45,023 nucleotides of DNA from positions 1 to 45,023 of the forward strand of contig JAPLYT010000013.1 of assembly GCA_026395435.1 (NCBI GenBank). Direction: 5' to 3'. The notes below the pieces were generated by a model, which saw only the letters and a program-made list of their open reading frames with translations, did not search any database and was not told the origin of the DNA. Shown in pieces: positions 1 through 45,023 of this stretch. Each line of letters begins with the position of its first letter. Positions within the stretch are counted from its first letter, which is position 1. This stretch comes from Candidatus Saccharimonadota bacterium. Lineage in GTDB: Bacteria; Patescibacteriota; Saccharimonadia; Saccharimonadales; AWTP1-31. A program made the translations under genes and the position numbers.

Positions 1-28
1 GCTGGCCAAGGCTTTTCTTGGGAGTCAT
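1..28 (-). CDS. rsmA: 16S rRNA dimethyladenosine transferase RsmA/KsgA, 5' end only (runs off window)
   Basis: Reverse complement of 1-28 reads MTPKKSLGQ, the conserved N-terminal PKKSLGQ motif of KsgA. It lies downstream of an rpfB-like gene, the usual neighbourhood. Confidence 0.75.
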
Positions 29-90
29 ATCATACATATGCCCAAATTATACCACAATTTATATCATTTTAACAGGGGTAGCATGCGCAT

Positions 91-215
91 GAATAATTCC
101 TACGCTTGAGGTATTTTGGAGATAATGGTGCGACTCGCAAATGAGACGTATTGTAATACGTCAAATGCGAATCGTAAGGCATTAGATTCAAAAGACCCAA
201 GAAGCAAATAAATTC
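91..215. repeat. Long imperfect palindrome (MITE-like or structured RNA element)
   Basis: Perfect core GACGTATT(145-152)-GT-AATACGTC(155-162), extended by CGACTCGCA/TGCGAATCG, TAATG/CATTA and CTTGAGGTATTTTGGA/TTCAAAAGACCCAAG arms. Confidence 0.6.
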
Positions 216-251
216 AGGCTTTGCCTGATTTCTTTGCTGACGTAGATATTA

Positions 252-1493
252 TTACCACCAGCCTTGAACTTGCCAGGCGTTATAAGCCCCTTGCCATCCA
301 CCATACCGACTTGCATACGCAGAGAAATGTCGTAGCTGACAAACAGGGTCATTTTGCCAGTTCGGACACGCGTTGATGAGCGCGTTTCCTCCACCACTCG
401 GACATCGTTGTCCGAGACCAATACAACCACCGGCATTAACCGCTCCAGGGTTCCAATGCGACTCGCGGTTCATGATGTAATCTACGGCGTAATAATCTCC
501 CGGGCTAATGCCTGCGCCGACAAGCCATTCTGCCTTACCTCCTGAAAGAGTGACTTTGGTTCCTTTAGAAATGACACGGCGGGCGGGCTTGGCGGCAATG
601 ACTTCTTGCAATACCTTGCGGCTAATTTCTACGTCGTTTTTAAGCTCAAGTTCATAGGTGACCAATTTCTTACCATCTGCTCCTGCCTCACGAACGACGG
701 TGGTACCCATTGGTTGCTCAGGGTCAGTTATAACCTCTTCTGGAGCGGGAATGACTTCTTCGGTGGTAACGACTTTTTTACCAACGCGAACGATAAACAC
801 TTGGATGCCTGCCGTCACTGGCGTATCTCGAGTAGGCTGTATTGTATCTCCCTGAATGACCTTGATCTTTCGTTGATCAAGCAGATCGCCGACCGTCTTT
901 GCACGGGTATAGACCGTAAATGCATTTCCATAAAGATTTATATTCGCCTCTTTTGCCCTGCTGACCACAACTTTCTGGCCGATAACTGCCTCGCGAGTTG
1001 CGTCTATTGGCTGGGTAGATTCGACCACATCTTCTGTCTGTAATTTGATACCAGCTTGAGCTACGACGACACGCGGCTGCTGCTCGGCGCTCAGTATAGT
1101 GATCCTTCTGCCGTTATCTTCTATGGTGACAGGACGAGCCTTTTTGATACTTACTTTGAAATTATCCACCAGTATTCGGGTGCTCGGTACAGGGGTTACA
1201 ATATCATTTTTACCTACTTGAATATCTAGCTTTTCAATAAGATCTTTGACCGTGGTTGCCCGCGTCGGAACTGTCCGTTCAACACCATCTACCGAAAGAA
1301 TGATAGATCGAGAATCACTCGGCGCAACGGTTTGGCTGTTGAGTAAGATGAGGCCGACGGTGGATGTAAAAAAGAGCGCTAAAAAAGTGATGACAGGGAC
1401 GACAAAAGGATGACCCCTAAGGACATGAAATCGTGTAACTTTTGCCTTGCGGATAACTTGATAGCGGCGTGATAGTCGTTTTATCTTTGTCAT
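252..1493 (-). CDS. RpfB/YabE-like cell-wall protein: N-terminal TM, DUF348 ubiquitin-like repeats, G5 domain, C-terminal lytic transglycosylase-like domain
   Basis: TM helix; repeated T.A.TV.DLL / D.V.P units (DUF348); GADGKKLVTY...PARRVISKGTK (G5); IMNRESHWNPGAVN...GLGQ...YGGWQGAYNAWQVQGWW (transglycosylase-like). Confidence 0.85.
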   Translation of the reverse strand: MTKIKRLSRRYQVIRKAKVTRFHVLRGHPFVVPVITFLALFFTSTVGLILLNSQTVAPSDSRSIILSVDGVERTVPTRATTVKDLIEKLDIQVGKNDIVTPVPSTRILVDNFKVSIKKARPVTIEDNGRRITILSAEQQPRVVVAQAGIKLQTEDVVESTQPIDATREAVIGQKVVVSRAKEANINLYGNAFTVYTRAKTVGDLLDQRKIKVIQGDTIQPTRDTPVTAGIQVFIVRVGKKVVTTEEVIPAPEEVITDPEQPMGTTVVREAGADGKKLVTYELELKNDVEISRKVLQEVIAAKPARRVISKGTKVTLSGGKAEWLVGAGISPGDYYAVDYIMNRESHWNPGAVNAGGCIGLGQRCPSGGGNALINACPNWQNDPVCQLRHFSAYASRYGGWQGAYNAWQVQGWW

Positions 1494-1571
1494 AATTAGG
1501 TAACTCGTGAAGGTGTTTTAGGTCTGACAATACGAAATATTCACCTATGAGTCACTTCTCAGTATATCAGA

Positions 1572-2111
1572 TTATTTGGCGCCTGGGTCGCCAGCCACCT
1601 CAGTAATTATACGTCGCACGGTCGAGCTCATCTTGATCTTAGCTACTTCACGTGGTCTAATCCACATGCAATCTGAAATTTCATGTCTATGAAGCGTGAT
1701 ATGTGGCGATTGTTTGAGAGCCAAAGAAAAACAATGAAGTGTCACCGACACGCCAGCTGATTTTGCATATATGGTGCCTCTTGGCTCTAAGTCTGAAAGC
1801 TTTATTTTGAGCCCCGTTTCCTCAAATATTTCACGAATTGCACCATGCTTGTCATCTTCTCCACGGTGCAGCCCGCCACCCGGGAGGCTCCATGATCCGT
1901 CGCCCAGCCAATCTTTCAAAAGTAGAATTTTGCCATTATAGGCGATGACTACACGCGTTCTCGGCGGAGATATGCGAAGATACACCCAGATAGCCGGCCA
2001 AAGCACCACGTACGCGATATGACCTATGATAGCCCAGGTTTTTTCACCTAACATTCGAGCCATGAAAGGCGCGTTATAGGTGGTGGCGTGGGTTCGAAGA
2101 TTTCTGCTCAT
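1572..2111 (-). CDS. NUDIX hydrolase
   Basis: Nudix box GGGLHRGEDDKHGAIREIFEETGL. The true start may be a downstream ATG. Confidence 0.85.
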   Translation of the reverse strand: MSRNLRTHATTYNAPFMARMLGEKTWAIIGHIAYVVLWPAIWVYLRISPPRTRVVIAYNGKILLLKDWLGDGSWSLPGGGLHRGEDDKHGAIREIFEETGLKIKLSDLEPRGTIYAKSAGVSVTLHCFSLALKQSPHITLHRHEISDCMWIRPREVAKIKMSSTVRRIITEVAGDPGAK

Positions 2112-5100
2112 TCTTCGATTTTCTTTAGCGGAGCAAATGCTACGTTAAGTTTCTTGCTACCTCGGCCTTTGAAATAGATGACGGCGTTATCGCCGTCCAT
2201 TTCCATGACTTGGCCGTCGCCAAAGACGCTATGTCGAACATAATCGCCTTCTGAAATATCGGCAACGTAATGAGGTTCATCGTTTTTGGTCGATGCAGCA
2301 AAGTGCTCACTGGTGGCGCCTTGACTCGGCCCATAACTTGACGAATCATACCCCGCTCCATGCGATTGCATAAATTCACCGTCAATTTCTGATAAAAATC
2401 GTGACGGCGGATTGTGTTGAACGCCACCGTACAGCACTCGGCTACTGGCATAGATGAGATTCAGCTCTTGCCGGGCACGCGTCATACCCACATAGCACAG
2501 CCTTCGTTCTTCTTCCATTTCGGATTGATCATACAAGGCACGAGAATGTGGGAAGAGCGTTTCTTCCATGCCGACCATAAAGACCACCGGAAACTCGAGG
2601 CCTTTGGCTGAGTGCAAGGTCATGAGCGTGACGGCGTTATTACCGAATTCAACATTATCGAGGTCACTGACGAGTGCGACTTCTTCCAAGAAACCATCCA
2701 GCCCCAGGTCTTGATATTCCTGGGCGACACTGATCAGCTCTTTCACGTTTTCCTGACGAGATTCCCCTTGGGCCGTGCCATCATTCAAAAAGTGTAGGTA
2801 ATCTATCCGGCGAATCAACGATTCGATTAAACTCGACACCGTGGCGTCTTCGTTGGCAGTTCGTAGTTCGTCCAGTTGTGCGGCCAAGTCATACAAGCTT
2901 TTACGCGCTCTTGGTGTGATGGCAGTACAGTCTTGGACGGTTTGCAGTGCTTGAAGGAGTGTGACATTAGACGTAGTTTGCCAGGCCAGAAATCCTTCGA
3001 CTGATTTTGTGCCAATACCCCGAGTCGGGACATTGACGATCCGCTCAAAACTGACGCGGTCTTCTGGTTGGAATATAATCCGTAGGTACGCCATGAGGTC
3101 TTTGATTTCTTTTCGGTCATAAAACCGCTGTCCTCCAACAATTCTGTACGGGATACCGTAGTGGATGAATGCTTCTTCGATTGATCGGCTCTGGGCATTG
3201 GTTCGATAAAGCACCGCGAAATCTTTATAATCACGGGCGCCGCTATCAACTCCTGCGCGTACTCGCCGCACGACTGCCTCACCCTCTGCCCGTTCGCCAT
3301 TTACTTGGGTGATCTGAACCGGCTGACCGCCCTTGATATCAGTCCATAGTTCTTTTTCACTGCGTTGTGAATTCTTGGTGATAATGGCATGAGCGGCATC
3401 CAGAATCGGTTTGGTGCTCCGATAATTTTGCTCCAGTTTAATGACGGTGCAGGAGGCATAGTCCGCTTCAAATTTCAAAATATTTCTAAAATCTGCACCA
3501 CGCCAACTGTATATCGAGTTATGCACTGCGATACCATCAGCTACATAATTGTGGACATTGTCTATCTCAAGATCGTAAACCTTACCCCTATATTGCTCTC
3601 TATCTACTGATATGACTGTATCGTCTACCAACGTTCCATCCTTAGATAGTGTAGGTATTATCATATCTGGGTAGATATGACTGGCTGGAGTAAAGTGAAA
3701 TTTTTCATTAGTTATATATCCGTATTTTTGAATTTGAACTTTTTCGCCTAGGAGTGGGCTGATTTTCTCTAGGTCTGACTCAATGATTCCGTAATCTAAA
3801 TTATGAATTTCAGAACGAACGGTTCCTGATTTTGCTTTTCGAATAGCGTACCCAGCTTTTTTAAATCCCGTCAGATCGCTATCGTTTGTGCTATTGATAG
3901 AAAGTCGGCTTGCCGACCATGGGCTATTAATGGTTTTTCGCTTGTCACCAAATAATACTATATTGATATTAACCCGATGTATATCACCACGAGAAGTGGC
4001 CTGAGGCTGGAAATGAGGATAGTCTTTCATGAGTCCTTTATCAGACATGAGTTTTTTAGCGCGCTCATGCGTATCAATTTCTGCAAATATTTTGTCAATA
4101 GACTCTTGAGAGATCTTCATTGCCCTCTGACCATATGAGTGAAACACGAGCATAGGAATCCCATAGCTGTATGCGAGCAATGCTTCTTGAACAACTGCTT
4201 CTTCACGAGTATCACATAGTGCAAGTATCCACATTGCATCTGCTCTTTCCTGATTAGCTCGAACTCTAAGTCCAATATCATCTTTTTTACCGTCGAATCT
4301 TGAGCCTTTGGTCATGCCAATTCGATACCCTTTAGAGCGGGAATACATCAAGTAAACAAAGAATTTTTCAGTTGAAGCCCACCTTGCAAAGAGTAAATGA
4401 TTTGGCGTTACTGAAATTTCTCTACCAGACTTAGTCAAAATATGAATAATTTCACCGTTATAGGGAAACTGCTTAACCGACGATACTGGGAAAAATCCTG
4501 TGGCACCATATCCGCTTGCAGAACGAACGAAATCCCCATTTTTAATGTTATTAATTTCTTTTTTGCCATCGATTGTTTCAACAATACTTCCCTCTGCGAG
4601 ACATTGCCAGTCGTCACCGACCACAGCAATGTTGTTATGCGGACCCGTCAAAAGTCGGACTAGTTTATATTGGGCAGCGTTGGTGTCTTGATACTCGTCA
4701 ATCATGACGTAGCTAAACTGCTTTTGCCATTTTTCGCGGAGCTCTTTATGTTTAGTTAACATGTTTACTGTTTTTGAAATGAGATCATCGAAGTCTAACC
4801 CGCCAGCATCATGTAAGATTTTTTCATACAGCGGATAGACTTGTGAGGCCGCTACTTGGGCAGGGCTGGTGGCCGAACCAGCATAGGCAGATGGGCCGAT
4901 CATTTCGTTCTTAGCGCTACTGATGAGGCCGCCAAGCACCCGCGGGGGGAATGCTTTATCGTCGATCATCAATTGCTTGCTAGCTCGCTTGATGGCCGTC
5001 AATCGATCAGACTCGTCAAAAATAACAAACGTCCGAGGCACACCGATATGCTCTCCGTCTTGTCGCAAGAGCCGCACACAAATACTGTGAAACGTCCCCA

Positions 5101-5557
5101 TATATGGCATAAAACTTCTAGGAGGTTCGACCGAAATATTAAAGACTTGAGATGAACTCAAGTCATCATTATTTCTTGCGGTAGATTGCTGTGTCGTCTG
5201 CCTGCGAGTCTCGCTCGACGTACCATCTGCACGACTCGCTCGATTCTCGTGGACTCCTTGCACTCCACTCGCATCGTAACCTCCTGAAGGATATTCCGGG
5301 TTAATAGAATTACTCACTAGGCGCCAAACGCGCTCCCGCATCTCTTTGGCAGCTTTGTTGGTAAATGTAACAGATAGAATATTATACGGCGTAGCCTTAT
5401 GGCTAGATAATATATGAGCGATCCGATGCGTCAGCACCATAGTCTTGCCACTACCTGCTCCTGCTTGGATTAGCAGCGGCCCTTCGGTGGTTTCTACAGC
5501 CCGCTTCTGTTCGGGGTTTAACCCTTCAATTAAGTCTAATTTAAGATCAGATGACAT
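2108..5557 (-). CDS. pcrA: ATP-dependent DNA helicase PcrA/UvrD, intein-containing
   Basis: AGAGSGKT, TFTNKAA, DEYQDTN, VGDDWQ/SIYSWRGA, LEQNYRST, TLHSAKGLEF, EERRLCYVGMTRA motifs; C-terminal Tudor-like HSVFGDG domain. Confidence 0.95.
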   Translation of the reverse strand: MSSDLKLDLIEGLNPEQKRAVETTEGPLLIQAGAGSGKTMVLTHRIAHILSSHKATPYNILSVTFTNKAAKEMRERVWRLVSNSINPEYPSGGYDASGVQGVHENRASRADGTSSETRRQTTQQSTARNNDDLSSSQVFNISVEPPRSFMPYMGTFHSICVRLLRQDGEHIGVPRTFVIFDESDRLTAIKRASKQLMIDDKAFPPRVLGGLISSAKNEMIGPSAYAGSATSPAQVAASQVYPLYEKILHDAGGLDFDDLISKTVNMLTKHKELREKWQKQFSYVMIDEYQDTNAAQYKLVRLLTGPHNNIAVVGDDWQCLAEGSIVETIDGKKEINNIKNGDFVRSASGYGATGFFPVSSVKQFPYNGEIIHILTKSGREISVTPNHLLFARWASTEKFFVYLMYSRSKGYRIGMTKGSRFDGKKDDIGLRVRANQERADAMWILALCDTREEAVVQEALLAYSYGIPMLVFHSYGQRAMKISQESIDKIFAEIDTHERAKKLMSDKGLMKDYPHFQPQATSRGDIHRVNINIVLFGDKRKTINSPWSASRLSINSTNDSDLTGFKKAGYAIRKAKSGTVRSEIHNLDYGIIESDLEKISPLLGEKVQIQKYGYITNEKFHFTPASHIYPDMIIPTLSKDGTLVDDTVISVDREQYRGKVYDLEIDNVHNYVADGIAVHNSIYSWRGADFRNILKFEADYASCTVIKLEQNYRSTKPILDAAHAIITKNSQRSEKELWTDIKGGQPVQITQVNGERAEGEAVVRRVRAGVDSGARDYKDFAVLYRTNAQSRSIEEAFIHYGIPYRIVGGQRFYDRKEIKDLMAYLRIIFQPEDRVSFERIVNVPTRGIGTKSVEGFLAWQTTSNVTLLQALQTVQDCTAITPRARKSLYDLAAQLDELRTANEDATVSSLIESLIRRIDYLHFLNDGTAQGESRQENVKELISVAQEYQDLGLDGFLEEVALVSDLDNVEFGNNAVTLMTLHSAKGLEFPVVFMVGMEETLFPHSRALYDQSEMEEERRLCYVGMTRARQELNLIYASSRVLYGGVQHNPPSRFLSEIDGEFMQSHGAGYDSSSYGPSQGATSEHFAASTKNDEPHYVADISEGDYVRHSVFGDGQVMEMDGDNAVIYFKGRGSKKLNVAFAPLKKIEE
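3518..4603 (-). mobile_element. Intein (362 aa, residues 319-680) in helicase motif III, with a GIY-YIG-like internal domain
   Basis: Starts CLAEGS directly after VGDDWQ; block B VTPNHLLF; ends VYDLEIDNVHNYVADGIAVHN followed by Ser (SIYSW). Internal FFVYLMYSRSKGYRIGMT. Visibly more AT-rich than the exteins. Confidence 0.93.
5177..5273 (-). repeat. Palindromic element inserted in frame in pcrA (ERIC/RPE-like architecture)
   Basis: Minus strand TGCGAGTGGAGTGCAAGGAG...CGAGAATCG..GAGTCGTGC-AGATG-GTACGTCGA..CGAGACTCG...CGACACAGCAATCTACCGCA folds into a long hairpin. It encodes part of a ~65-aa low-complexity insertion between EMRERV and MGTFHS, where PcrA has only a short linker. Confidence 0.65.
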
Positions 5558-5590
5558 CTATCTATTCTAACAGAATGATTCGAACAAAGC

Positions 5591-6658
5591 TTACAGTGAA
5601 GTTATGGAATCTACTATATTCTTTGTCATAGCTTTAAATGCAGAAGGATCATTCTCTTTAGTACTTGTTCCATATGTGCCGGAGTTAAAACTCGGCAGTG
5701 TAATGACATGAAGCGTGTCTGTAACGAAAGCAATTTTTAGCTGTTGAACGCCTTCGTCCCCACCTGTAAACGTGTATACAGAAATCGCGCCATTCTGTTG
5801 CACTACAGGTTTTGCATTACTAAAATCAAGATAAACTGAATCTACTTTATTTTCAACTACGTCCCCTTCGGATATTTTAGTAACTATCCATTCTTTATTT
5901 TTCAAGGCTATCTGAGGCCCATATTTTCTACTGGTTATATCACTTGTCTTTGAAGGATATGTATATAAACCGAATTGTCCAGCAACTCCCAAGATTGTGC
6001 TCTTACCATCAACGAGAGATATTGTTTGATATTTACTGGTCACTTTATTGCCTGTGTCATCAACTAGATCGGTTACTTTCGTCATATCACCGAATTGCTT
6101 TGGATAAGCAAAGCTAAACCCTGAACTTTTATCAACATAGGTCATGTAACCATCTGGAGCTACAAATGAATATTTAGCAGTAGGTGTGTCTTTAGTCTTT
6201 GCAGTTTTCTGGTCCTCGGTTTTCTTCACATTAGTAGTCGGCTGAGTATTTGCGTCTGTTTTGTTGGCAGGCTTCATCCTCGTGAACCAGTACGCGCCTG
6301 CTGCTCCGGCAAATATTAAAATTGCGAGCACTACGCCTAGCATCATTTTTTTGCCTTTTTTACGGCCACCGACATGAGTTACAAAAGCTTCTGGCTTGAT
6401 AAGGTCGAGAGGGGCTTCTTCTCGGTAATTAGCCTGTGCGGGTACCGACATAACTTGTTGTGGTGCTTCGGTTTGTGGGGCGTCTTGAGGTTCAGGTGTA
6501 GGCACGTTTTGCGGAGTTTGTGGCGAGGATGTAAACATTGGGTCAGAGGTTACTGGGGCTCCTTGGTTGGTGATAGTAGACCGGCTGTTGGGCGTAGCAG
6601 GAGAAGAGCCTGGCTTGCTGACGTCAAAAAATCGTTTTGGCTTGCCGTTGTTATCCAT
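5591..6658 (-). CDS. Hypothetical single-pass membrane protein (Pro/Gln-rich N-terminus, extracellular domain)
   Basis: 355-aa ORF with one TM helix after KKGKK; Y.DKSSGFSFAYP motif reminiscent of PsbP-like CPR surface proteins; overlaps the tpiA stop. Confidence 0.65.
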   Translation of the reverse strand: MDNNGKPKRFFDVSKPGSSPATPNSRSTITNQGAPVTSDPMFTSSPQTPQNVPTPEPQDAPQTEAPQQVMSVPAQANYREEAPLDLIKPEAFVTHVGGRKKGKKMMLGVVLAILIFAGAAGAYWFTRMKPANKTDANTQPTTNVKKTEDQKTAKTKDTPTAKYSFVAPDGYMTYVDKSSGFSFAYPKQFGDMTKVTDLVDDTGNKVTSKYQTISLVDGKSTILGVAGQFGLYTYPSKTSDITSRKYGPQIALKNKEWIVTKISEGDVVENKVDSVYLDFSNAKPVVQQNGAISVYTFTGGDEGVQQLKIAFVTDTLHVITLPSFNSGTYGTSTKENDPSAFKAMTKNIVDSITSL

Positions 6659-7460
6659 TATTCACCTCACTACTTGTTTGCATTCGGTACGCTGCGTCGA
6701 TAATACCGGAGAATTCTTGATAATTAAGACTGGCGCCTCCAACCAATAGGCCATCCACACCTTCTGTTTCGAGTATACCTCTTGCCGTGGTCGAGCTTGC
6801 GCTTCCTCCGTACAGTACTCGGACGTCAGCAGCCGCTTTTTTACCATACAGTTCAGCTATGTTATGCCGAATGACCTTAATTGCATTGGCGATTATTTCT
6901 GGTGTAGCAATTTCATGATGGGCGTAATCGCTTCCAGCACTGAGAGCCCAGACGGGTTCATAGGCGATGACGATATTTGGAATATCACTCGATGTCAGAT
7001 TGCTGAGGGCTGTCACCACTTGGTCGTGGAGTACTTGGTTGGTCTCTTTAGCTTTGCGTTCCTGCGCAGTTTCGCCAACACACAAAATCGGCATGATGTC
7101 ATTTCGCACACTGGCGGCCACTTTATCGCGCACCACTTCCAGGCTTTCGCCAAATTTATGACGCCTGTCTGAATGCCCGACGATACAATAGTGAACTAAA
7201 TCCTGAAGCATTGAGAAAGAAACTTCCCCCGTAAAAGGGCCTTCGTCCACGAAGTACGCGTTCTGGGCGCACAGTCGAAACTTACGGCGGTCTATCTGCA
7301 TACTTAAAGGCTGCAGTGCCAACATGCTCGGTGCAAGCACCAACTCAATTTCCCGACGGATACGAATGCGTTCATGCAGCCGATGCAATAAAATGCTCGA
7401 CTGCGACACATTCATATTCATTTTCCAGTTGGCAACGATGAGGGTTCTGCTATTTTTCAT
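6651..7460 (-). CDS. tpiA: Triosephosphate isomerase
   Basis: ANWKMN, GPFTGEVS, VGHSDRR, AYEPVWA, VLYGGS, DGLLVGGASL motifs. Confidence 0.96.
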   Translation of the reverse strand: MKNSRTLIVANWKMNMNVSQSSILLHRLHERIRIRREIELVLAPSMLALQPLSMQIDRRKFRLCAQNAYFVDEGPFTGEVSFSMLQDLVHYCIVGHSDRRHKFGESLEVVRDKVAASVRNDIMPILCVGETAQERKAKETNQVLHDQVVTALSNLTSSDIPNIVIAYEPVWALSAGSDYAHHEIATPEIIANAIKVIRHNIAELYGKKAAADVRVLYGGSASSTTARGILETEGVDGLLVGGASLNYQEFSGIIDAAYRMQTSSEVNNG

Positions 7461-7612
7461 ATGTTCTTTTCGCTTATGGTTTTAAGTATAAAGGAAAAAT
7501 GGCCAGCAGGATAGGGCTGTGGACTATCTGTACTTATCCACAGCCCCTGACACTAAATCACATTTTACTCATCTGTTACGGGTTCAACCCGTGGGCCCCG
7601 TGGGCCCTAAGC

Positions 7613-8749
7613 TTATAGATAGCCTCCACTCCCCTTATTAATCTGCGGATATATACAATTGTAGATATCATTGGCTTGCTGACTGGTGAGGGATTTCTCT
7701 AAATGTCGCAATGTGATTCGAACCAGAACGTTCTTTTGATCCTTTCGGATACCTAACTTCTGACGGGCAATATCGGGCAGATCGCGGTACGATGTTTCGC
7801 TAAGTATCTCCACCTCTTCCAACGCTCCATTATCTTTGCCCAATGCGGCAACAATGTCTTGGCTGATATCTTCTTCAACGTAGTTTGAAGGCACGCTGTA
7901 TGACATGTCTCGTTTGATTGCCGGCTGATTGGAAACCTCTTGGTAAGTTGCGAGGTCTTTCATTTGAGCTGCAATCTTTGGATTGGTTGAGCGTAGATAA
8001 CGAATGTCAGGAATTGACTTGAGTGTCATGACTAATCGGTCGAGCCCAAAACCAGATGCCCATCCAGAATAAACTTCCGGATCGAGACCGGCATTACGCA
8101 GAATCGTATCGCTAATCAGGCCACATTCGAGGATTTCTATATCTCTGCCATCTTTGACGGCATTAACTTCCATTCCCTCTTTCGTGTATGGGTGTGGCAT
8201 GTCGACGATACGAAGTGACCAGCCTGGTGCCGCCACATCGGCCAATCCTCGTACGACGTCACGCAGGTCTTGACGAACCATCCGTACTTTTTTGGTCACC
8301 CTCCAAATGCCAAGCATGTGAATTGATGACAGATGTTTTTTATCTGTTACGTCTCGCCGATGAACCAAGGACGGAGTAAGGATAATTACATCGTCCCAGT
8401 CTTGTCTCTTTGCCAAATCGCGCAATACCCCAGGAATATGAGCTGTATCGTGTGTTCTGAGCATGTGAGTCTCATCCACATAGTGGGTGTATGTTGATGA
8501 CCGGCTGATATTATCTTTATCGATCAGTAGGTCATCATAATTATCTTTGACAGTTACAATCGGATTGCCACGATACACAATAATCTCACTGTCCGGGTGC
8601 ATTTCTCGCACCCGGACTTCTATTTTTTGATAGAGCAACGTTACTGCGTGCGCTTCCGTGCTTTGTGTTAAGTCCGGAATTGCCAGGTAGTGATTGAGCT
8701 GATGTTTCGTAATTGGTTGTATGTACATTTTCATAGTTGTATTCACCAT
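7613..8749 (-). CDS. Single-chain phenylalanyl-tRNA synthetase-like protein (class II catalytic domain fused to a ferredoxin-fold anticodon-binding domain; mitochondrial-type architecture)
   Basis: NYDDLLI...SRSSTYTHYV...MLRTHDTAH, HRRDVTDKKH, HPYT...EILECG, GWASGFGLDRLVM...IPDIRYL, then PAIKRDMS...LVRITLRHLEKSLT (FDX-ACB). The start could be a few codons downstream. Confidence 0.85.
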   Translation of the reverse strand: MVNTTMKMYIQPITKHQLNHYLAIPDLTQSTEAHAVTLLYQKIEVRVREMHPDSEIIVYRGNPIVTVKDNYDDLLIDKDNISRSSTYTHYVDETHMLRTHDTAHIPGVLRDLAKRQDWDDVIILTPSLVHRRDVTDKKHLSSIHMLGIWRVTKKVRMVRQDLRDVVRGLADVAAPGWSLRIVDMPHPYTKEGMEVNAVKDGRDIEILECGLISDTILRNAGLDPEVYSGWASGFGLDRLVMTLKSIPDIRYLRSTNPKIAAQMKDLATYQEVSNQPAIKRDMSYSVPSNYVEEDISQDIVAALGKDNGALEEVEILSETSYRDLPDIARQKLGIRKDQKNVLVRITLRHLEKSLTSQQANDIYNCIYPQINKGSGGYL

Positions 8750-8946
8750 TTCTTCCAGGTCCGTGGGACGAGTTCATCAAGTGATAATTCTGAACTTGCC
8801 AGCGGGTTTGTAACTGGTTGACTTATATCGGTTGTTGACGGCAACATTCCGTCATTATCGTTTTGACTTATGTCATTTGAAGTATCTATTGATGCTTCAG
8901 GGTGTTCGTGACGTGTTTCGCCAATCGAAGTGTTATGTTCTTTCAT
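8743..8946 (-). CDS. Small acidic hypothetical protein (67 aa, MKEHNTSIG...PRTWKKW)
   Basis: AGGAGA ribosome-binding site just upstream of the ATG at 8946; the stop overlaps the start of the PheRS-like gene. Confidence 0.5.
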   Translation of the reverse strand: MKEHNTSIGETRHEHPEASIDTSNDISQNDNDGMLPSTTDISQPVTNPLASSELSLDELVPRTWKKW

Positions 8947-8976
8947 AGTATTTCTCCTAAAATTTGATTTGAAATT

Positions 8977-9050
8977 AAAAACGACCGCTTTGGTGGCGGT
9001 CGCTCTTGTGGTTATTTTTGGTCGTTTATTACGTTCGTGGAGAGGCCGCC
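8977..9050 (-). promoter_or_regulatory. Transcription attenuator: intrinsic terminator plus alternative antiterminator
   Basis: Terminator CGACCGC-CACCAAA-GCGGTCG-TTTTT (9002-8977). GGCGGCCTCT (9050-9041) can pair with AGAGCGACCGCC (9006-8995), sequestering the 5' arm of the terminator. Confidence 0.75.
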
Positions 9051-9142
9051 TGAATAAAATTTCCAAAAAAGAAAACAGCATCACGAATTACAGCTGCTGA
9101 CAGACTGGACAAGATTTCAGATGTAGATCGTAAATTAATCAT
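9029..9142 (-). CDS. Phe-rich leader peptide (37 aa: MINLRSTSEILSSLSAAVIRDAVFFFGNFIQAASPRT)
   Basis: Manually translated. All four Phe codons cluster (FFFGNF, 9073-9056) immediately before the antiterminator arm, upstream of a PheRS-like gene. Confidence 0.75.
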   Translation of the reverse strand: MINLRSTSEILSSLSAAVIRDAVFFFGNFIQAASPRT

Positions 9143-9148
9143 TTTTAT

Positions 9149-9177
9149 ATATTATCATTATAATATAACTATGTCAA
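9149..9177 (-). promoter_or_regulatory. Sigma70-type promoter for the leader/PheRS-like unit
   Basis: TTGACA (9177-9172), 17 nt, TAATAT, 6 nt, ATG of the leader peptide. Confidence 0.6.
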
Positions 9178-9181
9178 GTAT

Positions 9182-10468
9182 CTAGGCACTTTGGAGGGCT
9201 TCGACACCGGGTAGTTTTTTACCACTCATCAGTTCCAGTCCGGCTCCACCACCGGTCGAAACATGGTCGAAACTGCCGGTGAGTTTCCTGCTTTCGACAT
9301 ATCCAACGGTGTCGCCACCGCCAACGACACTAAATGGTCGGTGCCCAAATTGACCGAGCATGGCGTCGACCAGAATCTCGGTACCGTGCGAAAACGGCCC
9401 CACGGGCCCATGAATCGCTGGCGTTTCGGTTACGCCCAGTGCACCGTTCCAGATGACAGTATTACAGAGTTGCATGCCTCCGGCGATGAAGGCCCCTGTC
9501 ATTGGGCCAATATCAAGAATAAGTTCGTCATGATCGACCTTGCCGGCTTCTCGCCCGGGGATTTTAGGATAATCTTCGATGTCGGCGATAGTTTGTGTAC
9601 CCCAGTCGACGATGCGGGTTGTCGTTTTGGAGTCGAGTTTTGTAGCTACCACGCCATCAGTCGGTAAATGAAATACGAACGATCGTTTCTTTGCTTCCTT
9701 GGCTGCTCGCTCCAAAATATCCTTAGCTAATGGAACATCGTCGGGATCGCTCAAACTCTTACCGATATCGACACCTTGCGCCCGGAGAAAGGTGTTTGCC
9801 ATAGCGCCACCCACTACCAAGAAATCCGCTATATCAATAAATCGGTTCAACACCGTAATCTTGTCGGCTATTTTGGCACCACCAATGACAGCCATTAGTG
9901 GTCGATTGGGCTTGCTCATGACATTGGTGATGGTATCTACTTCGTGTTCAAGCAGCAGACCGGCAACACTTGGAATAAATTTGGTAATGGCGCTGGTGGA
10001 GGCGTGGGCGCGATGCACCACCCCGAATCCATCCTGTACAAACACATCTGCCATGCTGGCAAGCTCACTGGCAAAAGCGGTATCGTTGTCTTCTTCTTGG
10101 ATATGATAGCGAAGATTTTCGAGTAAGATGATATCGCCAGGTTTCATAGCTGCTACTTTTTGTTTAACTACGTCGCCAATGCAATCAGGCGCAAAAGCGA
10201 CTGGTGTGTCGAGCAACTTTGATAGTCGCTTAGCGACTGGCTGCAGGCTACAACTCTCATCGGTCGGACTTTTTGGTCGTCCTAAATGCGAAATAATGAT
10301 TATTATGGCACCCTGTTTTTTCAGATATTCCAGCGTAGGGACGGATTGGGTTATTCGATAGTCATCGGTGATTGTGCCGTCTTTTCCAACGGGTACATTA
10401 TAGTCAGCACGGAGGAGTACTCGCTTACCTTTTAGGTTTAAATCTCTGATAGTCTTCTTGGTAAACAT
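9182..10468 (-). CDS. pgk: Phosphoglycerate kinase
   Basis: RADYNVP, SHLGRP, LLENLRY, DGFGVVHRAHAS, GGAKIADK, GGGDT, HVSTGGGA motifs. Confidence 0.97.
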   Translation of the reverse strand: MFTKKTIRDLNLKGKRVLLRADYNVPVGKDGTITDDYRITQSVPTLEYLKKQGAIIIIISHLGRPKSPTDESCSLQPVAKRLSKLLDTPVAFAPDCIGDVVKQKVAAMKPGDIILLENLRYHIQEEDNDTAFASELASMADVFVQDGFGVVHRAHASTSAITKFIPSVAGLLLEHEVDTITNVMSKPNRPLMAVIGGAKIADKITVLNRFIDIADFLVVGGAMANTFLRAQGVDIGKSLSDPDDVPLAKDILERAAKEAKKRSFVFHLPTDGVVATKLDSKTTTRIVDWGTQTIADIEDYPKIPGREAGKVDHDELILDIGPMTGAFIAGGMQLCNTVIWNGALGVTETPAIHGPVGPFSHGTEILVDAMLGQFGHRPFSVVGGGDTVGYVESRKLTGSFDHVSTGGGAGLELMSGKKLPGVEALQSA

Positions 10469-10472
10469 GGGC

Positions 10473-11912
10473 TTAGAGCACTCGTACTTTAATGGTATCG
10501 GTAGTGCCGACGACCCTTGGATATTTGCCCGAAACTGTCACGATGGTGTCACCTTTTTTGAGGACTTTATTGGTATGAAGCCAGTTGGTGAGTTTGGTCG
10601 CAGCGAACGGGTCAACTGGTCGGTCGTAACTCTTGACGCCATAGGCGAGGGCAAGTTGATGAACTGTTCGAACATTGGAAGATACAACTATAACGGGAGC
10701 TTCTGGTCGATGAGAAACGATTTGCAGTGCCGTATCGCCACTCAGCGTCTCGACCACAATTGCTTTGGCGTCTACAGTGTGCGATAGATTAATCACTGCC
10801 GATGATATTGCTTGCTGCTGATTGTGGTCACCTTTTGGCCCATCGGCAAAATTGACCGTTAGTGGATTGTGCTCTTGGACGTAGAGAATCACTCGTTTCA
10901 TAATCTCGACACTTTGAATCGGATATTTACCACTGGCGGTTTCGTCACTGAGCATCACACAATCAGCCCCCAATATGACGGCTGTGGCGATATCGGACAC
11001 TTCGGCCCGAGTAGGCTCGGGCATCTCGGTCATACTGGCAAGCATTTGAGTTGCCACAATTGTTGGCGTGGCATAGCGCAAGCCTAACCCAATGATTTGC
11101 CGCTGCACCACAGGAACGGATTCGGGTAGTGTTTCAATGGCCAAATCGCCGCGGGCGACCATCACCATGTCTGATTCCTTGACGATTGCCTCTAAGTTTT
11201 CGGTAGCCGCTTTTGTCTCAATCTTGGCAATAACCTTTGCGGAACTGCCCAAGTTCTTAAGCATCTTACGAACTTTGGCAACATCAGATGCCTGCTGGAT
11301 GAAACTAAGCGCCACATAGTCAATGTCTTGGGTCGAACCAAATGTCAGGTCAGCTTTGTCTTTGGTAGTCATAATGTCGCCGCCAAAGTCGGTATCAGGT
11401 AAGTTGATGCCCTTGCGCTTCACAAGCACGCCGTCGTTCTCTGCCCGAGCATAAACAATACCATCCTTGACGCTCGTGACGACGGTGCGTATGCGGCCAT
11501 CAAAAAGGAATAATCTCTCCCCGCGCTTCATTTTCTTAGCAAGATCATATTGAGTAGGGATGATGCCCGATGCGTCGTAGTCGGCATTGTATTTAAATGA
11601 CAGGCTCTGGCCAAGCCGCACATTAATAATGCCTTCAAAGTCTCCCAAGCGAATTTTTGGCCCCTGTAAATCTTGGATAATAGCCACAGGTTTGCCGTAT
11701 GCCTTACTAGCCTTTCTGATCCAGCCGATTTGCTCAATACGCTCTTCGTGTGTGCCATGGCTAAAATTAAGCCGGAAGCCGTTAGCACCGGCCTTCATCA
11801 TGGCGAGTATAGAAGTGTAGTTACTGGTAGGCGGACCAATAGTCACGATTATTTTCGTGCGCTTAAAATGAGCTATCGGCACGATTGGCGCCTTATCTGT
11901 TGAATCTACCAT
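10473..11912 (-). CDS. pyk: Pyruvate kinase
   Basis: RTKIIVTIGP, RLNFSHG, DLQGPKIR, IAKIE, MVARGDL, ATQMLASM, PTRAEVSD, MLSDETASG motifs. Confidence 0.97.
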   Translation of the reverse strand: MVDSTDKAPIVPIAHFKRTKIIVTIGPPTSNYTSILAMMKAGANGFRLNFSHGTHEERIEQIGWIRKASKAYGKPVAIIQDLQGPKIRLGDFEGIINVRLGQSLSFKYNADYDASGIIPTQYDLAKKMKRGERLFLFDGRIRTVVTSVKDGIVYARAENDGVLVKRKGINLPDTDFGGDIMTTKDKADLTFGSTQDIDYVALSFIQQASDVAKVRKMLKNLGSSAKVIAKIETKAATENLEAIVKESDMVMVARGDLAIETLPESVPVVQRQIIGLGLRYATPTIVATQMLASMTEMPEPTRAEVSDIATAVILGADCVMLSDETASGKYPIQSVEIMKRVILYVQEHNPLTVNFADGPKGDHNQQQAISSAVINLSHTVDAKAIVVETLSGDTALQIVSHRPEAPVIVVSSNVRTVHQLALAYGVKSYDRPVDPFAATKLTNWLHTNKVLKKGDTIVTVSGKYPRVVGTTDTIKVRVL

Positions 11913-12056
11913 TCCCCTTATTTTAATAGCTTATGGTTGTTTTTACTAGCAGATATTTACGAGACAATATTGACGCCATTAACCATTAGTGAAATACTGA
12001 AACCAGCTAGCAACGTAATACCTGTAGTATTACTTTAAATATGAAAGTAAAATCAT

Positions 12057-13385
12057 ATGCCAGTAACAAAAAATACTAAAATAAAAGCAAAACCACCGCA
12101 GACGAAAGGGCTTCAAACAAAAAGAAAAATTAACAAAAAGATAGTAGCCCTTGTCACTGTAGTAATTGCTGCTATAGGTGCGTTGCTTTTGATATTCTCT
12201 CATGCAGATGTCAATGGATGTACGCAGCTAACTGATACAGATAAAAAAGTATATAGTGTTTGTAGCGTCCGTTTTCTTCGAGGAAGAGATGACTCGATCC
12301 TACTAAAAAGCGGTAGTTCAGAGATCACAAGTCTCAAGGCAGCTGGGTTCGACCAACTAGGCGGTTTTGATTACGGAAATGTCTTCAGAGCTCCAGATGG
12401 CCCATATAAGGGAGCCGTCCCGATATATCGAGTCTTCAATGCCGGAGCAAGTTTGCATGATTTTGTCACCGCTTCACAGCGAGACCAAAAGTCAGCTGTC
12501 TGGAAAGCTAGTTCATACGTAAACGAAGGAATTGCATTTTATGCCTACGAAACACAAGTACCTGGTACTGTACCGGTATATCGCTCATACCATAAAGGCT
12601 CAACTTTTACCCTCTATACAACTGATTTAGCTCAGCGCAATGCCCAAGTAGCGCAAGACGGTAATATCTTGCCTGGAGCAAGTGATGGTTTGAAATACAC
12701 AGGTGATATAGCGTTCTATGTATACCCTAATATTGACTGTTCTAAGGCTGAGAATTTCTATACACCAGGTTGTAACGATGAAAGAACCGACCTATTCACA
12801 CCTCCAGATGTTAAAAAAGCAGCTGAAGACGCTGCCAAAGCCGCAGCTCAAGCACAGATTGCCGCAACCACCGCTAAAACACCCGAAGCTAAAAAAGCAG
12901 CAACTGTAGCTACAACGACAGCGAAAAAAGCTCAACAGACAGCGAAAAAAAGTGGGCAAAAAGCCGCTTCTAAAAATAAGAAAAGCAAAACGCCTGTTGA
13001 TACGGCGACATTAAAACCAGCGCCAGCACCAGTAGTACAGTGTAGTACTGGATTTGAGAGAGGCGGAGACTTTGGTAAATGCGTAAAAATTCAAACAGGA
13101 ACTAATCCTGGACAATGTAGGGCAGATCAATCAAAAAATGCACAAGGTGAGTGTATTGCCACCGTTCCTTTGAAAGATTGTAAAATTTCTTATATCCAAG
13201 ATGGATATACATTCCTAAACCTAGCTGCAGGAACCTTCAGTGATAGATGGACAGGTGCCACACAGAAGGAGTGTGATGGCATACTTATATATAGAGCTAA
13301 GAATCGCAAGAATAACGGCTTTAATCGTGAGAGACACGACTTCAAAGAATACTGGGGGGGAAAATACATTAGAAGTATAAAATAA
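12057..13385 (+). CDS. Membrane-anchored surface protein with DUF5648-like repeats, Ala/Lys-rich linker and Cys-rich C-terminus
   Basis: Basic N-terminus plus TM; repeated VPIYRVFN...H..T / EGIAFYAY...GTVPVYRSY units; AAKAAAQA/KKA-rich linker; paired cysteines. Confidence 0.6.
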   Translation: MPVTKNTKIKAKPPQTKGLQTKRKINKKIVALVTVVIAAIGALLLIFSHADVNGCTQLTDTDKKVYSVCSVRFLRGRDDSILLKSGSSEITSLKAAGFDQLGGFDYGNVFRAPDGPYKGAVPIYRVFNAGASLHDFVTASQRDQKSAVWKASSYVNEGIAFYAYETQVPGTVPVYRSYHKGSTFTLYTTDLAQRNAQVAQDGNILPGASDGLKYTGDIAFYVYPNIDCSKAENFYTPGCNDERTDLFTPPDVKKAAEDAAKAAAQAQIAATTAKTPEAKKAATVATTTAKKAQQTAKKSGQKAASKNKKSKTPVDTATLKPAPAPVVQCSTGFERGGDFGKCVKIQTGTNPGQCRADQSKNAQGECIATVPLKDCKISYIQDGYTFLNLAAGTFSDRWTGATQKECDGILIYRAKNRKNNGFNRERHDFKEYWGGKYIRSIK

Positions 13386-13403
13386 TCAGTGGTGACTATT
13401 CCA

Positions 13404-13429
13404 AAAGGCCGGCAAATTAGCCGGCCTTT
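13404..13429 (+). terminator. Intrinsic terminator
   Basis: AAAGGCCGGC-AAATTA-GCCGGCCTTT just after the stop at 13385. Confidence 0.7.
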
Positions 13430-13583
13430 ATTCTAAAGTTAAAGTACATGATTGTGTTCTTATACAATGAATTACAGCATTGACTCCATTCGTATCACAA
13501 AATCCAAGGTCTAGTGGCTTTAAAAGCCCTATACCAGATGCAAGGGCAAAAAGTTTAGCAAAATAAATCTAACCTTGAATTAA

Positions 13584-13623
13584 TCAAACTAATAACCGGC
13601 CACTCAGCCGGTTATTAGTTTGA
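13584..13623 (-). terminator. Long hairpin, probable terminator of the lnt-like gene
   Basis: TCAAACTAATAACCGGC-CACTCA-GCCGGTTATTAGTTTGA perfect inverted repeat. Confidence 0.65.
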
Positions 13624-13669
13624 GCTTCAATGCATCTGTGTTGGCATTTGATATAAAAGATATAACAGT

Positions 13670-15085
13670 CTATCTTGATATGAAACGGCCCTGGTTGGTG
13701 ATTATGTAGCTTTCGCCGCTGCGACTTGCTTGCACGAGTGGCTTGTTGTTGGATACTGCTTGAAAGCGAGCCATGTTGTGAGCGTAGACATGATAGCGGC
13801 TATGCGGCTTCAGAAACGCCAGCGAGGCGCTGTTGATCAATATGTCGGCTCCATGGTCGGAAAGCCGGTTGTATTCGCTCAGGGCGCTTATGCCGCTACA
13901 TGCCAACGCTCCATAGGTGTGTCCGCCGTAGCTAAACGGGTATTCATCTATCTTGCTATTGGTGATTTGCTGGATATACCTGAACTCATCTAGGGTAGAT
14001 CGCTGCCTAAGGAGCAGGAAGCTTGCCTGTAGGCTATAGGGCAACGTTTCGCCTGTTGGTATCAAAAAGGTTTTGTCTTGTGAATTCACAATAACGCCAT
14101 CGCGGTTGATATAAATCAGTCTGTTAGTACCGAGCGGCGATTTGCCGGCACGAATAGTGGTCACCGCAAGCCCGTTTTTGCTGAGTCGTTTCAGGATTAT
14201 TTTATAGTCGGGGTTGTTAAGTAATTCTGAATATTCCGGTAATACCAGTAGGTCTGTCCCCTGCTTTGGCCACGAGCTTGCGTCCCATGTAGCCAAGCTC
14301 TCGTCTGCCTTGAGCGGGACAAATGAGACTGATAGGTTTTTACTGTCTGTTCGAAGCCCCTCGCGCCATCCTCCGTAGGTCAGGGCAGCAATGATGACAA
14401 GCAGTATTGTTGACGCCAAAGGACGCCTGCGAGTCACTACTAGATAGATGCAAATATTAATGACTACGACCAAAGCGGTCAGTCCAAAAAACCCCACCAA
14501 ACGCGAGGCATAGACCAGCGGAGTGCCAGATGCCGGGACAGCCAATGACCCCCAGTTGAAGTTAGGACTGAGCTTGCCATGTGGGCCGTAGGCCATAATG
14601 GCGAACAAGTAGCTTCGAGCAATTTCGGCGATCGCAAAGCCAAACGGCAAAGCGGCTAAAGCCTGGAATGTTTTTGGAATTTTTGCCAAACAGTACCCAA
14701 GCACCAAGAAACTCAGCGAACAAAAACTACAAATCAACATCCATGCCAAGAACGTGGCGAAGAGAGCGAACGAAGCGCTTAACTTGACCGACCAGTTTTG
14801 CGGATCAAGGTCGAACAGGAACAAATTACCAAAGCCACAAATGATGAAACCGCTGAGATAAAAATCAAGTAGTGCCTGGCGGAGCGTATTTTTGTGCATG
14901 TGCATTACATAATGCACTAAAGGTAGCAGTGATATAACGAGGAGCCACTCGCTTCCCCGTACGACGAACGTCACTCCAGTGAGCAAGCTTGATAGATAGA
15001 TAGTCGAGCGTCTCGCGAGCATAACCCGGTTGTTTGTAAGATAACGCTTAATGGCAACCGCAGATCGCTTATTTGATTTACTCAT
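13670..15085 (-). CDS. Apolipoprotein N-acyltransferase (Lnt)-like membrane protein with nitrilase domain
   Basis: Multi-TM N-terminus (EIARS...WGSLA...GFFGLTALVV); nitrilase triad contexts LVLPEYS (E), QDKTFLIPTGETLP (K), GALACSG (C); ARFQAVSNNKPLVQASRSGES. Confidence 0.8.
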   Translation of the reverse strand: MSKSNKRSAVAIKRYLTNNRVMLARRSTIYLSSLLTGVTFVVRGSEWLLVISLLPLVHYVMHMHKNTLRQALLDFYLSGFIICGFGNLFLFDLDPQNWSVKLSASFALFATFLAWMLICSFCSLSFLVLGYCLAKIPKTFQALAALPFGFAIAEIARSYLFAIMAYGPHGKLSPNFNWGSLAVPASGTPLVYASRLVGFFGLTALVVVINICIYLVVTRRRPLASTILLVIIAALTYGGWREGLRTDSKNLSVSFVPLKADESLATWDASSWPKQGTDLLVLPEYSELLNNPDYKIILKRLSKNGLAVTTIRAGKSPLGTNRLIYINRDGVIVNSQDKTFLIPTGETLPYSLQASFLLLRQRSTLDEFRYIQQITNSKIDEYPFSYGGHTYGALACSGISALSEYNRLSDHGADILINSASLAFLKPHSRYHVYAHNMARFQAVSNNKPLVQASRSGESYIITNQGRFISR

Positions 15086-15975
15086 TAGGCAGTATTCTTT
15101 TTTGATCGACGTTTTATCAAAAAATACATCGACATTGACGACAGAGCCAGCGCATTACACTGCAACAAACGATCGCCAAGGTATCCGAAAGTCTTTTCGT
15201 ACTGAGACTCAGCAGATACAGATGAAGCCTCGTCTAGATGCAATTCATAATACTTTGCCGATACATTTGTATCAGCTAGATGGGCCACGGACTTTTGAAA
15301 ACCATAGTCTAAGACTGCAAATTCATGCCTATCCCGATTGCTGTTCAATGTGGGCTTATCGCAAAAAGATTGAGTCGTTGGATTATTTTTGGCTTCATTT
15401 ATGGCCGCAGTATTATTCTTTACAATATGAGGAGGGAGTGCAGTTTTTTCGGTAAAACTTTGATATCCACTCGCTTTGCCCGGCAATGTATCAAAATATT
15501 TCTCCGTTTCTATATCGAGTGGCTGGCAGGCAAATTTGTGGTCGATACGATGATATAAGGATGATAGCTCGAAACCAGCTTGGGCAAAGGCGTTTTTGTT
15601 TTCATTCTGAGTGAATGAGCGAGCATCTTCTCTGACAGCCAATTCGACGGCATGGGTGCGATCTGTATCAATAACTTCTTGATAATGAACCATCGACATA
15701 ACGCCTAAGGCAAAACCAGCACAGCCAGCCCCGATTCGGACCATCTTTCGAACCATTCGATTGTGATAGATATCTCTCGCATTGTTGTTAAGATTTATAG
15801 CATGAAGCGACACTTGATCTTTAAACGATAGCTCTTCACGCAAAGTGCCTTCGTTAAATTCATTAAATATTTCAACGAAGTGTGGGTCACTACGTTCCAT
15901 ACGAACCTCGATGGAGCTGAGTAATCCTTTTTCGACGTCACTAAGAGGTTGGATGTGCTCATAACTTTCTGACAT
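15085..15975 (-). CDS. Hypothetical membrane protein (two TM helices)
   Basis: 296-aa ORF whose stop overlaps the lnt-like start; no recognised motif. Confidence 0.55.
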   Translation of the reverse strand: MSESYEHIQPLSDVEKGLLSSIEVRMERSDPHFVEIFNEFNEGTLREELSFKDQVSLHAINLNNNARDIYHNRMVRKMVRIGAGCAGFALGVMSMVHYQEVIDTDRTHAVELAVREDARSFTQNENKNAFAQAGFELSSLYHRIDHKFACQPLDIETEKYFDTLPGKASGYQSFTEKTALPPHIVKNNTAAINEAKNNPTTQSFCDKPTLNSNRDRHEFAVLDYGFQKSVAHLADTNVSAKYYELHLDEASSVSAESQYEKTFGYLGDRLLQCNALALSSMSMYFLIKRRSKKNTA

Positions 15976-16090
15976 ATAAAGCCCAGTATATGACTTTGGC
16001 CCTTCGGTGTAAATGGCTACAGGTCCAAATACATCTGCACCCTGCCTTGTTCTTCGAACTCAGGAGTTCGGTTGTCCATTCGGACAACCG

Positions 16091-16130
16091 CCAACGAAAA
16101 GGCCCCACATAAGTGGGGCTCTTTCGTTGG
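16091..16130 (-). terminator. Hairpin immediately 3' of tRNA-Glu
   Basis: CCAACGAAAAGGCCCCAC-ATAA-GTGGGGCTCTTTCGTTGG inverted repeat overlapping the tRNA CCA end. Confidence 0.6.
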
Positions 16131-16202
16131 TGATCCCAAGGAGAATCGAACTCCTATTGCCGGGATGAAAACCCGATTTCCTAACCGTTAGAAGATGGGA
16201 CC
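16128..16202 (-). tRNA. tRNA-Glu (anticodon TTC)
   Basis: GGTCCCATCTTCTAACGGTTAGGAAATCGGG-TTTTCAT-CCCGGCAATAGGAGTTCGATTCTCCTTGGGATCACCA: cloverleaf, TTC anticodon, GTTCGA T-loop, encoded CCA. Confidence 0.95.
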
Positions 16203-16276
16203 ACGTCGTTGCGTGAAGTATATAGACTCAACGCATTTAAGACTTGGAAAGTATAGCATAACAGGGGCTAAAATGG

Positions 16277-16302
16277 AAGACTCCCCGCAAGCGAGGAGTC
16301 TT
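16277..16302 (-). terminator. Hairpin downstream of the PKD surface-protein gene
   Basis: AAGACTCC-CCGCAAGCGA-GGAGTCTT inverted repeat. Confidence 0.5.
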
Positions 16303-16392
16303 ATCTGAGTTGGAGCGGCCAGTCACGTACGGCTCTTTTACTACTCTACCTTATCACAGTTATGGTAACTGTGCAAGGTCGGGGTATCAACC

Positions 16393-18267
16393 TTAGGCTG
16401 ATTTGCGGTCAGCATATGCACGGTGCATGAATGCGCCGATCAATGTAACTGCTGCAAATAGTCCGAGGATGTTTCCTGAACCGGTGTCTGTCAACTTGCC
16501 AGATGGTGGAGTAGTCGGAGGAGTAACAGGAGGAGTGCTGATAGTAACAGCAGCTGAACACTTGTCGCTTTCGACTTTCTTCTCTTCACCATTGACCATG
16601 AACACGACTACGGCACGAGGAACGTATGTTCCGTCTTTGGCATAGGTGTGCTCAACGACAGTTTTGTCGGTCATGAGCTTGTCTGAACCGTCAGCGAAGT
16701 CGTAGCTGATGTACTTCAGCGTTGCACCATCACGGGCAGTGAACTTGGTTGTGTATCGATATGTTTTGTCGGCGATCTTATCAGCAGTGAATAGGTCACA
16801 GCTGTACACAGGAATAACAGGCTTTGGTGAGATAGTAATGCTTGTCGCACAGGTTTCGCTGGTAACAGTCTGGTCTTTATCGTTGACCGTGAACGTAGCA
16901 GCAACAGCAATGTTGAATGTACCATCTTTAGCGTAGGTGTGTTCAGTTGTAGTAGCAGTTGTATTTACGCTTGAACCATCGCCGTAGACGTATTTTAGGT
17001 TCTTGAGTGTTGCACCATCTTTTGCGATGTAACGAACATCGAACTTGTACTTGTGGTCACCAATCTTGGCGCCAGAGAGTAAATCACAGCTGTACACAGG
17101 AGTAACGGGGTTACAGTTTTCTTTCGTGATTGTGACGTCTGCATAGTCGTTGATTTCAGGTGTAGTCGTTGATTTTGCAAATGCAATGTTTCGTACTTTG
17201 GTAGAACATCCAGCAAAGTCATCTTTGGTGATCGCACTAAATACGATCAGTGAATCATCATTAGGGTTGTACTGTCCACCGATGATACCGCCACCGAACA
17301 AAGGTGCATCAGCCTGAACGCCAGATCCTTTGGCGTTGATATACTTAATGCTTCCAGGTACGAGCTGGGTGTGTGGAGGCAAGACATCTCGAGTGGTAAC
17401 ACCCATGAGAGTTGCTGCGCCAGCGTTCTTAGTATTTAGAACGTAGTCAACTTTTGTGCCAGCAGGGACTGAAACTTCTTTGCTCCAGTTGCCTGTCTGA
17501 CCATCTACATGCTTACGAACTTGCTTGGTGAGGTCTAGGTTGTAGCTAGCAGTCTGAACACGGACTCGAATTTCTACAAGTGCGGCAAAGTCGAAACAAC
17601 CAGGAAGATTACCATCCATAGTTTTGTCGCCAATAAGTGCACCAGTAGTAACGATGTTGTCGCTCAAGTTGTAGCTTGCAGTTCCACGAAGGAGTTTTGC
17701 AGAACCAGCAACATATGAAACGCTAAACTGTTGGGAACCAGACATATCGGCAGTGTCTTCTACAGAAGCAGCGTTATCTGCAGTAATGTATGATCGAGCA
17801 CGCAAGACTTGTGCAGTCGCCGTTGGAAGTGCAACACGTACTTTTGCATTCTTGGCTACACCAATAGTGTTGTTGGTGTTTTGGTTAGCGTTGTTGTGCA
17901 CGTATGTTCGCAAAACAACTTCTTTGCTGCCAGTCGTAACGTCACCAATAAGGTCTGCGTTCTGGCCAACTGTTTGGTCAGCACGACGGCCATCGAAGAA
18001 AGCTCGTTCGTCGCCGTAACTTGGAGTGTTGATGAAGCTGTTGAGAACAGGACCCTGCAAAGAACCACAGCGGTTTAATGCAGCGCTATCAGCGGCAACA
18101 CAGGTTGAACCGTTTAGTGGGGCTTTGTTGTAGTCAAATACTGGACGTACTGGGTAATACTCGGCCATAACAGCTAGAGGGATTGCGACTACTGCGGCAA
18201 TTCCAGCTACTGCTACAACTGCACGCATTTTCTTACTGAGTTTCTTGAAGATATTTGGTAGTTTCAT
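16393..18267 (-). CDS. Cell-surface protein with DUF11/pilin-like domain, two tandem PKD domains and an LPXTG-like C-terminal anchor
   Basis: Signal/TM; LTKQVR...KVDY.LN.KN.G...RDVLP...LVPGS (DUF11-like); two YSCDL...DGATLK...Y.(Y/F).DGS...EHTYAKDGT repeats; PPT linker, LTDTG, TM, basic tail. Confidence 0.8.
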   Translation of the reverse strand: MKLPNIFKKLSKKMRAVVAVAGIAAVVAIPLAVMAEYYPVRPVFDYNKAPLNGSTCVAADSAALNRCGSLQGPVLNSFINTPSYGDERAFFDGRRADQTVGQNADLIGDVTTGSKEVVLRTYVHNNANQNTNNTIGVAKNAKVRVALPTATAQVLRARSYITADNAASVEDTADMSGSQQFSVSYVAGSAKLLRGTASYNLSDNIVTTGALIGDKTMDGNLPGCFDFAALVEIRVRVQTASYNLDLTKQVRKHVDGQTGNWSKEVSVPAGTKVDYVLNTKNAGAATLMGVTTRDVLPPHTQLVPGSIKYINAKGSGVQADAPLFGGGIIGGQYNPNDDSLIVFSAITKDDFAGCSTKVRNIAFAKSTTTPEINDYADVTITKENCNPVTPVYSCDLLSGAKIGDHKYKFDVRYIAKDGATLKNLKYVYGDGSSVNTTATTTEHTYAKDGTFNIAVAATFTVNDKDQTVTSETCATSITISPKPVIPVYSCDLFTADKIADKTYRYTTKFTARDGATLKYISYDFADGSDKLMTDKTVVEHTYAKDGTYVPRAVVVFMVNGEEKKVESDKCSAAVTISTPPVTPPTTPPSGKLTDTGSGNILGLFAAVTLIGAFMHRAYADRKSA

Positions 18268-18295
18268 ATTATTTCCTTATTTATCCCTTAAAGCC

Positions 18296-19306
18296 TTAAA
18301 TATTTCCGGGTCCGCCGGTTGAGCCACCTTGGCCGCCAATAGTGTCAACACTGGTAGGAGGCGCAGCTGGTGTGCCGTTACCACCGAGGTTTGGATTCTG
18401 TTCAACGCCCGTTGGTGGGGTTGGTACAACAGTTGGGCTGTTTGGGTCAGTGCTAGTCTTGGTTTCTGGAACAGGGGCTACTGGTTGTTCTCCAGGAACA
18501 AAACCTTGTCCGTTTGGAGTTTGGCCTACTGGGCCTACACCTGGACCTGTTGGGCCAGATGCAGCTGTACCGCTTCCACGGTTTTGGCCAGGGACACCAG
18601 CAGGAGTTGTATTCTTGTCGACTTTAGGCGAGACACCTTCGTCTGTTGGACCAGTAGGGAGTCCTGGCACAGGTTTTTCGGTGACCATATTCCCACATCG
18701 TTCCATGATCCAGATAGTACGGCCATCGGGCATCGAGACCTTAATTGCTTTTCGATTTCCGCTAATGCCGTTGTGGCTGGCAAATACGACGGAACCATTC
18801 TGGTCGATACCAGAGTTCGTACCAACTTCTGGTGCTTGGTCTGGGGTGAGATCAGAGAGTGAGAGTGTGGTATCGAGTTGAGCTCGAAGTGTTTCGGCCT
18901 TATCGCTGGCACATGCACCTGATGCATCTACCAAATCGGCTGGATTAACGTCAGCGTTAAGTATAACTTTTGATACGCCAGAAAGTGTTGCTGGTGACCC
19001 AGCAACAATTCCGAGCCATTCTTGCTGGATGGCTTCTCGCGCATCAGCAGGAGTTTGTGCGTCTCGGATAGAAGCGAGACCTTCACTGACAAAACGATGA
19101 TCGCTTGTAGTTAGTTGCTTAATCTCCCAAGATTGGGCGCAAGCTTCCTGCGAGGTAGCGACTTCAACGGTAGTAGTCGTGGCAGAATTATGAGTACTTT
19201 CTTTTGGACTATCGCTACAACCAGCTACGAGGCCTAATGCGGCTATTGTAGCAGCGGCTGCAACTTGTCGAGTTCGGTCGGCAAAATTTACGAGTTGTTC
19301 AGACAT
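18296..19306 (-). CDS. Putative lipoprotein with Pro/Gly/Thr-rich C-terminus
   Basis: Start moved to the ATG at 19306 (AGGGAG upstream); hydrophobic stretch ending LVAG-C (lipobox-like); low-complexity tail. Confidence 0.6.
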   Translation of the reverse strand: MSEQLVNFADRTRQVAAAATIAALGLVAGCSDSPKESTHNSATTTTVEVATSQEACAQSWEIKQLTTSDHRFVSEGLASIRDAQTPADAREAIQQEWLGIVAGSPATLSGVSKVILNADVNPADLVDASGACASDKAETLRAQLDTTLSLSDLTPDQAPEVGTNSGIDQNGSVVFASHNGISGNRKAIKVSMPDGRTIWIMERCGNMVTEKPVPGLPTGPTDEGVSPKVDKNTTPAGVPGQNRGSGTAASGPTGPGVGPVGQTPNGQGFVPGEQPVAPVPETKTSTDPNSPTVVPTPPTGVEQNPNLGGNGTPAAPPTSVDTIGGQGGSTGGPGNI

Positions 19307-19551
19307 TATATATATCTCCCTGTGAGTGCTCAAATGAGACTCTTATATTTGTTACGAACGGTACGAAATATCCACCTCTCGTTAATGTGTTTAACTTTAC
19401 CACATGCATACGCTTATGTCAATACTTTCTACAATAATAACTCAATAAACACAAGCGTTTTGAGTGCTTGTGTTAACTTCGGTAAATCAGGGTAGAGAAA
19501 TACCAAAAAGACCGCAAATCAATCGATAGCGGTCATTCTGTCCACAATTAG

Positions 19552-21747
19552 TTATTTAGCTGGTTTTGGGTCAACTTTTGTATCTGTGGTTGTGTGAGGC
19601 AAGATGGTCGAATTCTTCGGTAAAGTAAAGCCGAAGGTGCTTCCCTTACCCTCTTGGCTGGTGAAGATGATTGCTCCACCTTGGGCAACAACCACCTTTT
19701 TGGCCATAAAGAGCCCCAAGCCGGTACCATCTGGTCGTGCCCGACGGGCATTATTGGCCCGGAAGAACTTCGTAAACAGGTTATGTTGTTCAGATTTCGG
19801 CACTCCCAGCCCATCGTCCACCACGGTAAATTCGATAGAATTACCCAAATCTTGCAGTGAAACCTTAATATTTCCATCTTTAGGGGTGTAATGAAGGGCA
19901 TTATCGGTAAAGTTCATGATAACTTGGCGCATTTTGGTCTCATCGAGCATCAAATCGATGAATTTAGCCGGCTTAGCGTATGTAAGGGTCTGATTTTTAC
20001 CTGCAGCAGCCTGTTTGAGCTGTTCGATCTCGGCTTCAACCACATCTGCCAGGTTAGTTTGCTTGTTTTCGATCACAAACTTACCCGTACGTAAGCGAGA
20101 AACGTTCAAGAGGTCGGCAATGAGGTATACCATGCGTTGAGAACTCATAAATGCCTGATCCAACAGCTCTTTCTGCTGTTTGTTGAGCTTTCCAGCGTCA
20201 CCTTCCACAACCATGCTCACATAGCCCTTAACAGCGGTCAGAGGGGTCCGTAGCTGGTGAGAGGCCATACTAATGAACTCATCCTTTGTTTCATCCAGTG
20301 CCTTAAGCTTCTCGTTGGTACGGCGTAACTGCCGAGTGGCGTCATTGACCTTTTCCTGCAAGGTGACGGTAAATGCTTCGATTTCTTCAAATCGCATCGC
20401 ATTTTGGACAGCAATTACGAGTTCGTTGGCGATTATGTCCAAAACCTGCAAATCTTGCTTGTTATAAGGGTTTCCACTCTGTTTACTGCCCAGTGCTAGA
20501 TAACCTAGAGCAATCGTATCCTTCCCTGTTGGCGCCAATCGTGCCAAGACAGAAATCTTATTCTTTGAAAGCACCGCCTTGATCTTGCCATGAGATTCAT
20601 CCAACTCATCAGCAACGATTATCATATCTAAATCTTGATTATGAGCTGTTAATTCGCTTATTTGGTCGTCATCCAGCTCCACTTTCTTTGAGCCAATCAC
20701 CCTTTTCGATGATCCTTCTACTTCTTTGATGATAAATGCGGCATATTCAGCCTTCAACGTGCCTTCCAGCAGCTCAGATGTCTGCCGCAACAGGGGTTGC
20801 AGATCGATATTCCCCACCAAAACCTTGTTGAGTTTATCGAGTAAATCCTGAGAATCATAGGCATCTCGATAAAATAGCCTGTTGGTAAGCTTATCGAAAA
20901 ACTTCCGAAGTGGCTGCAACGTAAACCCAAACACCAGCGTCCCAGCGAAGTAAAACGCCTGCTGCAACGTAGTCAACTTCGAAGCACCCAACAACGATGA
21001 CGATATACCAAATATTGCAATGACATAAATACCGATGAGGGTCCCAAGTGTTAATATATACCCCATGGCCCGTGCAACAATAAGGCGAATGTCAAATAAC
21101 TTATGCTTCACGATCGTATAGCCAACCATTCCAATAAGCAAAAGTGAGAATATTGGGCCAAGTCTGGAGCTGGACCAGTTATCTACATAAAGTGGAAGTA
21201 GGATGTTTGAAATCACAGCCAGAGAGGCGTAAAGCATAATACCACAAGCCACTAACTTTAATTGAAGTTTCTGACTAAAATTTAGACCACTTTTAAATTG
21301 TTTATAGATTACGAAAATAAAAAGTATGATTGAAAATACTGTGTAGGCTAAAAATACATTATATAAATACGAAGTTACGATCTCGTCTCTCGTGACTTTT
21401 TGTATAAATTTATTTGTAAAAACTAAAGGCAGTAATATTAAAGTGAATATTCTATATAACTTTACCACCGTAGTTTTACCCACGCCCGAGTCGATTGGGA
21501 AAATACATAAGAAGTTGACAATTGATGTGGCGGTGAGAATGCCGGTGAAAAACACCATTCGAGTTACTATGTCGCTTGTGAGGAATACCACCGAAAGATA
21601 ATTAAATACAGTCCATGCAATAATTGAAAATGCGAGCAATCCGAATAGCCTATTGATCTTTAATTTAGGATTTCGAATGAGAATCAATAAACCTACGATT
21701 AGCATTGCGAAGGTGCTGACTGCCATTATAATAAAATCAAATTTCAT
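19552..21747 (-). CDS. Sensor histidine kinase: multi-TM (7TM-type) N-terminal sensor, GAF, HisKA, HATPase_c
   Basis: EFISMASHQLRTPLT (H box), NFTDNALHYT (N), DDGLG (G1), LFTKFFR (F), GTGLGL (G2); hydrophobic N-terminal ~290 aa. Start placed at ATG 21747. Confidence 0.93.
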   Translation of the reverse strand: MKFDFIIMAVSTFAMLIVGLLILIRNPKLKINRLFGLLAFSIIAWTVFNYLSVVFLTSDIVTRMVFFTGILTATSIVNFLCIFPIDSGVGKTTVVKLYRIFTLILLPLVFTNKFIQKVTRDEIVTSYLYNVFLAYTVFSIILFIFVIYKQFKSGLNFSQKLQLKLVACGIMLYASLAVISNILLPLYVDNWSSSRLGPIFSLLLIGMVGYTIVKHKLFDIRLIVARAMGYILTLGTLIGIYVIAIFGISSSLLGASKLTTLQQAFYFAGTLVFGFTLQPLRKFFDKLTNRLFYRDAYDSQDLLDKLNKVLVGNIDLQPLLRQTSELLEGTLKAEYAAFIIKEVEGSSKRVIGSKKVELDDDQISELTAHNQDLDMIIVADELDESHGKIKAVLSKNKISVLARLAPTGKDTIALGYLALGSKQSGNPYNKQDLQVLDIIANELVIAVQNAMRFEEIEAFTVTLQEKVNDATRQLRRTNEKLKALDETKDEFISMASHQLRTPLTAVKGYVSMVVEGDAGKLNKQQKELLDQAFMSSQRMVYLIADLLNVSRLRTGKFVIENKQTNLADVVEAEIEQLKQAAAGKNQTLTYAKPAKFIDLMLDETKMRQVIMNFTDNALHYTPKDGNIKVSLQDLGNSIEFTVVDDGLGVPKSEQHNLFTKFFRANNARRARPDGTGLGLFMAKKVVVAQGGAIIFTSQEGKGSTFGFTLPKNSTILPHTTTDTKVDPKPAK

Positions 21748-21872
21748 ACTACAATTTTCTAAGGAACCTATTATGCTTAACTTCAATATAAATCATATCA
21801 AATAAAATGGTTTTAACGCAGAAGAAACACCAAAGTATACAAATTAAATAATAAACCTGTATTATTACTATA

Positions 21873-22775
21873 ATGATTAAATCGTTCCCTGAATTCACAA
21901 AGATCACGATCGATCTTAAGCAAGAAATATCAGAATACACTAAAAAATACGAGCTATATTCTGACTTTAGTTTTGCGAATCTATTCTCGTGGAATACCGA
22001 TGACAAAGCTGGCGTTTGTTGGCTAAATGGAAATCTAGTAGTAAAGCTACCCGACTACGTTTATGGAGGCGAGCATCTATACTCCATTCTTGGTCACCAG
22101 CGGATAGATGAATCAGTAGCAGAAATTCTTAAAATTGCTGGTAGATTAGACCTAGTGCCAGAAGTGGTAATTGGCCATATGGAGAACCCTGAGATATATG
22201 CAATAGCAGAAGATAGGGATAGTTTTGATTACGTTTACTATGTAGAAAGACTTCGTGAACTCAATGGGTCTAAATTAAAAAACAAAAGACAAAAGGTGCA
22301 CCATACTAAAAATGATTTGGGCGACCGCTTAACTTTTGAAAACATTAATAAGCTCAATAAGGAGCTACAGGTTGAAATGCTGGAAGTTCTCAGTAAATGG
22401 CAGAAACAAACTCCCCAACCAGCGGACCATACACGACTTGAACAAATTGCAATTAATAGATTATTTTCCCATATCGATCACTTCGAACTCCATATCACCA
22501 CAGCAAGAATTGATGGTAAACTAGCTGGCTTTTCCATACATGAGACAATTGATGATAAAAATTATATTTGCCATTTCGAGAAAGCAATTTTGGATGAGCA
22601 TGATGGCATATATGCTGTGCTCATTAATGAAGCCGCAAAATCATTAGATAGTTCTGGTCAAAAAAATGTCAACTGGGAACAAGATTTAGGAATCCCAGGA
22701 CTAAAACAAATTAAGCGTTCCTACGCCCCATATAAATTCCAGAAGAAATATTGGGTAAGTTCAGGAATATCTTAA
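21873..22775 (+). CDS. DUF2156 / phosphatidylglycerol lysyltransferase C-terminal-like (aminoacyl-tRNA-dependent GNAT-fold) protein
   Basis: SDFSFANLFSW, DRDSFDYVY...L.EL.G.KLKNKR, HFEKA, NWEQDLGIPGLKQIKRSYAP: characteristic DUF2156 motifs; no membrane domain. Confidence 0.85.
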   Translation: MIKSFPEFTKITIDLKQEISEYTKKYELYSDFSFANLFSWNTDDKAGVCWLNGNLVVKLPDYVYGGEHLYSILGHQRIDESVAEILKIAGRLDLVPEVVIGHMENPEIYAIAEDRDSFDYVYYVERLRELNGSKLKNKRQKVHHTKNDLGDRLTFENINKLNKELQVEMLEVLSKWQKQTPQPADHTRLEQIAINRLFSHIDHFELHITTARIDGKLAGFSIHETIDDKNYICHFEKAILDEHDGIYAVLINEAAKSLDSSGQKNVNWEQDLGIPGLKQIKRSYAPYKFQKKYWVSSGIS

Positions 22776-23578
22776 TATTTAATACTTGGCAATATTAAGG
22801 CCATACCTTGAAACAAATCATGTGTTTCTTGCGTAAGTTCAATTGCAACCGGCTTAGAAACAATCCCTAGTTCGCCTTCTTCTGTACTGAATTCATCTCT
22901 TCCCATAAGATTTTGGACACTTACGCCCACACGCTCAAAAGAATTAATTTGGCTCTCATTAATAGTCGCAAATGCAACCGTACTCCCTACTTTTGACCCG
23001 TTTCCTATTACTGTATTCACAACTGTTAGGTATGTAAGTTCGGCAGTACCCAGACCATTAAATGGCTCGAAATCCGGATCTAACTTAAAGTTCGTTTCAA
23101 CGGCTATTGATTCACGCATATTAACTCCGTGTTCATCATAGAAATCATAGAAATCAGCGAGGCTAAAATTACCACGCGAGATAAGGCTGTCAATTGTGTA
23201 CACGCCAGTAATTTGTGGGTCTTGGTCAGATTCTGGACGTTCACGTGGCCACATAATCGATGCGGCATGTGCAATCACACCATCATCCTCTCTTGTATCG
23301 ACTATCACTAAGTAATCCTGATTTAGGTCGTACAGAGGATCAACATCGCCGGCTTCAGACCAAATACGAGCTTCGTGAGTTCTGGCAAAATTTGAATACG
23401 GATGGCCTGCGCTTATCCACGCTACAGAAACAGTATTGCCAAACGCATCACGTGCTTGATCACATACACCTGCCTCAATCTGAGATATTTCTAGGTCACT
23501 CAAGTCAAATCTTGACTCAAATGCAGGACTTCCGGGGTTCTCTGTTTGATTAACTGGCATGGCGTCATCTATATGCAT
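22772..23578 (-). CDS. Hypothetical acidic protein, possibly acyltransferase (GNAT/FeeM/LuxI-like) fold
   Basis: 268-aa ORF. The pattern ARTHEARIW...YLVIVD...AHAASI...IAVETNF...FATIN...SFERVG loosely fits an acyl-CoA N-acyltransferase fold; the fold call is tentative. Confidence 0.45.
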   Translation of the reverse strand: MHIDDAMPVNQTENPGSPAFESRFDLSDLEISQIEAGVCDQARDAFGNTVSVAWISAGHPYSNFARTHEARIWSEAGDVDPLYDLNQDYLVIVDTREDDGVIAHAASIMWPRERPESDQDPQITGVYTIDSLISRGNFSLADFYDFYDEHGVNMRESIAVETNFKLDPDFEPFNGLGTAELTYLTVVNTVIGNGSKVGSTVAFATINESQINSFERVGVSVQNLMGRDEFSTEEGELGIVSKPVAIELTQETHDLFQGMALILPSIKY

Positions 23579-23584
23579 AATATA

Positions 23585-24331
23585 TTATATGTTATCACGA
23601 TTATCGACAGCATATTTATTCTTTATTTTTTTAACAACTGCAGCACCAAATGCAAAAACACCTAAAATTGGTCCAACAATTTTTGGCTCAGTCATATTAG
23701 TTAAACCCTCGGCTATCAAGAATCCTTGCAGAGAGGTTGCACCAATTAGCCATGACGTCGTAAAAAGCCCTTTCCTCAAAAGTTGTTCTTGGTCAAGCAT
23801 TAGGTCTTCCCGTTTTTTAACCTTCATAACCGCAGGGGCACCGAGTTCGAGACCGACTAATGCTTCTACGACAGGCGGCATCACTGCGTCTTCGGAGATT
23901 ATTTTTCGTGCAAATTTGCTGTCCAATAATTTATCAATTAACTTTAGAGCGGTACTTCCTTTGGGATGTGTGAGTAGATGCGACGCTGCATAAACCGCAC
24001 CACCCTCAACCAATCCAGTTGAAAGCCCTAAGGATCCCGCACTTAAATATGGGTTCTTTGTTGATGCTAAAACAGTTCCAAAGACTGCCCCATAACGCAA
24101 TGCTCCACCAATGAACGGCGCTGCTTCGGCTACAATAACAGCTTCTCTAGCATATTCACGCCATGTTCTATTTGTATTCGATTCATCATTAATGAGTGGG
24201 TCAGTTGGAATGATTTCGGTTTGAGGTCTAGTCAAGGCATCAAAATCCTCACCAAAATATTCTGCACGAATAGCAGAGACTAAAACTTCTGGATTGTTGA
24301 TAAGTGGAGCAATCGTTTGGTCTAATTCCAT
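23585..24331 (-). CDS. Hypothetical multi-pass membrane protein
   Basis: Several Gly/Ala-rich hydrophobic helices. Start placed at ATG 24331, 6 nt after a TTGATA-N17-TACAAT promoter (alternative ATG 24337). Confidence 0.6.
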   Translation of the reverse strand: MELDQTIAPLINNPEVLVSAIRAEYFGEDFDALTRPQTEIIPTDPLINDESNTNRTWREYAREAVIVAEAAPFIGGALRYGAVFGTVLASTKNPYLSAGSLGLSTGLVEGGAVYAASHLLTHPKGSTALKLIDKLLDSKFARKIISEDAVMPPVVEALVGLELGAPAVMKVKKREDLMLDQEQLLRKGLFTTSWLIGATSLQGFLIAEGLTNMTEPKIVGPILGVFAFGAAVVKKIKNKYAVDNRDNI

Positions 24332-24463
24332 TGTCATATTGTACCATTTTTTTGTTATTTTATCAAGGGTACTTTTCGTTTTATTGGTTAAATCCAAAAA
24401 GTGTAAATTTTGCAGCATAAGTGGCTTGCGCAAGAGGGGTGAAGTGGCGTATCATCAGAGCTT

Positions 24464-24832
24464 GTGCAGAAAAAAATAGCAATAGTTGAAGACGACAGAC
24501 CTATTGCTGAAATGTACAAGTTTAAGCTTGAATCTGCTGGATTCAAGACTTGTGTTGCTTCCAACGGCGTTGAGGGACTTGTAGTAATTGAAGAGCAAAG
24601 CCCGGATTTGATTTTGCTTGATTTACGGATGCCGGTAATGAGCGGCGACGAGATGCTCGAGAAATTGCGTCAGACTGAATGGGGTGCTCCAATTCGTGTC
24701 ATCATTTTGACAAACATTAGTAGAGATGAAGCCCCTCGTGCACTTGGGTTATTGAACGTGGATCGATATATCGTCAAAGCACATCACACGCCACAACAAG
24801 TTCTCGACATAATTAACGAAGTACTATTATAA
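24464..24832 (+). CDS. Single-domain response regulator (receiver)
   Basis: IAIVEDD, PDLILLDLRMPVMSG, ILTN, YIVK; GTG start. Confidence 0.92.
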   Translation: MQKKIAIVEDDRPIAEMYKFKLESAGFKTCVASNGVEGLVVIEEQSPDLILLDLRMPVMSGDEMLEKLRQTEWGAPIRVIILTNISRDEAPRALGLLNVDRYIVKAHHTPQQVLDIINEVLL

Positions 24833-24899
24833 AGTTTTCTTTTTGAAAAATACCTTATACTGGAGTATGTTGTAATTACTAACTTAGGAGGGCCATGGT

Positions 24900-25073
24900 A
24901 TGAATGAGCAACTACGAATTAATCTAGCAGAAACTGCAGATGTGGCATTAACGTCACAAAATTTAGGTAGGATAACAATTCTTGAAGCACTTGCAATAGA
25001 ATCCGATCTAATTTCCATAGATGGAATGGGGCGTTGCACTCCTGATGGTACAGGCGTCGACTTCGATGACTAA
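24900..25073 (+). CDS. Putative ATP-grasp RiPP (graspetide) precursor, 57 aa: MNEQLRINLAETADVALTSQNLGRITILEALAIESDLISIDGMGRCTPDGTGVDFDD
   Basis: Manually translated (below the ORF-track cutoff); AGGAGG at 24886-24891, 8 nt before the ATG; C-terminus with Cys/Thr nucleophiles and D-F-D-D acids; ATP-grasp ligase two genes downstream. Confidence 0.7.
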   Translation: MNEQLRINLAETADVALTSQNLGRITILEALAIESDLISIDGMGRCTPDGTGVDFDD

Positions 25074-25105
25074 ACTTAGTACTTAATTAATACATAGGCG
25101 ACAGT

Positions 25106-25756
25106 ATTATAAAAACCTATTATAAATTTCCAGAATATCGAAAGGAACTTATTGATCTTGCCAATAAAGATCAGCTTGATTTACGCTCGAAATTACACGT
25201 TCTAAACCAAATTTCGGATAAGAAAATTAGGCAGTCTAAACTCGATGGGCTCTACTATGACTGTCACATGCGTGCGCTTCGTATGCAGGAGATAATGCTT
25301 AAAATAAAAGCACCAAGTATTGAGTCGATCGGGACCGATGGTTGCGAGGCGATATTATTACTTGCGCAACATTCATACCTAAGCTGCATGAAAGAAGTGC
25401 TGAGTATATTTCTAGAACAACACGCCAATAATTTAGATTCTGTGCCGATAATTCATTTACCTTCATTACAAGACAGAATTATGGTCTTCGAAACTAGAAA
25501 ACAGCATTACGGTACGCAGTGGAAACAAGATCCTAAAAGTGGTCAAATATATCTTATTGAAATGGATGATTTCAATTTTGTTAATGATCGGCGTGCGATA
25601 TTTGGATTAAAAAAGATCAGAAGACCCGTAAATCTTGCTAAAGGAGCGGTTAAATATCCTTTGGGAAAAGGGCTGGCAAAAGAAAGTGATCAAAAAGCAT
25701 TGTCTGCTGAGGCCTACAAGGAAATGACCAGATACGCGAAGTGTCTGGTCATTTAA
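25106..25756 (+). CDS. DUF6624-like protein
   Basis: LLAQHS, LQDRI...KQHYGTQW, VNDRRAIFGL motifs. The frame is open from 25091 and encodes the expected ELIDLANKDQLDLR segment before the first ATG (25268), so the start is uncertain (ATT/ATA at 25106/25109). Confidence 0.65.
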   Translation: MIKTYYKFPEYRKELIDLANKDQLDLRSKLHVLNQISDKKIRQSKLDGLYYDCHMRALRMQEIMLKIKAPSIESIGTDGCEAILLLAQHSYLSCMKEVLSIFLEQHANNLDSVPIIHLPSLQDRIMVFETRKQHYGTQWKQDPKSGQIYLIEMDDFNFVNDRRAIFGLKKIRRPVNLAKGAVKYPLGKGLAKESDQKALSAEAYKEMTRYAKCLVI

Positions 25757-25765
25757 ATCTGTTTT

Positions 25766-26518
25766 ATGGAAAAATCTATACTTATAGCGGCGTCAAACTA
25801 CGATGAACATGCCTATGGACCAGTAACCGCTATTTTAGATTCAAAAGGTTTCAATGTAGTTACCTACTTAACCGACAAAGCACTTTCGGGCGAAGATGAT
25901 TTCCATGTTTATGTGAATGAGGATGCAGAGGTGCAATTGGCGTACAATGGGCAGCCTATTGATGTCGAAAATATTGGAGCCGCCTGGTTTAGAAAATTAT
26001 TGGCTTTTGAGCCGATCACAAGCGATCCAACTAAAAAACTATATATCAATTCAGAAATATTACACCTACATGATACTATTTGGGATTTATATCCCGACAA
26101 TCTTTGGTTAAACTCTCCAAATAATATTAAAAGGGCTGATCGAAAAATTAGACAGCTTCAGGTCGCGAAGTTAGCTGGTTTTACTATCCCGCCGACAATA
26201 ATATCAAGCACCTGGGAAAATATTGAACAAAATTTAATGCCAAATTATGATGAGGATATTATTGTAAAGACTATTCGGGGGATAATCAATGATGAAGAGA
26301 CAATAAAAGCCCATTTTACAACTGTACTGACGCACGAGCAAATACTGGCTATGAAAAACAGCGTGTCCCCCTATTTAGGACTTTACCAGCCTTTCATAGA
26401 TAAATTAAGGGAGTGGCGTGTCACCGTTGTGGGCAATGATGTACATTCTGCGTCCATAGAGACTGATCTTGCGGCAAAAGATCCGTATCTTGCCAACTTT
26501 TACCCCCTAGTTTTTTAA
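25766..26518 (+). pseudogene. MvdC/MvdD-like ATP-grasp peptide ligase, C-terminally truncated
   Basis: AAWFRK, WLNSP...ADRKIRQLQVAKLAGFTIPPTIIS, IIVKTI, YQPFIDKLREWRVTVVG. Similarity ends at ...AAKD (~26482); the D...FLE.NP.GQW metal-binding end is missing. Confidence 0.8.
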
Positions 26519-26885
26519 ACAGCTTCGAACTCTTCTCATTAGCAAAAGCGAGTATTAGTGAAGGTCGTAGTTCTTGGCTGACTTTTGAGACTACCTTACG
26601 GGTTAGCTCTGATCCTATTTTATGCCCTCGTAGATCAGGGTTAACGACCAACGCACCGAATTCAACGACATCACTGGAATAAATTACTGACACAGCAGCA
26701 TAACCTGCAAGTTCATTGTCTAGATACGCACACGTCGACAGATGATGACGAGCAAGGCTCTCATAACTTAATGGGATCATTTCATCGGGCCTATTTGACC
26801 ACTCAATTAAATTGTGTACGTCTTGGTCCGATTCGAGATCAAGATCTCTAAACACAAGTCCAGATTCATGTCCAAAATTATTCAT
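26421..26885 (-). CDS. GNAT family N-acetyltransferase (3' end overlaps the ATP-grasp gene)
   Basis: EFGALVVNPDLRGHKIGSEL (acetyl-CoA motif A), ANEKSSKLFKKLG. Confidence 0.8.
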   Translation of the reverse strand: MNNFGHESGLVFRDLDLESDQDVHNLIEWSNRPDEMIPLSYESLARHHLSTCAYLDNELAGYAAVSVIYSSDVVEFGALVVNPDLRGHKIGSELTRKVVSKVSQELRPSLILAFANEKSSKLFKKLGGKSWQDTDLLPQDQSLWTQNVHHCPQR

Positions 26886-27086
26886 ACATATCTTTCTATC
26901 TACAAATTTTATATCACTGTTTTGTTTTTTAAGCTAGCATATTCTTACGATTACTCTAAATTCATAGCGAGTTTGTATTATTGATTTCTTTTTGTCAGGT
27001 ATTTACTAAAAGAAAGCTACTTTTAACGCCCCATAATACAGCTCAATCCAATTGTGTTTTAAGCTAAATTACACTACTATTGCTAC

Positions 27087-27458
27087 ATGGCTATAAAAGT
27101 TGCAATTATTGAAGATGATCAAGCGATCAGTCAGATGTATCGGATTAAATTCGAGGCCGAAGGCTACGATGTAGAAACTGCTGAAAATGGCAAGGTTGGA
27201 CTGGCTGTATGTGAGAAAATGAAGCCAGAAATCATCCTGCTGGACCTTATGATGCCCGAGATGAATGGTGATGAAATGCTCGAGAAATTGCGTCAAACCG
27301 ACTGGGGTAAATCGATCAAAGTCGTTATCTTAACAAACATGGGTGAGCAAGAAATTCCTGCCAGCGTCAAATCACAAAACGTTAGTGCCGTAATCCTTAA
27401 AGCAGACATGACTCCTCGTCAGGTCGCCGAACTCGTCAAAAAAACCATCGACGGCTAG
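27087..27458 (+). CDS. Single-domain response regulator (receiver)
   Basis: VAIIEDD, PEIILLDLMMPEMNG, ILTN, ILKA. Confidence 0.93.
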   Translation: MAIKVAIIEDDQAISQMYRIKFEAEGYDVETAENGKVGLAVCEKMKPEIILLDLMMPEMNGDEMLEKLRQTDWGKSIKVVILTNMGEQEIPASVKSQNVSAVILKADMTPRQVAELVKKTIDG

Positions 27459-27478
27459 TTGCAATAAGCTATTAACAA

Positions 27479-27937
27479 TTAATCCATCGACTTTTTGATC
27501 GAGTCTCGAATGCCCATATAGACCTTAACGTCGATGTTGCGCTGTTGGTCTCTATCATAATGGTAACCAAATTGCGGATCTTCAAAGGTCAGGTCACCAA
27601 AGGATACATCTTTCCTATACCTTGGCCGAAAGTGCCAGTGCACATGAGGTTTACTTGGTTGTTTTCGAAAGGCATTATTCATGAGACATGTCCAGTTGAA
27701 CATCTCAGCCCCAAGTGCTTTCTTGCAAGCCGTCTCGAGTAACGTGACGATGCGTGCATACTCTTTCCACTGCTGATCAGAAAGCTCACCCAAACTTCCC
27801 GTATGGTTCTTTGCTGTGACATAGCAGCGGCCCAAGTAGCCTTGGTCATTGGCCAAAAGTACTCGCCACTGGTCTGTTTCATAAATCACAGAGTCAGGGT
27901 TGATAGGTAATTTGCAGGTGTCACAGTCGGGATTCAT
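27479..27937 (-). CDS. HIT family protein
   Basis: N-terminal CDTC and histidine triad PHVHWHFRPR. Confidence 0.88.
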   Translation of the reverse strand: MNPDCDTCKLPINPDSVIYETDQWRVLLANDQGYLGRCYVTAKNHTGSLGELSDQQWKEYARIVTLLETACKKALGAEMFNWTCLMNNAFRKQPSKPHVHWHFRPRYRKDVSFGDLTFEDPQFGYHYDRDQQRNIDVKVYMGIRDSIKKSMD

Positions 27938-27979
27938 ATCGATGATTATAGAGTATTAGCTGAATTAGATATACGACAA

Positions 27980-29668
27980 TTATTTTGTGACATCAGCAAT
28001 TTTTGTGGCGAAGTTCTTGCTGTGAACAGATAACGTAGTGGTGCCTGCGCTCAAACTTGAGCCTTTTATAAACGTATAGTATACGCTGGCTCCTTTGGTG
28101 AGATCGTTCGGATTGAATCGCTGGATTGTGGCGCCATTCTGGATAGTAGAAGAGCAGGTGTCGGTTGCATCGACTCTGCATACCAGCAATATAGATTCGT
28201 CTGAGGCAACAGCACCGGTTTTAGAACGCGTGAGTCCACCGGTCGGAGGTTGGCGGGATTGTATTGCGGTTGTGCCCACCGTACCAGGAGGATTGACGAG
28301 AGCACTGGCGAGAAGCGTGGCTTTGTGAGCATTGACCCGTCCTGCTCCGTATTGATCAGTCCTACCTGCTCCACTCATGCCAGCAACTTTGTCGGTAGAA
28401 TCGATAAGAGCTCTTTGCAATTGTGCCACGGTAGGGTTTCCGAGCTGTGCGCGCAGAATACCAGCAAGCCCTGCCACAATAGGAGATGCAAACGACGTTC
28501 CGCTCGCGGCGCTGACATATCCATCGGTGGTATACACGCTGCTCCAGCTAGCGAGAGGTCCTACCAAATCTCCAGGCGCTACTACGTCAAGCTCAGCACC
28601 ATAACTACTGAATCCACTTCGATTATCCGATGAATCGGTCGATCCTACCGCAAGCACTTTAGGATATTTCGCCGGGTAGGCCATGCGCCCTGGTGCGACC
28701 ATATTGGCACAATCTCCGGCAGTACTGTTTCCGCAGTTCCCGCTGGCTGCCACTACCAAAACGCCACGATCCGTAGCGTAGGTGATAGCGGTGTCCATTG
28801 CCACGTCATAGCCGCTTCCACCAAGACTCATGTTGATGATCTTGGCTCCGTTATCGGTGGCGTATTGGATGGCTGCTGCGATAGCGTTGGTAAAACCTTC
28901 GCCGTCGTCAGACAATACTTGAAGCGGCATAATCTTGGATTGCCAATCCATCCCGGCTGTGCCGACACCATTGTTGGCCTGGGAGCCAATCAGGCTACTT
29001 ACCATGGTTGCGTGCTGCGTGCCAGTACCGATAGGATTTGTCATACCCGTTTGTGGGGAGTTATCATTGTTCACAAAATCCCAACCCCTGGTATCGTCGA
29101 TATAGCCATTTTGGTCATCGTCACAATTGTTGGTCGCTTTATTCGACGCGACACCAGTCCAACATGCATCGCCCAGTTTCGTTATTCCGGTTTCACCACT
29201 ATTGGTAGCCCACTTATTTGCGAGGTCTTCATGAGCTAATGCAAACCCTGTATCGATCACCGCGATAACCGTGCTTGCACTACCGGTAGACATATCCCAA
29301 GCTCGGGCAGATTGAATGGTTGTATGATGCCAACTACTGGCAACCTGCGGGTCGTTCGGTGTTTGCAAAGCGTAATAGGCTAATTGCGGGTAATCTTTGC
29401 CTGCCAAAAGCGAGCTAGCGAAGGTATTTTCGCTATTTGGAGCAGGAGTGCTTTTAGATGCTTCCTGCTTTTTTGGCTGCGGTGCTGGCACCGGCGCTAC
29501 GTTCACATTTTTAGAAAGAGCTGACGGTGATACAACTGGGCTTGAGCCAACAGGAGTAGCTGGAGGTAGTTGTACCTTGGCTTGAAATGACGGCGCAGCC
29601 AAAATTACACCAAATACTATGATGATTGCGGCAATTTTTGTAATGAATAGTTTTTTGATTTTTATCAC
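27980..29668 (-). CDS. Secreted S8 (subtilisin-like) serine peptidase
   Basis: IAVIDTG (Asp), QHATMV (His), AASGN (oxyanion Asn), SGTSFASP (Ser); DDDQNGYIDD Ca-loop; signal/TM. Confidence 0.92.
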   Translation of the reverse strand: MIKIKKLFITKIAAIIIVFGVILAAPSFQAKVQLPPATPVGSSPVVSPSALSKNVNVAPVPAPQPKKQEASKSTPAPNSENTFASSLLAGKDYPQLAYYALQTPNDPQVASSWHHTTIQSARAWDMSTGSASTVIAVIDTGFALAHEDLANKWATNSGETGITKLGDACWTGVASNKATNNCDDDQNGYIDDTRGWDFVNNDNSPQTGMTNPIGTGTQHATMVSSLIGSQANNGVGTAGMDWQSKIMPLQVLSDDGEGFTNAIAAAIQYATDNGAKIINMSLGGSGYDVAMDTAITYATDRGVLVVAASGNCGNSTAGDCANMVAPGRMAYPAKYPKVLAVGSTDSSDNRSGFSSYGAELDVVAPGDLVGPLASWSSVYTTDGYVSAASGTSFASPIVAGLAGILRAQLGNPTVAQLQRALIDSTDKVAGMSGAGRTDQYGAGRVNAHKATLLASALVNPPGTVGTTAIQSRQPPTGGLTRSKTGAVASDESILLVCRVDATDTCSSTIQNGATIQRFNPNDLTKGASVYYTFIKGSSLSAGTTTLSVHSKNFATKIADVTK

Positions 29669-29786
29669 GATGAGTACAATCGCTGGTTATTCCTCTCACA
29701 GTGTAGTCTTTGAAACGTTATCTGTCTATAACGCTCACGGTTTGGGAAGGTCGCGCAGCAGCAGCTAAATAGGGTATGATAGAGAG

Positions 29787-31112
29787 ATGAAAATTGCCAT
29801 ACTCGGATACGACAGACAGGGACGATCAGCATACGACTATTGGGGCCCAGGAAATGAAATCACCATTTGTGATCGCAATCCGGAAACTGTCATTCCAGAA
29901 GGCGCAGAGTCGCACTTGGGCGAAGCATATCTGGATGATTTGGATGACTTTCATCTGATCATCCGCACACCCGGCCTACACCCTAAGCAAATCGTTGAAG
30001 CCAATAACGAGCGAATTCTCCGCAAAGTGACCACCGTTACCGAAGAATTTTTCCGCGTCTGCCCTGCTCCTATCATCGGCGTTACAGGCACCAAAGGCAA
30101 AGGCACCACATCGTCACTCATTGCGGCTATCCTAGAGCAAGCCGGCAAGACCGTCCACCTTGGTGGCAACATCGGCATCGCACCACTCGATATGCTCAAA
30201 GATGGCATCAAAAGCGACGACTGGGTGGTGCTAGAACTTGCCAATTTCCAGCTCATTGACCTGGGCGTTTCACCGACTATCGCTGTCTGTCTGATGGTCG
30301 TGCCGGAACATCTCGACTGGCATACTGACATGGCGGAATACATCGGAGCTAAGCAACAATTATTCCGCAATCAAGGACCAAAAGATCGAGCAATATTTAA
30401 CCGATTGAGTGATTTTTCTGGCGAAGTGGTCGAGGTCAGTTCGGCATTCAAGATTTCCTACGAAGTCCCGCCAGTAGGCCAAATACCCGGAGATAAAAAC
30501 GGAGCCTACGTTCTGGGGGATGACATTTATATGGATGACGAAAAAGTCTGCAAGACATCGGACGTGGCCTTACTTGGACGCCACAACCTGGAGAACGTTT
30601 GTGCGGCAATTGCGGCCATTTGGGATGTTATCGACAACGACGCTTCGGTGATCGTGGAAGCAGTGAAAAAGTTCAAAGGCCTCCCGCACCGGCTCGACCT
30701 AGTCCGCGAAGTGAATAATGTGAAGTATTATGATGATTCATTTGGCACTACACCAGAAACAGCCATTGTGGCGATCGAGTCTATTGCTGGCAAAAAAGTA
30801 TTAATACTTGGTGGCTCAGAAAAGAAATCTGACTATTCTGAGCTCGAGGGTATCATTGCCAAAAGTGACGTTCACACACTTATTACAATCGGCGTAACGG
30901 GATCGCGAATAGCTAGTGAAGCTGTTGCTGCCGGCTTTAACGGTGAAGTGCTAGATGGTGGCACTACGATGCAAAGCATAGTTGCCACTGCGTCTCGCGT
31001 AGCAAGACCTGGCGATAGCGTCCTCTTATCTACTGCTTGTGCTAGTTTTGGTATGTTCAAAGACTACATTGAACGCGGCGAACAGTTCAAAGCAGAAGTA
31101 GCAAAACTTTAG
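29787..31112 (+). CDS. murD: UDP-N-acetylmuramoyl-L-alanine--D-glutamate ligase
   Basis: GVTGTKGKGTT, GGNIG, VLELANFQL, EHLDWH, GLPHRL, YYDDSFGT, VLLSTACASFGMF. Confidence 0.95.
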   Translation: MKIAILGYDRQGRSAYDYWGPGNEITICDRNPETVIPEGAESHLGEAYLDDLDDFHLIIRTPGLHPKQIVEANNERILRKVTTVTEEFFRVCPAPIIGVTGTKGKGTTSSLIAAILEQAGKTVHLGGNIGIAPLDMLKDGIKSDDWVVLELANFQLIDLGVSPTIAVCLMVVPEHLDWHTDMAEYIGAKQQLFRNQGPKDRAIFNRLSDFSGEVVEVSSAFKISYEVPPVGQIPGDKNGAYVLGDDIYMDDEKVCKTSDVALLGRHNLENVCAAIAAIWDVIDNDASVIVEAVKKFKGLPHRLDLVREVNNVKYYDDSFGTTPETAIVAIESIAGKKVLILGGSEKKSDYSELEGIIAKSDVHTLITIGVTGSRIASEAVAAGFNGEVLDGGTTMQSIVATASRVARPGDSVLLSTACASFGMFKDYIERGEQFKAEVAKL

Positions 31113-31765
31113 ATTTTTATCTCTTCAAGCGTACGAACGATTTTACGTATGACTGACTGTTCGGGTTGTAAAACTAATGCTCTACCCTCGGCTATTCGGC
31201 GAATATCATCTTCTATCCAGTGATAATGGGTACAGCCCAGGACGATTATATCGACCTTTTGCTCACATAAATCATTGATCTGCTGTTCGATAAACGCATG
31301 GTCTACGGCATCAGCTTCAATCATTCGAGACCAGCTACTGCAATCTGGTTCGACCACTGCAATGGTATTTGCATAGGTATCTTTCAGCCAGTGATATCGC
31401 GCACTTGCCAGCGTAGCCGGGGTTGCACAGACTGCCACGATTCCCGTTTGTGTTTGCTCAGATGCCGACTTGACCATTGGTTCCATGCCGATTAACGGTA
31501 CTTTGATTGTCTGCCTAAGCTTTTCTATGAGGTTTGTTGAAACCGTATTGCAGGCAATCACGATTACATCACACTTTTCTTTTTCTAATTTCTTCAGAAT
31601 TGGCGCTACATATGAATATACGAGGTCCATCGACTTGTCGCCGTATGGTACATGTTCTGCGTCATTTACAAAAAGTACCTCTACCTTTGGGAGGGCTTTT
31701 TCAATCGCCTGAGCCACAGAAAGTCCACCTACGCCAGAATCGAATACGCCTATTTTTGAATTCAT
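31109..31765 (-). CDS. murI: Glutamate racemase
   Basis: IGVFDSGVGGLSV, VPYGDK, IACNT, LGCTHY. Confidence 0.95.
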   Translation of the reverse strand: MNSKIGVFDSGVGGLSVAQAIEKALPKVEVLFVNDAEHVPYGDKSMDLVYSYVAPILKKLEKEKCDVIVIACNTVSTNLIEKLRQTIKVPLIGMEPMVKSASEQTQTGIVAVCATPATLASARYHWLKDTYANTIAVVEPDCSSWSRMIEADAVDHAFIEQQINDLCEQKVDIIVLGCTHYHWIEDDIRRIAEGRALVLQPEQSVIRKIVRTLEEIKI

Positions 31766-31821
31766 AGACTAATTATACTCGTACTTTTCGTCTGATATTG
31801 GTAATTTTATAATTAGTTGAA

Positions 31822-32031
31822 TTAGGATTCGAAATCGCCCATGAAAGCTATATGGCCAATAGGTAAGCCCTCATTCCGTAGGCCTTCTTCAAGTACAAAC
31901 GGTCGAGGTGTTGGATCATACCCGTCAGTAACGGTAAGTATGACTGGCGAAATTTCATTAGTAGAGGCTATTTGGTTGAAAATAGCTTGTTCTGCTGCAC
32001 TAAGTGGTGATCGATCTGATTTTCCTGTCAT
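31822..32031 (-). CDS. Small hypothetical protein
   Basis: 69-aa ORF with TATAAT 6 nt upstream of the ATG. Confidence 0.45.
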   Translation of the reverse strand: MTGKSDRSPLSAAEQAIFNQIASTNEISPVILTVTDGYDPTPRPFVLEEGLRNEGLPIGHIAFMGDFES

Positions 32032-32128
32032 ATAGCAATTATATAACTAATATTACTTTTTGTCTATACATCAACTTACAAATTTTCAGCGTATACTGAC
32101 AATAATAAACCTAACAACAGGAACATGT

Positions 32129-32464
32129 ATGAAATATCGAAGTCCTCTGAAAGTAGCACTGTTTACAATATTTAGTTTTGGAATTTATATACTCTTTTGG
32201 TATGTCAAAACAAAAGGAGAACTTAATGACCGGGGAGGCGAAATCCCGACTGCTTGGATTTGGCTCATCCCAATCTTTGGCTATTTCTACTTGATCTATA
32301 AATACTCCGAAGCTGTCGACAAAGTCACTAATCAAAAACTAAGCCTTCCGCTGGCCTTTATCCTCGTGTGGTTGATCGGTGGGGGGATCGGTGAAGCAAT
32401 CCTGCAAGACACCTACAACAAGCTTGGCGAAGATACGCACAGCGTTTCAAACGATCCAAAATAA
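32129..32464 (+). CDS. DUF4234-like membrane protein
   Basis: RSPLKVALFTIFSFGIYILFW.VKT..EL...Q..YN pattern; start moved to ATG 32129. Confidence 0.7.
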   Translation: MKYRSPLKVALFTIFSFGIYILFWYVKTKGELNDRGGEIPTAWIWLIPIFGYFYLIYKYSEAVDKVTNQKLSLPLAFILVWLIGGGIGEAILQDTYNKLGEDTHSVSNDPK

Positions 32465-32701
32465 TTATTGCAAGACCATTTTTGTATGTGCAGCTAACTG
32501 TTCAATCCAGCGTTCATGTCTACTCAGACCGTGATTAATCATGGTAACTTCTTGAGCCATATCATCTAATCGCATAGCGAGCCCGTCTACCGTGCCCATA
32601 AGGGTATCTATTTTTACATCCTGGGCGACGAATCGAGCGTCAATACGATTGAACTGCTCTTGCATGTAGACATATAGTTTAGTGAATTCATCGTGGCTCA
32701 T
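32465..32701 (-). CDS. Small coiled-coil hypothetical protein
   Basis: 78 aa with heptad pattern (FTKLY.YMQEQF.RID...RHERWIEQLA); start overlaps the upstream stop. Confidence 0.6.
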   Translation of the reverse strand: MSHDEFTKLYVYMQEQFNRIDARFVAQDVKIDTLMGTVDGLAMRLDDMAQEVTMINHGLSRHERWIEQLAAHTKMVLQ

Positions 32702-33027
32702 AATTCAATCCTATCACGTTTGTGATTAATATTTTGTTGTAATTTGGCCGTCAATAATCCGATGCTTGCGCAGAAAAGTATAAGCGCCAAGATTCGCAAA
32801 AGCGAAAGATTTATATTCACTTGGTAATTACCGTTACCGACAGCGTTTTTAGATAGTTCAAACAAAGGTACCGGACCTATTGAGCCTGTTACAGTACCTG
32901 TTGCATTAGATAAAAGCGATGCTTTCGACATTAACAGACCAATAAAGATCACCAGTCCGACTATCATGCCAATCGTAGTGCGAGTAATTAATTGTTTTTG
33001 TTGTTGCGACCTTTCAAGTACGGCCAT
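32698..33027 (-). CDS. Small two-TM membrane protein (candidate immunity/accessory protein)
   Basis: 109 aa, two TM helices flanking a short beta-rich loop; overlaps the permease stop. Confidence 0.6.
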   Translation of the reverse strand: MAVLERSQQQKQLITRTTIGMIVGLVIFIGLLMSKASLLSNATGTVTGSIGPVPLFELSKNAVGNGNYQVNINLSLLRILALILFCASIGLLTAKLQQNINHKRDRIEL

Positions 33028-34378
33028 ACTGTTTCCTCCTTATTATTTCAAATACAAATATCAGAGCCCACGCCGTCACCGCTGCCTCACTCCACAGGGC
33101 GATTTGCATAGAAACTGATACGTGAGAAAACTGGGCTGCCCTTGGAAAAAGCATGACTGTACTGCAGGCGGTCATTGCCGAGAAAAACTGAGCTCCAGTG
33201 TCATGAGCCGATGGCACGAATACGGTACCGGCAAATAGTCCGACAATAGAGCTGAATGTCTGAACCGACAGATAGAACATCAGAAACAATACCTGGCTGA
33301 CTGCACTGCCGTGAAGCGCAAAGTACATGGGTAGACCAATGATGAGCCCACAGAAAAGAACACCCAATGATTCACTCAGTACCAGACTCTTGGGCCCACC
33401 AAGTAACACGGCTTCAGGTGGAATAGCACGACGCATGGTTCCTCGAATATCACAGGCGAACATCGCAGCTAAAATGGCGCCCAGTATGAGCATCCCGTAG
33501 GGATCACTGAATGTCGTGCCCCGGACTAACATTGAAATCGCTGTCGATAATGAAAGTAGCATAGCAATGCCAAATGATGTTCTCGTGCGATTATTACGCC
33601 ACAATTTTACCAAGAACCAGGCTGATAGCGGGAGAAATTTAGGGATGATTTGCCTATGTTCAGGCTTAGAGCCGTGAAGAGTCCCTACCGAGTGATAAAA
33701 ATATGAATCAATGAGCCCATAGCACTGCAAGGCGATGATTGCATAAATTACAATGATGATTTGATTGAAGTGCTGGCCACCGGATGATTGCAAAAGATGA
33801 TCAAAAAGCGCCAGTAGAACACTCACCTGACCTACAAACAGGACTGTTTTTATAAATGGCGAAGATGGCCTACGTGCCAGCAAACCCACCATGCCACTGA
33901 GTAATCCGAGCGCCCATGCCAGGCTAAGCATCACCGCTGAAACTCCAAGCTTTTGGGCTATTGTACAGACTATAGATAGTCCAAATACGACCAAAATACC
34001 CCAAATGACCACGATAGGTAACATCGTACAGAACCACCGTTGCCGTGGGCGTAGTGGCATGAGCGAAATCATCGACTGCATGACTATGCGACTTCCTGCT
34101 TGCTGGAATATACCCGTTGCAAGCATCGCAAAACCTCCCAAGATAAATCCTATACTCAGCACAATTGCAAAAAGCACAGACGATGGAATACCCGTGGGGA
34201 GTTGTGCATTGTGCAGAGTTTTAGCCATGACATACCCTCCGCACACAGCACCGACGTAGAACCCTGTAATCCGCGTAAGCGCAGACCGCAATGGGTTTTC
34301 GCTTCCTCCACCGAACCGCGTCGATACAATAGTCGCGTAAAGCAACCGTGATGACCTACTTTGAGATTGCGGCGTCAT
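33014..34378 (-). CDS. Multi-pass membrane protein, probable ABC exporter permease
   Basis: About 12 hydrophobic segments in two halves; overlaps the ABC ATPase gene. Confidence 0.7.
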   Translation of the reverse strand: MTPQSQSRSSRLLYATIVSTRFGGGSENPLRSALTRITGFYVGAVCGGYVMAKTLHNAQLPTGIPSSVLFAIVLSIGFILGGFAMLATGIFQQAGSRIVMQSMISLMPLRPRQRWFCTMLPIVVIWGILVVFGLSIVCTIAQKLGVSAVMLSLAWALGLLSGMVGLLARRPSSPFIKTVLFVGQVSVLLALFDHLLQSSGGQHFNQIIIVIYAIIALQCYGLIDSYFYHSVGTLHGSKPEHRQIIPKFLPLSAWFLVKLWRNNRTRTSFGIAMLLSLSTAISMLVRGTTFSDPYGMLILGAILAAMFACDIRGTMRRAIPPEAVLLGGPKSLVLSESLGVLFCGLIIGLPMYFALHGSAVSQVLFLMFYLSVQTFSSIVGLFAGTVFVPSAHDTGAQFFSAMTACSTVMLFPRAAQFSHVSVSMQIALWSEAAVTAWALIFVFEIIRRKQYGRT

Positions 34379-35108
34379 TGTACAGCTCCATAAATCGTGA
34401 CTCTACACTGCCATATTGCCTAACTATAGTTGCGGTAGCTTCTCTGAGAACGATGTGGCCTCGACGTATCATAACGATTTCGTCAGCGAATCGTTCTGCC
34501 CACCAAAGATCATGGGTGGCTGCAATAATGGCCGACCCCGATTGCATTCGCGCTTTTAAGAGTGCTTCTGCTCGAATTATGGCAATCGGGTCGAGGCCGT
34601 TACGTAGCTCATCCACAATGATGAAATGGGGATCGTGAAGCAATCCTGCGATGATCTGAACTTTCTTTTTATTGCCATGACTCAAGTACCCGAGCTGTTG
34701 GTCAAAAGAAGTGAAGATAAGATCACGCGCCATCTGCTCTACACGCCTTCGCATGAGTACACGGCTTTGACTGGGGAGCTGAACCGACATGAGCAGTTCG
34801 AAGTACTCCCGAGCAGTAAGCTCAGGAATGATCCAGGTGTCGTCGTCGGGCACATACCCAACCGCTCGCTTAACGAGCGGATTGTCACTATGCGCCTTTT
34901 GCCCATTGATCCTGACTTCACCCTCAATTGGCGGCAATAGCCCAACCAGCGATTCTACAAGTGTGGTCTTGCCACTACCATTAGCCCCGACGATGCACGT
35001 CACCGTACCTGGCGTTACGACCAAAAACGGGATATTGATTTCAAAGCGAGCATTACGCCGGACCCGTAGTCCGTCGACGCTGAGTAGAAGTCGTTGTCGT
35101 TTTCTCAT
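34356..35108 (-). CDS. ABC transporter ATP-binding protein (exporter type)
   Basis: GANGSGKT, LSHGNKKK signature, IIVDE, ATHD; start moved to ATG 35108. Confidence 0.93.
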   Translation of the reverse strand: MRKRQRLLLSVDGLRVRRNARFEINIPFLVVTPGTVTCIVGANGSGKTTLVESLVGLLPPIEGEVRINGQKAHSDNPLVKRAVGYVPDDDTWIIPELTAREYFELLMSVQLPSQSRVLMRRRVEQMARDLIFTSFDQQLGYLSHGNKKKVQIIAGLLHDPHFIIVDELRNGLDPIAIIRAEALLKARMQSGSAIIAATHDLWWAERFADEIVMIRRGHIVLREATATIVRQYGSVESRFMELYNDAAISK

Positions 35109-35946
35109 AGCTATATCCCTTTCTGAATGAAGTGATTTCTTTACTAAGCGCCTGGCCATCTCCGTATGAAGGTAGCCAACTCGCTGCGTGGAATATGCAG
35201 ACTACCCTGCTTGCCTCCGCCACTACATGAGCATCTATCGCCCATCCAATAAGTCCGAGTATTGCAGCCGAAACAATCCCCATCAACGGACCCATAAGCG
35301 CAGAGAGAATATTTCGTTTGCGCGAGAGTTGGTGATGTACAATTCCGAGCCGTAATCCTCGAACAATGATGACAGGCGTATGATTTGATGACTTACTAAT
35401 TACCACGTGCATATATTCATGCACAATCGTGGTGAACCACAGGATGCTGATGCAAAACAATGAGAGCAAAGCGTATGATGGCATGCCTGCAATAATACTT
35501 AACATGCTAACGAATATTGTAAGAACTGCCAACTGACTCATTGCCTGACTAACAGCAATGGCAATTGCCCTGTGTGTTGCAGGGAACCGAGATGCGTGTG
35601 ACTGCAACGTCACTCCTTGTAGTCTCCATCGAGTTCTTTGAACTATGATTTGAACCTGAGCCTTTCGCGTACGGCGAATAGCGATACCCCCAATAGAATT
35701 CAAGAAGTCTATGAGCTCCATCCATTCACTGTCGGTCAAACCTGAAGCGATTGAATAGGCATACCACTGTGAAACCTCAATTCCTTTTCCAAGTACGTTC
35801 AGCACATCTCGAGCTTTACCTGAAATGATATGCCGCGCCCCGTTCGCATGATCGAACAGCATACGTTGTCTTACTTGTAGTCTCGGAGCGAGCGACACCA
35901 CGTCGCCTGCATGAATGATTCCAAGGCTTTCAGTGAAGAAGTCCAT
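35053..35946 (-). CDS. Membrane zinc metallopeptidase (M50/site-2-like) with N-terminal PqqD/RRE-like domain
   Basis: HEYMH within a TM, ALMGP, SWLPSYGDG. The N-terminal ~85 aa show a three-strand/three-helix pattern ending FLNSIGGI. The ATG at 35946 overlaps the precursor stop (TAATG). Confidence 0.75.
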   Translation of the reverse strand: MDFFTESLGIIHAGDVVSLAPRLQVRQRMLFDHANGARHIISGKARDVLNVLGKGIEVSQWYAYSIASGLTDSEWMELIDFLNSIGGIAIRRTRKAQVQIIVQRTRWRLQGVTLQSHASRFPATHRAIAIAVSQAMSQLAVLTIFVSMLSIIAGMPSYALLSLFCISILWFTTIVHEYMHVVISKSSNHTPVIIVRGLRLGIVHHQLSRKRNILSALMGPLMGIVSAAILGLIGWAIDAHVVAEASRVVCIFHAASWLPSYGDGQALSKEITSFRKGYSYEKTTTTSTQRRRTTGPA

Positions 35947-36143
35947 TATCGACACATGAATGTTGCTTTGCCGTGCAACCAATCGATGACGACGCTTTTA
36001 GCGCCTTTCCACCCACAGATCATTAAGGCTGCAATTGCTACTGAACCGATTGCGATCACCCATGCTGTTGCTGCAACAATAATCGCCGCTTCTTTGGCGT
36101 CATAATCTACTGATGAATCGGCCAAAACTCCTGAATTACCCAT
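35946..36143 (-). CDS. Putative bacteriocin/RiPP precursor, 65 aa
   Basis: Acidic leader (MGNSGVLADSSVDYDAKE), hydrophobic helix, cationic Trp-containing tail bounded by two Cys (CGWKGAKSVVIDWLHGKATFMCR); first gene of a peptidase-ABC operon. Confidence 0.72.
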   Translation of the reverse strand: MGNSGVLADSSVDYDAKEAAIIVAATAWVIAIGSVAIAALMICGWKGAKSVVIDWLHGKATFMCR

Positions 36144-36379
36144 ACCTCTGCCTACCCTTTTCCATGATCATCATACCGTGCTGGTTTGATGATTATTAAG
36201 CGTTACGTTGATGGTGTAGCTACACGTGACTATGTTTTACGCCCTTGCAAGAACCGCGTCAAATGTTATTAGCATACGGAGCGAACGTGAGAATTTTCAA
36301 TAAGCGAATGTCAATCTTGAAATTCGTTGTATATAAAATGACGATATTTTTGACATCACAAAACCTACCAAAAGTACTA

Positions 36380-37186
36380 TTATTTTGAAGATTTAAGCGC
36401 TGAGCGGAGGACGTTGTCGAATAACGCACAGATGGTCAGTGGGCCGACGCCACCTTTTTCTGGCGTGATGGTAATGTTGGGCAATTCACGGACAGAAGCG
36501 GCGATGTCACCGACGAGGCCGTTGCTATCGGTGGCGACGCCTGCGTCCACGATGATTGCTTCTGGCTTGACCATATCAGCCGTGATGAGTGCTGGTACTC
36601 CTGTAGCACAAACGAGTACATCGGCGTCTTTGGTAGCGTCTGCCAGGTTCTTTACCGACCGGTCGAGAACGGTCACCGGGAGGTCTGAAGCTTCCCATAA
36701 AGCTGCGAGCGGTTTACCCACGAGCCGTCCATTTCCGACAATTACGATATTCTTGCCACGCAGATCAATATTGTATCCGGCGATAAGCCAGTTTATCGCC
36801 ATAGGCGTGGCTGCATCAAACGTAGTCTTGGCGCCCAGGCCATCTACATCTTTGCGAGGATCGACAGCGTTCAATATTTCATCTGTTTGCGAAACGTCAG
36901 GCAGTGGAATCTGGACGATGATACCGTGCGTATCTGGGTCGGCATTCAAAGTTTTGATGGTAGCAAGCGCATCTTTTTGATCGACGTCATGCACGATGAC
37001 ATCTACATCAATATCCTCACCGTATGATTGCTTCATCTTCATGTAGCTATTGACCACCGCACTCGGGTTGGTCCGGACAATAGCCAGGCGCGGCGTTACA
37101 CCACCACTTTGTCGAAGCGAACGGGATTGATGGAGCTGACGCTCTTTGATATAACTAGCCAAATCGAGGCCACTAAGTAATTTCAT
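36380..37186 (-). CDS. folD: Bifunctional methylenetetrahydrofolate dehydrogenase/cyclohydrolase
   Basis: HGIIVQIPLP, KDVDGL, LVGKP, IVDAG, GDI, ITPEKGGVGPLT. Confidence 0.95.
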   Translation of the reverse strand: MKLLSGLDLASYIKERQLHQSRSLRQSGGVTPRLAIVRTNPSAVVNSYMKMKQSYGEDIDVDVIVHDVDQKDALATIKTLNADPDTHGIIVQIPLPDVSQTDEILNAVDPRKDVDGLGAKTTFDAATPMAINWLIAGYNIDLRGKNIVIVGNGRLVGKPLAALWEASDLPVTVLDRSVKNLADATKDADVLVCATGVPALITADMVKPEAIIVDAGVATDSNGLVGDIAASVRELPNITITPEKGGVGPLTICALFDNVLRSALKSSK

Positions 37187-37232
37187 ATCTGTTATTTAAC
37201 CATATTCATCACGTTTTTAACAGAATTTCAAG

Positions 37233-37688
37233 TTAGTTGAGGTGGCTGCGGGAAAAAATCGTTTTACTATTTTCGAGTGTTGCGCTTAGTACGTACTTGA
37301 CGCAGGGTTTCTTGACATTGTCGCAGGCCATATCATCGGATGCCGTTGGCTGATAACTATAGATATTTGCAGTAGGCTTAGCCACCAGCGTCCCGCTTGT
37401 CCCCTTTGGATCTTTCATCTCCTCGGGTGTGAGGTCTTTTATGTTTTTGCGTACCCATGCACTATCGTTTAGATTTTTTAGCGTCGGATAGTACGCAGAT
37501 TGGGCAAAGAACGACTCGAGGCGTAAATGGAACGATTTAATGTCTGATTGACGTTGGGCGTCCCGCTTATTTCGAGAAATCTGCATGAACGAGTTCAGCC
37601 CAAATGACACGACAACTCCGATAAGTATAACCACGACAAACGTCTCAATAACGCTCAGCCCAAAATCCGGTTTTCGTAGTTTAGTCAT
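37233..37688 (-). CDS. Type IV pilin-like protein
   Basis: FGLSVIETFVVV prepilin-like cleavage motif; RDAQRQSDIK; C-terminal Cys pair; similar to the pilin at 44308-44775. Confidence 0.8.
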   Translation of the reverse strand: MTKLRKPDFGLSVIETFVVVILIGVVVSFGLNSFMQISRNKRDAQRQSDIKSFHLRLESFFAQSAYYPTLKNLNDSAWVRKNIKDLTPEEMKDPKGTSGTLVAKPTANIYSYQPTASDDMACDNVKKPCVKYVLSATLENSKTIFSRSHLN

Positions 37689-37724
37689 TATACATCCTTT
37701 AGTCTAGTATACCTGAAATTGAGC

Positions 37725-38024
37725 TTATTCTTGAAATGGATTTTCGCGAGCATCCTTGAAGAGTGTCTTCACTTCACTACTGTTATTCTCAAGTTTTTTG
37801 AGCTTATTCGCCGTCGATTGGTCTATCTTAAGCTGTTTGATAGTTTGCACTTTTTCATTAATGGACGTATCAGACGGCTGCTTTCTATTAAGAATATTTA
37901 TCTGGACCACAAGCGCTGCATACAAGATGGCGACCACCGTAATGCTAATAACAACACTATGATGGCGAAGCCACGCAAGTGCTTTAAAGATTAGTGGTAG
38001 GATATTTTTTACATCTGTATTCAT
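37725..38024 (-). CDS. Small single-TM protein of the pilus operon
   Basis: 99 aa, TM, ends R.NPF; coupled to the pilO-like gene. Confidence 0.65.
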   Translation of the reverse strand: MNTDVKNILPLIFKALAWLRHHSVVISITVVAILYAALVVQINILNRKQPSDTSINEKVQTIKQLKIDQSTANKLKKLENNSSEVKTLFKDARENPFQE

Positions 38025-38620
38025 GGTTTTATATAGGTACTTAACACCAAATTAAAGGTCAGGTTATTACGGTTAGAGGTAGTGGGCTGAATTGTTACGC
38101 TGGTAACTTGCGCGGTTCGTCTGTTTTTCTCAAGCTTACTCAAGAAGTCGAGAAATTTCTCATAGCTGATGGGAGCTCCGGTGTCTTGCTGAACCGTAAT
38201 TTGCATTTCATAGAGCTTCGGGATGCCTGCCACTGGTGTCACCTGGGTGACGGCCGTCTTTGCTCCAGAGATTTTAGATGACTGTCCAAGTGTCGAGGCG
38301 GGGAAGCTTACACTACTCAATTTGATGCCCAAACTTGAGGCAATCGATGTGATATCGCGAACCGTACGAGCTTGATCTTTATCCTGCGGCACAACAGATT
38401 GGGCAATACCGTTTAGCTCTTTGTATGTTTCGATATCCTTCTTTGCTTTCACCAAAAAACTTTGTTGCTCGTCGAGCACACGGTTCTCTAGCTTGACCGC
38501 CACGAGCTCGTCAGAACTCTTTTTGAGAATTCCAAAACTACTGATGAAAGCCACGATAATACCTGCGGTCATGAGTATCGAGAGACAAATCATGGCATAA
38601 AAGGTCTTTTTAGTGGTCAT
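38021..38620 (-). CDS. pilO: PilO-like type IV pilus alignment protein
   Basis: TM, coiled coil, YEKFLDFLSKLEKNRR...V.SV.I motif; follows pilM/pilN. Confidence 0.72.
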   Translation of the reverse strand: MTTKKTFYAMICLSILMTAGIIVAFISSFGILKKSSDELVAVKLENRVLDEQQSFLVKAKKDIETYKELNGIAQSVVPQDKDQARTVRDITSIASSLGIKLSSVSFPASTLGQSSKISGAKTAVTQVTPVAGIPKLYEMQITVQQDTGAPISYEKFLDFLSKLEKNRRTAQVTSVTIQPTTSNRNNLTFNLVLSTYIKP

Positions 38621-39213
38621 GATTTTGGCCCTTCTGGTGCGATAAACAAGTACGATTTGTTATCGCTAAACTGCGTCCTAATGATGACAGTGCAAGGATA
38701 ACGTGGGTCAGTGGCAGCGTCACTACAAGTGATATTAATAATGTCTGCTTTATCGAAAATCTTGTTTGCTGGGTCGGCTAAGTTCACTTGGATCTGCGTA
38801 CCCGTATTGTAATCCGATGCCACAGCAGTTAGCACCACGCTACGCTCAGTTTTACTAATTTTAAGATCGCTCAAACTGGTATTGGCCGGCATCACGGCGC
38901 CAATTTGCTTCAATAATTTACTAAACAAAATTTCTCGAGACAAGACATCGGTGGTGAGCTTTATATTGCCCGATATCTCCTCAACTTTGGTTTGTACGGA
39001 CTCCAAATTTTGACTCTTGATCGCATCTTGCGAACCTTGGACTTGGGCAGCATAGGCAGTTTTTGATTGTTTCATGTAGAATACCCCACCCTGCGTAATG
39101 AGCAGCATACCAAGAATGGATCCGAACAACACAATGCTAATTTTAAACAGCATAAAATTGCGACGAGACAGAGCGATATCGTTCTTAGTATCAGGGGGTA
39201 GAAGGTTGATCAT
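38617..39213 (-). CDS. pilN: PilN-like type IV pilus alignment protein
   Basis: Starts MINLLPP (PilM-binding motif) at ATG 39213; TM, coiled coil, IGAVMP. Confidence 0.82.
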   Translation of the reverse strand: MINLLPPDTKNDIALSRRNFMLFKISIVLFGSILGMLLITQGGVFYMKQSKTAYAAQVQGSQDAIKSQNLESVQTKVEEISGNIKLTTDVLSREILFSKLLKQIGAVMPANTSLSDLKISKTERSVVLTAVASDYNTGTQIQVNLADPANKIFDKADIINITCSDAATDPRYPCTVIIRTQFSDNKSYLFIAPEGPKS

Positions 39214-40274
39214 AGAAAGACCCCCTTCGGTGGAACCAAGGCAAGGCCAGCAACAGTCATAAACTGAGCACGCTGAGCCTCCCGTATCGGCTCTAGGCCT
39301 GTCTGATATTTCACAATTTGCCAAGGATCTGATGTTCGCACTGGTATGCGCAATGTATTGGTCATTCGATCTGCGAGGCCGGGGAGGTCTGCCCCTAATC
39401 CCATGATCACAATCTGTGTGATGCCTTGTTTTTGAGTATATCGATCATCGTAATACCGAATCATCCGCTTTATTTCTAGGAACAGTTGATCCAAGATCGG
39501 CTCAAGTGCCATTGAGATTTCGTTTTGTTTGATACTATAGTTCAGCCCAAATTTCGTTTTGATAAGTCGAGCCTCTTCTGGGGTAACACCAAGTTGAGAA
39601 GAGATGTTAGACGTGAAATTGTCACCTCCACCACCGACGGTGCCCGTAGCAATAATGTTTCCATCATACATAGTGATGTCAGCTGACGATTTTCCAAAGT
39701 CTATTAAAACCGTAGGAGATGTAAAGTGATCTTTTCCGTTAATCAGTCTCGTCGACGCGTCGACGCTCGTTTCGATAATGACAGGCTCAATGTCGAGAGA
39801 TTGGGCGAGTTCGAGGTAAGAGTCAACGATCTGTTTCGGGGCGGCAACAGCAAAAAGCTCTACATATTCAGGGGTTTCATAGAGCTGCGTGTAGTCGAGA
39901 TAGAGACTATCAATGGCGACAGGTATGTATTGCTCAGCTTCTAGTTGGACTGCGTCGGATACTTCTTTTTCTTCAAGGTGTGGTAGACGGATGGCTCGGC
40001 TAAATGTGCGAGCTGAGGGAATTGTGAGGGCAACTCGCGATGTTGAAATGTCTCCTTTAATGCCTGACTTGAGCATTTGTTTGACCGCTCGGGCTACCTC
40101 TGGCACGTCCACAAGAACCCCCTCTTTAATCGCGTCTGGATCAAAGGTACACGAACCGTATCCGAGGATCGTCCGTTTTCCATCGTGCTCTTCGATCTGC
40201 ATCGCCTGAGCGGTGCCAATGCCGATATCGAGCCCAAATAGTGGTTTATCGCGAAAAAAGTATGTATATTTCAT
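39210..40274 (-). CDS. pilM: Type IV pilus assembly protein PilM
   Basis: FGLDIG, EAEQYIP...LYLDY, VAAPK, LIDFG, GG..FT, actin-like fold, ends AGLAL. Confidence 0.9.
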   Translation of the reverse strand: MKYTYFFRDKPLFGLDIGIGTAQAMQIEEHDGKRTILGYGSCTFDPDAIKEGVLVDVPEVARAVKQMLKSGIKGDISTSRVALTIPSARTFSRAIRLPHLEEKEVSDAVQLEAEQYIPVAIDSLYLDYTQLYETPEYVELFAVAAPKQIVDSYLELAQSLDIEPVIIETSVDASTRLINGKDHFTSPTVLIDFGKSSADITMYDGNIIATGTVGGGGDNFTSNISSQLGVTPEEARLIKTKFGLNYSIKQNEISMALEPILDQLFLEIKRMIRYYDDRYTQKQGITQIVIMGLGADLPGLADRMTNTLRIPVRTSDPWQIVKYQTGLEPIREAQRAQFMTVAGLALVPPKGVFL

Positions 40275-40330
40275 AGTCCTGCTTGCCCGTCAAAGCATGA
40301 GCTTTATCCTAGTATACCAGATAGCAACGC

Positions 40331-41935
40331 TCACGGCTTGGTCAAAACTTCACGCCACGAAAGGATAGTATAACTGCTCGTGATCGGGAAGCTTGGCGGT
40401 GGGGCATACAACAAATTATTGTCATATTCGGTCGTATTATTTTCGATGCCCGAAATATATCCATTTACCGGATCTCGAACGGCATCACCGCATGCCCCTC
40501 CGACCTGCCATGTCCAGGTCCACGGTTGCCGTGTAGCGACCGATCCATAGAAGTTAAACTGCTGATTGGAATTCACCCAGCCTCGTGTGCACCGATTGCT
40601 ATTGACCCGATATTTTAATGGGTACTCGACCGTTCCCGCTTGGGCGATCATGGCTGCGTCTACTTCGAAGGTGAAGCTTCCGGTACTTGGCGGTGCATAC
40701 GGAGCGATAAGTACCGAGCCTTCAGCCACAAGGCCGATTGCATCTTGTCCATTTTTGGTGCTATAGACGATATCATCAGCCACCACAATATTGGCATTAT
40801 CGCTAGTTGCCAACCGCCCTGCAGCAATAGTCACCCGTCCATGGTAGGTAGGGTTGGTGCGAACCCAAACATTATCTTCGGCAAAGATAACACCTGATGC
40901 AGGAATAGTAATCCCCGAACCAACCACCGTCCGGCTCAATGCCGATGTGTATGGTGTGCTTGTATCTGTCTCGCCATTTACCGTCGACAGATCATAGGTT
41001 CCATTCGTGTTGAGCTGAATAAGATACCCTTTGGAAATTGAGAATGTAGAACTTCTACGAGGAAGGTACGAAGCCGTGCGCGTACTTGGCACTTGAGAAC
41101 ATGCGTTAGAACTTGTTGCCAGTGCAGATGTGGCCGGGTCATCAGAGAAAGCCGTTTTCTTAATCGTACAAAGATTGCCGCTAATCGCATTGAAATCGAC
41201 GGCTGGTACTGGGTATCGCCAATCAGTTTTTACTCGAGTATTACAATTGACGGGCGAGATGACGCTACTATTACACCAGACACCTGGGTGGCTGGTCGAA
41301 CCATTACCACCCAGTGCAGATGATGGAACATAGGTGCTATTAGCGCTCGTCACATCGGTGGTACTGGGGCCATCCATGCGGACTCCTTGGTTTGAGTGAA
41401 CTGGGCCCGAAGCAGTTTCAGTATTGCCAAACCACACAGCTGAATCAGACACGACGCCATAGCTCGCAAACGACGGAGCACCTATAAACGCATCGATAGT
41501 ACGAAGTATGTCAGAATTTCCGACGCGACCAATGGACCTCACTTTTACTACTGATGAGCCATTAGACTGCGGGTTTATATAAAGCGTATATGTCCCTTGA
41601 TTAACACCATTATCATCTATGTAATTATGCACAAACGGACCGTAGCCGAGTGTCGGATCCGGCGTCATGGCGACAGTACTACCGTCTTTGAAATCACTCG
41701 GGCTGTGGCTTAGGTGCCATAAATAGTAGTTGATCCCCGCTTCCGATATATTGAATGCTTGCTGCCGTTTAACGTTGTTGTTTACGCTATAGAGATTACT
41801 CTCTATCACTATAAATGTGGCTGAGGCCAAAATGGCGATGACGATGATGATTCCGATTGCTGCTGGAAGCACAAACCCATCTCCATCGTTTTTGAGTGGC
41901 CGAATTCTCTGAATGATTTTACGCAAATGAATCAT
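40331..41935 (-). CDS. PilX-like minor pilin with large C-terminal domain
   Basis: GFVLP (no Glu5) hydrophobic N-terminus, QAFNISEAGINY motif, ends YD.NL...PPP.FP...SWRE. Confidence 0.8.
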   Translation of the reverse strand: MIHLRKIIQRIRPLKNDGDGFVLPAAIGIIIVIAILASATFIVIESNLYSVNNNVKRQQAFNISEAGINYYLWHLSHSPSDFKDGSTVAMTPDPTLGYGPFVHNYIDDNGVNQGTYTLYINPQSNGSSVVKVRSIGRVGNSDILRTIDAFIGAPSFASYGVVSDSAVWFGNTETASGPVHSNQGVRMDGPSTTDVTSANSTYVPSSALGGNGSTSHPGVWCNSSVISPVNCNTRVKTDWRYPVPAVDFNAISGNLCTIKKTAFSDDPATSALATSSNACSQVPSTRTASYLPRRSSTFSISKGYLIQLNTNGTYDLSTVNGETDTSTPYTSALSRTVVGSGITIPASGVIFAEDNVWVRTNPTYHGRVTIAAGRLATSDNANIVVADDIVYSTKNGQDAIGLVAEGSVLIAPYAPPSTGSFTFEVDAAMIAQAGTVEYPLKYRVNSNRCTRGWVNSNQQFNFYGSVATRQPWTWTWQVGGACGDAVRDPVNGYISGIENNTTEYDNNLLYAPPPSFPITSSYTILSWREVLTKP

Positions 41936-42534
41936 AGATTCGTCTTCCGATTTCTCAGTGAAACGGTCAAACTATTTGAGCGAATGTCGTTATATTTTGG
42001 ACCAGTAATGACGATGGAAAGATTAACTTGAATCCCTTTTATAGTGTGAAGATCAGCGATAGGCTGCGGGATCGCCACCCCAGAAGAGTCGAGATATTCA
42101 AACGTCTTAACCAGAGGATCTTGATGGAAATTTTCGATAATCGTATAAGTGTGACTTTTTGCGGTTAGCAGCGAGCCATTTGGTGGGTTACCATCCATGG
42201 GCGTTACATCTGCATAGAGTGATGGCTTGGGGCCAGCCACATAGTAGCGGACATACGACACATAGGTGTCATTCGGTGAGAAATAGGAATAAAACGTTAG
42301 ATCATTGTTATTTGCAACGGTGATATCTGTTATGCCTCGGAAAACCGTTGCGATTCTCTGGGAACTCCTGGTGAGATTATCAAAAGCAGAGCTATCTTGC
42401 TGTAATCCCAGATAATTGAGGAATGAAGTATTAAACACCGTAAAGATGATAATTGCTGCTATGCCACTCAGCGCAATGACCACCGTTAGTTCAACCAATG
42501 TGAATCCATTCTCTTCTTTTTTATAGCGAAACAT
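41932..42534 (-). CDS. PilW-like minor pilin
   Basis: GFTLVEL N-methylation motif; ends V.LRN; start moved to ATG 42534. Confidence 0.82.
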   Translation of the reverse strand: MFRYKKEENGFTLVELTVVIALSGIAAIIIFTVFNTSFLNYLGLQQDSSAFDNLTRSSQRIATVFRGITDITVANNNDLTFYSYFSPNDTYVSYVRYYVAGPKPSLYADVTPMDGNPPNGSLLTAKSHTYTIIENFHQDPLVKTFEYLDSSGVAIPQPIADLHTIKGIQVNLSIVITGPKYNDIRSNSLTVSLRNRKTNL

Positions 42535-44092
42535 TGATTCCTCCCAACAGTGGTGCAGCAGGCAAGCTAAGCGTAGAACCACCAGAAATAATGCTTACTG
42601 CCGTCGATCCAACTGCAAATGCGCTTAAATCAACTGTGCAATCAATGATCAATCCTGCACTATCACCAATACAGCTGGCTGTTGAGGTTTGTGCGCCTTG
42701 CGTGACTTTAACTACACTACCGCAGCTTGCTGGCAAACTATTGCACGGTAAATTCGCCCCCGTTATTCGGAAGGCAAAGCTTGCGATAGTACCGCCGCTT
42801 TTACTGACTTCGCTCGGACTCATCGATGACACGCGAGGGAATGAACTGCTGGTGGTGAGAATGAGGCGAACTTTTTGGAGATAATTTGCTGAATTATAGG
42901 AGAAAACAGCCGGAGGACTGGTGCTGTTTGATGGCACAATAATTGGGCTCAGGACACTCGAACCGCCGTAAGGGACTGCCGCAGCTAGGTAGTAGGTCGT
43001 TCCTGCGACACTACAGCTTGTGGCCCCTGTATCTCCGCAGAATACATAACTTCCTGGGACCAGACTGCTGAGCGCACCCAGTCCAGATCCATCGGTAGTG
43101 GGCCGAACATCTGTAGGAGTCATATTGTCATAGTAATAACTTGTATCTGTTGTGGCGGTGTATTTTTTGTAGCCGCCTTTAGTGTACAATTTGACGCCAG
43201 CTAAAGGCGCTCCGCTGGTTGTAACGGTCTCAAGCGCGATGCTATTTGTGGCTTGCGGCATAATGGTCATGGTGGCATAGGAAGACTGTTGGGCAAAAAT
43301 GTTGAGGTTTGGATAATTTGGTTGCAGTACCCCCGAGGCAGGAATTGTAGTGAGCGTTGAATAATTTGTATTCTGAGTTGTTATCGAGTAGTCGAATCCC
43401 GTGGTATCAGGTGGTAGTCCATAGAAAATGGCAATCCCTGCATTATCGCTGGTGTCAGATAGCGCAACTGCTGGAGCGACAGTGGTATTGTTCACCGAGA
43501 CTGTAGCGCCAATCACAGGACTCCCCGTGCTGTCGATAACGTTGACAATCAAAGACCCGGTGTTGCTCGCCGTTTCTGCCACGCGTGCTGACACTTGGGT
43601 ATCCACTTCAGCAAGTTTCGCGTTTGTACGATTATAGGCCGTTACATGGATAATCTTATAGTCTTGGGGATTCTGATCGACGGCTGGCGCCCCAGAAGGA
43701 GCAGGATAATTACGGCAATACTTTTGTTTCAGTGCAAGCGTCGGATAGTTGGTGCAGCCATCGAATGCATCATCGATATAATTGATACTCGTTTTAATGG
43801 TATACGTATGATTATTAATCTTTTTTGTAACGGTCGATGGAAGCGGATTAGCAGAATAGATACTCCCTCCTGATACAGCCAAACTGTTATACGGGAGTGA
43901 CTTAAGATATTCCATCTGATTGGTGACAAGCGTTGAACCGGCAGATTTCTGTTTGGCGGTCAATGCACTACTAACCAGTGCGCTATACAAACCAAAAAAA
44001 CTCAGAGCGATCATGCCTAAGATGAAAATTCCGAGTACTAATTCGACAAGCGTTGAACCCGCTTGTTTATTTGTTTTGCAGTGCCCACGCAT
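42521..44092 (-). CDS. PilV-like minor pilin with carboxypeptidase-regulatory-like (Ig/transthyretin-like) domains
   Basis: GSTLVEL motif, QMEYLKSLPY, DYKII.V, GSLIVNVIDSTGSPVIGATV. Confidence 0.8.
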   Translation of the reverse strand: MRGHCKTNKQAGSTLVELVLGIFILGMIALSFFGLYSALVSSALTAKQKSAGSTLVTNQMEYLKSLPYNSLAVSGGSIYSANPLPSTVTKKINNHTYTIKTSINYIDDAFDGCTNYPTLALKQKYCRNYPAPSGAPAVDQNPQDYKIIHVTAYNRTNAKLAEVDTQVSARVAETASNTGSLIVNVIDSTGSPVIGATVSVNNTTVAPAVALSDTSDNAGIAIFYGLPPDTTGFDYSITTQNTNYSTLTTIPASGVLQPNYPNLNIFAQQSSYATMTIMPQATNSIALETVTTSGAPLAGVKLYTKGGYKKYTATTDTSYYYDNMTPTDVRPTTDGSGLGALSSLVPGSYVFCGDTGATSCSVAGTTYYLAAAVPYGGSSVLSPIIVPSNSTSPPAVFSYNSANYLQKVRLILTTSSSFPRVSSMSPSEVSKSGGTIASFAFRITGANLPCNSLPASCGSVVKVTQGAQTSTASCIGDSAGLIIDCTVDLSAFAVGSTAVSIISGGSTLSLPAAPLLGGINVSL

Positions 44093-44111
44093 ACATAATC
44101 ATTATACCTCG

Positions 44112-44223
44112 GCGTTGGGCTTCACGGGTATGTTTTATGCGCACTGTCCTCGTGCAGAATGTGATATATCTCACATTCCTACTGCGGATGTGCTCAAAAA
44201 CAACCCAATCACCCTCACCAGCG
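44112..44223. repeat. Long imperfect palindrome between the major pilin and minor pilin genes
   Basis: Nested arms GGGTATGTTTT/AAAAACAACCC, GCAC..TCC/GGA.GTGC, GCAG/CTGC and GAATGTGA(44157-44164)/TCACATTC(44171-44178). Confidence 0.6.
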
Positions 44224-44256
44224 TTTATTAGCATCATCCTGTAACACTCTCTAAAT

Positions 44257-44290
44257 AAAAGATCGAGGTCTTTCGACCCCGATCTTTTTT
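44257..44290. terminator. Intrinsic terminator after the major pilin
   Basis: AAAAGATCG-AGGTC-TTTC-GACCC-CGATCTTTTTT. Confidence 0.75.
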
Positions 44291-44307
44291 GTTAGTTCCC
44301 TCTATGA

Positions 44308-44775
44308 TTAAAGGTTTGTAACAGTTTTTAGTCCACCGCCTTCTTCGACGTAACTAATTGAGAACTTTGTACATTCGCTTCCCGCTACCGTGTTATCGCA
44401 CGTAGAGCCATCATCTTTGGTAGACTTGTAGCCGTACTTGAGACTCGTTGCGTCACCAGCATTAAACTGATAATCAGATGCTGCGGTTCCAGCTTTTGGA
44501 TCTCGGGTTGATTCCTTGTCGAGACCTTTGAGTTCACTCGAAATGAATGTCGCATTGTTCATATCAGTTGCCGTAGGATAGAAACTATTCTTAGCATTAT
44601 ATGTTTCAAGGTGACTTGCGACTGCCTTGATATCTGTTTGACGTTGCGTGTTACGAGCTGATTGTTGGATACCCGTAAATGTTACGAGTACTAATGTCGC
44701 CAAAATACCGATAACGATAATGACGATTAAGAGTTCCACGATAGTGAAACCAGATTGATTGCGTTTGAGAGACAT
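44308..44775 (-). CDS. Type IV major pilin-like protein
   Basis: GFTIVELLIVIIVIGILA; ARNTQRQTDI; C-terminal disulfide; strong AGGAGG RBS and own terminator. Confidence 0.9.
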   Translation of the reverse strand: MSLKRNQSGFTIVELLIVIIVIGILATLVLVTFTGIQQSARNTQRQTDIKAVASHLETYNAKNSFYPTATDMNNATFISSELKGLDKESTRDPKAGTAASDYQFNAGDATSLKYGYKSTKDDGSTCDNTVAGSECTKFSISYVEEGGGLKTVTNL

Positions 44776-44897
44776 GAGAGCCCACCCTCCTTGTTATGTT
44801 TTGTTTTAGAACGCTTTTGCACGTACCATACCACTGATTATAACCGTAAGCGTAACGGCGTCAAGCAGATTCATCAGCCTGCTTTGTGATATGTCGG

Positions 44898-45023
44898 TTA
44901 ATTTTGTTGGATATTTTTGCTGAGGTTAGCGATTGGGCCCATCACGCTGGCTGCTATGAGTCCGACGATGGCGCCAAGTACAATGATCATCAGCGGTTCG
45001 ATAAGTGAGCTCAAAGCGTCCAC
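44898..45023 (-). CDS. pilC: Type IV pilus/T2SS inner-membrane platform protein PilC/GspF, 3' end only
   Basis: Manually translated VDALSSLIEPLMIIVLGAIVGLIAASVMGPIANLSKNIQQN-stop. Confidence 0.88.
   Translation of the reverse strand: MDALSSLIEPLMIIVLGAIVGLIAASVMGPIANLSKNIQQN

Follow-up and report, generated by a model that had tools for sequence, protein, structure and literature searches.

A decaying cassette of the predicted graspetide group 38 in a Candidatus Saccharimonadota genome and its intact relatives with a putative cysteine donor

Does a short reading frame with an aspartate-rich end, standing upstream of an ATP-grasp gene in a Candidatus Saccharimonadota genome, encode a graspetide precursor, and could the cysteine in its core serve as a side-chain donor? 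The question was raised by a preliminary description made from the letters alone, and we have followed it up on contig JAPLYT010000013.1 (the window, that is the whole stretch of 45,023 nucleotides analysed) and on related loci. In all likelihood the locus is a cassette of a group 38 precursor, a DUF6624-like gene and an ATP-grasp ligase, whose copy in the window is probably inactive and whose intact sisters would probably link both Cys46 and Thr47 to Asp side chains at the C-terminus, two in number. The features discussed are the following.

24464 to 24832, forward strand: response regulator, left flank of the inserted block (domain match; relatives)
24886 to 24891, forward strand: Shine-Dalgarno sequence AGGAGG, with the precursor ATG 8 nt downstream (sequence)
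24900 to 25073, forward strand: graspetide group 38 precursor, 57 aa, of the putative Cys-donor (GR-C-T...DFDD) subtype (profile matches; table rows of Carter 2026)
24966 to 24995, forward strand: conserved leader motif GRITILEALA, aa 23-32, candidate ligase-binding element (alignment columns)
25035 to 25070, forward strand: core Cys46-Asp57, with the putative donors Cys46 and Thr47 and the invariant acceptor candidates Asp54 and Asp57 (column counts)
25091 to 25756, forward strand: DUF6624-like partner, open frame of 221 codons (weak profile match)
25766 to 26518, forward strand: MvdC/D-type ATP-grasp ligase, truncated, homologous up to residue 239 (to 26482) and followed by 11 foreign residues and a stop (models; alignment)
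26421 to 26885, reverse strand: truncated GNAT acetyltransferase facing the ligase gene, with 138 of 181 native residues left (domain match; alignment)
26471 to 26482, no strand: 12-bp overlap of the ligase AAKD (forward) and GNAT DLLP (reverse) stretches, probable microhomology deletion joint (alignments; contigs of four runs)
27087 to 27458, forward strand: response regulator, right flank, the pair being nearly adjacent in relatives (domain match; relatives)

The 57-aa ORF (24900-25073), which ends in GMGRCTPDGTGVDFDD, is real: the perfect AGGAGG and the position upstream of an ATP-grasp gene are there in the sequence as had been described, and the profile matches go beyond chance. The profile was seeded with 12 hand-picked upstream peptides, and its search space was the window and 139 fetched loci, 140 sequences with 16,700 stop-to-stop ORFs in all; it gave 28 distinct matches at E<0.01, 16 of them not seeds, and by their coordinates all 28 lie just 5' of an ATP-grasp gene on the same strand. 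A locus was counted as a close-ligase locus when its ligase scored 480 bits or more and 1 kb or more of DNA was available upstream; four further loci reached this score but had too little upstream DNA and were left out. Precursor, DUF6624-like gene and ligase were found together in 19/19 distinct loci of this kind, 10 of which had supplied no seed, and among the distant ligases (<200 bits) only locus L051 gave a precursor-profile match, a weak one. A 25-row precursor alignment led to 129 related proteins, 120 of which were listed and analysed, and a second precursor search gave 87 representatives at 50% clustering; screening of its 35 new matches removed six long proteins with repeats, a peptide without a core and another that was divergent, and 27 cores remained. 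Collected and aligned, as the preliminary description had proposed, the small ORFs near the ligase homologues are conserved in every close locus and in 120 short relatives. The locus and genome tallies given here include the unpublished G058 and G296, on which no other claim rests.

The arrangement of the cassette is not uniform: the DUF gene precedes the precursor in L003 (4052-5981), two precursors are present in L071, L075 gave no DUF match, and other precursor cores occur on neighbouring ligase branches (variant loci including L010-L012, L040 and L073). Several homologous loci carry a strong hairpin just past the precursor stop, where the window has none. A two-codon out-of-frame ORF (ATG GTA TGA, 24895-24903) overlaps the precursor start 3 nt past the Shine-Dalgarno sequence and is probably too close to it for use. 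Promoter-like sites number 9, with 9.6 expected.

Residue conservation was counted in a MAFFT alignment of the 120 precursors, a set that includes related sequences and for which the profile itself was built on such cores. The leader consensus is [RK]-[IVML]-T-[VIL]-[LF]-E-A-L-A, with L31 and A32 in 120/120, and aa 27-31 form a short helix in a low-confidence structure model of the precursor. The string ITILEALAI had been put forward as the equivalent of the microviridin leader motif; its T-[VIL]-[LF]-E-A-L-A part is indeed conserved, but the final Ile recurs in only 2/120 precursors. In the core, column 46 is always nucleophilic (Ser 75, Thr 40, Cys 5), Thr fills column 47 in 115 precursors and Ser in the other 5, column 54 is Asp in 119 and Glu in one, column 56 varies more (Asp 92, Glu 23, Ser 4, Gln 1) and column 57 is Asp in 120/120. 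Further upstream, column 43 is Ser in 106/120, the remainder being Met, Leu or Arg. Of the Thr residues that could form the Thr-Asp esters formerly suggested, only Thr47 stands in a conserved column; Thr51 is poorly conserved (5/120). The conserved leader, donor and acceptor columns and the MvdC/D-type ligase argue, in agreement with the preliminary description, for a graspetide precursor and not for RimK-associated noise.

The family to which this cassette belongs is already catalogued. Group 38 was defined by Carter, Ramesh, Saad, Mubarik and Mitchell (2026; PMC13097080) as a predicted, uncharacterised group with at least 31 precursor rows in the supplementary table, mostly from Saccharimonadales plus some Actinomycetota, and with DUF or no-HMM proteins as neighbours according to the text. 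By eye, the precursors of L005, L007, L013, L039, L040 and L069 match group 38 rows (PMC13097080), and the window peptide is 42-49% identical to the aligned ends of the L005 and L007 precursors. Alignment scores after the EFI-EST formula, with a threshold of 70, lie at 85-121 when eight members of group 38 are compared with four intact Cys-type ligases, and at 48-65 over 240 aa, below the threshold, for the truncated window ligase. It had been suggested that the locus, with no microviridin leader motif, could represent a distinct group; the family in question is the one listed as group 38 (PMC13097080). The window shares with it the LEALA leader, the Ser/Thr-Thr...DxDD core, probably the ligase clade, and a neighbour of unknown function, the DUF of the close loci; unlike the window, group 38 is not linked to DUF6624 in the accessible part of the text, and the window copy is truncated. 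The first row for WP_355065411.1 in group 38 resembles by eye a fragment of the DUF6624-like partner (PMC13097080). The Cys-donor subtype was not found among the group's rows: neither GR-C-T nor GR-T-T...DFDD occurs in the group 38 rows searched, and the only two rows with GRCT among the supplementary rows searched both belong to group 14 (PMC13097080).

Of the 118 sequences that could be parsed, 14 belong to the window subtype, without Ser43 and ending in DxDD (Thr in 8, Cys in 5, Ser in 1), and its Cys46 takes a position that is elsewhere reserved for Ser/Thr donors. Altogether Cys46 was found in eight distinct precursors, L009 included, three of which (L001, L009, L060) stand beside ligases in intact loci. 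Because column 46 admits only Ser, Thr and Cys, and because the Cys is kept in eight precursors, three of them next to ligases of intact loci, a natural Cys-Asp thioester in the Cys subtype would be plausible, with a chance somewhat below even. The broader proposal, in which a group 38 sub-lineage of the episymbiotic Saccharimonadales would use Cys as a natural donor and form a Cys46-Asp thioester beside a Thr47-Asp ester, we hold a shade more tentatively.

A graspetide whose Cys46 stays uncrosslinked must be weighed against this proposal, and we give it two chances in every five or so: only the Thr47-Asp ester would be formed, and the thiol would be free, engaged in a disulfide dimer or metal-binding. 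Thioesters are labile in the cytoplasm, and the subtype, which also lacks the conserved Ser43, may simply be a simplified one. In the same direction, published thioesters are called non-native (PMC13097080), and one ligase set (Myx) left Cys variants uncyclised, the MyxA CC variant indicating that some graspetide ligases refuse Cys donors (PMC12848669); ester-forming ligases, for their part, accept engineered Cys (PMC12291112). Against an unlinked Cys46 speaks that column 46 never holds a non-nucleophile, either in the 120 precursors or in the 27 cores of the second search, which by eye have Ser in 14, Thr in 11 and Cys in 2, and that the Cys has persisted, encoded by TGC as well as by TGT, next to ligases whose identity is only about 50-63%. 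Furthermore one ligase clade mixes Cys with Thr types: a 28-row tree places L002 and P0005 (Thr) together with the window, L001, P0004 and L060 (Cys) at a support of 93/98, and L009 falls outside, the ligases of P0004, P0005 and P0017 having been matched to precursors only through contigs of equal size. A single origin of the Cys types does not appear in the best tree, which has three changes, yet it is not rejected (p-AU 0.136); a 62-row quick tree gives a similar Cys/Thr clade with L007 also inside.

For the intact cassettes the following course of events may be proposed. The ligase would bind the LEALA leader, as the conservation of this element suggests, and would phosphorylate the Asp side chains with ATP, after which a side-chain nucleophile would attack; such phosphorylation of Asp/Glu and nucleophilic attack are established for graspetide ligases as a class (PMC13097080). 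Since two near-invariant nucleophile columns (46, 47) are accompanied by two near-invariant Asp columns (54, 57), two nested rings would be expected by analogy with plesiocin, an inner one between Thr47 and Asp54 and an outer one between residue 46 and Asp57, and with Cys at position 46 the outer link could, at not quite even odds, be a thioester. The DUF6624-like protein, which has no signal peptide, might best be seen as a peptide-binding partner or chaperone, and the cassette seems to contain no dedicated protease or exporter. Group 38 peptides are predicted graspetides, with rings and a topology predicted here from sequence.

Arg stands directly before Cys46 in all eight Cys-type peptides, therefore a cut at this place would free an N-terminal Cys. 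If the thioester is indeed formed, this freed Cys would let it shift to a stable amide, a natural counterpart of the engineered graspetide/native-chemical-ligation route, and the intact sisters would carry a sulfur-linked ring of a type so far seen only in engineered peptides. A precedent is the engineered ThfA/ThfB system, in which the ligase makes a thioester with an S-to-N shift, the ThfA thioester being engineered and not natural (PMC12291112). The introduction of PMC13097080 names Ser, Thr and Lys as graspetide donors and calls thioesters non-native; with a lineage in which Cys is retained at the donor position, the natural chemistry of the class would become broader and a thiol-tuned ligase would be available. 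A literature search, which covered few subscription papers, showed neither a natural thioester graspetide nor a characterised member of group 38. The cassette is moreover a minimal three-gene test bed for DUF6624 and for the use of modified peptides by ultra-small episymbionts. The window copy itself matters little in this respect, being a decaying insert; it is in the intact sisters L001, L009 and L060 that the putative natural thioester is directly testable.

The ligase of the window copy is truncated, a point absent from the preliminary description, as is the lack of a canonical start in the DUF frame. The protein has 250 aa versus about 328 aa in homologues; the 30 relatives listed are 37-53% identical to it and mostly 318-348 aa long, one having 218 aa. 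It follows its homologues up to A237-K238-D239, where 29/29 aligned homologues continue with D-W-R and then with FD and EC(N), so that about 89 C-terminal residues with the DWR, FD and ECN motifs are missing. The D(F/W)R loop of graspetide ligases is reported to be critical for activity (PMC13097080; bioRxiv 2021.03.09.434688), and the DWR, FD and ExN motifs are present in the ligases of L001, L009, L060 and P0004. As the ligase is without its catalytic C-terminal quarter, the locus is likely inactive.

It is very improbable that the window copy still functions, whether through the 250-aa ligase as it is or through an activity contributed by some other enzyme or by a strain living alongside. 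The precursor ORF, its ribosome binding site and the DUF frame are undamaged and the precursor sequence is found on 16 contigs, but the ligase motifs named above are lost, no second ligase and no missing ligase remainder was found elsewhere in the genome (938 kb, 98% complete), and the DUF frame is without a canonical start, which is present in 27/27 parsed DUF homologues (one of 28 being unparsed). The truncated ligase cluster is found on only 3 contigs, against 16 for the identical precursor, so that a different ligase allele may exist in other strains of the species; the GNAT cluster is present on 14 contigs, and the longest contig is of 631,054 bp for both precursor and GNAT.

The facing GNAT protein is identical over 138 aa to the 181-aa allele P0032 and diverges from it at the joint, and bases 26471-26482 fit both parent genes, the fit on the ligase side being deduced from conserved residues; judged by the parent gene lengths, at least about 400 bp are missing there. 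That the truncation is an assembly chimera, the true genome having an intact ligase and GNAT, is a reading to which we give about one chance in twenty: an intact GNAT allele (P0032) does exist in the protein set, but the joint is crossed identically, with no differing letters, by contigs of four runs (X1, X2, X4, X5) from two studies, although the assembly itself may derive from X1 and X2, and a 12-bp repeat is shorter than the word sizes usual in assembly. An assembly artefact at 26471-26482 was rejected on the basis of these bridging contigs; runs X6-X9 gave short pieces only, none of them reaching the joint. The intact GNAT family (P0032-P0034, L141) has a C-terminal cysteine cluster, CHICP...CC, which is gone from the window copy.

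The family assignment of the ligase, MvdC/D-like as had been claimed, is borne out. Its best matches, at 70-77 bits, are the MvdC, MvdD and SAV_5884 models, whose cut-offs (350-475) lie far higher. A profile made from intact ligases matches the structures of AMdnB, MdnB/C, CdnC and PsnB (among them 5ig8/5ig9 and 7drm) with E values from 1e-49 to 3e-9. The reading of the enzyme as a RimK-like amino-acid ligase, which would lengthen the acidic end of a small carrier protein instead of making macrocycles, is scarcely credible and was rejected, for in spite of a weak RimK match (TIGR00768, 25.4 bits, cut-off 143), the acidic precursor end and one source that labels the relatives 'RimK-like', the MvdC/D models score three times higher, the solved structures matched are graspetide ligases and conserved Ser/Thr/Cys donors precede the Asp motif. 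The outcome named in advance as fatal, RimK homologues with no similar peptide beside them, was not what we found, the precursor being conserved next to these ligases.

The partner gene is a putative member of the DUF6624 family. The window protein reaches 19.4 bits against DUF6624 (PF20329; cut-off 27, E 8e-4), a weak match, and the L001 partner 24.4 bits against the same cut-off; 21 of 30 partners match at E<=0.01, the best at 4.8e-12, and all 30 Atlas feature matches for the L001 partner are DUF6624 clusters. Invariant or nearly invariant positions include DQ, His90, Asp124, Gln134, Gly137 and Arg163 (L001 numbering). The structure model is confident (pLDDT 93.7) and mainly helical; Foldseek found no match to it at E<=0.001, and the best VIA Z of 9.9 (rmsd 4.2, 109 aligned) points to generic helical bundles. 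No signal peptide was seen by eye in the window protein. Ahead of the conserved DQ motif its frame contains no ATG, GTG or TTG, the first ATG lying past DQ at 25268, and it is possible either that an ATA/ATT start is used or that the start codon has been lost as a second lesion. A perfect 14-bp hairpin at the end of the gene (25722-25754) is unmatched in 19 other loci. By analogy with MirC, the partner might tentatively be seen as a peptide-binding protein or chaperone, an enzymatic role being possible too. It had been called unfamiliar from characterised clusters; it is constantly present in the close loci, and DUF6624 is already reported beside the predicted groups 18, 20, 23 and 42, and flagged as a possible undiscovered biosynthetic protein (PMC13097080).

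Candidate-phyla bacteria with a DUF6624-family partner beside a graspetide ligase are found in these groups and, if 'cluster 23' of Makarova 2022 is DUF6624, as it putatively is, also in CPR branches 1 and 2 of that study (PMC8939145); there too the partner has conserved His and Arg residues. In contrast to branch 1, the window leader has no Phhx(1,2)h motif and no Pro at all, and the core has no TxxxTx(6-10)Dx(1-4)D, Thr51 standing five residues from the last Asp; cluster 23 includes numerous lipoproteins, unlike the window partner with its lack of a signal peptide. In the 11 Makarova supplementary files searched neither Saccharibacteria nor a LEALA string was found (PMC8939145). Plesiocin (PsnA2/PsnB, group 2, TTxxxxEE) is similar in its two adjacent donors, two acceptors and D(F/W)R ligase loop, and its rings form a nested hairpin (bioRxiv 2021.03.09.434688), to which the window topology is likened on the strength of the peptide letters; the window cassette differs from it by Asp instead of Glu acceptors, a single core, another leader and no transporter or peptidase. 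The microviridin system (MdnA/MdnB/MdnC, group 1) provides the best-scoring ligase models and structures, but the window has neither the PFFARFL leader nor the TxKYPSD core and only one ligase. Rosaritide (MirA/B/C, group 21) is a precedent for a required partner protein, although MirC is SurA/PPIase-like and not DUF6624 (PMC13097080).

The surroundings of the cassette indicate how it may have come to its place. Its GC content is 38%, versus 45% in the window, and the two flanking response regulators are separated by only 46-130 bp in G001, G006 and G014 and by about 650 bp in G012. A low-GC block would have been inserted between the two tandem regulators, and the ligase gene and the GNAT gene opposite it would then both have lost their 3' ends by recombination at the 12-bp repeat; the joint is plain in the letters, and the order of events is the one that we infer. 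What the window holds is a decaying insert. Neither the GNAT nor an S8 peptidase close by was accepted as a cassette member, since the ORFs of 59 related loci, many of which have short flanks, included no homologue of either. Cassettes that are broken or partial occur commonly (L030:4971-5636, L048/L056, L015, L016, L052, P0186), and in one of the genomes (G364) the ligase is divided at about residue 240, close to the break point of the window.

Homologues of the same response regulators adjoin 8 of the 59 related loci (L003, L005, L007, L011, L015, L041, L083, L089), the L007 cassette lying between the regulator pair in the opposite orientation, and four of the 59 are near murD; the regulator neighbourhood is either an insertion hotspot or a sign of a regulatory link. 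Next to the regulator pair a low-GC3 block lies upstream (19552-24433), with a membrane histidine kinase, an LPG_synthase_C-like protein and two others; 22772-23578 and 23585-24433 in this block gave no Pfam or NCBIfam match.

The distribution of the cassette in the host order is patchy, with a ligase match at E<=1e-20 in 20/401 genomes of the order and in 0/25 of the window's own family; no close ligase (E<=1e-80) was found in the 401 genomes of a Streptomyces-centred family. There are hints of transfer between the episymbionts and their host phylum, and the alternative to actinobacterial nesting is not rejected (p-AU 0.104). Streptomyces rows are listed in group 38 of the supplementary table (PMC13097080). 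In both trees Actinomycetota group 38 ligases (P0016, P0026, L064, L071; Micromonospora, Streptacidiphilus) nest among those of Saccharimonadales, and the Actinomycetota cassettes have a lower GC content than their flanks.
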